Shown: piece after piece, positions 1 to 64,000 of the stretch
How positions within the stretch are numbered: position 1 is the first letter of the stretch
Layout of the letters: the number at the start of each line of letters is the position of its first letter
From: Bacteroidota bacterium
GTDB lineage: Bacteria; Bacteroidota; Bacteroidia; Chitinophagales; CAMDFR01
DNA length: 64,000 bases
NCBI GenBank assembly: GCA_037130135.1
Contig: JBAXTO010000001.1
Span: 147,813 to 211,812, forward strand
Direction of reading: 5' to 3'
Notes under the pieces: generated by a model
Databases searched by the model: none
Seen by the model: only the letters and a program-made list of their open reading frames with translations
Told to the model about the DNA's origin: nothing
Made by a program: the position numbers and the translations under genes

Positions 1-518
1 TTTTGGCGTTTAGTAATATCATAACGATGATCCATTTTTTCAACTAGTAGCTCTTTACCATAAATAAAATTTTCACGTAAATCACTAGGTTTAACAATCT
101 CGTCCGTTAAGAAGATGGCTTCTTTTGGACAAGCTTCTTCACATAAACCACAGAAGATACAACGCAGCATATTGATTTCATATATAGCTGCATATTTTTC
201 TTCTTTATATAATTTCTCTTCGCCTTTTTTTCTTTCTGCAGCTACCATAGTAATGGCTTCAGCCGGACAAGCTACGGCACATAGGCCACAAGCAGTACAG
301 TTTTCAGCGCCATTTTGATCTCGTTTTAAAATATGTTTCCCTCTATAAACAGGAGCCATAGGACGAGTCATTTTAGGATAATCTAGAGTAACTTTCTTTT
401 TAAATAAATGCTTTAAGGTAATCATCATTCCTTTGATGATTGGAATGAGATAAGTACGTTCAGCAAAACTCATTTGCTTATTAGATACTACCTTACTTCT
501 ATTTGTTAATGACTGCAT
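1..518 (-). CDS. nuoI: NADH-quinone oxidoreductase subunit I (3' end runs off window)
   Basis: Not in ORF track; read manually from ATG at 518: MQSLTNRSK...CTACGLCAVACP...CIFCGLCEEACP (two 4Fe-4S motifs), open to base 1; follows nuoH. Confidence 0.95.
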   Translation of the reverse strand, partial: MQSLTNRSKVVSNKQMSFAERTYLIPIIKGMMITLKHLFKKKVTLDYPKMTRPMAPVYRGKHILKRDQNGAENCTACGLCAVACPAEAITMVAAERKKGEEKLYKEEKYAAIYEINMLRCIFCGLCEEACPKEAIFLTDEIVKPSDLRENFIYGKELLVEKMDHRYDITKRQ

Positions 519-540
519 TTTTGGTGTGCAAGTTTACGAT

Positions 541-1590
541 TTATAAATAATCTTTCAAAATAAGTACAGCGCCTGTTACTAACAAATTAATGATAGCTAT
601 TGGAATAAGTGATTTCCATCCTAAATGCATTAATTGATCGTATCTGAAACGAGGTAAAGTCCAACGAATCCACATATAGAAAAATATGAAGAATAATATC
701 TTAGCGAAGAAAACAGCGAAACCTATTGCTGCTAAAGCATTAGGGTCTGTTACAAATCGCCCAATCAATGGCAAGTTATAACCACCAAAATAAACAGTAG
801 CGATGATAGCTGATGAAATAAACATATTGATATATTCTGAGAATAAGAATAAACCTAACTTCATAGATGAATATTCGGTATGATAACCACCTACTAATTC
901 TGTTTCACATTCAGGCAAATCAAATGGAGCTCTATTGGTTTCGGCAAATGCGCAAATCAAGAAAATTAAAAAACCAACAGGTTGTTTGAATACATTCCAA
1001 TTTGGCAAAAATCCAAGAAATGATCCTTTTTGAGCAGTCACGATATCATTCAAACTTAATGAGCCACTCATTATGATAACAGCCAATAGGGCAAGTCCCA
1101 TAGCTAATTCATACGAAATCATTTGTGAGGAAGCACGAATAGCACCCATCAATGAATATTTATTATTCGATGCCCAACCGCCAATCATAATACCATACAC
1201 CCCAATAGACACAAACCCTAATGAATAAAGAATTCCAATATCAATATCGGCTACTTGTACTTGATATAGTGCCCCAGAAATCAAAATAGGAGAGGTCCAA
1301 GGAATGATAGCACTCGTCATTAGTGCCGTAAACATAGCTATACCAGGAGCTAAAATAAATAAAAATTTCTCGGATGCTGCAGGAATAAAATCTTCTTTGA
1401 AAAACATTTTACCTCCATCGGCAAGTGGTTGTAATAAACCCCATGGGCCGGCATTATTAGGACCTAAACGGTCTTGAAATAAACCAGCTATTTTACGCTC
1501 TCCATAGGTTGCATAAGCTGCTACGCCCAATGAAATAGCAAAAGTTACTATGGCTAATACAAATTTAAAAAGTAATATAGAGTCTGTCAT
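541..1590 (-). CDS. nuoH: NADH-quinone oxidoreductase subunit H
   Basis: ERKIAG..QDRLGP, GLLQPLADGGK, AETNRAPFDLPE, RWTLPRFRYDQL motifs; hydrophobic. Confidence 0.97.
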   Translation of the reverse strand: MTDSILLFKFVLAIVTFAISLGVAAYATYGERKIAGLFQDRLGPNNAGPWGLLQPLADGGKMFFKEDFIPAASEKFLFILAPGIAMFTALMTSAIIPWTSPILISGALYQVQVADIDIGILYSLGFVSIGVYGIMIGGWASNNKYSLMGAIRASSQMISYELAMGLALLAVIIMSGSLSLNDIVTAQKGSFLGFLPNWNVFKQPVGFLIFLICAFAETNRAPFDLPECETELVGGYHTEYSSMKLGLFLFSEYINMFISSAIIATVYFGGYNLPLIGRFVTDPNALAAIGFAVFFAKILFFIFFYMWIRWTLPRFRYDQLMHLGWKSLIPIAIINLLVTGAVLILKDYL

Positions 1591-1600
1591 GAATAATAGT

Positions 1601-2572
1601 TTATTGTTTAGCGTTATTTTCTAAGGCTTTAAAAGCATGTTTAGGTTTCAACTCATAATGATTTTGAGAAATGACTGAATGTCTATCGATATGACGAGGA
1701 CCTTCAATGGTCCAATCGCTCGTTTCTTTTTTCTCGAAACGACATGTATTGCAGATAAATTCTTTTACTTCTCCAAATTGGTCTTTACGTGCAGTGATAC
1801 GTAAGATATTGTTTTCACTCATCCAAGCAACAGCTTTACCACAGCATTTTGGATTATCGCATGTACGTGAAATGTTCATCGGATTAGTAAACCAAACTCT
1901 GCTTTTAAATCGGAATGTTCTATCGGTTAATGCTCCTACTGGACAAACATCTATTACATTTCCAGAGAAATCGTTATCAATAGATTTTTCTAAATACGTT
2001 GAAATTTCTGCATGATCTCCACGTCCGATTATACCATGACATCTACCCTCTGAAATTTGATCGGCTGTGTATACACATCTGTAGCATAGTATACAACGAT
2101 TCATATGTAATTTTACATGCTCGCCTATATCAGTAGATTCAAAGGTTCTACGTTTAAATTCATAACGAGTTTTAGCTAAACCATGTTCGTATCCTAAATC
2201 TTGTAAAGAGCATTCACCAGCCTGATCGCATACTGGGCAATCTAGAGGATGGTTAATTAAAAGCATTTCTACAATTGATTTACGAGCATCTACTACATCT
2301 TGATTAGACGTATTTTCTACAATCATACCATCCATTACCATAGTTGAGCAGGAAGCTACAAGTTTAGGCATAGGTCTTGGGTCTTTAGCCGAACCAGCTG
2401 CTACTTTCACTAAACAAGTTCTACATTTACCCCCACTACCTTTTAAGGAAGAGTAATAACACATAGCAGGAGGAACGATATTCCCTCCAATTTGACGTGC
2501 TGCATTTAAGATAGAAGTACCTTCTTCTACTTCTATTTCTATTCCATCAATTGTTACTTTTATTAAAGCCAT
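1601..2572 (-). CDS. nuoG: NADH-quinone oxidoreductase subunit G (short form, Fe-S domains only)
   Basis: CY...CRTC, HPLDCPVCDQAGEC, RCILCYRC, DVCPVGAL; lies between nuoF and nuoH. Confidence 0.93.
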   Translation of the reverse strand: MALIKVTIDGIEIEVEEGTSILNAARQIGGNIVPPAMCYYSSLKGSGGKCRTCLVKVAAGSAKDPRPMPKLVASCSTMVMDGMIVENTSNQDVVDARKSIVEMLLINHPLDCPVCDQAGECSLQDLGYEHGLAKTRYEFKRRTFESTDIGEHVKLHMNRCILCYRCVYTADQISEGRCHGIIGRGDHAEISTYLEKSIDNDFSGNVIDVCPVGALTDRTFRFKSRVWFTNPMNISRTCDNPKCCGKAVAWMSENNILRITARKDQFGEVKEFICNTCRFEKKETSDWTIEGPRHIDRHSVISQNHYELKPKHAFKALENNAKQ

Positions 2573-2595
2573 CTTTTTATTTCGATTATATTCGC

Positions 2596-3945
2596 TTAAT
2601 TAAAACTCAATTCTAAGGTACTTTTTTTCAATCCATAATTACGTACCATACATTCAGCTGGATTTTTAATATGCCATTCAAATTCCTCACGGAAATGACG
2701 AATCGCAGCAGCTACTGGCCAAGCAGCAGCATCTCCTAAAGGACAAATCGTATTTCCTTCAATTCGACGTTGGATATCCCATAACAAATCGATATCTTCC
2801 ATACTTCCTTGTCCATGTTCAATCTTATGAAGTACTTTCAACATCCAACCAGTTCCTTCTCTACAAGGAGAACATTGGCCACAACTTTCATGATTATAAA
2901 AACGAGTGAAGTTCCAAGTATTTCTCACAATACATTGATCTTCATCGTATACGATAAAACCACCTGAACCTAACATTGAACCTGTAGCGAAACCTCCATC
3001 AGCTAAACTTTCATAACTCATCAAACGATCTTCGCCATTGGCTGTTTTATAAAACAACTCTGCTGGTAAAATAGGAACAGATGAACCACCAGGTACAACT
3101 GCTTTGAATTTTTTACCATTGGCTATACCCCCACAATATTCATCACTATTCAAGAATTCATCTACAGGTAGACCTAAATCAATTTCATATACACCAGGTC
3201 TATTAATATTACCACCAGCTGAAATCAATTTCGTTCCAGTACTTTTACCAATCCCAATTTTGGCATATTCATCACCCGTATTATTTACTATCCATGGCAC
3301 TGCTGCAATAGTTTCAACGTTATTTACTACCGTAGGGCTTTGCCATAAACCTTTCACCGCTGGGAATGGTGGCTTCATTCGAGGATTACCTCTTTTACCT
3401 TCTAATGATTCTAATAAAGCCGTTTCTTCACCGCAAATATAAGCTCCACCACCAGGTTGAACATACAGTTCTAAATCATACCCTGAACCTAAAATATTTT
3501 TGCCTAAAAATCCATTGGCTTTAGCTTCAGCTATAGCTTTTTCTAAAATACCAACAATCCACATATACTCCCCTCTGATATAGATATAGGAAGTATTTGC
3601 GCCTAGTGCAAAGCTCGATACGATCATCCCTTCAACTAATAGATGTGGAAGTTTTTCCATCAAGTATCTATCTTTAAAAGTACCCGGTTCACTTTCATCT
3701 GCATTACAAACTAAGTAACGAGGAATCCCTTCAGGTTTAGCTAAAAAGCTCCATTTCATACCCGTTGGAAAACCTGCACCACCTCTACCACGTAAACCAG
3801 ATTTTTTTACTTCTTCTACAATAGCTTCAGGACTCATGGTTTTCAAGGCTTTTTCTACAGAAGTATAACCACCTTTAGAGCGGTATGCTTCAAAACCTAG
3901 AATATTTGGTACATTGATATGTTCTAATAATAATTTTTTGCTCAT
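2596..3945 (-). CDS. nuoF: NADH-quinone oxidoreductase subunit F
   Basis: GRGGAGFPTG, NADESEPGTFKDR, YICGEETAL, ESCGQCSPCREG. Confidence 0.97.
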   Translation of the reverse strand: MSKKLLLEHINVPNILGFEAYRSKGGYTSVEKALKTMSPEAIVEEVKKSGLRGRGGAGFPTGMKWSFLAKPEGIPRYLVCNADESEPGTFKDRYLMEKLPHLLVEGMIVSSFALGANTSYIYIRGEYMWIVGILEKAIAEAKANGFLGKNILGSGYDLELYVQPGGGAYICGEETALLESLEGKRGNPRMKPPFPAVKGLWQSPTVVNNVETIAAVPWIVNNTGDEYAKIGIGKSTGTKLISAGGNINRPGVYEIDLGLPVDEFLNSDEYCGGIANGKKFKAVVPGGSSVPILPAELFYKTANGEDRLMSYESLADGGFATGSMLGSGGFIVYDEDQCIVRNTWNFTRFYNHESCGQCSPCREGTGWMLKVLHKIEHGQGSMEDIDLLWDIQRRIEGNTICPLGDAAAWPVAAAIRHFREEFEWHIKNPAECMVRNYGLKKSTLELSFN

Positions 3946-4472
3946 TATTTATTTTTCAATTCATTTATTAAAGAATCTACTTTCTCTTCGGTTAAAAATT
4001 CAACAAAACTATCCCCTAATTGTAGCATTGGTGCATATCCACAAGCACCAAGACATTCAACAGCTTTAATCGTAAATAATCCATCCGCACTATTAGCCCC
4101 CACTTTACAATTGGTTTTTTGCTCAATATATTCAATCATTTTTTCTGCTCCTCTGGTGCAGCATGGTCCAGTTCTACAAACTTCTAATACAAATTTACCA
4201 ACTGGTTTTAAGTTGAACATTGTATAAAAAGTAGCTACTTCATATACTTCAATAGGAGTGATATGCAATAAACCCGCTACATAATCCATCACTGGAATAC
4301 TTAGCCAACCTTCATTTTGTTTTTGTGCAATATGCAATACAGGAATCAAAGCAGATTTTTGTTTTCCAGCAGGATAACGTTTTGTAATCTCTTCTATTTT
4401 ATCCAATAAGTCTTGCGGAAATGGTATTTTCGCAGTGACTTCTTTGGTACGTGTATCGTAAGTATTTCCCAT
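3945..4472 (-). CDS. nuoE: NADH-quinone oxidoreductase subunit E
   Basis: VATFYTMF, CRTGPC, ECLGACGYAP (2Fe-2S). Confidence 0.96.
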   Translation of the reverse strand: MGNTYDTRTKEVTAKIPFPQDLLDKIEEITKRYPAGKQKSALIPVLHIAQKQNEGWLSIPVMDYVAGLLHITPIEVYEVATFYTMFNLKPVGKFVLEVCRTGPCCTRGAEKMIEYIEQKTNCKVGANSADGLFTIKAVECLGACGYAPMLQLGDSFVEFLTEEKVDSLINELKNK

Positions 4473-4482
4473 TCTCTTTTAG

Positions 4483-4606
4483 TTTTTAATTTTGAATTTT
4501 GAGTTTTGAATGCCTCATTCAGTACTAATAAATCAAAATTTATTTTTCTATCTATTTAAAATAATCCTTTTTCTATCTATTTAAAAAAACTCAACATTTA
4601 ACATTT
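4483..4606. repeat. nuoD-nuoE spacer with heptamer runs and a 19-bp direct repeat
   Basis: TTTTGAA/TTTTGAG run near 4490-4510; TTTTTCTATCTATTTAAAA at 4543-4561 and 4568-4586; ACATTTA run near 4594-4607. Confidence 0.6.
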
Positions 4607-4622
4607 ACCGTTCATCCTTAAA

Positions 4623-5861
4623 TTAAGCATCTAATTCACCTGCAATTACATTCATACTACTCATGGTTAATATAGCATCAGATAATAAAGAACCTTTTAT
4701 CATTTCAGGATATGCTTGATAATAAATAAAGCATGGTCTTCTGAAGTGTAATCTATAAGGTGTTCTTCCACCATCACTGATTAAGTAGTACCCTAATTCG
4801 CCATTACCTCCTTCAACGCTATTATATACTTCACCAGCTGGCATTTTTGTTTCGCCCATAACTATTTTAAAATGGTAAATCAATGCTTCCATATTATTAT
4901 AAACGTCATCTTTGGCAGGTAAATAAAAGTCTGGTAAGTCGGCATGATAATCCCCAGTAGGTAAATTTTCATACGCATTTTTAATCAATTTCAAACTCTC
5001 CCACATTTCTTGTTGACGAACCATAAATCGATCGTAAGTATCGCCTTGTGTTCCAATAGGAATTGTGAAATCAAAATCACTATAAGAACAATAAGGATTC
5101 ATTACACGAACATCATAGTCAACACCAGCAGCACGTAAATTAGGGCCAGTAAAGCCATAAGCCAAAGCTCTTTCACCACTTATTGGACCCGCTCCAATGA
5201 CGCGGTCCATAAAGATTCTATTACGTTCTAATAGATTAGTAAATTCAGTTAATGCAGCAGGAAAATCTTTTATAAAGGCTTGTAATTTGCTATGAAAAGC
5301 GGGACTAAAATCTCTTTCGAAACCTCCAATACGTCCTACATTAGTGGTTAAACGAGCACCACATAATTCTTCATACATATCATATATTTTTTCTCTTTGT
5401 TGAAAAATATATAAAAAACCAGTCATGGCACCTGTATCCACACCAATAACTGAATTACAAATAATATGATCTGCTATTCGAGCCAATTCCATGACGATGA
5501 TACGCATATAATCTACTCGTTTAGGAATCTCTACTTGTAATAATTTTTCTACAGTAAGATGCCATCCGATATTATTGATAGGAGAGGAGCAATAGTTTAA
5601 TCGATCTGTAATTGGTGTAATTTGTGTATAAGGTCTATGTTCTGCTAATTTTTCAAAGGCTCTATGAATATATCCAACGGTTTGTTCCGCTGAGTGGATA
5701 CGTTCACCATCCATTTTCAATACATTTTGAAAAATACCATGCGTAGCTGGATGTGTTGGGCCTAAATTCAGCGTAGTGAATTCGCCAGAAATACTTTCTT
5801 TTGATGTTTCACCTGTATTGGCTACTTTATTATTATCGAATATGTTTGCTATATTGCTCAA
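4623..5861 (-). CDS. nuoD: NADH-quinone oxidoreductase subunit D
   Basis: NLGPTHPATHG, GYIHRAFEK, DRLNY, C-terminal IAGELDA; TTG start uncertain. Confidence 0.96.
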   Translation of the reverse strand: MSNIANIFDNNKVANTGETSKESISGEFTTLNLGPTHPATHGIFQNVLKMDGERIHSAEQTVGYIHRAFEKLAEHRPYTQITPITDRLNYCSSPINNIGWHLTVEKLLQVEIPKRVDYMRIIVMELARIADHIICNSVIGVDTGAMTGFLYIFQQREKIYDMYEELCGARLTTNVGRIGGFERDFSPAFHSKLQAFIKDFPAALTEFTNLLERNRIFMDRVIGAGPISGERALAYGFTGPNLRAAGVDYDVRVMNPYCSYSDFDFTIPIGTQGDTYDRFMVRQQEMWESLKLIKNAYENLPTGDYHADLPDFYLPAKDDVYNNMEALIYHFKIVMGETKMPAGEVYNSVEGGNGELGYYLISDGGRTPYRLHFRRPCFIYYQAYPEMIKGSLLSDAILTMSSMNVIAGELDA

Positions 5862-5904
5862 TGTATACTAATTTGAAAATTTGAAATTGTATTAATTCGA
5901 AAAT

Positions 5905-6411
5905 TTATCTTCCAAAAAATTTATCTTGTTTATCTTCTCTACTCGCATCTTCTAATGGATATTCCTTACGCAATGGATGATAAGTCATACTTTCCATATT
6001 TAAAATACGAATTAAATTAGGATGCCCTTTAAATTTAATACCAAAGAAGTCGAATGTTTCTCGCTCCATCCAATTAGCAGCAGGGAAAACCTCCACGGCA
6101 CTATCAATCACTTGTTCCGTTTCAGGCATAAAACATTTGATACGTAAGCGAATATTATTCACTAGACTATGCAAATGATAAATCACCACCAGTTCTTTGT
6201 TTTTATGATCTGGGAAATGAGCACCACATAAATCAGTCATAAAGCTCATTTGAAGTTCTTTATGATCTCTTAAGAAAGTTAATAATTCTATGTTTTTATG
6301 TCGATTGATTTCTATACTTAATATACCATAAGTGGTTTCAGAATGGTATAAATCAGTGCCTAATTTTTCTTGAAGTATATCTAAAAGGTAATCGTTATCT
6401 ATTGAAGTCAT
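5905..6411 (-). CDS. nuoC: NADH-quinone oxidoreductase subunit C
   Basis: ANWMERETFDFFGI.F.GHP, HPLRKEYPL. Confidence 0.96.
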   Translation of the reverse strand: MTSIDNDYLLDILQEKLGTDLYHSETTYGILSIEINRHKNIELLTFLRDHKELQMSFMTDLCGAHFPDHKNKELVVIYHLHSLVNNIRLRIKCFMPETEQVIDSAVEVFPAANWMERETFDFFGIKFKGHPNLIRILNMESMTYHPLRKEYPLEDASREDKQDKFFGR

Positions 6412-6414
6412 AAC

Positions 6415-6951
6415 TTATTTAATTTCGTATTTATCCATTAAAGCTTGGTATTCTGGCATATTTCTGCGACGTAAACTTTCATTTTTGGCTAATTCTTGAA
6501 TTTGCATGATACCATCTAGAATTTGTTCAGGACGTGGTGGACAGCCAGGTACATATACATCAACAGGAATAATATGATCGATACCTTGTAAAACAGAATA
6601 GGTATCAAATATTCCTCCACTACTAGCACATGCCCCAACAGAAATCACCCATCTTGGTTCAGCCATTTGTTCGTATACATGTTTTAATACAGGAGCCATT
6701 TTTTTGGCTATAGTACCCATCACCATTAATAGATCAGATTGACGAGGAGAGAAGCTTAAACGCTCCATACCAAAACGTGCTAAATCATAATTAGAAGCCA
6801 TGGTTGCCATAAATTCGATTCCACAGCATGAAGTGGCAAATGGTAATGGCCATAAAGAATTGGCACGTGCTAAACCTATAGTTTTATCTAAAGTAGTTGC
6901 AAAAAATCCAGGACCTTCATAACCTGGGGGCATTGGAGCTTGTTTTACCAT
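6415..6951 (-). CDS. nuoB: NADH-quinone oxidoreductase subunit B
   Basis: [30 protein letters not shown]. Confidence 0.97.
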
Positions 6952-7029
6952 ATTGTTTTTATTTGTATCAAGAAAGTAAATTCACTTTTTTTAAATTTAA
7001 AAATTCAGCATCTAGCATTCTATTGAATT

Positions 7030-7395
7030 TTATTTATCCCATTCTAAAGCACCTTTTTTCCATACATAAGCAAAACCTACTAAGAAAAAAAGCACAAACA
7101 TTACCACAGCAATAAATCCTTCAATACCTAAACTTTTAATATTAACAGCATAAGGGTAAAAAAAGATTACTTCTACATCAAATAGAACAAATAAAATAGC
7201 AGTAAGGAAATATTTTACACTAAAAGGTACTCTAGCATTACCAACCACATCTATACCACATTCAAAAGTTTCATCTTTTCTTTTTCCTTTACGAAAAGGG
7301 CCTAGCAGATGCGTTGCAACTAGAGTTACAACTACAAAGCCTAAAGCAACTGCTAATTGAAATACTAGAGGAAAATAATTATGAGGAGTATTCAT
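7030..7395 (-). CDS. nuoA: NADH-quinone oxidoreductase subunit A
   Basis: FECG, FVLFDVEVIF, WKKGALEW. Confidence 0.96.
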   Translation of the reverse strand: MNTPHNYFPLVFQLAVALGFVVVTLVATHLLGPFRKGKRKDETFECGIDVVGNARVPFSVKYFLTAILFVLFDVEVIFFYPYAVNIKSLGIEGFIAVVMFVLFFLVGFAYVWKKGALEWDK

Positions 7396-7430
7396 ATTTT
7401 ATTGGTCTATATAATTAGTTAAAAGCAATG

Positions 7431-7438
7431 CAAATCTA
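7431..7438 (-). promoter_or_regulatory. Bacteroidota -7 promoter box for the nuo operon
   Basis: TAGATTTG (TAnnTTTG) on minus strand, 35 bp upstream of the nuoA ATG; no -33 box at canonical spacing. Confidence 0.5.
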
Positions 7439-7517
7439 TAACATAAATAGAAACAAATATATTTTTTAGGAAATTAATTTCTATACATGTTTACATCAAA
7501 AATGTGGATTATTCAAA

Positions 7518-8501
7518 CTACAGAGAAAGGACTTTAGCTAGTTGTAACATCTCTTTACTGATGCTGTTTTGTTGGAGTTTAATGGCTTTTTCAAATGGGG
7601 TATAGGTTATTTTACCATTAATTTCGCCTATAGCGATATTTGTTTTGCCTTGTAATAAGGCATCGATAGCACCTGCTCCTAGTTTGGAAGCCAATACTCT
7701 ATCTCTACAACTAGGGTTTCCACCACGTTGAATATGACCTAAAATAGATACTCTAGTTTCTAAATCGGGATATTTCTCTTTAAACATTTCAGCCACTTTA
7801 AACGCTCCTCCACTTTCGTCTCCTTCTGCAATAATGATGATCGAAAACAACTTTGTATCTCGTTGATTTTTTTCAAATCGCTCCACAAAACTTTCATAAT
7901 CATTTGTTTGTTCGGGAATGAATATAGCTTCTGCACCACTGGCAATTCCACTGTTTAGGGCTATAAAGCCCGCATCTCTACCCATCACCTCTATAAAAAA
8001 CATGCGATTATGAGAGGATGCTGTATCTCTTATTTTATCAACCGCTTCAATTACTGTATTAAGGGCGGTATCATAACCAATAGTAAAATCAGTTCCATAT
8101 AAATCGTTATCAATTGTTCCAGGTGTTCCAACTACAACGATACCAAATTCTTCATTCAAAATTTTGGCACCAGTATATGAACCATTCCCCCCACAAACTA
8201 CCAAGCCTTCAATACCTAGTGTTTTTAAATTTTCAAAAGCTTGTTGTCTATATGATTTTTCAAAGAATCGTTTACTTCTTGAAGTTTTTAAAATAGTACC
8301 TCCTCTTTGTATGATATTGCTTACACTGCTATGATCCATCAATTTAATTTGATTATCAATCAAGCCTTCAAAGCCATTTTCGATACCATAAACTTCCAAC
8401 CCATTATAAATACCAGATCGTACTACCGCTCTGATATTTGCATTCATTCCTGGAGCATCTCCACCAGAAGTCATCACCGCAATTTTATTGATTTTTTTCA
8501 T
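7518..8501 (-). CDS. pfkA: ATP-dependent 6-phosphofructokinase
   Basis: TSGGDAPGMN, PGTIDND, EVMGR, LGHIQRGG. Confidence 0.96.
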   Translation of the reverse strand: MKKINKIAVMTSGGDAPGMNANIRAVVRSGIYNGLEVYGIENGFEGLIDNQIKLMDHSSVSNIIQRGGTILKTSRSKRFFEKSYRQQAFENLKTLGIEGLVVCGGNGSYTGAKILNEEFGIVVVGTPGTIDNDLYGTDFTIGYDTALNTVIEAVDKIRDTASSHNRMFFIEVMGRDAGFIALNSGIASGAEAIFIPEQTNDYESFVERFEKNQRDTKLFSIIIIAEGDESGGAFKVAEMFKEKYPDLETRVSILGHIQRGGNPSCRDRVLASKLGAGAIDALLQGKTNIAIGEINGKITYTPFEKAIKLQQNSISKEMLQLAKVLSL

Positions 8502-8592
8502 TTTCCTTATTTTAGAATGTAAAAATACTTTTTCTATACGATATAATAAATTTCATTAAGTACTATCTTTGGAGTTCATTTATGTTTAATTG

Positions 8593-10302
8593 ATGAAAAA
8601 AATAGTTACCCTCATAATTATATTAAGTAGTGTGATTTATACTTATGCGCAGTCTACCAATGCACCATTAGGATTTGATACCTATGATTATATGGATAGA
8701 TTTGACATCAAATATGGTAAAATACTACCTGTATTTCATAGTGCTGATAAGCCATATAGTTTGAAATCTATTGCACTTCATAATGAAACATTGCGTGCCT
8801 CTAATATTGTTTTATCCAAATCAGATAAATTTAATTCTGATTATTTATTGAATAGTGGTAATGAATGGTTTGATTCTACAAAGAGTATTAGTAAAAAACC
8901 ATTTTTAAAATATTTTTATAGAGAACCTGCCAATTTCTATTCGGTTCGTACCAAAAAAGATGAATTTATATTAAAGTTTAATCCTCTTCTTGAATTAGCC
9001 ATTGGAACAGAGTTTGGCGATAAAATGCTCCTTAAAAATACAAGAGGTGTAGAGTGTCGATTTAGTATTAAAAAAAGAGTAAGTGCTTATTTTGCCATAT
9101 ATGAAAATCAATTATTGATGCCTGAGTATATCGATTCAACTACTAGTTCGAAGTATGCTCAAGCACGTGTTCCAGGATTTGGCTACTATAAAGATTATAA
9201 ACCTAGATATTTTAAAAATAATCAAGGAGTAGATTTTTTCGATTATAGAGGCTATATCACTTTTAATATATTACAGCATATTGATGTGTCCTTTGGACAT
9301 GATAAAAATTTTATAGGTGATGGTATTCGCTCTTTATTCTTGAGCGATAATAGTGCACCTTATCTTTTTTTGAAAATCAATACGCATATCTGGAAGATCA
9401 ATTATCAAAATATTTTTTGTGAAGTGATAGGTCAATATAAAAGAGGAGGTGATATGTTACTCGATAAAAAATATACTGCTTTTCATCACTTGAGTGTACA
9501 ACCTACTTATTGGTTAAATATTGGATTCTTTGAAGGTGTAATAATGACTCGTAAAAAAAGTTTTGATATTCAATATCTAAATCCAATTATCTTTTATCGT
9601 TCTATTGAGCAAAGCATTGGATCGCCTGATAACTCTATGGTAGGGTTTAACTTCAAAGCCAATTTTGTGCGTCATGCTCAAGTATATGGCCAATTTATTT
9701 TAGATGAATTTAATTTTTCTAAATTTAAAAATAAATGGTGGGGCAATAAATATGGCTTTCAATTAGGTGCTAAATATATAGATATTGGAGGGATTAAAAA
9801 TTTAGATGCACAAGCAGAGTTTAATATGGTTCGTCCTTATACCTATACTCATAATTCTATCAATCCTGGTGCTTTAGCTAATTATACACACTATAATCAA
9901 CCATTAGCACACCCTTTTGGTTCTAATTTTAGAGAGTTTATATTGGTTATTCGTTACCAACCAATACCACGATTGAATTTGACCTTGAAATATTTACATA
10001 CTACAGTAGGTGAAGATACTTCAGGGATTAATTGGGGTTCTAATATATTTTTACCAACTAGTTTTAGTACCATGCCTTTAGGAGGTGATAATGGTTATGG
10101 AAATAAAACAACACAAGGCGTTAAGAATACCTATAATATTCTTCATTTGATGGCTAGTTACCAAATTAGACATAATGTATTTTTCGATTTCCAATACAGT
10201 ATACGTGCAAGAAATAGTGTAATGAATGAAGCTGACCATACCACTCAATATTTCTACTTTGGGGTGCGAGTGAATATGCCTCGACGAACTTACGATTTCT
10301 AG
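8593..10302 (+). CDS. Outer-membrane beta-barrel protein, Wzi/RemB-like
   Basis: Signal peptide; SLFLSDNSAPY, YLNPIIFYRSIE..GSPDN, VRPYTY; C-terminal F; ATG 8593 preferred to TTG 8590; TATCTTTG box at 8564. Confidence 0.6.
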   Translation: MKKIVTLIIILSSVIYTYAQSTNAPLGFDTYDYMDRFDIKYGKILPVFHSADKPYSLKSIALHNETLRASNIVLSKSDKFNSDYLLNSGNEWFDSTKSISKKPFLKYFYREPANFYSVRTKKDEFILKFNPLLELAIGTEFGDKMLLKNTRGVECRFSIKKRVSAYFAIYENQLLMPEYIDSTTSSKYAQARVPGFGYYKDYKPRYFKNNQGVDFFDYRGYITFNILQHIDVSFGHDKNFIGDGIRSLFLSDNSAPYLFLKINTHIWKINYQNIFCEVIGQYKRGGDMLLDKKYTAFHHLSVQPTYWLNIGFFEGVIMTRKKSFDIQYLNPIIFYRSIEQSIGSPDNSMVGFNFKANFVRHAQVYGQFILDEFNFSKFKNKWWGNKYGFQLGAKYIDIGGIKNLDAQAEFNMVRPYTYTHNSINPGALANYTHYNQPLAHPFGSNFREFILVIRYQPIPRLNLTLKYLHTTVGEDTSGINWGSNIFLPTSFSTMPLGGDNGYGNKTTQGVKNTYNILHLMASYQIRHNVFFDFQYSIRARNSVMNEADHTTQYFYFGVRVNMPRRTYDF

Positions 10303-10329
10303 AAAACTATAGTAATTAAGAAATAGATT

Positions 10330-12027
10330 TTATTTTTTTGAAGCTTCCTGAATTCGTTTCTGATAATATTCTTTTTCGGCTAAAGAACTATTGTTTAAGC
10401 TGATTGCTTTATTGAAATAATAGATTGCTTTTTCTTTGTTTTTTTGTCCACTATAATATCTACCTAAGATACCATATGTATCATAATAATCAGGGTTTGA
10501 GGCTATAAAACTTTTTTCAAAAGCGGCATCTATTTGCATTTTTGTGCCATGCATTGCCGCATGCGTAAAAGCTTGTTTTGCTTTTTTAAAGGCAAGATGA
10601 TTTTGATATAAAGGAGAATACAAAAAACTATCTGCAACAATTGTTTTAGTTGAATCATAAATGACGATATCTTTTTTTAAGCCTACATCGTTTTTGAAAA
10701 TATCGTCCAAATCATAACAAAGATATTCTCCAATTTGATAAGGTCCAACACTGATCCAGACTTTTAATTCATTGGGTTTGAAAATAATAGAATGATGACA
10801 AATTAATTGATTTAAGGCCATTTCATTGCCTAATCCAAGTGCTTCATGGTTTTTTCCATCTCGTTTACGTAGTATAGTTGCAACATCTAAATAATTTAAT
10901 TGAGAGTGACTTGCTAATTCTTTTTCAACGGTTTGATATCGATAGTTTGAGGTGCTATATTTGATATTCTCTTGATTTTCTCTTGTGTTTAAAAATGTAT
11001 CACTTTGAAAATGATTGGAGCAAATAATCTGGTTTTCAGAAGTGAGAAATAGGGCTGTTTTACTAGGAGATTTTTCAATGATTGCTGATTTTTTATCTTT
11101 CCATGAGCCTATTAAAATGCTTTCACTTACAAAGGTTTCACGTTTTTTTGCAATCGCAAATGCTTCATCAATAGTAGTTGCATATTGTAAAATTTCTCTA
11201 CTAAGTAGTGAAATAGGTGTTTTTGCTCCTGATGGATAATCGCTTTTGGAGGCATTTATGGTTATGGTTAATCCACTCGTATTCATACCAGATACAGTCC
11301 CAATCATTCCTCCCCAACTGATCATCATAAAATCTATCCCTTTATCAGGATGAATAAATTCGATGATTTTATTTTTGGCGAAACTATCACCCACATAAAA
11401 ATCGAAATTTCTACCGATAAGCATGCTAGAGTCACTGCATTTATTGCCCCAAACACCAAAAGAAGTACAACCTACTACCATATTCATTCCTTGTAATGCA
11501 TGACCAATATCATGCGCCGCATGGTAATTGAGTAATCGCTCATAGTTGGTACCAATAAAATCATACTTCTTACTAGCGCTTTTACTTACCCCATATATTT
11601 CTTGTAAGTATTCTGTGGGAATGTTTTCGTCAATATTACGATCAAAAAATTTAATCATATATTTCAGAAATTTCAAATAGGTGTTAGAAGGGATAATTTC
11701 TTTGATACTAGCTACAAAATAATCTTCTTGACTTTGAACCAATTCCTTTGATAATAGTCCATTTTTTAGTCCCATCTCGTAAGGATTATCAGCTTCTACA
11801 TACATCTCATATAATCCATACTTATTTTTTTTGATCCATGAATTATCAATTGTATAAAAGTTCTCAGCTACTTGTTTCCTTTCAAAGCTTTTATTAGAGC
11901 AGTTTGCAGGAACATCTATACGTGTTATCCAAATGAATAATAAACAGGATATGAGAATAAAAATAAAGGTGCCTACACTAAATCGAAAAAGATTTTTTAG
12001 GCTAAATATTTTTTTAAGTCTTTTCAT
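10330..12027 (-). CDS. C45 family peptidase / acyl-CoA:6-APA acyltransferase-like Ntn hydrolase with C-terminal TPR
   Basis: G-CTSF autoproteolytic Cys, IGRNFDF, SGMNTSGL, CSNHFQS; N-terminal TM; divergent from the TAL-KS-ACP genes. Confidence 0.8.
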   Translation of the reverse strand: MKRLKKIFSLKNLFRFSVGTFIFILISCLLFIWITRIDVPANCSNKSFERKQVAENFYTIDNSWIKKNKYGLYEMYVEADNPYEMGLKNGLLSKELVQSQEDYFVASIKEIIPSNTYLKFLKYMIKFFDRNIDENIPTEYLQEIYGVSKSASKKYDFIGTNYERLLNYHAAHDIGHALQGMNMVVGCTSFGVWGNKCSDSSMLIGRNFDFYVGDSFAKNKIIEFIHPDKGIDFMMISWGGMIGTVSGMNTSGLTITINASKSDYPSGAKTPISLLSREILQYATTIDEAFAIAKKRETFVSESILIGSWKDKKSAIIEKSPSKTALFLTSENQIICSNHFQSDTFLNTRENQENIKYSTSNYRYQTVEKELASHSQLNYLDVATILRKRDGKNHEALGLGNEMALNQLICHHSIIFKPNELKVWISVGPYQIGEYLCYDLDDIFKNDVGLKKDIVIYDSTKTIVADSFLYSPLYQNHLAFKKAKQAFTHAAMHGTKMQIDAAFEKSFIASNPDYYDTYGILGRYYSGQKNKEKAIYYFNKAISLNNSSLAEKEYYQKRIQEASKK

Positions 12028-12169
12028 AATTTTATAGATGCAAAACTACCTATTTAGCGAAAGATATGCTGTATTATAAAAAATTGTACAAAATATAATT
12101 TTAGCCTAAATATCAAATTAATATTCATTAATTTTGTATTACCAAAACTTTTTAAGGGACATTGTATAT

Positions 12170-13705
12170 ATGCAAATAGGCGTAAACAAACTATTACTTG
12201 ACGATTTAGAGAAAATATTATTTAAAAAAGAGTCGGTAGCCATTAGCGAAGAATCCAAACAAAAAATCAAAAATTCTTTTGATTTTTTGCAAGACTTTTC
12301 ACGAGATAAAATTATTTATGGTATCAATACGGGCTTCGGACCTATGGCTCAGTATAGAATTGAGGATAATGCTCGAGAGCAATTACAATATAATTTAATA
12401 CGATCTCATTGCTCTGGAAGTGGTAATCCTATATCCATGATTCATTCAAAAGCGGTGTTGATTTCACGTTTAAATACCTTAAAATTAGGTTATTCAGGTA
12501 TACATATTTCGGCTATTGAATTGATGACTGAAATGATTAATCTTGAAATTTATCCCGTTATATATGAACACGGTGGGGTAGGTGCCAGTGGTGATTTAGT
12601 TCAATTAGCACATGTAGCCCTTGCTCTGATTGGCGAAGGAGAGGTTTGGTGTCAAGGTCAAATCATGAAATCGAAAGATTGTTTTGAGGCACATCATTTA
12701 AAACCATTACAAATACACGTAAGAGAAGGATTAGCTATCATGAATGGTACTTCTGCCATGACAGGTATTGGTATTGTTAATTTGATTCATGCAAAAAAAT
12801 TAGCTCGTTTATCAGTAATTATTTCGAGCATGATTAATGAATTACTAGGCGCATACGAAGATCATTTTGGGGAAGAGCTAAATAATACCAAATTACATAA
12901 AGGTCAAATTCAAGTAGCGGCTCAAATGAAAAAGATTTTGACAGATAGTAGTATGATCAAACATCGCTATGAGCATTTGTATAATGGCAAACTCACGGAA
13001 GAGGTATTTGAAGAGAAAGTACAAGAATATTATTCCATTCGTTGTGTGCCTCAAATATTAGGAGCCATTGTAGATACTATTGCTACTTGTGAAGAAGTAG
13101 TGATCAACGAATTAAATTCTGCTAATGATAATCCTATCATCGATTTTGCTTCTAAAAATGTATATCATGGGGGCAATTTTCATGGTGATTACGTAGCATT
13201 AGAAATGGATAAACTTAAATTGGCTATCACAAAATTGTCGATGTTGATGGAACGACAATTGAATTATTTATTAAATGATAAATTAAATGCGAAACTTACA
13301 CCCTTTATCAATTTGGGTAAATTAGGGTTTAACTTTGGAATGCAAGGGATACAGTTTACGGCAACGAGTACTGTTGCTGAAAATCAGACCTTATCTACTT
13401 CCTCTTATATTCATAGTATTCCTAACAATAATGATAATCAAGATATCGTAAGCATGGGTTCTAATGCGGCATTAATCGCCTCTAAAGTGATTGAAAATAC
13501 ATATGAAGTATGTAGTATCGAATTGATGTCGGTTTTACAAGCTATCGATAGTTTAGGAATTAAAGATAAACTTTCGAGCTTTAATAAGAAATTTTACGAT
13601 GAAGCTAGAACCATAATACCAGTAGTGATTGAAGATAAACCAAGTTTTGAATTACTACGAAGTGTAAAAGCTTATTTAAAAGATAAAGAGTTTAACATTA
13701 ACTAA
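12170..13705 (+). CDS. Aromatic amino acid ammonia-lyase (HAL/PAL/TAL family), likely tyrosine ammonia-lyase
   Basis: MIO-forming GASGD; YGINTGFGPMAQY, LQYNLIRSH, QEYYSIRCVPQ, HGGNFHG resemble Flavobacterium TAL as recalled; ATG 12170 preferred. Confidence 0.85.
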   Translation: MQIGVNKLLLDDLEKILFKKESVAISEESKQKIKNSFDFLQDFSRDKIIYGINTGFGPMAQYRIEDNAREQLQYNLIRSHCSGSGNPISMIHSKAVLISRLNTLKLGYSGIHISAIELMTEMINLEIYPVIYEHGGVGASGDLVQLAHVALALIGEGEVWCQGQIMKSKDCFEAHHLKPLQIHVREGLAIMNGTSAMTGIGIVNLIHAKKLARLSVIISSMINELLGAYEDHFGEELNNTKLHKGQIQVAAQMKKILTDSSMIKHRYEHLYNGKLTEEVFEEKVQEYYSIRCVPQILGAIVDTIATCEEVVINELNSANDNPIIDFASKNVYHGGNFHGDYVALEMDKLKLAITKLSMLMERQLNYLLNDKLNAKLTPFINLGKLGFNFGMQGIQFTATSTVAENQTLSTSSYIHSIPNNNDNQDIVSMGSNAALIASKVIENTYEVCSIELMSVLQAIDSLGIKDKLSSFNKKFYDEARTIIPVVIEDKPSFELLRSVKAYLKDKEFNIN

Positions 13706-14442
13706 TGAGTGATATTAAATACGCATTAATTACAGGAGCTTCAAGAGGAATTGGAAAAGCCATTGCGATACGATTAGCATCAAGTGGCTATCATATATTG
13801 TTGAACTATCAAAGTAATGATCAGGCAGCAGATGAAACAGTTGCAGTTATACAAGCCAATGGTGGATCGGCTACTAAAATGAAATTTGACGTATCAAGTG
13901 AACAAGAAACTGAAACTGCTATTCAGCAATGGATGGATAGTACAGGGGTAAGTTATATTGAAGTATTGGTAAATAATGCAGGGATCAAGAAAGATAACTT
14001 GATGATGTGGATGACAAATGATGAATGGAAATCGGTGTTGAATACCTCCTTAGATGGTTTCTTTTATATCACTCGATTTTTATTGAAACCCATGTTGACA
14101 AAGAGATATGGAAGAATCATCAATATTGTTTCATTAAGTGGAGTAAAAGGAATGAGTGGTCAAACGAATTATGCAGCAGCAAAAGCGGCAGTAATTGGAG
14201 CTACTAAATCCTTGGCACAAGAAGTAGCTAAACGAAAAATTACAGTAAATGCAGTTGCACCAGGATTTATTAAAACGGATATGACTAGTGATATTGATCC
14301 TGATATGTATAAAAGAATTATTCCGATGGAACGATTTGGTGAAGTTGAAGAAGTGGCTTCTTTAGTGAACTATTTAGCTTCAAAAGACGCGTCGTATATC
14401 ACAGGGGAAGTGATTCATGTGAATGGAGGATTGTATACGTAA
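13705..14442 (+). CDS. fabG: 3-oxoacyl-ACP reductase
   Basis: TGASRGIG, NNAG, YAAAK, NAVAPGFI; start overlaps TAL stop. Confidence 0.9.
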   Translation: MSDIKYALITGASRGIGKAIAIRLASSGYHILLNYQSNDQAADETVAVIQANGGSATKMKFDVSSEQETETAIQQWMDSTGVSYIEVLVNNAGIKKDNLMMWMTNDEWKSVLNTSLDGFFYITRFLLKPMLTKRYGRIINIVSLSGVKGMSGQTNYAAAKAAVIGATKSLAQEVAKRKITVNAVAPGFIKTDMTSDIDPDMYKRIIPMERFGEVEEVASLVNYLASKDASYITGEVIHVNGGLYT

Positions 14443-14467
14443 TTAAATGAAAAAATAATTTTATAAA

Positions 14468-15697
14468 GTGAAATTAAGAAGAGTTGTAATTACAGGTATT
14501 GGTGCTTACTCATGTATTGGTAAGAATGTAGAAGAGATTAAAAACTCATTATATACGGGCAAATCAGGTATTATATATGATCCTGCACGTAAAGAAATGG
14601 GCTATCGATCTGCTTTAACAGGCTTTATTGAGCGACCTAATTTACAAGGACTTTTACATAGAAGATACAGAGGCTATATGGCTGAAGAAGGCGAATATGC
14701 ATATATTGCTACTCTAGAAGCTTTAAAACAAGCTAAAATTGAAGATTCATTTTTTGATACACATGAAGTAGGTATCTTATATGGCAACGATAGTACAGCA
14801 AATGCTACTGTTGAAACCAATGATATCATTCGAGCTAAAAAAGATACCTCTATGGCGGGAGGTGGGGCTATTTTTCAGTGTATGAATAGCACAGTAAGTA
14901 TGATTTTATCAACCATTTTTAGGTTACGCGGCATTAATTTCACCATTAGTGGTGCCTGTGCTAGTGGTTCGCATAGTATTGGAATGGCTTATACCATGAT
15001 TCGACATGGCTATCAAGATATCATTATATGCGGTGGTGCACAAGAAGTAAATGCCGTTACTTTTGCTAGTTTCGACGGTATTGGTGCATTTTCTATACGA
15101 GAAACGGATCCTACCAAAGCTTCTCGTCCATTTGATAAAGATAGAGATGGCTTAGTACCAAGCGGAGGTGGGGCAACTGTTATACTCGAAACGCTTGAAT
15201 CGGCTTTAAGTAGAGGAGCACCAATTTTAGGTGAAGTGATAGGATATGGTTTCTCTTCTAATGGTGGACATATCTCTCAGCCAAATGTAGATGGTCCTTC
15301 AAGATCTTTGAATATGTGTATTCAAGATGCTGGAATTCAATTAAAAGATATTGACTATATAAATGCTCATGCTACTTCTACACCTATTGGTGATATGAAT
15401 GAAGCAAAAGCAATTCATCAAGTATTTGGTAATCATAAACCATATGTAAGTAGTACAAAGAGTATGACAGGTCATGAATGTTGGATGGCAGGTGCAAGCG
15501 AAATTGTTTATTCTTTAATAATGATGCATAATGGTTTTATTGCCCCTAATATCAACATGAATGAACCAGATGAAGATAGTGCAAAAATAAATATAGCAAC
15601 CTCTACCATAGATAAAAACTTTGATGTATTTTTATCGAATTCTTTTGGATTTGGAGGAACCAATTCAACCTTAATAGTAAAAAAATATAAACCATAA
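14468..15697 (+). CDS. Beta-ketoacyl-ACP synthase (FabB/FabF-like)
   Basis: GACASG catalytic Cys, NAHATST, KSMTGH, SNSFGFGG. Confidence 0.9.
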   Translation: MKLRRVVITGIGAYSCIGKNVEEIKNSLYTGKSGIIYDPARKEMGYRSALTGFIERPNLQGLLHRRYRGYMAEEGEYAYIATLEALKQAKIEDSFFDTHEVGILYGNDSTANATVETNDIIRAKKDTSMAGGGAIFQCMNSTVSMILSTIFRLRGINFTISGACASGSHSIGMAYTMIRHGYQDIIICGGAQEVNAVTFASFDGIGAFSIRETDPTKASRPFDKDRDGLVPSGGGATVILETLESALSRGAPILGEVIGYGFSSNGGHISQPNVDGPSRSLNMCIQDAGIQLKDIDYINAHATSTPIGDMNEAKAIHQVFGNHKPYVSSTKSMTGHECWMAGASEIVYSLIMMHNGFIAPNINMNEPDEDSAKINIATSTIDKNFDVFLSNSFGFGGTNSTLIVKKYKP

Positions 15698-15704
15698 ATA
15701 ATTT

Positions 15705-15959
15705 ATGAATAGTGTAATGACCATGGATGAAGTAATAACTATCACTAATAATTTCTTAGTAGAAGAGTTTGAAGTAGATATGGCTAGTATTAAACCAGCC
15801 GCTCCAGTAAAAGAAACATTAGAGCTTGATAGTCTAGATTATGTAGATTTAGTAGTATTAATAGATACACATTTTGGATTTAAAGTACAACAACAAGACT
15901 TTAAAGGGATTGTTACTTTCCAAGATTTTTATAATTTCTTACATCAACGAGTTAAATAG
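15705..15959 (+). CDS. Acyl carrier protein
   Basis: LELDSLD phosphopantetheine site; 84 aa, acidic. Confidence 0.9.
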   Translation: MNSVMTMDEVITITNNFLVEEFEVDMASIKPAAPVKETLELDSLDYVDLVVLIDTHFGFKVQQQDFKGIVTFQDFYNFLHQRVK

Positions 15960-15970
15960 CCGCATTAGCT

Positions 15971-16834
15971 ATGGCTGAATGGCAAGGACAATCAAGAGGG
16001 ACTCCCTTAGGATATAAAATATTTCTTTTCTTATTAAATAGAGTAGGTGTGCGTGCTGCATACTTATTACTGCTTCCAGTTTCTTTATATTACGTATTAT
16101 TTGTACCTAAAGCAACTAAAGCAATCTATTACTATTTTCATAATCGTTTAAAGTATTCTCCTATTCGTGCTCTTTTACGAACTCGTTTAAATTTTTATGT
16201 GTTTGGTCAAACCATTATTGATAAGTTCGCTATTATGGGGGGTATGAAAAGTGCTTATAGCTATGAGTTTGAGGGAGAGGAACATTTAGTAGATATGGCT
16301 AATAATACAGGCGGTATCTTAATAGGAGCACACTTGGGCAATTGGGATATAGCCTCACAATTATTAAATCGATTATCTAAACCATTTAATATAGTGATGT
16401 ATGAAAATGAATTAGAGAACATGAAAAAATTATTTGAACAAGCACTGAAAGACAAAAAGATAAAAATTATTGCAATCAAACAAGATTTATCACATGTTTT
16501 TGAAATTAAAAAAGCATTTGATAACAAAGAACTCATCTGTTTTCACGGCGATCGATTTTTGGATGGAAGTAAATTTATCGAAGCCAATTTTTTAGGAGAA
16601 AAAGCAAAATTTCCTCATGGGCCATTTTATTTGGCGTCTAAATTTAAAATGCCGTATACCTTTGTTTATGCGATGAAAGAGCCTGCATTACATTATCATT
16701 TATATGCTACTAAAGGGAAAGTTCATCAGGGAACTATTGATGAATTGGTAGCTGATTATGTTATTCATCTCGAACAAAAAGTAAAGACTTATCCCTTACA
16801 ATGGTTTAATTATTATCAGTTTTGGGCTAGTTAA
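15971..16834 (+). CDS. LpxL/LpxP-family acyltransferase (aryl polyene/flexirubin-cluster type)
   Basis: HLGNWD, HGDR, FLGEKAKFP.GP, YPLQWFNYY.FW. Confidence 0.8.
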   Translation: MAEWQGQSRGTPLGYKIFLFLLNRVGVRAAYLLLLPVSLYYVLFVPKATKAIYYYFHNRLKYSPIRALLRTRLNFYVFGQTIIDKFAIMGGMKSAYSYEFEGEEHLVDMANNTGGILIGAHLGNWDIASQLLNRLSKPFNIVMYENELENMKKLFEQALKDKKIKIIAIKQDLSHVFEIKKAFDNKELICFHGDRFLDGSKFIEANFLGEKAKFPHGPFYLASKFKMPYTFVYAMKEPALHYHLYATKGKVHQGTIDELVADYVIHLEQKVKTYPLQWFNYYQFWAS

Positions 16835-16836
16835 TA

Positions 16837-17000
16837 AATTACGTCACGCTATAGCGTGAACGAATTACGAATTAATAAATCAATTAAGAATTAATCATTA
16901 ATTGATGTAGATTTTAGATCTCTACTTTGAACTCAGAACTTAAAACTTTAAACTTTGAACTATAAACTTTGAACCTGACTGCCGACAGGCAGGCTCAGAA
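16837..17000. repeat. Intergenic heptamer arrays with two embedded palindromes
   Basis: AATTACG-type units with TCACGCTATAGCGTGA (16844-16859); AACTTTG/AACTCAG units ~16924-16973; CCTGACTGCCGACAGGCAGG (16974-16993). Confidence 0.75.
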
Positions 17001-18260
17001 CTAAATAGTCAATTTACTCAAAGCGTCTCTTAAGTTTGTAATCCCTCGCTCAATATCTTCTACAGTGCAAGCCCCAACACTAGCTCTAAACCATGAAATC
17101 ATATTGGTGGTACCAAATGCATTAAACGGAACTAATGCAAGTTTTGCTTCTTTAATTAAGTATGAATTGATATCCATCGAATTTTTTAATACAGTTCCAT
17201 CAGCTGTAGTAGCATTTAAATAATCGATTTGAATGGTTAAATAAATAGCTCCTGCAGGTGCGATAGCATCCACTTTAAATCCTTCTTTTTTTAATGCTTG
17301 AATTCCTGCATATAAAGCATCTAATGATTTTTTTAATTTCAATTCATTAGCTACTAAATAAGCATTCAAATCTTCTTTATCATTCAAATACTTCGCCATT
17401 GCAACTTGTTCCGCTTTAGGGGCCCAAGCTCCAATATGACCTAGAATCGATTTCATTTTATCCATAATATTTTTCGGACCAAATCCCCAGCCCACTCTAA
17501 CACCAGTACTGGCAAGGTATTTAGAAGCGCCATCTATATAAATCGTATATTCTTTCAACTCAGGAAACATACTTACAGGATCTACATGCTTATTGTTCCC
17601 AAAAGTCAATAACCAATAAATATGATCGTACATAATATACAATGGTTTTTCATTAGCACTTCTACGTTTATTTTCTGCGAGTACTAATTCGCATATTTTT
17701 CGTAACTCCTCTTCTTGAAACATTGTACCCGTAGGATTAAGTGGAGAGCATAACGCCAATAATACAGCATCTTTTAGATGTGGTTCAAGTGCTGCTGCTG
17801 TAGGTAAAAAATTATTTGATGCTGTGGTAGCAACAGCAATACCATCTGCACCAGTTAAATAGCAATAGTGATTATTGTTCCAAGAAGGTATAGGATAAAT
17901 AACTTTATCTCCTTTATCTACTATTGCTAAATAGGTGGCATATATCAATGGTCTAGAACCTCCAGCGATCAAAATTTCAGTTACATCATAAGAGAGATTT
18001 AATCGTGCGGATAAAAAATTTGAAACAGATTCTCTCAACTCAAGAATGCCATCACTTGGAGGATAGTTGGTTTGATTATCTTGATATGCTTCGTTTATAT
18101 ATTTTTTTAAGGTAGCAGGAATAGGGTAGTAGTTCGAATTAAAATCACCCACGGTTAAATTGCTTACTTGCTCACCATTTTTAATCATGGAGTTCACTTC
18201 TCCTGCAATTTTTAATATTTCACTTCCTATCAATCCCTCTGCTAATATTGAGTTTTTCAT
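17001..18260 (-). CDS. PLP-dependent aminotransferase class I/II
   Basis: SPLNPTG, DHIY, GASKYLASTGVRVGW (PLP Lys). Confidence 0.88.
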   Translation of the reverse strand: MKNSILAEGLIGSEILKIAGEVNSMIKNGEQVSNLTVGDFNSNYYPIPATLKKYINEAYQDNQTNYPPSDGILELRESVSNFLSARLNLSYDVTEILIAGGSRPLIYATYLAIVDKGDKVIYPIPSWNNNHYCYLTGADGIAVATTASNNFLPTAAALEPHLKDAVLLALCSPLNPTGTMFQEEELRKICELVLAENKRRSANEKPLYIMYDHIYWLLTFGNNKHVDPVSMFPELKEYTIYIDGASKYLASTGVRVGWGFGPKNIMDKMKSILGHIGAWAPKAEQVAMAKYLNDKEDLNAYLVANELKLKKSLDALYAGIQALKKEGFKVDAIAPAGAIYLTIQIDYLNATTADGTVLKNSMDINSYLIKEAKLALVPFNAFGTTNMISWFRASVGACTVEDIERGITNLRDALSKLTI

Positions 18261-18334
18261 ATATAAATTATTATATGGATAATGAATAAATATACTACTA
18301 ATTTACCATATCAAAAAGGGATCATTAAATATTT

Positions 18335-19675
18335 TTAATTCTTTCCTTTTGCGGCTCTTTTCCTTTCAGCAGCTCGGTTTACAGGTTTTGTTTTTTTAGG
18401 TTTTCGTTTGGTGGGTCCTCCTAAATTTACTTTTTTATTTTTGAATGATTTTTCATGAAAAGCAGCACCTCCTTCTTCTTTAGGCTTTTTGGGTAATGGT
18501 TTTTGTTTGATTCTATCTTTTTCAAAATCTAGTAATCGTAAATCAAATTCTACATTTTCAGGGATATCAATAGGAGTCATTTCAGTATGCATCCATACTT
18601 CTGTTTCTAATAAAAATTCTTCTTCTTTAGGCCCTATAAAACTGATGGCAATACCTTCTTTATCAGCTCTACCTGTTCTTCCAATTCTATGAATGTATTT
18701 TTCTACTACATCGGGAAATTCAACATTTATAACATGTGTAATTCCCGAAATATCTAGTCCTCGTGCCATGATATCAGTGGTGATGATTCCTCGTATCTTT
18801 CCTTGCTCAAAGCTGCGCATAGTGCCCAATCTATAATTTTGCGATTTATTCGAATGCAGCACACCAAACTGTTGTGGAAAATCATTTTCTAAGCGAGCAT
18901 GTATCATATCTGCATTCTTTTTATGATTAGCGAATACTAAAATTCTACTAAATGCTTCATCACTAACAAGTGCTTGTAATAAATTAAGCTTGGTTAAAAA
19001 AGAAGGTACTTGATACATGTATTGCTTGATTTGTTCAAGTGGTGTACCCGACGCAGCTAATGAAATTTCTACTGGATAGTTAAAATATTCATCCAATACT
19101 GCATCTACATCTTCTGTCATCGTTGCAGAAAATAAAATATTTTGACGCTTGTTTTTTAACATCGATAAGATAGAAGTCAATTGAAAGCGAAAACCTAAAT
19201 TTAAAATTTCATCAAATTCATCTATGATTAATTTTTGTAACGAATCGAAACGTACGGTCTTTTCGAGTGCTAAATCCATCAATCTTCCGGGCGTTCCCAC
19301 CAAGATATCTACTCCAGCGAATACTTCATTACGATGTGTTTTAATATTTACCCCACCATATACACCAAGTACTCGAACACTCATATACTTACAAAGTTTT
19401 TTTACTTCATCAGTTACTTGTACTACTAATTCACGTGTAGGCACTAATATTACTACTCGAGGAGTATCAGTAGCTATAAATTTCCATTGTTTTAAAATGG
19501 GTAATAAATAAGCAAAGGTTTTACCAGTACCAGTTTGTGCTATACCCATTACATCTCTTCCCGAGAGAATAGTAGAGAATGATTTTGCTTGAATGGGTGT
19601 TGGTTTTACAAATCCTAAATCATCTAAGGCTTGTTGCAATACTTTGGGTAATTCTAAAGACTCGAACGATTCCAT
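18335..19675 (-). CDS. DEAD-box RNA helicase
   Basis: PTPIQ, AQTGTGKT, PTREL, TPGRL, DEFD, SAT, ARGLD, HRIGRTGR; basic tail. Confidence 0.93.
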   Translation of the reverse strand: MESFESLELPKVLQQALDDLGFVKPTPIQAKSFSTILSGRDVMGIAQTGTGKTFAYLLPILKQWKFIATDTPRVVILVPTRELVVQVTDEVKKLCKYMSVRVLGVYGGVNIKTHRNEVFAGVDILVGTPGRLMDLALEKTVRFDSLQKLIIDEFDEILNLGFRFQLTSILSMLKNKRQNILFSATMTEDVDAVLDEYFNYPVEISLAASGTPLEQIKQYMYQVPSFLTKLNLLQALVSDEAFSRILVFANHKKNADMIHARLENDFPQQFGVLHSNKSQNYRLGTMRSFEQGKIRGIITTDIMARGLDISGITHVINVEFPDVVEKYIHRIGRTGRADKEGIAISFIGPKEEEFLLETEVWMHTEMTPIDIPENVEFDLRLLDFEKDRIKQKPLPKKPKEEGGAAFHEKSFKNKKVNLGGPTKRKPKKTKPVNRAAERKRAAKGKN

Positions 19676-19792
19676 GCTAATTATTTTTACAAAGGTACAT
19701 CAAAGCATTGAGCTTTTTTTACTGCTATTTAAATAGCTTGATTGTTCATATCGTTTTGCTTGCTATTACTGAATTATAAGTACATTTACTAA

Positions 19793-20782
19793 ATGAAAAA
19801 TATAGCTTTAATTTGTTTTGTATCTCTCACTTTTTTTAGTTTCGCACAACTACCAAAAACCTTTATAGCAAAGGATCAACCAAGTGCTCCCGATTATAGT
19901 CAATCCTCCAGTTGGATGTCCTTGCCATTTCGAAATGATGGTGCCGACATTCTACCAAAATATGAAAAATGGATCAGTGATTCATTAAAAGAGGTAGATG
20001 TTTTTTATATCTATCCCACTATTTATGCAAAAGGGTCTACCTGGTGTGCAGATATAAATGATGAAAAATTAAATGCAAAAATTGATCGTTTACCTGTAAA
20101 ATATCAGGTCTCTCTGTTCAACCAAGTGGCTCGAATTTATGCGCCAAAATATCGACAAGGAATTATTGATTGTTTTAAAGACACGACTGGAGTTGGGATT
20201 GAAGCATTAGATTTTGCTTATCAAGATGTGAAAAAAGCTTTTGAATATTATATGCAACATTATAATAATGGTCGACCAATCATTATCGTATCACATAGTC
20301 AAGGGACACGTCAAGCACGTCTATTATTAAAAGAATATTTTGACACCCCTGAAATGAAAGAAAAGTTAGTTTGTGCATATATTGTAGGTTACGGCATTTA
20401 TCCAACTACTTATAACGTATTAAAACCTTGTGAAGACCCGCATGAAACCAACTGTTATGTAACTTGGTCATCTTTTCAAAAGAAATACAATGCAGATCAT
20501 GATACCTTGTTGTGGGCACAAGTATGTGTAAACCCAATATCATGGAAAACAGATACAGCCATTGCCTCTGCCAATACATCAATATTTCTAAATATTAATA
20601 AAAAGCATCCTTATTATACGGCAGTACAAAAGCATGAAAATTATTTATGGGTAAAAACCCGAGTGCCTTTTATGCCCTTTTTTAAAGTGATGCATTTACT
20701 CGATTTTAATTTATACTGGCAAAGTATTCGAACGAATGTTAAAGAGCGTGTGGAAGCCTATTTGAGCAGTAGGCATAAATAA
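19793..20782 (+). CDS. DUF3089-like alpha/beta hydrolase, secreted
   Basis: DVFYIYPT, YAPKYRQ, AYQDVKKAF, SHSQG nucleophile motif, CVNPISW. Confidence 0.75.
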   Translation: MKNIALICFVSLTFFSFAQLPKTFIAKDQPSAPDYSQSSSWMSLPFRNDGADILPKYEKWISDSLKEVDVFYIYPTIYAKGSTWCADINDEKLNAKIDRLPVKYQVSLFNQVARIYAPKYRQGIIDCFKDTTGVGIEALDFAYQDVKKAFEYYMQHYNNGRPIIIVSHSQGTRQARLLLKEYFDTPEMKEKLVCAYIVGYGIYPTTYNVLKPCEDPHETNCYVTWSSFQKKYNADHDTLLWAQVCVNPISWKTDTAIASANTSIFLNINKKHPYYTAVQKHENYLWVKTRVPFMPFFKVMHLLDFNLYWQSIRTNVKERVEAYLSSRHK

Positions 20783-20783
20783 A

Positions 20784-20809
20784 AAAAGCTCATCATTGGA
20801 TGAGCTTTT
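20784..20809. terminator. Bidirectional intrinsic terminator
   Basis: AAAAGCTCATC-attg-GATGAGCTTTT between convergent genes. Confidence 0.8.
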
Positions 20810-20827
20810 ATCTATAAAATAATATTT

Positions 20828-21646
20828 CTATTTACTTTCTTTTTCGTTTATGCTTAAATCAAAGCTATCGCCATTTAAGGTTGTTCCTTTACTTTCTACA
20901 AATGCATCTTTAAATAATATTTGCATCTGAGCTTTTTGCATATCACCATTTGATTTCACATCAATATCAGCCCATTTTAATGTGAATACATCAGATTCAC
21001 CAGGGTTTAAAACAATTGATTTTTTATTTGAACTCATATTCGCAAACTCATTGCCACTAGGCATTTTTAATACCACTTTAGAGGGTGTAAAAATAGCAAT
21101 GTCTTTACCAGTATAAGTAACTTCCATTTTTACCAAAGATAAATCTGTTTTTAAATCATTTTCTTTTTGAACTACTTTAAAAGGCCCAGTAGTAAAGTCA
21201 TTTGTAGCAACAGGTAATTTAAAAATAGGCGCTTCATATATTTTTCCATTTGAAGGAGCTGAGGTTAATCCATCTAAATTTACTTTTAAAGAGGTAGTCC
21301 TAAATTCAGAGCCTTTAATATCTATAACACGAACTCCAAAATCGCCTGGTGCAATAACTAGAGGTCTTTCAGATGGATTGTAAACAACACCTTTCATATC
21401 TACAATGCTCATTTTATTGACATTTAGAATAATATAATTGGCACTTTTGTTTTGTATACGAAGTTTAAATTTAAAGTAAGCATCTGTAGATACGGCGTCA
21501 ACCATATAGACAGTTAAATCTCCTATATTTTTAGTAACCTCATTGTAGATTACTTTTTCATACTTTTTTTCTTTGGCTACTTTTTGTCCAAATGATACAG
21601 AGCTACTAATTACTAATACAAGTAAAGAATAAATAATTTTTTTCAT
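20828..21646 (-). CDS. Hypothetical secreted protein, two similar beta-rich halves
   Basis: Signal peptide; LVIAPGD / IVLNPGE paralogous motifs. Confidence 0.6.
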   Translation of the reverse strand: MKKIIYSLLVLVISSSVSFGQKVAKEKKYEKVIYNEVTKNIGDLTVYMVDAVSTDAYFKFKLRIQNKSANYIILNVNKMSIVDMKGVVYNPSERPLVIAPGDFGVRVIDIKGSEFRTTSLKVNLDGLTSAPSNGKIYEAPIFKLPVATNDFTTGPFKVVQKENDLKTDLSLVKMEVTYTGKDIAIFTPSKVVLKMPSGNEFANMSSNKKSIVLNPGESDVFTLKWADIDVKSNGDMQKAQMQILFKDAFVESKGTTLNGDSFDLSINEKESK

Positions 21647-21907
21647 GTTTATTAATTTTGATTACAAATTTATTAATTCTTGATGAAATTGGCACCTAAA
21701 ATATTTTGTTAACACAATTTAGTAAAATCGTTGAAAATATTACGACTCATTTGCATTTTGTACAGTTTATATTTCAATAAATATCTTAATTTTACCATGT
21801 ATTTAGAGGAAATACTATCACATGATAAATTTGATTCATATGATTAGTAGTTTTTGAATAGATAAAATAATAGTAAATAGATATAAGTATTCATAACATA
21901 TACGTAG

Positions 21908-22423
21908 ATGAAAAACGCTGCAATTATCATTTTAGCAACAATTATGGGCTTCATAGGAGGGGGGTTCACTACTTATTTTATTCTGAAAGATCAAAACCAA
22001 ACTGGATCAAATCATTCTATTAATGTTGTTGCCACACCACAAAATAAACCTAGTGCATTTAATGAAAATGCTACAGACCCTGCTAAAAGTCCTTTAAATA
22101 ATGAAACTATTAGTAGTATAAAATTCAAAGAAAACACCTATGATTTTGGTGATATTGAAGAAGGTACCATTGTTCATACAGCTTTCGAATTTGTAAATGA
22201 TAGTAAACGGAATTTAGTCATCAATAATTGTTTAGGTTCTTGTGGATGTACTATTCCCAAATGGCCTAAAGAAACCATTAAACCTGGCGAAAAAGGAATC
22301 ATTGAAGTGCAATTTAATACGGCAGGGAAAAAAGGAAAACAAATGAAAACGGTTACAGTATATGCGAATACTGAACCTGCAACAACTATTTTATACGTGA
22401 AATCAAATGTCTATACAAAATAA
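21908..22423 (+). CDS. DUF1573 domain protein
   Basis: YDFGDI, SCGCTIP, IKPGEKG.I.V.FN, KTVTVYAN. Confidence 0.85.
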   Translation: MKNAAIIILATIMGFIGGGFTTYFILKDQNQTGSNHSINVVATPQNKPSAFNENATDPAKSPLNNETISSIKFKENTYDFGDIEEGTIVHTAFEFVNDSKRNLVINNCLGSCGCTIPKWPKETIKPGEKGIIEVQFNTAGKKGKQMKTVTVYANTEPATTILYVKSNVYTK

Positions 22424-22426
22424 TAA

Positions 22427-22843
22427 ATGGGAAGAATAATGGCTATTGATTTTGGATTGAAACGTTGTGGTATTGCAGTGACGGATACCTTGCAAATTAT
22501 CGCTACTCCACTAGAAACGATAGAGAGTAAACGATTAGATGATTTTTTGAAAAAATATTGTAGTGATGAAGTGGTAGACACCTTTGTCATTGGTCATCCG
22601 CGACAATTAGATGGGAGTGATAATTATTTAGAAAATAATATTCAAGAATTAAAAAAATACTTGAATACGACCTATCCAACTATTTCAACAGTACTCATTG
22701 ATGAACGTTATACCTCAAAAATGGCTGTACAGTCGATGATTACGAATGGGATTAAAAAGAAAGAAAGACAAAAAAAAGATAATATAGATTTAATTAGTGC
22801 TGTATTAATTTTACAGACTTATATGCAAACCTTAAATAAATAG
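22427..22843 (+). CDS. ruvX: YqgF/RuvX pre-16S rRNA nuclease
   Basis: AIDFGLKRCGIAVTD, DERYTS, DLISAVLILQ. Confidence 0.93.
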   Translation: MGRIMAIDFGLKRCGIAVTDTLQIIATPLETIESKRLDDFLKKYCSDEVVDTFVIGHPRQLDGSDNYLENNIQELKKYLNTTYPTISTVLIDERYTSKMAVQSMITNGIKKKERQKKDNIDLISAVLILQTYMQTLNK

Positions 22844-22854
22844 ATTTTATATAT

Positions 22855-23415
22855 ATGATTTTACCAATAGTAGCTTATGGCGATAAAGTACTAAAGATAG
22901 TTTGTGATGATATAGATGCAAATTATCCTCAAATGAAAGAACTGATAAAGAATATGTGGGATACCATGTATAATGCTAATGGTGTTGGCCTTGCAGCGCC
23001 ACAAGTGGGATTAGATATACGATTATTTGTAGTGGATAGTAGAGCTATGTTTGATGAAGATGAAGAAAGTAAAGGCATTAAGAAAGTTTTTATAAATGCT
23101 ACTATTCTAGAAGAATCAGGGGAGGAATGGGCTTTTGAAGAAGGTTGCTTAAGTATTCCGAGTGTACGTGAAGATGTGGTTCGTAAAACAAAAATTAAAA
23201 TTGAATTCTATGATGAGCAATTTAAACTTCATACAGAAGAGTATGATGGTCTAAATGCTCGAGTAATTCAACATGAATATGATCATATTGAAGGAATATT
23301 ATTTACAGACCTTATTAAACCATTAAAGAAAAAATTATTACATAAAGTTTTAAGTGATATTTCTAGAGGTTATACAAATGCTAAATATAAAATGCGTTTC
23401 CCTAATAAAAAGTAA
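22855..23415 (+). CDS. def: Peptide deformylase
   Basis: GVGLAAPQ, EGCLS, QHEYDH. Confidence 0.97.
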   Translation: MILPIVAYGDKVLKIVCDDIDANYPQMKELIKNMWDTMYNANGVGLAAPQVGLDIRLFVVDSRAMFDEDEESKGIKKVFINATILEESGEEWAFEEGCLSIPSVREDVVRKTKIKIEFYDEQFKLHTEEYDGLNARVIQHEYDHIEGILFTDLIKPLKKKLLHKVLSDISRGYTNAKYKMRFPNKK

Positions 23416-23420
23416 CTATT

Positions 23421-24422
23421 ATGACTTTTGAAGCAATTATTAAGGATATCCAAAATAAAAAATTTGCCCCCATTTATTTCTTGTGTGGCGAAGAAAGTTA
23501 TTATATCGATCAAGTGGTAGAAGCTATTGAAGCCCATGCACTAAGTGAAAGCGAAAAATCATTTAATCAAACGATTTTATACGGAGCAGATACTGATGTT
23601 CGTCGATTAATGGATGAATGTATGCGTTTGCCATTAATGGCTCCTAGACAAGTGGTGATTGTAAAAGAAGCGCAACAATTAAAAAAAATGGATGATTTAG
23701 AAAATTATATTCTAAAACCATCACCTACTACTTTATTGGTATTAGCATCTAAAGCAAAATTTCCTGATAAAAGAAAAAGTTTTTCAAAATCAATTATTAA
23801 AAACGGTGTTGTATTAGAAACCAAACGTATGTATGATAATCAAGCTCCAGTTTGGATTGAAAATCATATCAATGCTTTGGGATATAAAGTTTCTAAAGAA
23901 GCAATACAATTATTGGCTGATTATCTAGGTACTGAAATAAGTATTATCACCAATGAAGTCAGTAAGCTCGTCATTAATAAAAATAAAGGAGAGGCTATTA
24001 GCTTAGAGGATATTGAAAAGAATGTGGGTATCAGTAAAGATTTTAATTCATTCGAATTAAATAAAGCGATTAGTCTAAAAGATATTCAAACTACTTTTCG
24101 AATCGCTAATTATTTTGAAGCCAATCCTAAAAATAATCCAATAGTTGTAACTTTAAGTAATTTACAATCTTTTTTTACAACTATTTTTCAAATGCATCAT
24201 ATGTCTCAAATTAGTGATGCAGCATTAATGAGTGAATTTCGATTATGGCCAGCAATATTACCTCAATATAAAGCCGCTTTGCGTCACTATCCATTGCGTA
24301 AAACAGAAAATATTTTAATTGAAATAGCTAACTATGATTTACGTTCAAAGGGAATTGGAAACGTTAATATTGAGCACGGTCAACTACTTAAAGAATTGAT
24401 GGCTAAAATTTTATATGTTTAA
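23421..24422 (+). CDS. holA: DNA polymerase III delta subunit
   Basis: PIYFLCGEESYYID, VIVKEAQ, VGISKDFN.FEL, DLRSKG. Confidence 0.9.
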   Translation: MTFEAIIKDIQNKKFAPIYFLCGEESYYIDQVVEAIEAHALSESEKSFNQTILYGADTDVRRLMDECMRLPLMAPRQVVIVKEAQQLKKMDDLENYILKPSPTTLLVLASKAKFPDKRKSFSKSIIKNGVVLETKRMYDNQAPVWIENHINALGYKVSKEAIQLLADYLGTEISIITNEVSKLVINKNKGEAISLEDIEKNVGISKDFNSFELNKAISLKDIQTTFRIANYFEANPKNNPIVVTLSNLQSFFTTIFQMHHMSQISDAALMSEFRLWPAILPQYKAALRHYPLRKTENILIEIANYDLRSKGIGNVNIEHGQLLKELMAKILYV

Positions 24423-24495
24423 TTTGGAACGTTTTTTGGTTATTCATTAGTAGCAGTATTTGTTTAGTAATTAAATAAATAGTAATTTTAAGTCT

Positions 24496-25284
24496 GTGAA
24501 AAAAATCGGGATATTCATATTTTTCTGTATGTTAACTTCTTTTGCCATGACTCAAAATCTGAGTATAAGGAAAGAAGTAAGTTGTACTGGCGAAAAAAGA
24601 GCAGCTCAAGAGGTATTGAGTTCTAATAAGGTACTATTTGTGGTAAGTATTACCTCTAATTGTATCAATTGTGGCGAGTTCTTATCTACTTTAAGTTCAT
24701 TTTCTAATATGCAATCTTCTAAAGTTACTGTGTGGGCGGCAATGAATAAATTAGTAGGTACAACAAATTGTGATGAAATTGAAAACTTTAAAGATCGCTA
24801 TGACTTAAATAATGTGTTTTGTTTTATTGATACAAATGATGTCTGGACTGACGGTCGATTTACATTTTATACGGTAATAGATCCTCAAGGAGGTTTAGTA
24901 GCTTACCAAGGTACAAGCTATCAATTAGCGATTACAAAAGCTTTAGAAATAGCCAATAAATTACCATTAAGCACAACAATTGATTCTAAAAATCCAAATA
25001 ATACAAGTCAACCATCATATAATAAAATTAATATTAGCAGCGTATTTCCTAATCCAATTAAAGACGAGTTAAAATATTCTATCTCTGCTACAGATACAAC
25101 AGAAACAACCATTAAAGTATTGGATTTGCTTGGAAATGAAAAAGTAAATATTACTAAACCATTATTGCCTGAAATGAATACTTATACTATCGATTTAAAA
25201 GAATATAAATTAGAACGAGGTATTTATTTCGTAAAAATAGAAGCAGATAAAAACATAAAGACATTTAGAATTATTAAGAATTAA
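24496..25284 (+). CDS. T9SS type A sorting domain protein with thioredoxin-like CxxC N-terminus
   Basis: Signal peptide, CINC, C-terminal VFPNP...GIYFVKI...IIKN. Confidence 0.7.
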   Translation: MKKIGIFIFFCMLTSFAMTQNLSIRKEVSCTGEKRAAQEVLSSNKVLFVVSITSNCINCGEFLSTLSSFSNMQSSKVTVWAAMNKLVGTTNCDEIENFKDRYDLNNVFCFIDTNDVWTDGRFTFYTVIDPQGGLVAYQGTSYQLAITKALEIANKLPLSTTIDSKNPNNTSQPSYNKINISSVFPNPIKDELKYSISATDTTETTIKVLDLLGNEKVNITKPLLPEMNTYTIDLKEYKLERGIYFVKIEADKNIKTFRIIKN

Positions 25285-25285
25285 G

Positions 25286-25320
25286 TCACGCCAAGGCGTG
25301 AAAGAATTAATAATTAAGAA
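25286..25320. repeat. Palindrome plus heptamer remnant, same family as 16844
   Basis: TCACGCCAAGGCGTGA (25286-25301) followed by AATTAAT/AATTAAG; between convergent genes. Confidence 0.65.
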
Positions 25321-25329
25321 AACGCTAAA

Positions 25330-25989
25330 TTAGTCATCATCGAGATCTATAGAGGAATTAGTTTCATTACGGTCAGATAGATAAAATGCTTTAATTCGAG
25401 TTACATCTTTAAGAAAATCAATACGCATAATTTCAACTCGATGAATAGGTAAACCCGTTCTCTCTTTTAAATCTGCAATCATCTCTTCTCTCTTATCAGG
25501 TTTGATTAAATCAATGCGCTCATAATAAATTTCTTTATAGTTTTCGTGTGCTAAATTTTGAGATCGTTCTAAAAAGAAAATAACCAACAATAATAAAGCA
25601 TTAGAAACTAAAATGACATCCCAAGAATTTTGAAAATCAACTAATGAATTTAATAAACCAATAGTGACACAGACAAAGAAATACCCCATTTCTCTAATAG
25701 GTACAGATACTGTTCTGTATCGAAGAATGGAGAAAATGGCAAACATCCCAAAGGCAAATCCCATTTTCAATTTCGTAGTACTTAGTAGAAAACAGATTAA
25801 AAAATTTACGGAGTTAAATAAAAAAAACGTGAATAAAAAATCTTTGTTTTTATGACGTGGATAATAGATTAATCTAACTACGATAAATACTACTAAAAAA
25901 TTGATTGCATATCGAATTAAAAATTCTACGATGGATGGTAACCCAAAAAATTGAGATACGTTAGCTGCTTCACTCACTATGTCTTCCAT
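25330..25989 (-). CDS. DUF4956 membrane protein
   Basis: GFAFGMFAIFSILRYRT, DLKERTGL; overlaps the VTC gene. Confidence 0.85.
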   Translation of the reverse strand: MEDIVSEAANVSQFFGLPSIVEFLIRYAINFLVVFIVVRLIYYPRHKNKDFLFTFFLFNSVNFLICFLLSTTKLKMGFAFGMFAIFSILRYRTVSVPIREMGYFFVCVTIGLLNSLVDFQNSWDVILVSNALLLLVIFFLERSQNLAHENYKEIYYERIDLIKPDKREEMIADLKERTGLPIHRVEIMRIDFLKDVTRIKAFYLSDRNETNSSIDLDDD

Positions 25990-26752
25990 ATTTTTCTTCT
26001 AGTTTTTTTAGTTTAATAAAATTGGGTTTGAAATTATTGCTTTTCACATTTTCCATGAGAGCAATCGCAGTTGCATATTTACTAAATCCTATTTCCTCTA
26101 AATGCCTTTTCTTTAAAGCACTTAATATGTCACTGCTTGAGCTTGATTTATCTTGTTTGATTTCGATAATCACTAAGTGAGGAAAAGCTTGTGATTGTTC
26201 ATGTCGCTTAAAAGAGATGTCTATATCTAAAGTCAAACGCTCTTTCATATTATTATTCGCTAATGTTATTCGCTTAAAATAGATCCATACTTGTGGTTTT
26301 AAGGCACTCACATCAACTTGATTATGCTCGATTATACTTTTATCTCTATCATCTAATGCTAATATGATATCTTCTTTTTTGACACGTTTCTTATCTGTTC
26401 TATTCGCTTTGTCCTTATATTTTACCTCAAAATAACATAATCCAGAATCGACATACTTTCTGTATCGTGTTTTAAAACGATCGGCTTTGCCATTATGATG
26501 ATAATTATATAAAGTAAAATCATCGGTATCAAAATACAGTGATTCATAAGTATGAATCATTTTGTCTTCAATTTTTAATACTTTATAGTATGGCTTTAAT
26601 TCTTCTAACAATTCAACAAATTGAGATATATGAATGATGTATTTAGAATCGATTCGATTCAATAGCTTTACCTGATCTAATTCTTTTAAATCGATTTTAA
26701 CAAACTCATTTAATTTGTTTTCTATATCAGTGGCTAATGAAGTATAATTCAA
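25970..26752 (-). CDS. VTC / polyphosphate polymerase domain protein (CYTH-like)
   Basis: NRIDSKY, SLYFDT, RFKTRYRKY, FEVK, ERLTLD, IIEIK, FSKY. Confidence 0.85.
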   Translation of the reverse strand: MNYTSLATDIENKLNEFVKIDLKELDQVKLLNRIDSKYIIHISQFVELLEELKPYYKVLKIEDKMIHTYESLYFDTDDFTLYNYHHNGKADRFKTRYRKYVDSGLCYFEVKYKDKANRTDKKRVKKEDIILALDDRDKSIIEHNQVDVSALKPQVWIYFKRITLANNNMKERLTLDIDISFKRHEQSQAFPHLVIIEIKQDKSSSSSDILSALKKRHLEEIGFSKYATAIALMENVKSNNFKPNFIKLKKLEEKYGRHSE

Positions 26753-26758
26753 TGTTAC

Positions 26759-27145
26759 TTATTTATCTATGTTAAAATCTTCTAGAGTCACTATTTCTTT
26801 TCGCTCGTTGATTTCCACTTTTTTTATAATTGCTCTAGTACCTAAATCACAGGTATCACATTTGGTATATACAAAAATACTATAAGTTCCTTTTTGTAAA
26901 AATTCGAAAGTATATTCACCAGTATAAGAAGTATTCACATCATTATCAATAGTAGTATGATCGCCATAAGAGATATATACTTTTTCATCGGGTATATAGC
27001 CTTCACCAACTAAAAATCCACTACTATCATAATCTTTAGCATATACTTTGCCTTTTATAGTAGCTAAACCACCTTCCCCTGCAATTTTTTTGCAAGTAAT
27101 AAAACTACAAGAAACAAAGATTATAAAAAGAAAATACTTCTTCAT
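26759..27145 (-). CDS. Hypothetical lipoprotein
   Basis: Lipobox-like FITC; GEYTFEFL.KGTY.I beta-sandwich motif. Confidence 0.6.
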   Translation of the reverse strand: MKKYFLFIIFVSCSFITCKKIAGEGGLATIKGKVYAKDYDSSGFLVGEGYIPDEKVYISYGDHTTIDNDVNTSYTGEYTFEFLQKGTYSIFVYTKCDTCDLGTRAIIKKVEINERKEIVTLEDFNIDK

Positions 27146-27188
27146 TATTTTAATATTAATTATATGTAAATTTAGTATTAATAAATAA

Positions 27189-27216
27189 AAAAGCCTAACA
27201 ATGTTGCTAGGCTTTT
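27189..27216. terminator. Intrinsic terminator (imperfect stem)
   Basis: AAAAGCCTAaCAA-tg-TTGcTAGGCTTTT downstream of 27236..28087. Confidence 0.6.
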
Positions 27217-27235
27217 GTTAGATAGTATAAATATA

Positions 27236-28087
27236 TTATTGAATTACTAATCGAGTTGATTTAGTAGTAGTTCTATTACTAATTTGTAGTAAGTATAATC
27301 CTTCTTTTAATGAAGCTGGTCTGGTATATGATACTAATTGATTTTCATTTAAATCTAAATTAGAAGCTAATACACTTACCACTTTACCACTCATATCTAG
27401 AATAGATATTGTTGATTGGTTCATTGGAGTATTGTTCATTTGAATATTGATCTTATCTTGTACTGGATTTGGGTAAATATTCATAGTTGAAGCAGCTGTA
27501 GGAGTTTGAATACCTACGTTTGTTTTAGCTGTACATGTTTGGCTAGTAGTATATGATTGATCACCACTATCGCCATTATTATTATTCCCCGCTAATCCAG
27601 CTACATAAAATGTAACAGGACCTATATCAGTTGATGGAGCAGTCCATGAAAAAGTATACACAGATGAATCATTTGTCAAACCAGCTCCTGTCATATGTGT
27701 TAAATTTAATCGACCAGCGCCTGAAGAAATAATTTGTGTTCTTGAAGATTCAAGAATATTTATAGTTCCTGCATTCGTGTTGGAAGAATTTAATACTTCA
27801 ACGCCTAATCCAAAAACTAATTTACCTGTTTCAGCTATACGCACACGTATATTGTAAGTTGTACCTGGTACATATTCCCATCCAGTCATATCGCTAGATA
27901 AAATATTAACATTGCCTGTCCCAGTATTTACTGTTCCATTGTGGCAACCACCTGTTTGACAAGTAGCTTCACCAGGTGATCCCGTATTTCCAGCACGTCC
28001 ATTTTTTTTGTATGATTCATTGGTGAATGTAATAAAGGCTCCTAATGAAGTTAGAAGAATAATTGAAAACGTAATTAGTTTTTTCAT
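27236..28087 (-). CDS. Reeler-like (choice-of-anchor V type) T9SS protein
   Basis: TGSPGEATCQTGGCH, FSWTAP, VTFYVAG, IYPNP...GLYLL T9SS CTD. Confidence 0.75.
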   Translation of the reverse strand: MKKLITFSIILLTSLGAFITFTNESYKKNGRAGNTGSPGEATCQTGGCHNGTVNTGTGNVNILSSDMTGWEYVPGTTYNIRVRIAETGKLVFGLGVEVLNSSNTNAGTINILESSRTQIISSGAGRLNLTHMTGAGLTNDSSVYTFSWTAPSTDIGPVTFYVAGLAGNNNNGDSGDQSYTTSQTCTAKTNVGIQTPTAASTMNIYPNPVQDKINIQMNNTPMNQSTISILDMSGKVVSVLASNLDLNENQLVSYTRPASLKEGLYLLQISNRTTTKSTRLVIQ

Positions 28088-28099
28088 AAATAGTGATAA

Positions 28100-29704
28100 T
28101 TAAATTTTAATGATTTTATATGTTTGATTTAAGTGTGACAAATTATTGATTTTAAAATAATATATTCCTTTTGTAAAATTAGTAATATCTATAACATTAA
28201 CCCCTGCAGTTACATGAATACTATTTACTTTACTACCAATCGCATCATAAATAGTTAATTCATAGTTATTATCCGTATTGTTCGTAATATGAACTAGATC
28301 ATTAGTAACGTTTGGGTATAATTCAATTATACTAGACAGTGGATTTTCAATAAAGGTTGCTTCGCAGTTAGTTCTATTTGGACTCACTATCGTATTTCTT
28401 CCTCCCACAACATAAAGGTTCATATTATCTGTACGAGGGATTTCTGCTGTCCAATTGCTTAGATTATCATTATAGGTATTTAAATTGGAATATGGTGGAC
28501 AAACTACTAAAGAAGCACCAGTGCCGTTTGTAGAAGTTAGTGTAGCTGTATTATAATACATACTATCTATTAATTGAAATAATGAATTGGTTAATCTGAT
28601 CGATTCTGTGGTGTTTCCTAGTCCACCACTGCTCCATTGTTTTGCTTGTATTCCATATCCTACATAGATTAATAAGGAATCTTTAGCGACTACATATTTT
28701 TCATTTGGAACTAAGGTTTTTTCAGGCAATCTTAAATTAATACCTTTATCAAACCAATAACCTCCGATAGCAACATCTGAACTTCCATAGTTTACCAGTT
28801 CAATAAATTCTAAGGTATCATTTAAAAAAGGATCATCATAATATAATTCATCCATAGCTACCGTTCCAATCGTATTATTATATACGATATTAAAATATCT
28901 AGGAGTAGTCATGGCATTAGCTGCTAAATCTTCAATATTATCTACCGATAATACATAATATTTTCCAATCACTAATGGTGTTGCTAAAGTCAATGTTACT
29001 ATATCATTCGAGCCATTGCGCACAGCACTAGTAATAGTTCCTAACCCAGTATAATTAGCTACATTCGTAGCAGTCGTATTTACCGCTTCATTAAAATATA
29101 CCTGTACTGTTGTAGTGGATGTTTCGTTTGCACTGTATGGAATTGGGGGAGCTATATCTGTTAATGGACAACCCGCCATAGGGTGCGCATAGATTTCTTT
29201 ACCTGCAACGATGATCCCTGTTGGTGTTGCACCATAGGTCCAGTTGCTTCCATTACTATTATCTAAGCTTGCATCACATAATGCTAAACTGGGTCCTTCA
29301 CCATCAGCTAAGATTGGCCAAGGAGCTACATCTTTATAAACCACATAATCCATCAAAGTACCTGAAGCATTTTCTAAAAATATAGAGTCTGAACTATTGC
29401 TTAAAGCACTGCTTCGCCATTGATTTGCACTAAATCCAAAAGCTCTCTCAAATGCAATTGAATCATAACAAAATACATGATATTGGCCAGCATTTAAAGT
29501 TAAAGAGCCAATCGTATGACTAATCGCTTTTTTAAATTTCCATCCAGTCAAATTCACAGGTGCGCCTGAATTGTTATATATTTCGATAAAATCTAAGGAG
29601 TCAACGGCACCTGGTGTATTATAATTTATCTCCGTAATGACTATTTGAGCGTTGCTACTAAATAAAACAAATATAAAGGAAGCTACTAGTATAATTTTTT
29701 TCAT
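28100..29704 (-). CDS. Lamin-tail-domain T9SS protein (two LTDs, Ig-like domain)
   Basis: IVITEINYN..DFIEIYN and DELYYD..EFIELVN; C-terminal LYPN...GIYYFKI. Confidence 0.78.
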   Translation of the reverse strand: MKKIILVASFIFVLFSSNAQIVITEINYNTPGAVDSLDFIEIYNNSGAPVNLTGWKFKKAISHTIGSLTLNAGQYHVFCYDSIAFERAFGFSANQWRSSALSNSSDSIFLENASGTLMDYVVYKDVAPWPILADGEGPSLALCDASLDNSNGSNWTYGATPTGIIVAGKEIYAHPMAGCPLTDIAPPIPYSANETSTTTVQVYFNEAVNTTATNVANYTGLGTITSAVRNGSNDIVTLTLATPLVIGKYYVLSVDNIEDLAANAMTTPRYFNIVYNNTIGTVAMDELYYDDPFLNDTLEFIELVNYGSSDVAIGGYWFDKGINLRLPEKTLVPNEKYVVAKDSLLIYVGYGIQAKQWSSGGLGNTTESIRLTNSLFQLIDSMYYNTATLTSTNGTGASLVVCPPYSNLNTYNDNLSNWTAEIPRTDNMNLYVVGGRNTIVSPNRTNCEATFIENPLSSIIELYPNVTNDLVHITNNTDNNYELTIYDAIGSKVNSIHVTAGVNVIDITNFTKGIYYFKINNLSHLNQTYKIIKI

Positions 29705-29818
29705 ATCAATAAATATTTGATAGTAAAAATACTTAATATTGACTTAATATTGGTAAATAAGTTGAAGAGGAAATTGATTTAGGTGCTGAAGTATTTTCGA
29801 ACAAGCTTTTAATACAAA

Positions 29819-31237
29819 TTAAAGGCTTAACATTTTATTTTGGCAAACAAAATTCGTTTTAGGTAACTGCGTTGTTTCAGCAATTTCTTTAAATCCACCA
29901 GATACTTCTGAGAAATTACGTACTCCTCTTGCTTGTAAAATAGATGCAGCGATCATACTTCTATATCCTCCTTGGCAATGTATGAAAAAATGTTGATTAG
30001 TATCTACCTGATTCATCCATTCATTGATAAACGCTAAGGGTTTATTATAGGCTTCATCAATATGTTCAGCAGCATATTCAGTTTCTTTGCGAACATCAAT
30101 AACGACTGATTCTTTAGGTTTAAATTGAGATTCGAATTCATGCGGACTAATTCTATTAATTTGATCTTGTTCTTTACCGGCTTTTACCCAGGCTTCAAAA
30201 CCACCTTCTAAATAGCCTAATACTTGATCAAATCCAACACGAGCTAATCGTGTAATGCATTCTTCTTCCATTCCAGTATCACATACTAAAAGGATGTTTT
30301 GTTTCACATCTCCAATTAGGGCCCCAACCCAGGGAGCAAAATCACCTTTAATGCCGATATTAATACTCTGCGGAATAAATCCTGTTGCAAAAATCGCTGC
30401 ATTACGTGTATCTAAAATGAGTGCATCTGCTGTATCAGCAAGCGTTTCAAAAGCATCAGGCGACAATGCCACTAATCCTTTTTGCATCACAGATTCAAAA
30501 CTATCATATCCTTTTTTATTCATGGCTACATTCATTCCAAAATAAGATGGGGGAGGTGCCAGTCCATCTAACACTGCATGAATAAAGGCTTCTTTACTTT
30601 TTTGATTTAATGCATAATTCATTTTCTTTTGATTCCCTAGGGTATCAAGGGTTTCCTTCATCATGTTTTTACCACAGGCACTTCCTGCTCCATGCGCTGG
30701 ATACACAGTAATATCATCGGCTAAGGGTAAAATTTTAGTATATAAACTTTCATATAATAAACCTGCTAATTGCTCTTGCGTCATATCCGCCGCTTTTTGT
30801 GCTAAATCTGGTCGACCCACATCTCCTAAAAACAAAGTATCGCCACTAAATAACGCATGTTCTTTCCCATTTTCATCAATCAACAAATAACAAGTGCTTT
30901 CCATGGTATGACCTGGAGTATGTAATACTTTAATTTGAATAGCTCCAATTTTAAATATTTGATTATCTGTTGCAATAATAGCCTCAAACTCAGGATGAGC
31001 AGATGGACCATAAATAATAGGAGCTCCAGTTTTTTTACTCAAATCGATATGACCACTCACAAAATCAGCATGAAAATGTGTCTCAAATACATATTTAAGC
31101 TTTACATTATCTTGAGTTAATCTATTTAAATAAGGATTAATTTCTCTTAAAGGATCAATGATTGCAGCTTCTCCATTAGAAGTTATATAATACGCACCTT
31201 GTGCTAAACATCCTGTGTAAATTTGTTCTATATGCAT
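29819..31237 (-). CDS. MBL-fold persulfide dioxygenase-rhodanese fusion
   Basis: ETHFHADFVSG, HTPGHT, GDTLF, PAHGAGS; two rhodanese domains, HCQGGYRS. Confidence 0.88.
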   Translation of the reverse strand: MHIEQIYTGCLAQGAYYITSNGEAAIIDPLREINPYLNRLTQDNVKLKYVFETHFHADFVSGHIDLSKKTGAPIIYGPSAHPEFEAIIATDNQIFKIGAIQIKVLHTPGHTMESTCYLLIDENGKEHALFSGDTLFLGDVGRPDLAQKAADMTQEQLAGLLYESLYTKILPLADDITVYPAHGAGSACGKNMMKETLDTLGNQKKMNYALNQKSKEAFIHAVLDGLAPPPSYFGMNVAMNKKGYDSFESVMQKGLVALSPDAFETLADTADALILDTRNAAIFATGFIPQSINIGIKGDFAPWVGALIGDVKQNILLVCDTGMEEECITRLARVGFDQVLGYLEGGFEAWVKAGKEQDQINRISPHEFESQFKPKESVVIDVRKETEYAAEHIDEAYNKPLAFINEWMNQVDTNQHFFIHCQGGYRSMIAASILQARGVRNFSEVSGGFKEIAETTQLPKTNFVCQNKMLSL

Positions 31238-31704
31238 GATCTAATATTATGATACAAAGTTAAAATATTTGATTCGTTTCTAATACTCTAAAACGAATTA
31301 AACGAATCCTCCATTTAATAAGTTCATTATTTTAAGAATGCAATTTTTAGATTTCCTCCATTGAATCAAAAAATGGTTTTGTCAAGCACCTAAATTTCTA
31401 AATTCATAGCTCTTTTTCATTAAAATACACCTTGTTATTTTTAGTGATTAGTTTGATTCTATTTTAGATTTATTAAAAAAACTCAATGTGCTTATGTATA
31501 AATACAATCTATTTTATCAATAAGCTTTTATTAAATTGTAATTAGACAAATTTAATATTGTAAGTTTCATCTATTTTACTTTTAAATTCAATTTCATTAA
31601 AGATTAGGTTTTGCATCGAAGCGACTATAATTATTAGCATTGTAAAGCCTGAATTTCTATATTTACATACAAAATCATTAAATATAAAAAAGATACTAAT
31701 CAGT

Positions 31705-32859
31705 TTGCTATCCATTTTTAAAAAATGGAAGCAATGGACCCTCAAACTTCAAGGTAAAACAGAGACAGATGTTCACAATCAACGAATTGTGTCGGGGAAA
31801 GCCTGGGAAGAATTTTGCGATACCTTAAAAGCTGCTGGTGCATCTGTCTATTTTGGCAATTCCCCTAAAGATCCATTTAATCAAGCAGAAGCTTATCGCT
31901 ACTTGACTCGATTAACTAGGGCGGGTTTAGAGGCTTTTGTTGAATTTGCTGATCCCGAATTTCCTGTTTTACGTTGTATGGTACATGAAACCGTTAAACT
32001 TGGTGCTGATAATCCGGATAATTATTATCAAAATGCCCAAATTACAGGTGCATATGATTATATAATTAGAGGAAATCGAAATTCGATTTATTATTTAGGC
32101 TTTTTTACTCAAAATGGAAGCTATGGAAGTACAGGTGGATTAGCGCCTTGTGGTGCTTTGGAAGCAACAGATATGGTCATAGAACCAGATGGTAGTTTTG
32201 AAATTATCTTAAGTAAAGAGAAAAAAGGTAAAAATTGGCTTAAAATAGAAGAAAATACCAGCTTATTGATGGTTCGTCAAACCTATATGGATAGAGCCAA
32301 TGAACAGATAGCAACGATGGAAATTCAGGCGATTAATGGTCCTAAAGCTCCAGCCCCCATTACGGTTCAAATGATTGATAATGGACTGAACACGGCGGGT
32401 ACTTTTGTGGCAGGAGCATCTATGCTTTTCGCCAAATGGGCCAATGATTTCGAAAAACATACTAATCGTCTTCCTCAAATGGACCCCGCAAAATCGAATG
32501 CCGCTGGTGGAGATAAAAATATCGCTTATTATCATAGTTACTGGAAAGTTGCTAAAGATGAAGCATTAGTCATAGAGGTACTGCCACCGAATTGCAGGCA
32601 TTGGAATTTTCAATTGAATAATCATTGGATGGAATCATTAGATTATCGCTATTTCCCCATTCATGTCAATAAACATAGTGCTACCTATAAAAGTGATGGA
32701 TCAGTAAGAGTGATTGTAGCACATGAAAATCTGGGTTTTGATAATTGGATTGATACTTGTGGTCACTCACAAGGCACTATGCTATGGCGTTGGTGGCATG
32801 CCGATGCATTCCCAGAACCTACTTGTACGTTAATTAAATTAAGTGATTATAAAAAATAG
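31705..32859 (+). CDS. DUF1214-like protein
   Basis: GADNPDNYY, DGSFEIILS, WNFQLNNHWMESLDYRY, NWIDTCGH; TTG start uncertain. Confidence 0.7.
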   Translation: MLSIFKKWKQWTLKLQGKTETDVHNQRIVSGKAWEEFCDTLKAAGASVYFGNSPKDPFNQAEAYRYLTRLTRAGLEAFVEFADPEFPVLRCMVHETVKLGADNPDNYYQNAQITGAYDYIIRGNRNSIYYLGFFTQNGSYGSTGGLAPCGALEATDMVIEPDGSFEIILSKEKKGKNWLKIEENTSLLMVRQTYMDRANEQIATMEIQAINGPKAPAPITVQMIDNGLNTAGTFVAGASMLFAKWANDFEKHTNRLPQMDPAKSNAAGGDKNIAYYHSYWKVAKDEALVIEVLPPNCRHWNFQLNNHWMESLDYRYFPIHVNKHSATYKSDGSVRVIVAHENLGFDNWIDTCGHSQGTMLWRWWHADAFPEPTCTLIKLSDYKK

Positions 32860-32860
32860 T

Positions 32861-34060
32861 ATGCAAACAAGCTCAAGACCATTTTTAATCAAGTTATTTA
32901 ATTCGTTGCCTATTGCAAGCTCTTTAGAGTTAAATGCATTACTACAAGCGGCTAAAAAAAAATCGGGAATTCATGATTTTGAAGATACATCATTTCTTGT
33001 TGGATTAGAAAAATTACTTCAGGGTATACAAACAGAAGCACAATTACATTCATTTGGAAAATTTATTACGAAACAACGATTAGTCAATGTGCTAGCAAAT
33101 AGATTGCGTGTTGAAGAGATCTTACGCCAACATCCTGAAATTGCTTCGATAGAAATTAAAGCACCAATTATTATCACAGGCTTGCAACGAACGGGTACTA
33201 CTAGATTGCATCGATTGTTTAGTTCACATCCACAAGTACGTTCCTTAAAATCATGGGAGGCTTTACATCCTGTTCCACTAAAAAATGAGGTGTCGAATCA
33301 ACAACGAATTTCGTTTGCTAAAACTGCTGAAAAGGCTTTGAAATATATGTCTCCTGAGTTTTTTGCAATTCATCCTGTAGAGCATGCTGCACCCGAAGAA
33401 GATATTTTATTGAATGATATGACCTTTGTAAGCACGGTTCCTGAAGCTACGATGCATTTGCCTTCTTATGCCCATTGGGTTGAAAAACAAAGTCATTTAG
33501 AAGCCTATCAATACGTGAAAAAAGTATTGCAAATACTTACTTATCAAAATCCAAATGAACGATGGGTATTAAAAACGCCTCAATATTTAGAATTTTTAGA
33601 TGAGGCGACAACCGTATTTCCGGATGCTAAATTTATTCATACGTATAGAGATCCTTTGAAAGTTTTGCCTTCTTTTTTTAGTATGGTCTACCATAGTAGA
33701 AAAATATTTTCAGACCAAGTCAGTGCTGAATTAGGCGCTAAACATTGGTTACGTAAAAATAGCTATATGATGGATAAGGCAATGAAATATTGGAATACAC
33801 ATGATAGCGCACATACGATGCATGTATCTTACTATGATATGTTACAAAATCCAATAGAAGAAATGAAAAAGATTTATGCATTCGTTGGTTTAGAATTTGA
33901 TTCCGATTCGCAACAAAAATTAGTTGAAGTAGATCAAAAAAATACCCAAAATAAATACGGAGTGCACCGCTATGATTTGGCTGATTTTAATATAAGCAAG
34001 GCAGATATAGAAAACGCATTTGAATTATACCGAACCACATTTAATATTCCTTATGAGTAA
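32861..34060 (+). CDS. Sulfotransferase family protein
   Basis: PAPS-binding GLQRTGTT, WVLKTP, RDPLKVLPS, KYGVHRY; ATG 32861. Confidence 0.85.
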   Translation: MQTSSRPFLIKLFNSLPIASSLELNALLQAAKKKSGIHDFEDTSFLVGLEKLLQGIQTEAQLHSFGKFITKQRLVNVLANRLRVEEILRQHPEIASIEIKAPIIITGLQRTGTTRLHRLFSSHPQVRSLKSWEALHPVPLKNEVSNQQRISFAKTAEKALKYMSPEFFAIHPVEHAAPEEDILLNDMTFVSTVPEATMHLPSYAHWVEKQSHLEAYQYVKKVLQILTYQNPNERWVLKTPQYLEFLDEATTVFPDAKFIHTYRDPLKVLPSFFSMVYHSRKIFSDQVSAELGAKHWLRKNSYMMDKAMKYWNTHDSAHTMHVSYYDMLQNPIEEMKKIYAFVGLEFDSDSQQKLVEVDQKNTQNKYGVHRYDLADFNISKADIENAFELYRTTFNIPYE

Positions 34061-35021
34061 TCAAGCAAAATATGATAATCCATTTAAAGCAACATTCAAT
34101 GGTATTTTAGATTTGTTTAAAAAACAAATACCGATTGGAAAACTACTTGAGAATGAAAGATTAGACGGGAAGACCTGTTTAGTGACAGGTGCTAATTCTG
34201 GTTTAGGTTATGCGGTTGCGGTACAATTTGCACAGCGAGGAGCGCAGGTTATCATGGCCTGTAGAAGTGGTATTCCAAGTGCTGGGGAACAAGCAAAAAA
34301 AGAATCGGGTTCTTCTAAAATAGAAATGATGTCGGTTGGTTTGAGTGACTTAGAAAGCATAGATCATTTAGTAGAACAATTAAATAATAGAGGAATTAGT
34401 ATCGATATTTGTGTGTTTAATGCTGCTGTAGTACCTTCAGGATCCTTTAAAACAAAAAGTGGATTTGATCAAATGTTTTTAGTAAATTATTTATCTACTT
34501 TTAAATTAGCTAATCTTTTAATTGATCAATCAATTATCAAAAAAAATACAACCATAGCGCCGCGAATTATTTTTGTTTCCTCTGAATCGCATCGTACTCA
34601 ACAAAATATTGACTTCGAACAATTAGGTAAATATGAAGAATATACGATGGGAAAAGTGATAGCCTTATATGGATATTATAAATTATTGCTGAGCACTTTT
34701 GCAACTGAGTTGCAACGAAGAGTAAATCAAAATGGAGTGGCCATCAGTGTTTTTACACTTTGTCCAGGTCCAGTCAATTCTAATATTGCGAAAGCCGCAC
34801 CGAAAATCTTTCTGCCTTTATTAAAAATTATATTCAAGCTATTTTTCAAAGACCCCAAAGATGCTGCCGAACCAGTTTTGTACTTAGCCTGTGCAAAGTC
34901 TTTACAAAATAAAGCAAGTATCTATTTACATTTAATGCAACAAAAAGAAATGGATTCCAAAGCCTTAGATGCCAATAATGGTAAGCGTTTGTGGGAAAAA
35001 TCAGAGCAACTACTAGGTTAA
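34053..35021 (+). CDS. SDR oxidoreductase (retinol dehydrogenase-like)
   Basis: TGANSGLG, FNAAV, VSSESH, YGYYK; ATG 34053 overlaps the sulfotransferase end. Confidence 0.85.
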   Translation: MSNQAKYDNPFKATFNGILDLFKKQIPIGKLLENERLDGKTCLVTGANSGLGYAVAVQFAQRGAQVIMACRSGIPSAGEQAKKESGSSKIEMMSVGLSDLESIDHLVEQLNNRGISIDICVFNAAVVPSGSFKTKSGFDQMFLVNYLSTFKLANLLIDQSIIKKNTTIAPRIIFVSSESHRTQQNIDFEQLGKYEEYTMGKVIALYGYYKLLLSTFATELQRRVNQNGVAISVFTLCPGPVNSNIAKAAPKIFLPLLKIIFKLFFKDPKDAAEPVLYLACAKSLQNKASIYLHLMQQKEMDSKALDANNGKRLWEKSEQLLG

Positions 35022-35047
35022 TTACGAATTACGAATTACGAATTTCA
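35020..35047 (+). repeat. Heptamer tandem array (AATTACG)x3 plus one degenerate unit
   Basis: AATTACG at 35020, 35027, 35034; AATTTCA at 35041. Confidence 0.85.
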
Positions 35048-35165
35048 AATTGTTTTTTGTATTTCCCTGAATGATTTGATTGTATAGGTTAAATAAAATA
35101 TACCAGTACTCAATTGGTGTTTTAAAAAAATCAAGATTAGTTCTCTATTTGTTATTAAAAATATA

Positions 35166-35528
35166 ATGAAATCAGATAACTTAATTCAAACAAAAAGTTT
35201 TGAATTTGCTATTGATATAATTAATCTATATAAATATCTTACAAAAGATATGAAAGAATATGTACTTTCTAAGCAATTATTAAGAAGTGGAACATCCATA
35301 GGAGCTAATGTTGAGGAAGCTATAGGTGCCCAATCTAAAGCAGATTTTATGCATAAACTTACTATTTCCTATAAAGAAGCAAGAGAAACATTATATTGGA
35401 TAAAATTACTATCAGCTACACATTATATTTCTACTATTCAAGAAGAGAAATTTATTAAATCTATAGATGAATTATGCAGAATTATTGGAAGTATCCAAAT
35501 AACTTTAAAAAGGAATATTATAAAATAA
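35166..35528 (+). CDS. Four-helix-bundle protein (TIGR02436 / IVS protein-like)
   Basis: KSFEFA, KQLLRSGTSIGANVEEA, SKADF, KEARETLYW. Confidence 0.9.
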   Translation: MKSDNLIQTKSFEFAIDIINLYKYLTKDMKEYVLSKQLLRSGTSIGANVEEAIGAQSKADFMHKLTISYKEARETLYWIKLLSATHYISTIQEEKFIKSIDELCRIIGSIQITLKRNIIK

Positions 35529-35586
35529 TAGTATACTTATTACCTGTTTATAATAGCTAACTACTTAATTAAATGAACACATTTTT

Positions 35587-35663
35587 CGTAATTCGTAATT
35601 CGTAATCTGTAATTCTAATTTATTAATTCCTAATTCTTAATTTTTAATTCTTAATTCTTAATT
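35587..35663 (-). repeat. Heptamer tandem array (CGTAATT/CTTAATT), inverted relative to the 35020 array
   Basis: CGTAATT at 35587 and 35594, then about nine degenerate NNTAATT units. Confidence 0.85.
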
Positions 35664-36092
35664 CTTTTCTTCCGCAAAGTTTTTCAATCCGCTTGCTACT
35701 GCATCAAAGCCTTTTTGAATTTTAGTACGGTAGAGGAGCATTACTAATGGAACAAGAATTCCCCAGAATTTATCGTAAGTATAATATTGTGTTTGTGTCG
35801 GACTTAAAGCTGTGAGTACTTGAGCTCGTTCAGTTTTTACAGGGAAAGGAGAGGAGATACCCCATGCCACAGATTCTTTTTCTTTGATCCATAAAATCTG
35901 TTCTTTTTGTTTCAAAATTTTATTATCAAGATTCATATTGACATGCAAAATAATATCAGAACCTACTTCAAAAGTTGTTTCAATTTTAGGAGTAAAAGGA
36001 TTCCACAAATGGTACCTGTCTTTCTCCATTAAAATATTCCATACCTTATCTACTGGAGCATTGATAATGATAGTTGATTCGATAATTTGCAT
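35658..36092 (-). CDS. SRPBCC / polyketide cyclase-like protein
   Basis: IINAPVDKVW...WNPF, C-terminal GF..V..GLK.FAE. Confidence 0.8.
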   Translation of the reverse strand: MQIIESTIIINAPVDKVWNILMEKDRYHLWNPFTPKIETTFEVGSDIILHVNMNLDNKILKQKEQILWIKEKESVAWGISSPFPVKTERAQVLTALSPTQTQYYTYDKFWGILVPLVMLLYRTKIQKGFDAVASGLKNFAEEKN

Positions 36093-36116
36093 ATATATTC
36101 ATTTAAATACTTAAAA

Positions 36117-36370
36117 TTAAACTAAAAAAAAATTATGAATTTCATCTCTCAATTTTTTATCTACCCGAACGGTTTCAGCAAAGGTAATCCATTTCGAAAT
36201 ACTTGTGCGTACTTCATAAAGGTTATCTTTTGCTTTTTTGATATTCATTTCTTTGGCAAGTGACAATAAATCTTCATCTTGTATGATATCACTTTTACCC
36301 CAATTGTAAGTGATTGTTTGCTCATACAAGGGCTATCGGTATAATAAACAAAGCAAATATCAAATTCAAA
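36117..36370 (-). pseudogene. hipA toxin C-terminal remnant, frameshifted
   Basis: One frame gives FEFDICFVYYTDSPCMSKQSLTIG, shifting at the G run near 36300 to GKSD..EDLLSLAKEMNIKKA..EVRTSISKWITFAE; resembles the HipA C-terminus; no N-terminal part. Confidence 0.6.
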
Positions 36371-36481
36371 TAGTAATATTATCGGATTAAAATTATAGAT
36401 CTTTAGTTACAGGCTATAAATGAAGAAATAACTTTAATGTTAAAGTAAAAAGAAGAAAATAGGCGTATCATATTAAATCCA

Positions 36482-37519
36482 CTAACGTTCTTCTTGGTAG
36501 TAAATTTTATAAAATTTTCGACCATTTTCATCTATCCCTTGTTCAATCATATCTCTATTGCCATGGATATATACATGAAAATTTTTATCCAATTTTAATA
36601 CGCTTTTAAAGACACGTGCTTGTTTTTTTACCGCTTGAGTAGATATTTCAAAGCTATCAGATAACTCCACTTCATTTTCTGTTCGATAGGATTGATCAAA
36701 TTTTCTAAAAGATTTGATGATGCCACTATCTGCAAAAACCTCTTCCTCAAATTCTTTTTTATTAAAGTTATCGTGGCTTTTAAAATAATCTACCGAACGA
36801 TTTAAAAGGTCGATTTTATCCGTCTGATTTACTTCAAATTCTTGTTCTAATTGTTTGGTGACAAATTGCTTCGCAATACCTAAAAACTGATTGGTTTGAT
36901 GGTATTCGTTATTTTGAATTTGCACACTTAAAAATTGATCTTTCCAATATTGAGCCTCGTTGCCTTTATTCGTATTATCGATAATACTAAGTACATATCC
37001 CGCTTCACTACTGGTATTAAAAATCAAACAACCTTTATCTAGTTTATTGATATTGATTCCTTGTCGACTCTCAATTTCAAAATCATCTTTTAGTTGTTCT
37101 ACTTCTAAAAAAGTATCTTTATTTTCTGATTTGAAAATACCGATTGCATCGATGACTTCATTTCTAAAAATGCATTCGTTGAAATGTACCACATAGAGTT
37201 CACCACCTTTGGTATTAGGATGTATACTTTGATTGTACAAATGTTTGGCGATATGTATGGACTGTTGATAGGTAGATTCTGGATTAGAAAAAATCTCCGT
37301 TACATAGGTATATACCTCATTTAAAGATAAGTTGGTGTCGTGGTAAAAGGTATATAGCTCTTCCGTTTTAAAGGGTTTTAAAAAATATTGTAATAAGATA
37401 TGTTGAATCTCTTCTGTTAAAGAAAGAGAATTTCTGCTTATACTCAAGTCTTCACCAGCTGTTTTATTCCCAACATGATGAACGATTAAATCTTTTATAG
37501 CGGCTATTGTAAATGACAT
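36482..37519 (-). CDS. Nucleoid-associated protein (NdpA/YejK-like)
   Basis: HHVGNK, IGIFKSENK..FL, KLDKGCLIFN, YWKDQFL, KLDKNFHVYIHG. Confidence 0.75.
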   Translation of the reverse strand: MSFTIAAIKDLIVHHVGNKTAGEDLSISRNSLSLTEEIQHILLQYFLKPFKTEELYTFYHDTNLSLNEVYTYVTEIFSNPESTYQQSIHIAKHLYNQSIHPNTKGGELYVVHFNECIFRNEVIDAIGIFKSENKDTFLEVEQLKDDFEIESRQGININKLDKGCLIFNTSSEAGYVLSIIDNTNKGNEAQYWKDQFLSVQIQNNEYHQTNQFLGIAKQFVTKQLEQEFEVNQTDKIDLLNRSVDYFKSHDNFNKKEFEEEVFADSGIIKSFRKFDQSYRTENEVELSDSFEISTQAVKKQARVFKSVLKLDKNFHVYIHGNRDMIEQGIDENGRKFYKIYYQEER

Positions 37520-37643
37520 ATAAAATTCGACGTCTTTTTCTTTTTGGTAAATAATTTTATTTAATATTTATTCATCTATGTATAGGAGTTAATAAAGTAT
37601 ATCCCATATAGAAAGAAACAAAGGTAATAAAATCAATGCGTGC

Positions 37644-37660
37644 TTACTTTCCGATACAAA
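37644..37660 (-). mobile_element. Putative att site: orphan copy of the mnmE (trmE) 3' end
   Basis: Minus strand TT TGT ATC GGA AAG TAA = CIGK*, the conserved MnmE C-terminus; upstream residues are not MnmE-like. Confidence 0.75.
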
Positions 37661-37719
37661 TTGTTAAGTGAAAATGTAAACCCTTATTAATAAAGGCTTT
37701 CAGGGGTTGCGTATTTATT

Positions 37720-37740
37720 TGGGCAACAACTGGGCAACAA
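37720..37740 (+). repeat. Tandem 10-bp direct repeat, putative integrase arm-type sites
   Basis: TGGGCAACAA at 37720-37729 and 37731-37740, 60 bp inside the att core. Confidence 0.65.
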
Positions 37741-37848
37741 AACCCACTAAAACAAGTGCAAGTACAGCACAAAGAAAAGAAAAAATGTTGTTTGGTGTAG
37801 AGTGTGTTTGTCCTTATCATAAGCAATAAGCGAAGATAAGTTTTTACA

Positions 37849-38037
37849 CTATCTTAATTGACTAACAACTGCTTCCAATTGTAAGCCCATATACTGGCAG
37901 AACTCTTCAACGGTAACAACTTGGTGTTGCTGCTTGTTGAAGTACTCTTTAATCCTCTTAATAAGGTATCTACCATATCTGTCGCTTTTGCCTGTGATTA
38001 TCTGAATGTCTTTCGGATAAATACACAGTCTATTCAT
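37849..38037 (-). CDS. Small conserved Bacteroidota protein, possible DNA-binding
   Basis: CIYPKDIQIITGKSDRYGR..VTVEEFCQYMGL; TATCTTTG box upstream at 38093-38100. Confidence 0.7.
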   Translation of the reverse strand: MNRLCIYPKDIQIITGKSDRYGRYLIKRIKEYFNKQQHQVVTVEEFCQYMGLQLEAVVSQLR

Positions 38038-38173
38038 TTAACTAATACTCTTTTTATACTCTATCCATACATCTGGTATAAAGTAAACATCGCAAAGATA
38101 ATATGTTTTTGTGAGTGGTAAAAGTGTGTTTGTTGGAATAATGTGGCAATAACGGAAATATCGGAAGTGGTTA

Positions 38174-38205
38174 TTTGTAGAGCCTTATAAAGCGTTATAG
38201 TTTTG
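38174..38205 (+). promoter_or_regulatory. Bacteroidota housekeeping-sigma promoter
   Basis: TTTG (38174-38177), 20-bp spacer, TAGTTTTG (38198-38205), just before ATG 38213. Confidence 0.7.
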
Positions 38206-38212
38206 TATCGTG

Positions 38213-38725
38213 ATGAAGAAAATAATTGTATCGGTTTTGTTTTTAACGGCTTTTACAGCCGCTTTTTCGCAAGAAGAAGCAAGGGTGATGAAAGTTAAGG
38301 ATGGCGATACTTACGTTCTTAAAACAATTGCAAAGGAGCATACAATAAGGTTATTAAATATTGATGCTCCCGAACTAAATCAACACTGGGGTTTTAACTC
38401 TTGGCTCAATGTAAAAGCCTTGATACTTGGTAAAGTGGTAAGGTTTGAAGTATTGAAAACTGATGTGTACGGTAGAGAATTGGCAATGGTATATGTGGAT
38501 GGGCAAAGACTGGATGAAATACTTATTGCAAATGGTTGGGCTTGGCACTACATCAATTTTGATACTGATGCAAGGCTTGAAGATTTGATGCGGAAAGCAT
38601 CAAGCGAAAGAAAAGGACTTTGGGAATGTGGGGCTGAAAAAGTTTGTCCGCCCTGGCTATTCAGAAAGTATAATGCAAGAAACAGATACAGGTTTTGTAA
38701 AGGCTGTATCGCAACAAAAAAGTAA
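38213..38725 (+). CDS. Thermonuclease (SNase) family protein, secreted
   Basis: Signal peptide; VKDGDT, IRLLNIDAPE, DVYGRELA, GWAWHY, RKGLW, PPWLFRK. Confidence 0.9.
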   Translation: MKKIIVSVLFLTAFTAAFSQEEARVMKVKDGDTYVLKTIAKEHTIRLLNIDAPELNQHWGFNSWLNVKALILGKVVRFEVLKTDVYGRELAMVYVDGQRLDEILIANGWAWHYINFDTDARLEDLMRKASSERKGLWECGAEKVCPPWLFRKYNARNRYRFCKGCIATKK

Positions 38726-38752
38726 TTACTAACAATTTAAATAAATAAAAAA

Positions 38753-39502
38753 ATGGCAAGATTAAAAGGCTTACTAAAAATAGAAGGTACATTGGATAAC
38801 CTTACCTTCTACAAAACACAGGATGGACATCTTGTGAAAACAAAAAGTGGTGTATCTGGTGACAGAATAGCCAATGATCCTAACTTTCAGCGTACCCGTG
38901 AAAACGGTAGCGAATTTGGAAGCTCTGCAAGTGCTGGAAAATTACTCCGCAATGCTGTTCGTAATTTGATGATGAACGCAAGTGACAACCGTGTTACAAG
39001 TCGTTTAACGCAAATAATGACACAGATTAAAAACTACGATGCCACTTCTCCAAGAGGTGAAAGAAATGTAGGTATCGGAATTGCGGACCCAATGGCACAA
39101 GCCTTGTTGAAAGGTTTTGATTTCAATGATAGTGCAACTTTGGGTAGTGTTGTATTTGCTCCGTTCACTGTAAACACTGGTACTGGTGATGTTGCTTTCC
39201 CTGCATTCACTCCTATCAATGATATTTACTACCCTACTGGAGCAACCCACGTTAGTTTTAAATCTGCGTTTGCTGATGTGGATTTTGTAAACAACGTGAG
39301 TGCAATTGAATACAGCCCTGTGCAAAATTTGCCAATTGATGGTACAAACACTCCATTCAATTTACTTCCTGCCGGTGTTCCAGCAGGTGCAGGTACAAAA
39401 CTTTATTTCTTGACAATAGAGTTTTTCCAAGAGGTAAACGCTATTCAATACCCTTTAAAAAATGGTGCTTACAACGTGTTAAACATTGTTGAATTAGCCT
39501 AA
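38753..39502 (+). CDS. Conserved Bacteroidota hypothetical protein
   Basis: MARLKGLLKIEGTLDNLTFYK..DPNFQRTRENGSEFG..P.GATH..IEFFQEVN..YPL; clean 249-aa ORF followed by a terminator. Confidence 0.75.
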   Translation: MARLKGLLKIEGTLDNLTFYKTQDGHLVKTKSGVSGDRIANDPNFQRTRENGSEFGSSASAGKLLRNAVRNLMMNASDNRVTSRLTQIMTQIKNYDATSPRGERNVGIGIADPMAQALLKGFDFNDSATLGSVVFAPFTVNTGTGDVAFPAFTPINDIYYPTGATHVSFKSAFADVDFVNNVSAIEYSPVQNLPIDGTNTPFNLLPAGVPAGAGTKLYFLTIEFFQEVNAIQYPLKNGAYNVLNIVELA

Positions 39503-39527
39503 TAGCTTTCTTTCTTATCGGTTAAAT

Positions 39528-39562
39528 AGAAGCCCTGCCCTTGTGGTGGGGTTTCTTGTTTT
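39528..39562 (+). terminator. Intrinsic terminator
   Basis: AGAAGCCCTGCC-cttgt-GGTGGGGTTTCT (with G-U pairs) followed by TGTTTT. Confidence 0.65.
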
Positions 39563-39850
39563 AAAGCAATAGCAAAGCCCTAAAAGGGCAATGCTGAAAG
39601 CTCACGAACACCTGATGGATAAGACCAAACGAAACAACCACAAGGAAGCTGATAAACCTTGATGCCAAAAACTGGCTGATGGGCTAACCGAGACCTGCGG
39701 ATGTAACGCTGATAAGCAAAAGGTGAAAGCTGCAAGTGCTGATGGAGAACCTGCGGAGTAAAAGGACAAATGCCTAACTGGCTGCCTGCTGAAATACGTG
39801 GATGATTTTGCATAATGAAATAATTTATATGCTTCTCACAGCAAGGGGGA

Positions 39851-39932
39851 TAAAAAAACCAAAAGGAAACGGAATAAATGATAGCCTTGTGCGGTGGGTC
39901 TGTGTTTATGCCGTAGTCTTTTGGTTTTTTTA
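39851..39932. repeat. Long stem-loop repeat, copy 1
   Basis: AAAAAACCAAAAGGAAACGGAATAA ... TTATGCCGTAGTCTTTTGGTTTTTT. Confidence 0.8.
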
Positions 39933-40026
39933 GTGTTGGCTTTGTGCGTCTGCCCCCCTTGCTACTTTTGCATATAAATTTTTTATGGTGCAAAAGCATT
40001 TCCCCAGGTTATGGCAGCCACTACAG

Positions 40027-40449
40027 CTACCTTTTAAAGTGCCTGTACATCATTGCTTTTTTTACATCGGCTAAGAGTGCCAATGTTTCGTACATCTGTT
40101 TTTCTTTTCGTTCTATCAGCTTTACTTTATGGACATCTTGCACAAAGGCATATTTATCTTTGCTGACTGCTTCGGCTTGTGCCTTAATGGTGCTTTTAAA
40201 ATCGCTTATGCGGATAAATGGAATAACTGAACCAGTAAGGAATTGATGAAAATGCTTTGCTTTCCATAAGCCGAAAGAAAGGGTTTTGTAAAAATCCATA
40301 TCATCAGAATTTTTGCAGGAAATTACAAAGCAATTGGGGCAAGGCTTTTCAAGTGGTTTGCCACTATTTAAACCTTTGCATAAAATGTAAACATCAAAAT
40401 CGCTTGTTTGATTTTTTGGATTGAATGTGTGAATTTTTGGACTGTGCAT
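40027..40449 (-). CDS. Hypothetical protein, DUF6943-like
   Basis: From ATG 40449: YILCKGLNSGKPLEKPCPNCFVI..LW..K.F..FLTGSVIPFIRI; the upstream extension in the ORF track runs through the hairpin and looks spurious. Confidence 0.7.
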   Translation of the reverse strand: MHSPKIHTFNPKNQTSDFDVYILCKGLNSGKPLEKPCPNCFVISCKNSDDMDFYKTLSFGLWKAKHFHQFLTGSVIPFIRISDFKSTIKAQAEAVSKDKYAFVQDVHKVKLIERKEKQMYETLALLADVKKAMMYRHFKR

Positions 40450-40584
40450 AATACTTGCTTTAAAGTTTGTATCTGCTTTTGCCCTTGCCTGTGCTGTGCT
40501 TCGCTTACGCTCCGCAACACATATATAATTTGACAAAGAAAAAAAACAGAAAAAAAAAGAAAGCATTCTGATAGGTGGCGTGGC

Positions 40585-40693
40585 TAAAAAACCAAAAGGA
40601 AACGGAATAAGTCCCGAAGGGTGAAAGGCAAATACCAATAAAAAATAAAAGATTATTTGCCTTTCATTATGCCGTAGTCTTTTGGTTTTTTTA
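40585..40693. repeat. Long stem-loop repeat, copy 2
   Basis: Same outer arms as copy 1; different loop with inner hairpin TGAAAGGCAAATA...TATTTGCCTTTCA. Confidence 0.8.
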
Positions 40694-41747
40694 TCAGCGT
40701 GGGCTTGTGTGAGCCACCTAATTTTGCTGCACTTTTTATTTTTATTTTTTTATCCTCTTTTCAAAACTGTATTCAGGATTTCAATAAAAATTCCATTGAT
40801 AAAAACCGATTGGCTTAAATCAAAATCAATAGTCAAAAAACGAAATGTCTTTAGTGCGTTGGATTGGGGCTATATGTCGCAGAAAAAATAAAGCATACCA
40901 TATTGTAGTAGCGTAGGGAAAAAGCAAGTGTATGACTGAATGGAATGTTGCAAAAAGTGCGGAGGTGCTTGGAGTGGCTTGTAGCTTTTGCTTGTGTGTA
41001 ATTGCGTTTTTTGTAAATTATTTCAACACAAAAAACATTGTAGCGTAGGAAAAGCAAAAGCCAAGACACGGAAAGCAAAGGGTTGGTTTTGCAATATGGA
41101 ATGAGGGAATACTCTTGCTGTGCGGTGCAAAATAAATGGTGAAATGAATGGAAGTGTAATGTAGTGGAAGGTAGTGTAGCGAAGCGAAACGCTGTAACGA
41201 AATGGAACTGGAATGAATGAACCTTTTATTGCACATTGCCATCAACAACTAATGCTTTATTTTTTTCTGCACCGCTGAAAAGGGTGGTTGGGGTGTGTGG
41301 CTTTGGGGGGCTGTGCGGGGGGAGAAAAGACGGCTTCCATTTTATCAAAATGGCTATGGTATTGGCTATTTAACATAATGTTATTATGTGACAGCCTGTG
41401 CGGTTGGATGCTTGCATAAGCGATGGCAAAAGGCTGTGCGTAGCGAACACATAATGCCACATTATGTTATTTAGCTTCAGGCAGTTTTTAAACTGGCATA
41501 AGCGGAACGGTGGTGGTGGTTGGAGTGTAGCGTTTTTTTGTTGCTATGCTGTGTGTTGGCTTGGCTCTTTGGCTGTGGAGCAAAGCGGAACAGGCAATGT
41601 GCCAAATGCTTGGGAAGCATAGCCACAAAAAATATGACAGTTAAAAACTGACTGCAATACCATAGAGTGCTTTGAAGCGTTTGCCTTGTGTGGTGGCAAA
41701 GCACTAAGCCGTCTTTTCTGTGCGGTGGGTCGGGGGGAGATGTGAAG

Positions 41748-42425
41748 TTATTTAGGTAGTGAATTGTTTAAAATAAAACCAAAAGCCTTTTCTAATGTCT
41801 TTTCTCCAATTCCATCATAATTTGCTAAAGCAATCATTGAATTTGCTTCTCCGTTTTGGATAATCTCAGATATTTTTCTTGCGTATTGAGGTTGTATGCC
41901 TGTTTCTATTTTAATTGTCTTTTCGTCTAATGATAACCATTTTGCTTTAAAAGAAGCAAACAAATCGTCTTGAGCATTTGGATCATAGTCATAAATTTCA
42001 ATATCAATTGAGCATTTATTCAAATACTGGTCCATTAGTAATCTAACTTCGTTTGTGTCTAAACCACCATTGTGTGTTCCAAGTAAAGGAAAAGCAATTG
42101 AAGTAATTCCTTTTATTTCGTAAGTATCTACAAACTTTTGTAACCCTTGTTCAATCCACTCCATCTTACTTGGATATTTCCAATGAAACTTTGTTGGAAA
42201 ACTTAAAATCCAAGGAGCATTTTCTTGTTTTGTATAAAGCCACAAAGAACCGGTTTTTATTAGTTTTTTATTACAATAGTCTTTGTATTCTTCATACATT
42301 TTTGGATAGCGAAGTCTATGCACAAAAGCAATTCCTTTACCCATTACACCAACACAATTTACTGTGTTTACAATGGTTTGACACTTACTATTAAATATAT
42401 TCCCTTTTATGTGCTTTACTGCCAT
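41748..42425 (-). CDS. Macrodomain ADP-ribosylglycohydrolase, DarG-like antitoxin
   Basis: GNIF, VNTVNCVGVMGKGIA, SFPTK.HW, SIAFP.LG..NGGL; C-terminal HhH-like GIGEKT. Confidence 0.85.
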   Translation of the reverse strand: MAVKHIKGNIFNSKCQTIVNTVNCVGVMGKGIAFVHRLRYPKMYEEYKDYCNKKLIKTGSLWLYTKQENAPWILSFPTKFHWKYPSKMEWIEQGLQKFVDTYEIKGITSIAFPLLGTHNGGLDTNEVRLLMDQYLNKCSIDIEIYDYDPNAQDDLFASFKAKWLSLDEKTIKIETGIQPQYARKISEIIQNGEANSMIALANYDGIGEKTLEKAFGFILNNSLPK

Positions 42426-42471
42426 TTTATTTCTCTATAATGTTATACAAATTTATAATTGAACATTGATT

Positions 42472-45400
42472 TTATTTCGCATAAACGAACCAACTTCTGC
42501 CTGATTCATCAATGAAATTCAAGTTAATTTTCTGATTTACATTTCCAAGTGATACATAAGAGTTAAAAACAATTTTGCCTTTATCTATTTTATTTACATC
42601 ACCAGAAAGTATCTCCATTTCACGCAGGTCAGATGTGCCATTCAAAACAAAATAACCGCTTCCTTTAAAGGATGTACTAATGTGCAATTCTGTTTCTTCC
42701 TCATCAATTCTTACTCTTGGATTTTCATTGTTGTAGTAACTGCTATCTACTACAATGTGTGTAAAAATATCCTTATGCTCACTTCCTATTAAATTTAAAA
42801 GTAAATCTCTGTCTGATGCAGACGGACACACTATTTCAAAATCACTCAGATCATTAAAAGAAAGCTCATCTTTAACTAAAAATTCTTGTTGAGCATAGTT
42901 TCTGTATCTATTGTAGTCTTCTTTTGTTGCATACTGTTGTGGGGTATAATACAAATCCTCAAAACCGAATTTATTTATCATTTTCGCTATACTACCAAAT
43001 TGCGTTGAACCAGTTTGCATATTTCCATTGCTGATACAACATTGCTCTTCATCTTTAAACAAAACTTCTTGAAGTGAAAATCTGAAAAAGATTGGGATAG
43101 GACATTTAGGGAATCCTAAACCTCTTGCTTTTTCATACCAAGAAACCCAGCCATAGTTTTTACTATCATAACCGTCTGATGTATTTTTTCCTAAAAATTC
43201 ATTATAAAACTGAGTTGGTGTATGCGGTCTGAAATAGAATCTGGCATAATCGTGAGCATCATTTCTCAAATGCACTACGTTACCAGCTGCATCACCCTTT
43301 ATAGTTGCTTTATTTCTGCTTTGTATTTTTCTGTTTTTAATTATTTCAACAGCATTGTCAATATGTGAAAAGTGATAGATGCTTCCTTTCCATTTAGACC
43401 ATTGTTGCTCAATTCTGTCAATAAAATTCAATGTTGAGGAATTATTTATTTCATTGTTAACATAATTGCCTAATAGTTCTTCAACTCGTTTATTGTTTTT
43501 AAGTGCTGTCCAATTCCAAAAGGGCTTAAACTCTTGAATAATTTCTACCGTAAAATCTATATTATTGTTAGATGAAATCAAATCCCATTCTAAATGGTCT
43601 TTGAATTGACTTAATACCTGGCTGTTTAATAGAAGTTTACCCGATTCACAAATAAAACGCCAATTCCATTTGTCTGCAAAACGTTCAATGAAAGCAATAT
43701 CAGTATAATTGATTTGGGGGTTTTCCGTAATGCTATGCCAATCCCATTTGTTTTCAAATTTGGCAAGTAGTTCTTTGGTTGGATTTAAACCAGAATGTTT
43801 TGAAAGGTATTCCCAATCTAAATCAAAATCTTTAGTTAGTGATAATAGCTCAATAGTTGGTACAAAAGATTTGTGCCGGGAAACTTTTTTCCAATTCCAA
43901 GGTTTTGATTTGGTTCTTTCAATAAATTCAGCATTAAATTCAATATTGGTATCATTGGATAAATATTCCCAATCCCAATCTTTATCTAATAATTGTAGAA
44001 ACGTCTCATTTGTAAAATCTATCTTTTTTCGTTGAGAGATAGCTTTCCAGTTCCAATTTTTGTTTTTAAGTTCAAGTATAAGTTCAATTGAAATTTCAGC
44101 TTTCTTATTTTCCGACAAAATTTGCCAATCCCAGTTTTTGTCTTTAGTAGAAAGAATCAAATCGCTATCAATAATGATGTCCTTCCTATTTGATAGTATT
44201 TCAAACTTAATTTTTGGAAACTGTTTTAAAATTTGTTCCAAATACTTTTCGTTGTCCCTTTTTTGCTGCAAAAGAAAACCACCAAACTCGGTTAAGTAAT
44301 CCCAATCCCAATTTTCACCTTTATACTTCTGTAATAGTAGTCTGTTGTAATTTATATTTCTGTTTTGAGATAAAACTTTCCAATCCCAGTTGTTGTCAAA
44401 TTTTTGCAGGTAGCGGTCAATATTGCTAAACCATTCTTTGCCACTATTCCAGCTTTTAGGATTAAATTTTTGTTGAATAGCATTGTTTTCAGATAAAACC
44501 GACCAGTTGATTTTCTCTTTGAATCGGTTTAATGTTCCAAAATCAGTAGGAAAATGTATGTGATTTGAGATATAAGCCCAATCCCATTCAAAAACATCAA
44601 ATTGGTAAGTTGCATTTACAATAGGGAACAAAATACTAAATGGATATTTTGTCGTAAGTAGATGCCAAATTAACTTTCGGTTTTCGGATTGTAAATGAGA
44701 TAATCTATAAGCTATTTTTAGTTCCTGATTTTCAAAAACTATTTCATCTCTATAAACTTCATTTATTAAATATTCCCAATCAATAAAAGTAGATAATACA
44801 TCTATGTTTTCAAGAATAGTTTCTTTGTCTAGTTTTCGGGTTGCAATTTTCCAATCCCACTTTTCAAACAAATCTATATCATCAAAACTATCAAGAATTG
44901 ACACTTCTGTGCTGTTCTCTGTAATGAATGTCCAATCCCAAGGAAAATGGCTGTTTGCAAAAATGTATACTTGTTCTTCTTTTTGTGTTAGAGAAACCCA
45001 AAACTGAGATTGTTTTTCGTTGTTTGTTGCATTGTTAAACGATTCTAAGTTTTTGTTCCAAAACGATACATCAAAAGTTGATTGCGATAAAATTTCTGAC
45101 CAGAGTAGATTGTTTGAAAAAGAAAACTCGCCAACAAAAGCACTTTCAATAAAAGGCAGGTTGTCTATTAGATTCTTGTTTTTTGATACTCCTTCCCAAT
45201 TCCAAGCAAAATCAGGAAATTCTTCAATCAAACTGTAATCTGAAATTTGTTTGCTTACATTTAAAAAGCCTGCCTCTGTTGTTATACGGCTATTATATTT
45301 TACAAAACTTGTATTATCCCATTCTACATTTTCGTTGGTATCAAAACCATTGATGTATGCTTTACTTTCCCATTGTATCAGATTTTGCTGTTCAAAGAAA

Positions 45401-46893
45401 TCAATTAGGCTTGTTGTCCAGAGATATTTTTGGTGAGCAACAACGAAGTTGTCGGGCAAATACTGTTTTAAGAGTGACTTAAAAGACTCTTCCTTCAAAC
45501 ATTTGGCAATTATCTCTGCGTTATTGAACAAGCGATATAAAACAATGTGCCAATCTAATTTACTTGCAAATGCTGAAATGTTTTTATGAAGAAAATTAAG
45601 ATTGATTTCTTCTGAAATAAATCGCCAATTCCAATTCTTTGAAATGAGAGTATCAAGTTTATCCTTGTATTTGATAAATATGTTTTTGAAAACTTCATTT
45701 TTACTAACCGTTATTTCGTAGAAATCCCAAGCGAAATCTTCAATGTGTTCTTCAATAAATTTATCAGGTAGATTTTTCGACAAATAATTCCAGTCCCAAT
45801 CACAGACTTTAAGAGCAGGAATAGAAAGTAGCGATATTACAAACTCTGTTTCTTTGTATGAAATTTCTTCAAAATCCCAATTGTAGTTTTCAATGTGTTC
45901 ATTTATGAAATTATTATCAAATCTCTCTGTTAACTTACTCCAGCTCCAATATTCTGGATAAAGATGAATTACTGATTTGATACTTTCAACAGGTGCTTTT
46001 TCGGAAATGTTACTCCAAACACTACCATCCCCATTTTCAAGAAATAGTTTGAAAACGTTTTTATCGTTCCAATCTGTTTTGGGATTCTCTGCAAGTTCTT
46101 TCCAATTCCATAAGTCAATATATGTTTCAATGTCTTTTACACTAATTGAATTATTCTCTGAAAGAATGTGATGATACATTCCTCTCCGTATCAACTTGCT
46201 TTTAAGTTCTTCATTTTCGGGCAAGTCAATTAGTAATTGAATATCGGGTTTGTTTATCCCTCCTTTGTAAATGGTAAGTTGAAATGAATTGTCAATTTCA
46301 AAAGGTTCACATTCTAATGAAATGCTCTTGTAACTAATGTATTGATCCGTTTGGTACAACTCAATAATTTCGCCTTTATAAATGTCGCTACCGAAAAGCT
46401 GTAATTGAAGTTTTTGCTTTAATTGAGGATTGTCAAATATTTCTTTTGTGATTTCTCTTTCGTGAGATAGACTATTTTCTATGTCGAACAGACTTTTGAA
46501 TGAAAAATCTAAACTTTCACCAGTGGCAGTTTGGTTTTCTAATAGTTCGGTTGCTGCAAAATAATACTTGTATTTTAATTTGCTTTGTAGAGCATCTTGA
46601 CCAAAATCAGTTAGAAGGATTACTTCTTTGTCTATTTCAATTAAATTATATTCTGTAAGCCCTTTCAGATAAATGTTGAATATATCTGTTTCTGCCAGGT
46701 CTTGTAAATTAAAACCTAATAGATGACATAATTCTGAAAATTCAATGTTATTCCCTTTCGCATTGATGATTGAACAAAATGTCTCGTCAATTACATTGAT
46801 GTCAAAAGCCTTTCTGTACCTTATTTTGTAAGAAGAAGATTTAACCGACCATTCAAATGGAAATGATGTATATGTTTTTTTAATGCTATCCAT
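42472..46893 (-). CDS. Trp-repeat protein with C-terminal DarT (DUF4433-like) ssDNA ADP-ribosyltransferase domain
   Basis: C-terminus YHFSHIDN, HDYARFYFRPHTPTQF, ISNGN, AQQEFLV (catalytic Glu position); centre has roughly 25-30 W[DN]WxxLS-type repeats. Confidence 0.8.
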   Translation of the reverse strand: MDSIKKTYTSFPFEWSVKSSSYKIRYRKAFDINVIDETFCSIINAKGNNIEFSELCHLLGFNLQDLAETDIFNIYLKGLTEYNLIEIDKEVILLTDFGQDALQSKLKYKYYFAATELLENQTATGESLDFSFKSLFDIENSLSHEREITKEIFDNPQLKQKLQLQLFGSDIYKGEIIELYQTDQYISYKSISLECEPFEIDNSFQLTIYKGGINKPDIQLLIDLPENEELKSKLIRRGMYHHILSENNSISVKDIETYIDLWNWKELAENPKTDWNDKNVFKLFLENGDGSVWSNISEKAPVESIKSVIHLYPEYWSWSKLTERFDNNFINEHIENYNWDFEEISYKETEFVISLLSIPALKVCDWDWNYLSKNLPDKFIEEHIEDFAWDFYEITVSKNEVFKNIFIKYKDKLDTLISKNWNWRFISEEINLNFLHKNISAFASKLDWHIVLYRLFNNAEIIAKCLKEESFKSLLKQYLPDNFVVAHQKYLWTTSLIDFFEQQNLIQWESKAYINGFDTNENVEWDNTSFVKYNSRITTEAGFLNVSKQISDYSLIEEFPDFAWNWEGVSKNKNLIDNLPFIESAFVGEFSFSNNLLWSEILSQSTFDVSFWNKNLESFNNATNNEKQSQFWVSLTQKEEQVYIFANSHFPWDWTFITENSTEVSILDSFDDIDLFEKWDWKIATRKLDKETILENIDVLSTFIDWEYLINEVYRDEIVFENQELKIAYRLSHLQSENRKLIWHLLTTKYPFSILFPIVNATYQFDVFEWDWAYISNHIHFPTDFGTLNRFKEKINWSVLSENNAIQQKFNPKSWNSGKEWFSNIDRYLQKFDNNWDWKVLSQNRNINYNRLLLQKYKGENWDWDYLTEFGGFLLQQKRDNEKYLEQILKQFPKIKFEILSNRKDIIIDSDLILSTKDKNWDWQILSENKKAEISIELILELKNKNWNWKAISQRKKIDFTNETFLQLLDKDWDWEYLSNDTNIEFNAEFIERTKSKPWNWKKVSRHKSFVPTIELLSLTKDFDLDWEYLSKHSGLNPTKELLAKFENKWDWHSITENPQINYTDIAFIERFADKWNWRFICESGKLLLNSQVLSQFKDHLEWDLISSNNNIDFTVEIIQEFKPFWNWTALKNNKRVEELLGNYVNNEINNSSTLNFIDRIEQQWSKWKGSIYHFSHIDNAVEIIKNRKIQSRNKATIKGDAAGNVVHLRNDAHDYARFYFRPHTPTQFYNEFLGKNTSDGYDSKNYGWVSWYEKARGLGFPKCPIPIFFRFSLQEVLFKDEEQCCISNGNMQTGSTQFGSIAKMINKFGFEDLYYTPQQYATKEDYNRYRNYAQQEFLVKDELSFNDLSDFEIVCPSASDRDLLLNLIGSEHKDIFTHIVVDSSYYNNENPRVRIDEEETELHISTSFKGSGYFVLNGTSDLREMEILSGDVNKIDKGKIVFNSYVSLGNVNQKINLNFIDESGRSWFVYAK

Positions 46894-49800
46894 TCTGTAC
46901 TACTGCTTTTTGTAATTCTTCGGCATTAATTATTTTTTGCATTTTGTCATATACATTATTATAAATTGGTTTTTGGCAAAAATGCTCACTGTTTCCAACT
47001 ACAATTAGCAAACGTTTTGCCCTTGATAAAGCAACATTTAATCGGTTGGGAGATTCAGCGAAACCTAAACTTACTTGTGCTGGATAACCCAAAACAGGGT
47101 ATAAGTTATAATCTGGTTGTTGTCCTTGAAAAGCTGCAATTTTATTGCTACGGACCATCGAAACAATAATGATGTTTCTTTCCATTCCTTGAAATCTATC
47201 AACAGTGCTTAATCGTATTAAATTTTCTTTGTCATTAATTTTCCCCTTCCCCTTATACAAGTCAGTATGATTTTGTACAAGCATTTGTTCTATATAATTT
47301 ATTTGTTTGCCATAGAAGCTAATAAGGCCGATTTGTTTTTCTTCTTGGGATTTATTGGAAAGCCATTTATCAAACTCACTTTTACCTTCGCTGTTTTTAA
47401 GTACTTGGAGAATTTTGTCAATCGCATCAATTTCTCCAAAATTGACTCTTGATGTACCTTCTTGGATTTCTGGAGTATTTACGTTTATCCAAATTGTATG
47501 CGTTTCGGGTGTAATGAGGTTTTCGTATTTTAAACCGTGATACCTTGAATCCCATTTGACAAATGAATTGTGATATGCTTCATCAGGCGGTAGACCACAT
47601 AACAATCCCTTTTCACTATCTTCTGTATAAAATTGTGCAATTACATCATTGATAGCAGGGTGCATTCGATACTGGGTATCAAAAGTTCCTTTTATGCTTT
47701 CATCAATATGAGTAAATAATCTTTCAAATTGTGATGTTTCAAATTCCTTCTGGGAAAGTGCTTTGGCTAATGCCTTTTCACCTATTGAAACAAGAATATC
47801 TTTGATTTCTTCACCGTCAATCATTGGCGGTAATTGTCTGTGGTCACCTACGATAATGGATTTCTTTCCATATAAAACAGGCAAAGCAAGTTCAGGTGGT
47901 GTCGCTTTACTTGCTTCATCCATAATAATAGTGTCAAAATTTATGTCTGTACGATTACAACTTTTAAAATCATTTTTTTCATAGCTTTCTTTATTGAAAA
48001 CATTTAGATATGAACGAAAAAAGGATGTCCATTTGTTTTCAGAATTTAATTTACCAATGGAACTACCGGTTGCCCCAATCAGATTTACATATTCTAAGTA
48101 TTTATCTGCAAATAGTTTTTTAGTATCGCTGGTTGGGTTCTGTAAATATGATTTCCAATTATTTAATGCAGAATTTATTTGTTCATCTTCTTGTTGTGTA
48201 ATACGATTTACAATATTGTCTACCCAATGAGAAACAGTATTATTTTGTGTTGCATTGCTTTTCTCCCAGTTCTTTATAGCCTCAAGTGAATAAAAATACC
48301 CTTCCGATTCTAAATTTTCTGTGTTTCCGAAACGAATGGGTTTTACAATGTTGTTTTGGTTGTTTTTTAATCTGTCAATGGCATTATCAACTGCAAGATT
48401 TGTTTCAGAAGTCAAAAGTATTTTTGTTTTCTTTTTCTCCTTTTGAGCCACTCTAATGTGTTGCCAAATTATTTCAGCTATTGCTGTTGATTTGCCAGTA
48501 CCAGGAGGACCTTGTATTAAAGCTAATTCTTCGGCATAAAGCGATTTGTAAATAGCTTGTCTTTGAGATTCATTCAATGATTCTGAAAAAAGATTGCTTT
48601 CAAACTCCTGCCACTCAACACTTGTTTTGTTTAATAAATACTCAATGTTTTCAATTTTTTTAGCCTTTGATGAGTCATATAGAAATACTTTAGCATTATC
48701 ATTAGGCAATCGAGATTTCTCATCGTCAAGTTTAAGAACTGTATCTTCTAATCGTTTTATTTTATCCTTTTCTCCTTTTAATTCTGGAAAAACTGCCTTT
48801 ATTTTTTCTTGACTGATGTTTTCTTCTACCTCTTGAAGTTTGTCTTCATCCACTTTAAAATATAAATCGGGATAATCTACTTTTTGTAATTTACCTAAAT
48901 AGAACTTCTCTTGGGTAGTTCCGAAATAAAAATCTTCCCTTAAAAGGTTTGACAACTTTTCTTCTTCTTGTTCAACTTTTAATTCAAAGTTTTCTTCACA
49001 AAGGTATTTTTCTTGAAAAGTGTCGTGTATAGTATAACTGAAATTTTCAGAGCCAGTAAAATAGTCGTCTAACTGATTTATTAATCTTGAAAGAACTTCT
49101 GTTTTATTCCCTGTTTGATAAAAGTGCCTGAATATTAGCTTCTCGCCATTTGAAATTAATTTTGTATTTAGGTCTGGAACAAAACTTTTCAAATTAGCCT
49201 GCAATTCTTGTAAGCCATTATCAAATTTTATATTGAATTTGTACTTGTGATTTTCTCCTCTGTCGTAAATTTCTAAGTAAGGAATAGACTTAATTTTATT
49301 TAACTTCTCATTTAGTTCGTCCTCTGTTTCAAAGTCAAAGTAAATAGCATCAAAAGTATTGTCAAGTCTAAATAAATCGCTTTCCTCTTTGGATTGAAAA
49401 TTAAGCTGAAATTGAGTTTGATTGCTTTCAAGAAAACTGTCATAAAATGCATTGTACTTTGCACCATTATCAAAGGAATAAAAAAATTTATACTCAATCT
49501 TATATTTGTTGTTTTGAAAGTTTGTATCGAGAATCCTTTGAATATCATACTTAGCATCATCAAAAGAGTTTTGACCAATTTTTTTCAGTTTTCTTTTCTC
49601 TAATCTTATCAATAAATGATTATCGAAAGTTTTATGTGGATGATAATTTGTGTTTTCTCTAAAAAATGTATTTGCTTCTTCTAAGGGGTCCTTGTCTTCA
49701 ATAATGTCAAATTTTATTAAGATCATTATTTGCTTTAAACTTAGATTCAAATTTGATTTTAGATATTCAAATACTTCATTGGGCAATTCTTCAGATGTAG

Positions 49801-50383
49801 CTAAATCATTATAATCCTCAAGAAAGAATTGTTTTCCAAATATTGTTTCAGTTATGAACTTTATGGAAGGCTTTATATTGAACCTAGCAGTTGCTTTTTT
49901 GCCAATTTTTATCCCTCTTATAGCAGTTGCTTTTTTCCATTCTTCTGTTGTTAAATGGAGTTGCCCTAATTTTATGAAATTTACAGTTGTTGGAAGCTCT
50001 CCAATAATGGCTTTTAATTCTTCTTTTGAATTGTTACTTGCAGCTGTGACTACACCCTCGATAACTGGATTATCGTTAAAGTCAATGTAACAGATTTCAG
50101 CTAACTCTTTTAGGTTGGTAAGCTGTTCCTCTTTGATATTTGTTGTATTATCAACGCTTGTTTGAATATACCCACTGGAAAAATCAAAGTCTTTGACTTT
50201 AAAAATTTGTTCAACTTCCTTTTTAAATACTTGTTTGAAAATTTCCTGGTCAATGGAAAGGTGCAGTTTCAAACCGTCCAACTGAACTGCTTTTGAGGTA
50301 TCAATTCCAATAGGTTTAGATTTATGCTCTAAAATTTTAGATTGTGCCGTAATATATTTTTTCCAAATTTCTCTCTGGTTCAT
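46886..50383 (-). CDS. SF1 helicase, Upf1/DNA2/NAM7-like (AAA_11/AAA_12), with long N-terminal extension
   Basis: QGPPGTGKS, SETNLAVDN, MDEASKA, VGDHRQLPP, QYRMHP, TVDRFQGMER, NRLNVALSRAK. Confidence 0.9.
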   Translation of the reverse strand: MNQREIWKKYITAQSKILEHKSKPIGIDTSKAVQLDGLKLHLSIDQEIFKQVFKKEVEQIFKVKDFDFSSGYIQTSVDNTTNIKEEQLTNLKELAEICYIDFNDNPVIEGVVTAASNNSKEELKAIIGELPTTVNFIKLGQLHLTTEEWKKATAIRGIKIGKKATARFNIKPSIKFITETIFGKQFFLEDYNDLATSEELPNEVFEYLKSNLNLSLKQIMILIKFDIIEDKDPLEEANTFFRENTNYHPHKTFDNHLLIRLEKRKLKKIGQNSFDDAKYDIQRILDTNFQNNKYKIEYKFFYSFDNGAKYNAFYDSFLESNQTQFQLNFQSKEESDLFRLDNTFDAIYFDFETEDELNEKLNKIKSIPYLEIYDRGENHKYKFNIKFDNGLQELQANLKSFVPDLNTKLISNGEKLIFRHFYQTGNKTEVLSRLINQLDDYFTGSENFSYTIHDTFQEKYLCEENFELKVEQEEEKLSNLLREDFYFGTTQEKFYLGKLQKVDYPDLYFKVDEDKLQEVEENISQEKIKAVFPELKGEKDKIKRLEDTVLKLDDEKSRLPNDNAKVFLYDSSKAKKIENIEYLLNKTSVEWQEFESNLFSESLNESQRQAIYKSLYAEELALIQGPPGTGKSTAIAEIIWQHIRVAQKEKKKTKILLTSETNLAVDNAIDRLKNNQNNIVKPIRFGNTENLESEGYFYSLEAIKNWEKSNATQNNTVSHWVDNIVNRITQQEDEQINSALNNWKSYLQNPTSDTKKLFADKYLEYVNLIGATGSSIGKLNSENKWTSFFRSYLNVFNKESYEKNDFKSCNRTDINFDTIIMDEASKATPPELALPVLYGKKSIIVGDHRQLPPMIDGEEIKDILVSIGEKALAKALSQKEFETSQFERLFTHIDESIKGTFDTQYRMHPAINDVIAQFYTEDSEKGLLCGLPPDEAYHNSFVKWDSRYHGLKYENLITPETHTIWINVNTPEIQEGTSRVNFGEIDAIDKILQVLKNSEGKSEFDKWLSNKSQEEKQIGLISFYGKQINYIEQMLVQNHTDLYKGKGKINDKENLIRLSTVDRFQGMERNIIIVSMVRSNKIAAFQGQQPDYNLYPVLGYPAQVSLGFAESPNRLNVALSRAKRLLIVVGNSEHFCQKPIYNNVYDKMQKIINAEELQKAVVQNG

Positions 50384-50398
50384 AAAAGCAATTATATT

Positions 50399-60700: not shown

Positions 60701-61381
60701 AAATTGCACTACCCAACGAGGGGTATAAACCTGGCTTTGAATGCTTACTTTGTTGTATTCTGTTTTTTCGCCACTTAGTTTATGGGCTGCTTTTTTGTAA
60801 TTGTTATAGCTTTCGTATAACCAACCCAATACATCATCACTCTTCCAAATTTCTGTTTCTACTTGTGTATCGGTTTCTACCTGATTAAAGGCATTGATGA
60901 TGCCTTGCAATTCTAATGCTGTAGGCAGCAAATGATAAGGGTGCTGAGGACTGAATAAAGGAATATCGGAAGCTAATTTTTGTAATTGGTCTTCCAGGAA
61001 AAGCAGCAAGCCTTCGGCTTCTTCATTTCTTGCATTGGGGTTTTGCTCTAACCAAGCCAAATGAGCAAAGGAACGACCACCGTGGCTTTCTCTTCGGGTT
61101 ACAATTTCGGGGTGCAAGGTATGAGCTTCCATTACTTTGAGAGCCGCCAAACGATTGAACAACGTAAAGGTGAGTTCCTCCACCAACTTCTCGTAAGCAT
61201 CTGCCACAGTGCCTGTTTCTGCAATAAACACCTCACGGATGGTTTCCATACGTTTGCGTTCAGCAGGCATATTTTCAATGGCTGTCAATTGCCCTTCATT
61301 TATACCCATTCTGCCCAAGCGATTGCGAAAGGCTTGGTCAATGAGTTGGCGTATATGTTCTACGTGTTCGCTAAGTTTCAT
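57707..61381 (-). CDS. pglX: BREX-1 adenine methyltransferase PglX (BrxX)
   Basis: TLFNRLAALKVME, LGWLYESYN, QVYTPRWVV, DPSTGSG, ANPPY, KGGPYNKWYGN, LDDGVGKNI. Confidence 0.93.
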   Translation of the reverse strand: MKLSEHVEHIRQLIDQAFRNRLGRMGINEGQLTAIENMPAERKRMETIREVFIAETGTVADAYEKLVEELTFTLFNRLAALKVMEAHTLHPEIVTRRESHGGRSFAHLAWLEQNPNARNEEAEGLLLFLEDQLQKLASDIPLFSPQHPYHLLPTALELQGIINAFNQVETDTQVETEIWKSDDVLGWLYESYNNYKKAAHKLSGEKTEYNKVSIQSQVYTPRWVVQFLVDNSLGKLYLEMYPDSEIRNKYKIANAPTSQTRERKPLHEIGMIDPSTGSGNYLLYGFDMYYDLYIDQIENYGADYNEADVPKLIIENNLHGVDLDDRAIQLAQLGLYIKAKRKKRTAKIEHFNIVSSDFFLPAYNDVKDIFEDGNVGERERKIIEDLWEDLQNAHKFGSLIRLEEKLNLKWFGTKDKNDHNQVTLFGQQEMEGFETFRNAFFTNLQKAVAQNTAKQGQTFLNTKTQDAITFLQLLTQKYDVAVANPPYTDGADFGPELKKFIEANYKQPYKFNSNLYAVFIKRCFELTTENGKIALIHPLTFMYIKTFEDVRKFILEKTHISVFVDYGLSNLFGTVMVDPAFYVLEKGNDKQEKSWFISLDQYTRTPNEKFKKDFCLEALDDNISNRPNKHNITLPQEKLKIIEGWPFIYWISDGFREKFTEKALDEILKPRQGIATGNNDKCVRHWWEVEQSELSVEVNDEKKWKFYSKGGPYNKWYGNFWTVINYSPSGYDFLLNSGNHLPSRNFYFLEGATYSASGSKGVSFRYMPTNLLFDVGGSCIFPGEFKNVKYYLSFLNTKLTFYIADCLNPTVNTQVGDLKRIPFVIPSKKIENTISLLATVNIDVKRNFCSYRITETNYGQSPLIAFQGAALKDRVLAYLNYENVQHTQVLINEAIINELIFEVYELSDADREQVETKMGLSIGLLAVLKEAKEAFLAQLQNPIAEVNEHIQNLPITTFEEQRVREIKEAFATLYQSNNDLEEFCIRHQVNPINVWYWFKEANTVPAARASEIALEFLADAIRTLLQQDDDGIIPLVGLPGEEALSQRLEQHCLQNGFTAAQYMQLDSLLGRSVNEYLEHHFFNQLSNHLNLFMYLPKTPFIWHLSSGQQQGFEAFILIYKWNRDSLFKLKSHYISHRVQNLEYRQITLQDVNTAQAQTEKETIRLQLQEIKLFTTKIDELIAEGYDPKLDDGVGKNIAPIQKKGLLRGEVLKANQLTKYLNADW

Positions 61382-61382
61382 A

Positions 61383-64000
61383 TTAGTTAATTTCTATTTC
61401 ATCATTATCCGATGCACTTGCCAATTTTTGCAATTCACCCTGCAACCAAGTTTTGTATTCAGCCACTTTCATTTTTGAAGTTGGCATTTTAACCGCATAC
61501 TTTTTTACTGTGGGTGTTGGAGGCGTTCCGGGTTGTGGTTCGGGTGCTTTCGTTTTGATTAAACTGGCTTTAGCAATTTCAATTTCTGCCTTTTTGCTTG
61601 GATACAAGTCAATGAATGAAAGCACTTCGGAATAGGTGAAACGACTTTGTTTGTCTTTTACATCAAAATCAATCGTAATAGCAGAAAGGGTTCTTTGCTT
61701 TGCGTATTGATTAAGTGCAGTGGCTTTAGATGATGCAACTGTATTAAGTCCAGCAGGCAATGTTTCAATTTCCTTAATTAGTTCAGTTGCCAAAGCATCA
61801 ATCTCAGTGTATTTAGCAGCACAATCTTTCATAGCAGTACTAAACAGTTGATGGTATTCATCTTTTGTTTTTTGTGCTGATTGCTGAAGGGATGCAAAAT
61901 TTTTAATTACATCACCAGTTAAATGGCTGTCGAAATCTGCTCTGAGTTGCTGTATTGCTGCATTACTCATTGCAGCTTTGGTTAATTCGTCCTCTACTGC
62001 AATAATAAATGCCTTCCATTCTTTTACTTTTGAAAGGTTGTTTCTGATGAACTTCTCTACTTTTTCAATATCCTGCAAGGCTATTAGAAAAGCATCTTTA
62101 GCAGCTAAAAATTCAACCGCCTTGTCAATGTAGTTTGCTTCGCTTACTGCACCTGTAAAACCGCCAATAAAGGTGGCGTTTTCATCAGCCTTTGGAAATA
62201 ATTTATCAAATTCTTTCTCGCTGTTACGCAGTGTAGTTACTTTATCAGCAAAGTGCTTGGCTGTATCTCTAACGGCTGAAACCAATTCAAAATCATTGGT
62301 ATTGTAATCTATTTTATGGCCTATATATTTTTCGGCTTCAATATCCAACAGGAATTGAGCTAACTCTTGTTTTTGCAATGCTGATAGCGATTTAGAAACC
62401 GCTTTGAAAGTTGCTCTACGAAACTCCCTGGCTGCATTAAAAATGGCAGGTACACCATCATCACGCCAAGAGAATTTTTCTACTCCGTTGTATTTGGCAA
62501 TAACTTTTCCTGCTCTCATTAAAGCTGCCACAGAAGATATAACCGTACCGAATGTAAAGCCCGCAGGTGGTTGTTCTAAATCTTTTTCAAGAGTTGTTCC
62601 GTCAACAAACGTGTTTCTAATCTTGTACAATATTTCTTCGGCAACCTTTAGGTTTTCACCAATGAAATTGCCCTGAGCATCAAAAAAGGCAAAGTCACTA
62701 CCAGTAAAGTACTGTTGCAATCTTGCATTATTGGCTTCTTTAATAACCGCAGCAGCTACACTGTCGCTTAATTGTGAACCTAAACGCTTGCTGTACACAT
62801 TCTGTATAATTTGCTTCTGTTGAGTTTGTAGGGTTGTTTGCCAATTGTCTTTATTTAATTGCAGGGTATTGTATAAATAAATGGCTGTAGCATTTAGCAA
62901 AGAATCTTCCACCAAATCCTTAATACGATTTTGCTTTTCACCTTTGGCAGTTGAAAAACTAATCAATATTTTACCTTCTTCAGAATTTGGATTGTTGTAT
63001 TTCTGCTCTAAATAAGTAGTGCGTTCTACTTCATCAATCAAGCGGTCTAACTCTTTAAAATAACTATTGTCTGGCACTAACCACAACAGGTCTTTATCGT
63101 TTTGATGCTGCACCTTTAATGCATCAATATCTGTGGTACGGCTGTCTGAAATATTGTAAACGCTTTTTACTTTTAATTTTAAGTATTTCAGATTGGGTGT
63201 AGTTAGTTCATCATCATTATCGGTAGTGATAAAGAAATCATACTGTAAGCCAGTATCGGTTACTTTGGCTATTGTTTTTGTAAACTGGGCTGCTTTGTAT
63301 GCAGTTACTAATTGCTTCTTTTTAACGAAGCCTTGAACGGTGAAACCGTTCATTTCATCCAACAACCTTTGTTCAATATCGGACGTGATGCGGTAAGTTT
63401 TGTTGGTATCTAACAATACTTTCGCCTCTGTCAATACTTCAAGTGCCTTTGTTATATCATCCTGTACTTTGAACTGATCGTCAGGGTCGCTGATGAAGGA
63501 TTTAATGATGTTGGGCAAAGTAGAAGGAGTAACTTCCGCTTCGGTTAAGAAATTGATGGTTTCTAAAAGTTTTCTTCCAGAAATAGATGAACCTGCTTCG
63601 GACAAAATACGTTCTGCATTATCGTAACGGCTTACCAAACGAACTGGAGGCTGTGGCTGACCTTCTTTAGCTATATGCCATCCTGTAACTGTGTGAAACA
63701 AATCCGTGTGCTGAACTTCCTGCTTTAAAATATCGTAGGTAGTTATAATCATTCCCCTTGCTGCTACTTTAGTAGAAGCATAACCCTTTGTACCAAAGAG
63801 AAAGTTTTGAAGCAAGTCGAACTGATACTTGTAAAAAGGGTAATAAGTGGCGTAGTTATCTGCACTATCTGTTTTGCTGATACCTGCACCGTGAATTGAG
63901 GCGTGGTCGGCAATTTTGCCTGAATTTTTTTTGTAATGGTCAGTCAATTTTTGAATACCTGTTTCGGTTTTCTTTAAAAGCCTGTTACGAATAATTACAC
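61383..64000 (-). CDS. brxC: BREX system P-loop ATPase BrxC (5' part outside window)
   Basis: Frame open past 64000 (VIIRNRLLKKTE..); YYPFYKYQF, LEQPPAGF; directly upstream of pglX. Confidence 0.85.
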   Translation of the reverse strand, partial: VIIRNRLLKKTETGIQKLTDHYKKNSGKIADHASIHGAGISKTDSADNYATYYPFYKYQFDLLQNFLFGTKGYASTKVAARGMIITTYDILKQEVQHTDLFHTVTGWHIAKEGQPQPPVRLVSRYDNAERILSEAGSSISGRKLLETINFLTEAEVTPSTLPNIIKSFISDPDDQFKVQDDITKALEVLTEAKVLLDTNKTYRITSDIEQRLLDEMNGFTVQGFVKKKQLVTAYKAAQFTKTIAKVTDTGLQYDFFITTDNDDELTTPNLKYLKLKVKSVYNISDSRTTDIDALKVQHQNDKDLLWLVPDNSYFKELDRLIDEVERTTYLEQKYNNPNSEEGKILISFSTAKGEKQNRIKDLVEDSLLNATAIYLYNTLQLNKDNWQTTLQTQQKQIIQNVYSKRLGSQLSDSVAAAVIKEANNARLQQYFTGSDFAFFDAQGNFIGENLKVAEEILYKIRNTFVDGTTLEKDLEQPPAGFTFGTVISSVAALMRAGKVIAKYNGVEKFSWRDDGVPAIFNAAREFRRATFKAVSKSLSALQKQELAQFLLDIEAEKYIGHKIDYNTNDFELVSAVRDTAKHFADKVTTLRNSEKEFDKLFPKADENATFIGGFTGAVSEANYIDKAVEFLAAKDAFLIALQDIEKVEKFIRNNLSKVKEWKAFIIAVEDELTKAAMSNAAIQQLRADFDSHLTGDVIKNFASLQQSAQKTKDEYHQLFSTAMKDCAAKYTEIDALATELIKEIETLPAGLNTVASSKATALNQYAKQRTLSAITIDFDVKDKQSRFTYSEVLSFIDLYPSKKAEIEIAKASLIKTKAPEPQPGTPPTPTVKKYAVKMPTSKMKVAEYKTWLQGELQKLASASDNDEIEIN

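Follow-up and report, generated by a model that had tools for sequence, protein, structure and literature searches.

The locus and its genes

The window, by which we mean the whole analysed stretch of 64,000 nucleotides from a Bacteroidota bacterium, carries on its minus strand an open reading frame for a giant protein with a predicted DarT domain (Table 1). Four parts were distinguished in the protein: an N-terminal domain, a tryptophan-rich repeat array of about 880 residues, the DarT domain and a C-terminal domain of about 93 residues. The gene is the middle member of a three-gene cassette, with a helicase gene upstream and a gene for a DarG-type macrodomain and helix-hairpin-helix (HhH) protein downstream. 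The stop of the helicase gene overlaps the start of the giant DarT gene by 8 nt (ATGGATAG). A reading of the sequence only, made before this analysis, had proposed a translationally coupled helicase, and the overlapping, strictly conserved neighbour agrees with it.

Table 1. Features of the cassette, in positions of the window
Feature	Position (nt)	Strand	Basis
SF1 Upf1/MkoA-like helicase, 1165 aa	46886..50383	(-)	Pfam, PADLOC, NCBIfam profiles
Giant DarT fusion protein, 1473 aa	42472..46893	(-)	
N-terminal domain, aa 1-260	46114..46893	(-)	AlphaFold2
MarR-type winged helix-turn-helix, aa ~29-106	46576..46809	(-)	VIA-align
Trp-rich repeat array, aa 261-1140	43474..46113	(-)	Motif counts, repeat HMM, AlphaFold2
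DarT ADP-ribosyltransferase domain (predicted), aa ~1165-1380	42754..43401	(-)	Pfam PF14487, PADLOC, alignment
C-terminal ~93-aa domain after DarT	42475..42753	(-)	tblastn
DarG-type macrodomain + helix-hairpin-helix protein, 225 aa	41748..42425	(-)	PADLOC, NCBIfam, Pfam

The cassette of the window sits in a defence island, where BREX (BrxC, PglX, PglZ, BrxL), PDC-S18 and pAgo genes are found directly upstream of it. Distant members of the family adjoin genes for an MmeI-type RM enzyme, UvrD, PLD, HEPN and integrase proteins.

The helicase was matched by the Pfam families AAA_11 (E 5e-36) and AAA_12 (E 2e-37), by the PADLOC profile MkoA (PDLC03920, E 2.7e-93) and, below its cut-off, by the NCBIfam IGHMBP2-family helicase model (E 2.5e-58). 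Its core spans aa ~600-1150 and includes the Walker A sequence GPPGTGKST (K631), whose alignment columns are invariant, and the N-terminal ~590 residues are without a family match. When this N-terminal region was used for a search, 241 relatives were found at E ≤ 1e-3, compared with 215 for the giant protein. Those 120 of them that were listed measure 727-1243 residues, mostly 1136-1177; helicase and ATPase families make up all of their precomputed Pfam annotation, in which neither PLD nor kinase families occur. Several are encoded on contigs equal in length to contigs of the giant protein.

In the macrodomain protein, the macrodomain occupies aa ~3-152 (Pfam Macro, E 4e-13) and the HhH aa ~175-218 (HHH_3, E 6e-4). 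The PADLOC DarG profile matched at E 6e-54 over its positions 2-150 of 329 only, and the NCBIfam model antitoxin_DarG at E 6.4e-52 over positions 2-154 of 338, with 176.9 bits below the cut-off of 250. The C-terminal half of DarG, which binds DarT, is thus missing and the HhH stands in its place. From these matches the protein is presumed to be an antitoxin or an eraser of the DarT modification.

Domains of the giant DarT protein

The Pfam family DarT (PF14487) was the sole family match on the giant protein, at aa 1173-1376 with E 7.9e-16 and 58.8 bits. When residues 1171-1473 were compared alone, the profile was matched over positions 1-190 of 201 with E 2e-18 and 67.3 bits, against a curated cut-off of 22.5 bits, and a search of the protein's own genome gave it 64.1 bits. 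The PADLOC DarT profile matched at E 1.4e-7. By its profile matches, the C-terminal part of the protein belongs to the DarT/DUF4433 family. The Pfam match falls at nt ~42766-43377, close to the stretch 42720-43390 in which DarT motifs had been read by eye, and together with the motif counts given below it confirms the core of the sequence-only reading, a DarT domain fused to a tryptophan-repeat array.

The motifs IYHFSHIDN (aa 1172-1180), ARFYF (Y1220), SNGNMQ (aa 1288-1293) and QQEFLV (E1337) were recognised in the domain. In a MAFFT alignment with 15 Bacteroidota DarTs, IYHFSH, ARFYF and QQEFLV aligned with the canonical YRxTH, PFYF and QAEFLV, and the ARTD-type H-Y-E residues were invariant or nearly so among 11 family members. 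An insert at aa ~1235-1268 is specific to the giant-DarT family and carries an invariant PKCP (aa 1262-1265); it could alter the substrate. The NCBIfam equivalog toxin_DarT (NF048013) gave 15.7 bits (E 0.0092), below its cut-off of 150, so we regard the giant DarT as a member of the family and not as an equivalog of the characterised DarT. Alignment to the solved DarT 7omv reached no better than E 0.47-0.87 and covered the N-terminal His and Tyr motifs alone. As judged from such comparisons, the domain is remote from the characterised DarTs, and no close stand-alone relative of it was found. Canonical DarT is a single small domain, and the canonical DarTs found in Bacteroidota genomes have open frames of mostly 205-242 residues. 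The ~93-residue domain after DarT is conserved in most relatives, with tblastn matches in 13 loci at 33-100% identity. It has no Pfam match, and in longer relatives an HD-like domain follows it in the sequence tails.

The repeat array consists of about 22-25 units of ~26 residues each with the core W-[DN]-W-x-x-[LI]-S-x-N, and 54 of the 58 tryptophans of the protein fall in aa 261-1170. The strict pattern W[DN]W..[ILV][STA] occurs 13 times in the protein, whereas 2000 shuffles of it gave a mean of 0.0125 and a maximum of 1. With a looser pattern the count is 24 (shuffle mean 1.3, maximum 7), and 22 of these occurrences fall within aa 262-1101. In aa 261-780 the array has insertions and lacks regularity; in aa 911-1140 (nt ~43474-44163) the units follow one another regularly, spaced by 24-27 residues, mostly 26. 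The repeats noted earlier are therefore real, but the count that can be supported is about 22-25 and not 25-30, and the spacing in the regular part is longer than the ~22-25 residues noted; the stretch then called most regular, 43480-44560, corresponds to aa ~778-1138.

In the AlphaFold2 model of aa 780-1170 (pLDDT 94.5), each unit forms two short helices, and together these build a solenoid. The solenoid proposed earlier is thus reproduced by the model for this stretch, and the repeats would form a helical solenoid. Neither a Pfam nor an NCBIfam model matched the repeats, and Pfam Ank and other repeat profiles gave no match on the giant protein. Among solved structures, no convincing fold match to the repeat model was found. 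Its best VIA matches were the DARPin 6mol_A (Z 8.4, at an rmsd of 12.6 Å), AnkB 5y4f_A (Z 7.4) and the RNase L ankyrin sensor 4g8k_A (Z 5.7), and for these ankyrin-type matches, with rmsd values of 8.8-12.6 Å, Z stays below the bar that the tool states for repeats. The model may resemble ankyrin and other alpha-solenoids in its superhelix of paired short helices; however, the ankyrin unit has 33 residues, whereas the unit here has ~26 and a W-[DN]-W-x-x-L-S-x-N core.

For the N-terminal domain (aa 1-260), which has no Pfam match at E ≤ 10, AlphaFold2 gave long beta-hairpins around a winged helix (mean pLDDT 93.0, pTM 0.79). In a wide search with VIA-align, aa 31-105 of the model matched the MepR-like 4xrf_A with Z 10.7 and an rmsd of 1.3 Å over 68 aligned residues, and MarR 5h3r_A was matched with Z 10.6. 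Altogether 72 chains reached Z ≥ 8, and the best 50 of the 72 align to aa ~24-108 of the model, one reaching 169. Foldseek also pointed to the MarR class, but weakly, with E 0.03-0.2 across ~75 columns. The model points to a MarR-type winged helix at aa 29-106. The N-terminal motifs that had been quoted for a winged-helix-like region of ~250 residues lie at aa 55-61, 79-86 and 94-102, inside this segment; that part of the claim holds, but the rest of the region is modelled as long beta-hairpins. The net charge is -16 for the N-domain and -17 and -19 for the first two thirds of the repeats. Such strong acidity argues against their binding DNA, and the winged helix may thus be without contact to nucleic acid.

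Conservation of the cassette

In a 90%-clustered collection, the 215 relatives of the giant protein were those found at E ≤ 1e-3. The helicase was present in all 26 relatives with upstream DNA and the macrodomain gene in 23 of the 24 with downstream DNA, among relatives down to ~22% identity. In the genome loci, the helicase gene lay directly upstream in 16/16 with upstream DNA and the macrodomain gene downstream in 14/14 with downstream DNA. Both partner genes were found in two of two distant genomes with ~23-25% repeat identity, and on all seven IMG/VR contigs with the relevant flank, four of which are near-identical to one another. A relative on a Hymenobacter plasmid (22% identity) has the helicase and no adjoining macrodomain gene, which shows that the macrodomain is not always adjacent. 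We conclude that the pairing of the helicase and the giant DarT is strict and that the macrodomain gene is a near-constant partner. No fourth conserved gene was found in the cassette neighbourhoods.

Across the same loci, the identity of the repeat array was 55-82% and that of the helicase 60-89%. The length of the array is stable: among 119 close relatives the DarT domain starts at a median position of 1175 (range 1147-1242), and among 54 distant ones at 1258 (1126-1507). A divergence similar to that of the helicase and a nearly fixed length count, as far as these sequences go, against a fast-evolving sensor.

When aa 1-1170 were searched against 50% representatives, 1280 matches were obtained at E ≤ 1e-3, most of them through the repeats, and 82 at E ≤ 1e-30. 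The question had been raised whether homologous N-termini carry other effectors such as PLD; almost all full-length relatives carry DarT, one (P0189) ending in a weak methyltransferase-like region in its place. In other proteins the repeats are joined to a kinase, to ankyrin repeats, to a UvrD helicase or to PLD, and PLD was found only with the repeats alone, not with the N-domain.

Proposed function and its alternatives

In DarTG, a defence system that has been characterised, an antitoxin restrains a small toxin. The cassette shares with DarTG2 a PF14487 domain in which the H-Y-E residues align and the Y position is a Tyr, an adjoining DarG-type macrodomain gene and a place in a defence island. 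It differs in the size of the toxin (1473 residues against ~210-240), in the added N-domain, repeat array and C-terminal domain, in the PKCP insert of its DarT clade, in the HhH that replaces half of DarG, and in the always-paired helicase gene. A Tyr at the Y position with a macrodomain partner is described as the DarT2 pattern by Schuller 2023. According to the preprint of Millman 2022, Mokosh combines a helicase of this class with an effector that is a nuclease. Mokosh type I (MkoA and the PLD nuclease MkoB) shares with the cassette the MkoA-profile helicase with an AAA_11/AAA_12 SF1 core and the two-gene layout of sensor-helicase and effector. However, PLD families were absent at E ≤ 0.01 (Pfam, PADLOC) from the helicase, giant and macrodomain proteins, and the Pfam matches of the helicase at that threshold included no Ser/Thr kinase domain; the effector here is DarT, with a predicted dedicated macrodomain eraser. 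Hachiman, in which the HamB helicase is reported to restrain the HamA nuclease, differs in helicase family and effector and may be alike in mechanism only, a helicase and a toxic effector that is freed or activated when abnormal DNA is sensed. A description of the helicase, giant DarT and macrodomain cassette was not found in a literature search.

The open reading frame is probably the effector of this conserved cassette, a helicase-coupled variant of the DarTG2 type that most likely serves phage defence (rough probability 0.6). The earlier interpretation stands in part, namely for the DarT domain, the modelled helical solenoid, a winged helix in part of the N-terminus and the helicase neighbour. 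Its further suggestions, that the solenoid senses a phage protein or autoinhibits the toxin and that the N-terminus docks on the helicase, are hypothetical. We propose a complex of the helicase with the giant protein. The helicase would recognise or translocate on phage nucleic acid and expose single-stranded DNA, on which the tethered DarT domain would ADP-ribosylate thymidines and so block phage replication. Since both RNA and DNA are substrates of Upf1-like helicases, the supply of single-stranded DNA is one possibility among others. Since the array has a stable length across the family, it may act with the acidic N-domain as a scaffold of fixed size, by which the toxin is held inactive or positioned until the helicase is engaged. 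The macrodomain protein, whose HhH would bind DNA, may remove stray ADP-ribose from host DNA; an enzymatic role, rather than clamping of DarT, is proposed because the C-terminal half of DarG is missing.

It is less probable, and in our judgement unlikely, that the array together with the N-domain binds a phage protein in an NLR- or Avs-like manner and thereby frees DarT, the helicase being an accessory, e.g. for targeting or recycling. The modelled solenoid, its ankyrin-type, protein-binding neighbours including the RNase L sensor (Z 5-8, large rmsd), an acidic array that fits a protein-binding and not a DNA-binding surface, and fusions elsewhere that suggest a portable recognition module would all suit such a sensor. 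But the array is not hypervariable, the helicase is conserved as strictly as the effector, and the structural matches fall short of the bar for repeat proteins.

Quite improbable is a growth-control or addiction module like the Mycobacterium DarTG, which would stabilise the island or regulate replication and have no part in phage defence. The DarT and DarG-type genes do adjoin, growth-control roles of DarTG are described by Schuller 2023, and one locus (L017) has the cassette broken into fragments, as with dispensable modules; against this, defence genes dominate the surroundings of the cassette, both in the window and among distant relatives, members were found on IMG/VR contigs and on a plasmid, and a 1165-residue helicase with a 1170-residue extension would be costly for simple addiction. 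We give very little credence to the cassette being the effector arm of the neighbouring pAgo, or a secreted polymorphic toxin with a macrodomain immunity protein. The pAgo gene ends only 15 nt before the helicase start and a pAgo also precedes the cassette of locus L001; yet among 18 family loci these were the only two with a pAgo upstream, L052-L062 yielded none, and the pair shares just 46% identity, against 96-100% for the cassettes. With its toxin domain close to the C-terminus and an immunity-like gene after it, the layout resembles that of polymorphic toxins, but secretion-related Pfam families matched no part, and longer relatives have the domain that follows DarT in an internal position.

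A further proposal, which goes beyond the helicase-coupled effector and is held tentatively, is that the cassette is a distinct and widespread defence system of Bacteroidota. It would be Mokosh-like with DarT in the place of PLD, its Upf1-like helicase engaging phage nucleic acid and switching on or delivering a solenoid-tethered DarT, and its repeats a new and reused family. If so, W-[DN]-W-x-x-L-S-x-N would define a solenoid repeat for which no model has existed, reused for sensing or as a scaffold in many conflict proteins, among them kinase, PLD, UvrD, ankyrin and methyltransferase-like fusions. The repeat is common, yet lacks a Pfam or NCBIfam model, and describing it would allow many proteins to be annotated. 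A DarT at the end of a 1170-residue extension, with a Mokosh-type helicase, suggests another way to control and aim a DNA ADP-ribosyltransferase. DarT2 is reported to have been used as a DNA-editing tool, and a naturally tethered and, if so, helicase-guided DarT could interest its users. Automatic pipelines would probably call the locus a plain DarTG or 'DUF4433 protein', in the way that several relatives are named in public records, and overlook the helicase and the repeat array.

Architecture of the giant protein

The 1473-aa giant protein contains a single Pfam family, DarT (PF14487), at aa 1173-1376, scoring 58.8 bits in the whole protein and 67.3 bits when the domain was searched alone (cut-off 22.5). 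For the preceding aa 1-1170, no match was found in Pfam, NCBIfam or PADLOC. The motif W[DN]W..[ILV][STA] occurs 13 times in the giant protein, whereas 0.0125 copies were expected and at most one was seen in 2000 shuffles. A looser tryptophan motif is present in 22 copies within aa 262-1101, compared with 1.3 on average across the entire shuffled protein, and 54 of the 58 tryptophans fall in aa 261-1170. The tryptophan repeats are genuine. Nine units follow each other in aa 911-1140 with a near-perfect spacing of 24-27 residues, and the unit is approximately E-L-I-x-x-F-K-D-K-x-W-D-W-x-x-L-S-x-N-x-x-I. The sequence-only reading had located the repeats correctly, but its spacing of 22-25 residues and its count of 25-30 units were slightly off. 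The repeat number was taken from the motif counts, because a repeat HMM built from the regular C-terminal units picked up no more than 18 copies and overlooked the degenerate copies towards the N-terminus. The N-domain (net charge -16) and the first two thirds of the array (-17 and -19) are strongly acidic, and the pI of the whole protein is 5.0.

Features of the cassette, its neighbourhood and related loci (window coordinates unless a locus of a relative is named)
Feature	Coordinates	Strand and position	Description
Giant DarT gene	42472-46893	minus	1473 aa
SF1 helicase gene	46886-50383	minus, upstream of giant gene	1165 aa; AAA_11 and AAA_12
DarG-type macrodomain gene	41748-42425	minus, downstream of giant gene after a 46-nt gap	225 aa
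pAgo	50399-52471	cassette strand	690 aa; PADLOC PDLC02385, E 4e-254
PDC-S18/DUF5655 candidate	52486-53391	cassette strand, between BrxL and pAgo/helicase	
BREX set	53408-63998	cassette strand	BrxL, PglZ, PglX, BrxC; BrxC runs off the window end
ORF-poor stretch	40640-41747	past the macrodomain gene	1.1 kb
pAgo in L001	3432-5492		
HD-like gene in L003	11341-12498	after the macrodomain gene	
P0013 in L004	12523-13083		
Decayed cassette, L017	5558-13428		
Trp-repeat protein, L019	146-2260		Flavobacterium
Trp-repeat protein, L020	7401-10461		Flavobacterium
Helicase and DarT pair, L052	3703-12376		Hymenobacter sp. NBH84 plasmid NZ_CP043645.1

Two parts of the extension, aa 1-260 and aa 780-1170, were folded, each with a 45-sequence alignment that included relatives down to about 20-25% identity. 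The N-domain (aa 1-260) was modelled with a pLDDT of 93.0 and has long beta-hairpins around a helical insert. When the model was compared by VIA, aa ~29-106 superposed on MarR-type winged helices (4xrf_A, Z 10.7, rmsd 1.3 A over 68 residues), and 72 chains reached a Z of at least 8. Foldseek returned winged-helix proteins only, and weakly (E 0.03-0.2). The three N-terminal motifs that had been called winged-helix-like from the sequence all sit in this MarR-type segment, in agreement with that call. For the beta-rich rest (aa 1-28 and 107-260), no partner was found by Foldseek or by VIA, in which one domain can fill the list.

In the model of aa 780-1170 (pLDDT 94.5), each 26-residue unit adds two short helices to a chain, the second of them beginning at the second tryptophan of W-D-W. 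For this model, no Foldseek match reached E <= 1e-3, the best hits being designed PPR and armadillo proteins with a TM of 0.1-0.3. A wide, all-against-all VIA search listed ankyrin-type solenoids (DARPin, AnkB and the RNase L sensor; Z 5-8.4, rmsd 8.8-12.6 A) at scores that fall below the bar of the tool for repeats and are rated uninformative. We conclude from the model that aa 780-1170 would form a helical solenoid, of a repeat type that has no profile in the libraries searched; a novel fold is not claimed.

When the whole giant protein was searched by sequence against solved structures, nothing was found at E <= 1. The full-length family profile (A2) retrieved only two chains of cytochrome c oxidase subunit 4 (E 0.005-0.007), matched through tryptophan-rich stretches and taken as spurious, and the DarT structure 7omv at E 0.87. 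In the ESM Atlas, the best value for the repeats was 0.86, to a cluster labelled Nucleocytoviricota with DarT on 20% of its members, and the best value for the N-domain was 0.80. Both values are chance-prone and are taken as leads only.

The DarT domain

Eleven DarT domains of the family were aligned with 15 canonical DarTs of ~210-240 aa from Bacteroidota genomes. IYHFSH (aa 1172-1177) aligned with the canonical YRxTH, ARFYF (Y1220) with PFYF, SNGNMQ with TDGHA and QQEFLV (E1337) with QAEFLV, and the aligned motif residues are invariant or near-invariant across the giant-DarT family. The DarT2 pattern is marked by tyrosine in the H-Y-E motif and by a macrodomain as the antitoxin; DarT1 has a serine at the Y position and a NADAR antitoxin (Schuller et al. 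2023).

The DarT clade of the giant protein is remote from the characterised DarTs. The NCBIfam DarT equivalog gave 15.7 bits against a cut-off of 150. With the DarT-domain profile (A3), 7omv was matched at E 0.47, over the first two, N-terminal motifs only. An insert with an invariant PKCP is specific to the giant-DarT family. The clade also has 33 short matches (121-385 aa), 27 of them with PF14487. Nineteen come from contigs of <4 kb, two are NCBI records marked as partial, and none of the 33 bears the name of a canonical stand-alone DarT. Most of these short relatives are, in our reading, fragments of giant-DarT family members. For the last 93 aa, a type IX secretion tail was considered and rejected: no family but DarT gave a match to aa 1171-1473 at E <= 10, and longer relatives have this segment in their interior.

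Helicase partnership and defence island

The start codon (ATG) of the giant gene and the stop codon of the helicase gene overlap by 8 nt. The helicase was matched by PADLOC MkoA (E 2.7e-93) and by the NCBIfam IGHMBP2 family (E 2.5e-58). The macrodomain protein matches the first half of the DarG profiles only, followed by a C-terminal helix-hairpin-helix (HhH) domain. Conservation of both neighbours was counted only in loci with DNA on the relevant side. In the 18 family loci of reference genomes, the helicase is upstream in 16 of 16 and the macrodomain gene downstream in 14 of 14; no further common gene family was found in these loci beyond antisense shadow ORFs. Two distant genomes, with repeats 23-25% identical, have both neighbours (2/2 each) and gene boundaries that overlap as in the window. 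Both neighbours were also counted on eight IMG/VR contigs, four of them near-identical (7/7 each). A Hymenobacter plasmid relative with 22% identity has the helicase (1/1) and lacks the macrodomain gene (0/1). The helicase is a strict partner throughout these counts. In this plasmid (L052), a distant helicase is paired with a 1691-aa DarT protein; a 98-aa hypothetical gene stands in place of the macrodomain gene, and transposases and an integrase flank the pair. L017 holds a decayed cassette with the helicase and giant genes split into several ORFs and the macrodomain gene whole.

Relatives of the helicase N-terminal region number 241, compared with 215 relatives of the giant protein. Of these 241, the 120 listed are 727-1243 aa long, most of them 1136-1177 aa, and the Pfam matches precomputed for them were to helicase/ATPase families only, with none to a PLD or kinase family. 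A complex prediction of helicase aa 1-590 with giant protein aa 1-260 scored 0.00, which speaks neither for nor against binding.

The cassette lies in a defence island. The BREX set, the PDC-S18 candidate and the pAgo directly precede it, all on one strand and spaced by 14-16 nt. Neighbours of distant family members are an MmeI-type enzyme, a UvrD-like helicase, a PLD-HA protein, a HEPN protein and an integrase. The pAgo was rejected as a part of the cassette or a functional link: it is upstream only in the window and, at the same position, in L001, the closest cassette relative, and these two pAgos are only 46% identical while the cassettes are 96-100% identical. This difference suggests the replacement of a neighbour at a hot spot. 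The 1.1-kb stretch past the macrodomain gene is free of ORFs of at least 80 aa; its minus strand is C/A-rich with a higher GC (0.38-0.40) and a strong skew. This stretch recurs in L001 and L011. Rfam and tRNA scans of the window, this stretch included, found nothing.

In its predicted chemistry the cassette is like DarTG2, and like Mokosh and Hachiman it pairs a helicase with an effector. Canonical DarTG, however, has a small toxin and the DarG C-terminal domain, whereas the toxin of the cassette is large and this domain is absent. Mokosh is defined by PLD and kinase domains, and the cassette has neither. In the literature searches, no giant DarT fusion or helicase-DarT cassette was found in titles or in the opening parts of abstracts, although supplementary tables could list such variants.

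In the mechanism that we propose, the giant protein and the helicase would work as one complex. The helicase would detect or translocate on phage nucleic acid and expose single-stranded DNA, which the tethered DarT would then modify. The N-domain and the solenoid would be a scaffold of fixed geometry that restrains or positions the toxin. The macro-HhH protein would patrol the DNA and erase stray marks, probably acting enzymatically, since it is missing the C-terminal part of DarG that is thought to bind DarT (Schuller et al. 2023).

In the main alternative, which we consider less likely, a phage protein would be sensed by the solenoid itself. Against it, the array and the helicase diverge at similar rates. 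The array length is also nearly fixed across the family, with a median DarT start at 1175 in 119 close relatives and at 1258 in 54 distant ones. Both observations lean slightly towards the scaffold.

Family size and variants

Among 1.84 billion representatives at 50% identity, aa 1-1170 matched 1280 proteins at E <= 1e-3, of which 82 reached E <= 1e-30. DarT follows the array in 55 of the 64 listed matches of at least 1100 aa. In 401 sampled Bacteroidota genomes, 35 had a DarT match, and in three, including the source genome, the match was in an open frame of >1400 aa. No match was found in the phage collection by tblastn. In public records, the only names given to the relatives are 'DUF4433 domain-containing' and 'DarT family' protein.

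Many relatives carry an HD-like domain ('HDIGK', ~235 aa) past the C-terminal domain, with or without a leucine-rich insert before it. Carriers are the loci L002, L005, L006 and L010, where the giant ORF has 1709-1729 aa, and the proteins P0006, P0014 and P0119. The Pfam HD match of this domain is weak (E 0.03). In L003, it is encoded by a separate gene and fused to a PIN domain. The window was searched for it by tblastn and nothing was found (best E 0.43).

The C-terminus can also differ. P0189, a 1430-aa protein from the representative search, has the N-domain and repeats of the family and no DarT at its C-terminus, which contains a GCG-type methyltransferase-like motif (Methyltransf_31, E 0.002, below the cut-off). 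In L004, the toxin module seems to have been exchanged within the family, as the DarT domain of P0013 is only 39% identical to that of the window, compared with 95% for the N-domain and 82% for the repeats. The C-terminal domain was not detected in P0013.

Other proteins combine the tryptophan repeats alone with a protein kinase, with ankyrin repeats, with a UvrD helicase or with a PLD. The Flavobacterium proteins in L019 and L020 consist almost wholly of the same repeats. A 704-aa Flavobacterium repeat protein has no Pfam match, and the gene of another, of 547 aa, directly follows a PLD-DnaJ gene and overlaps its end.
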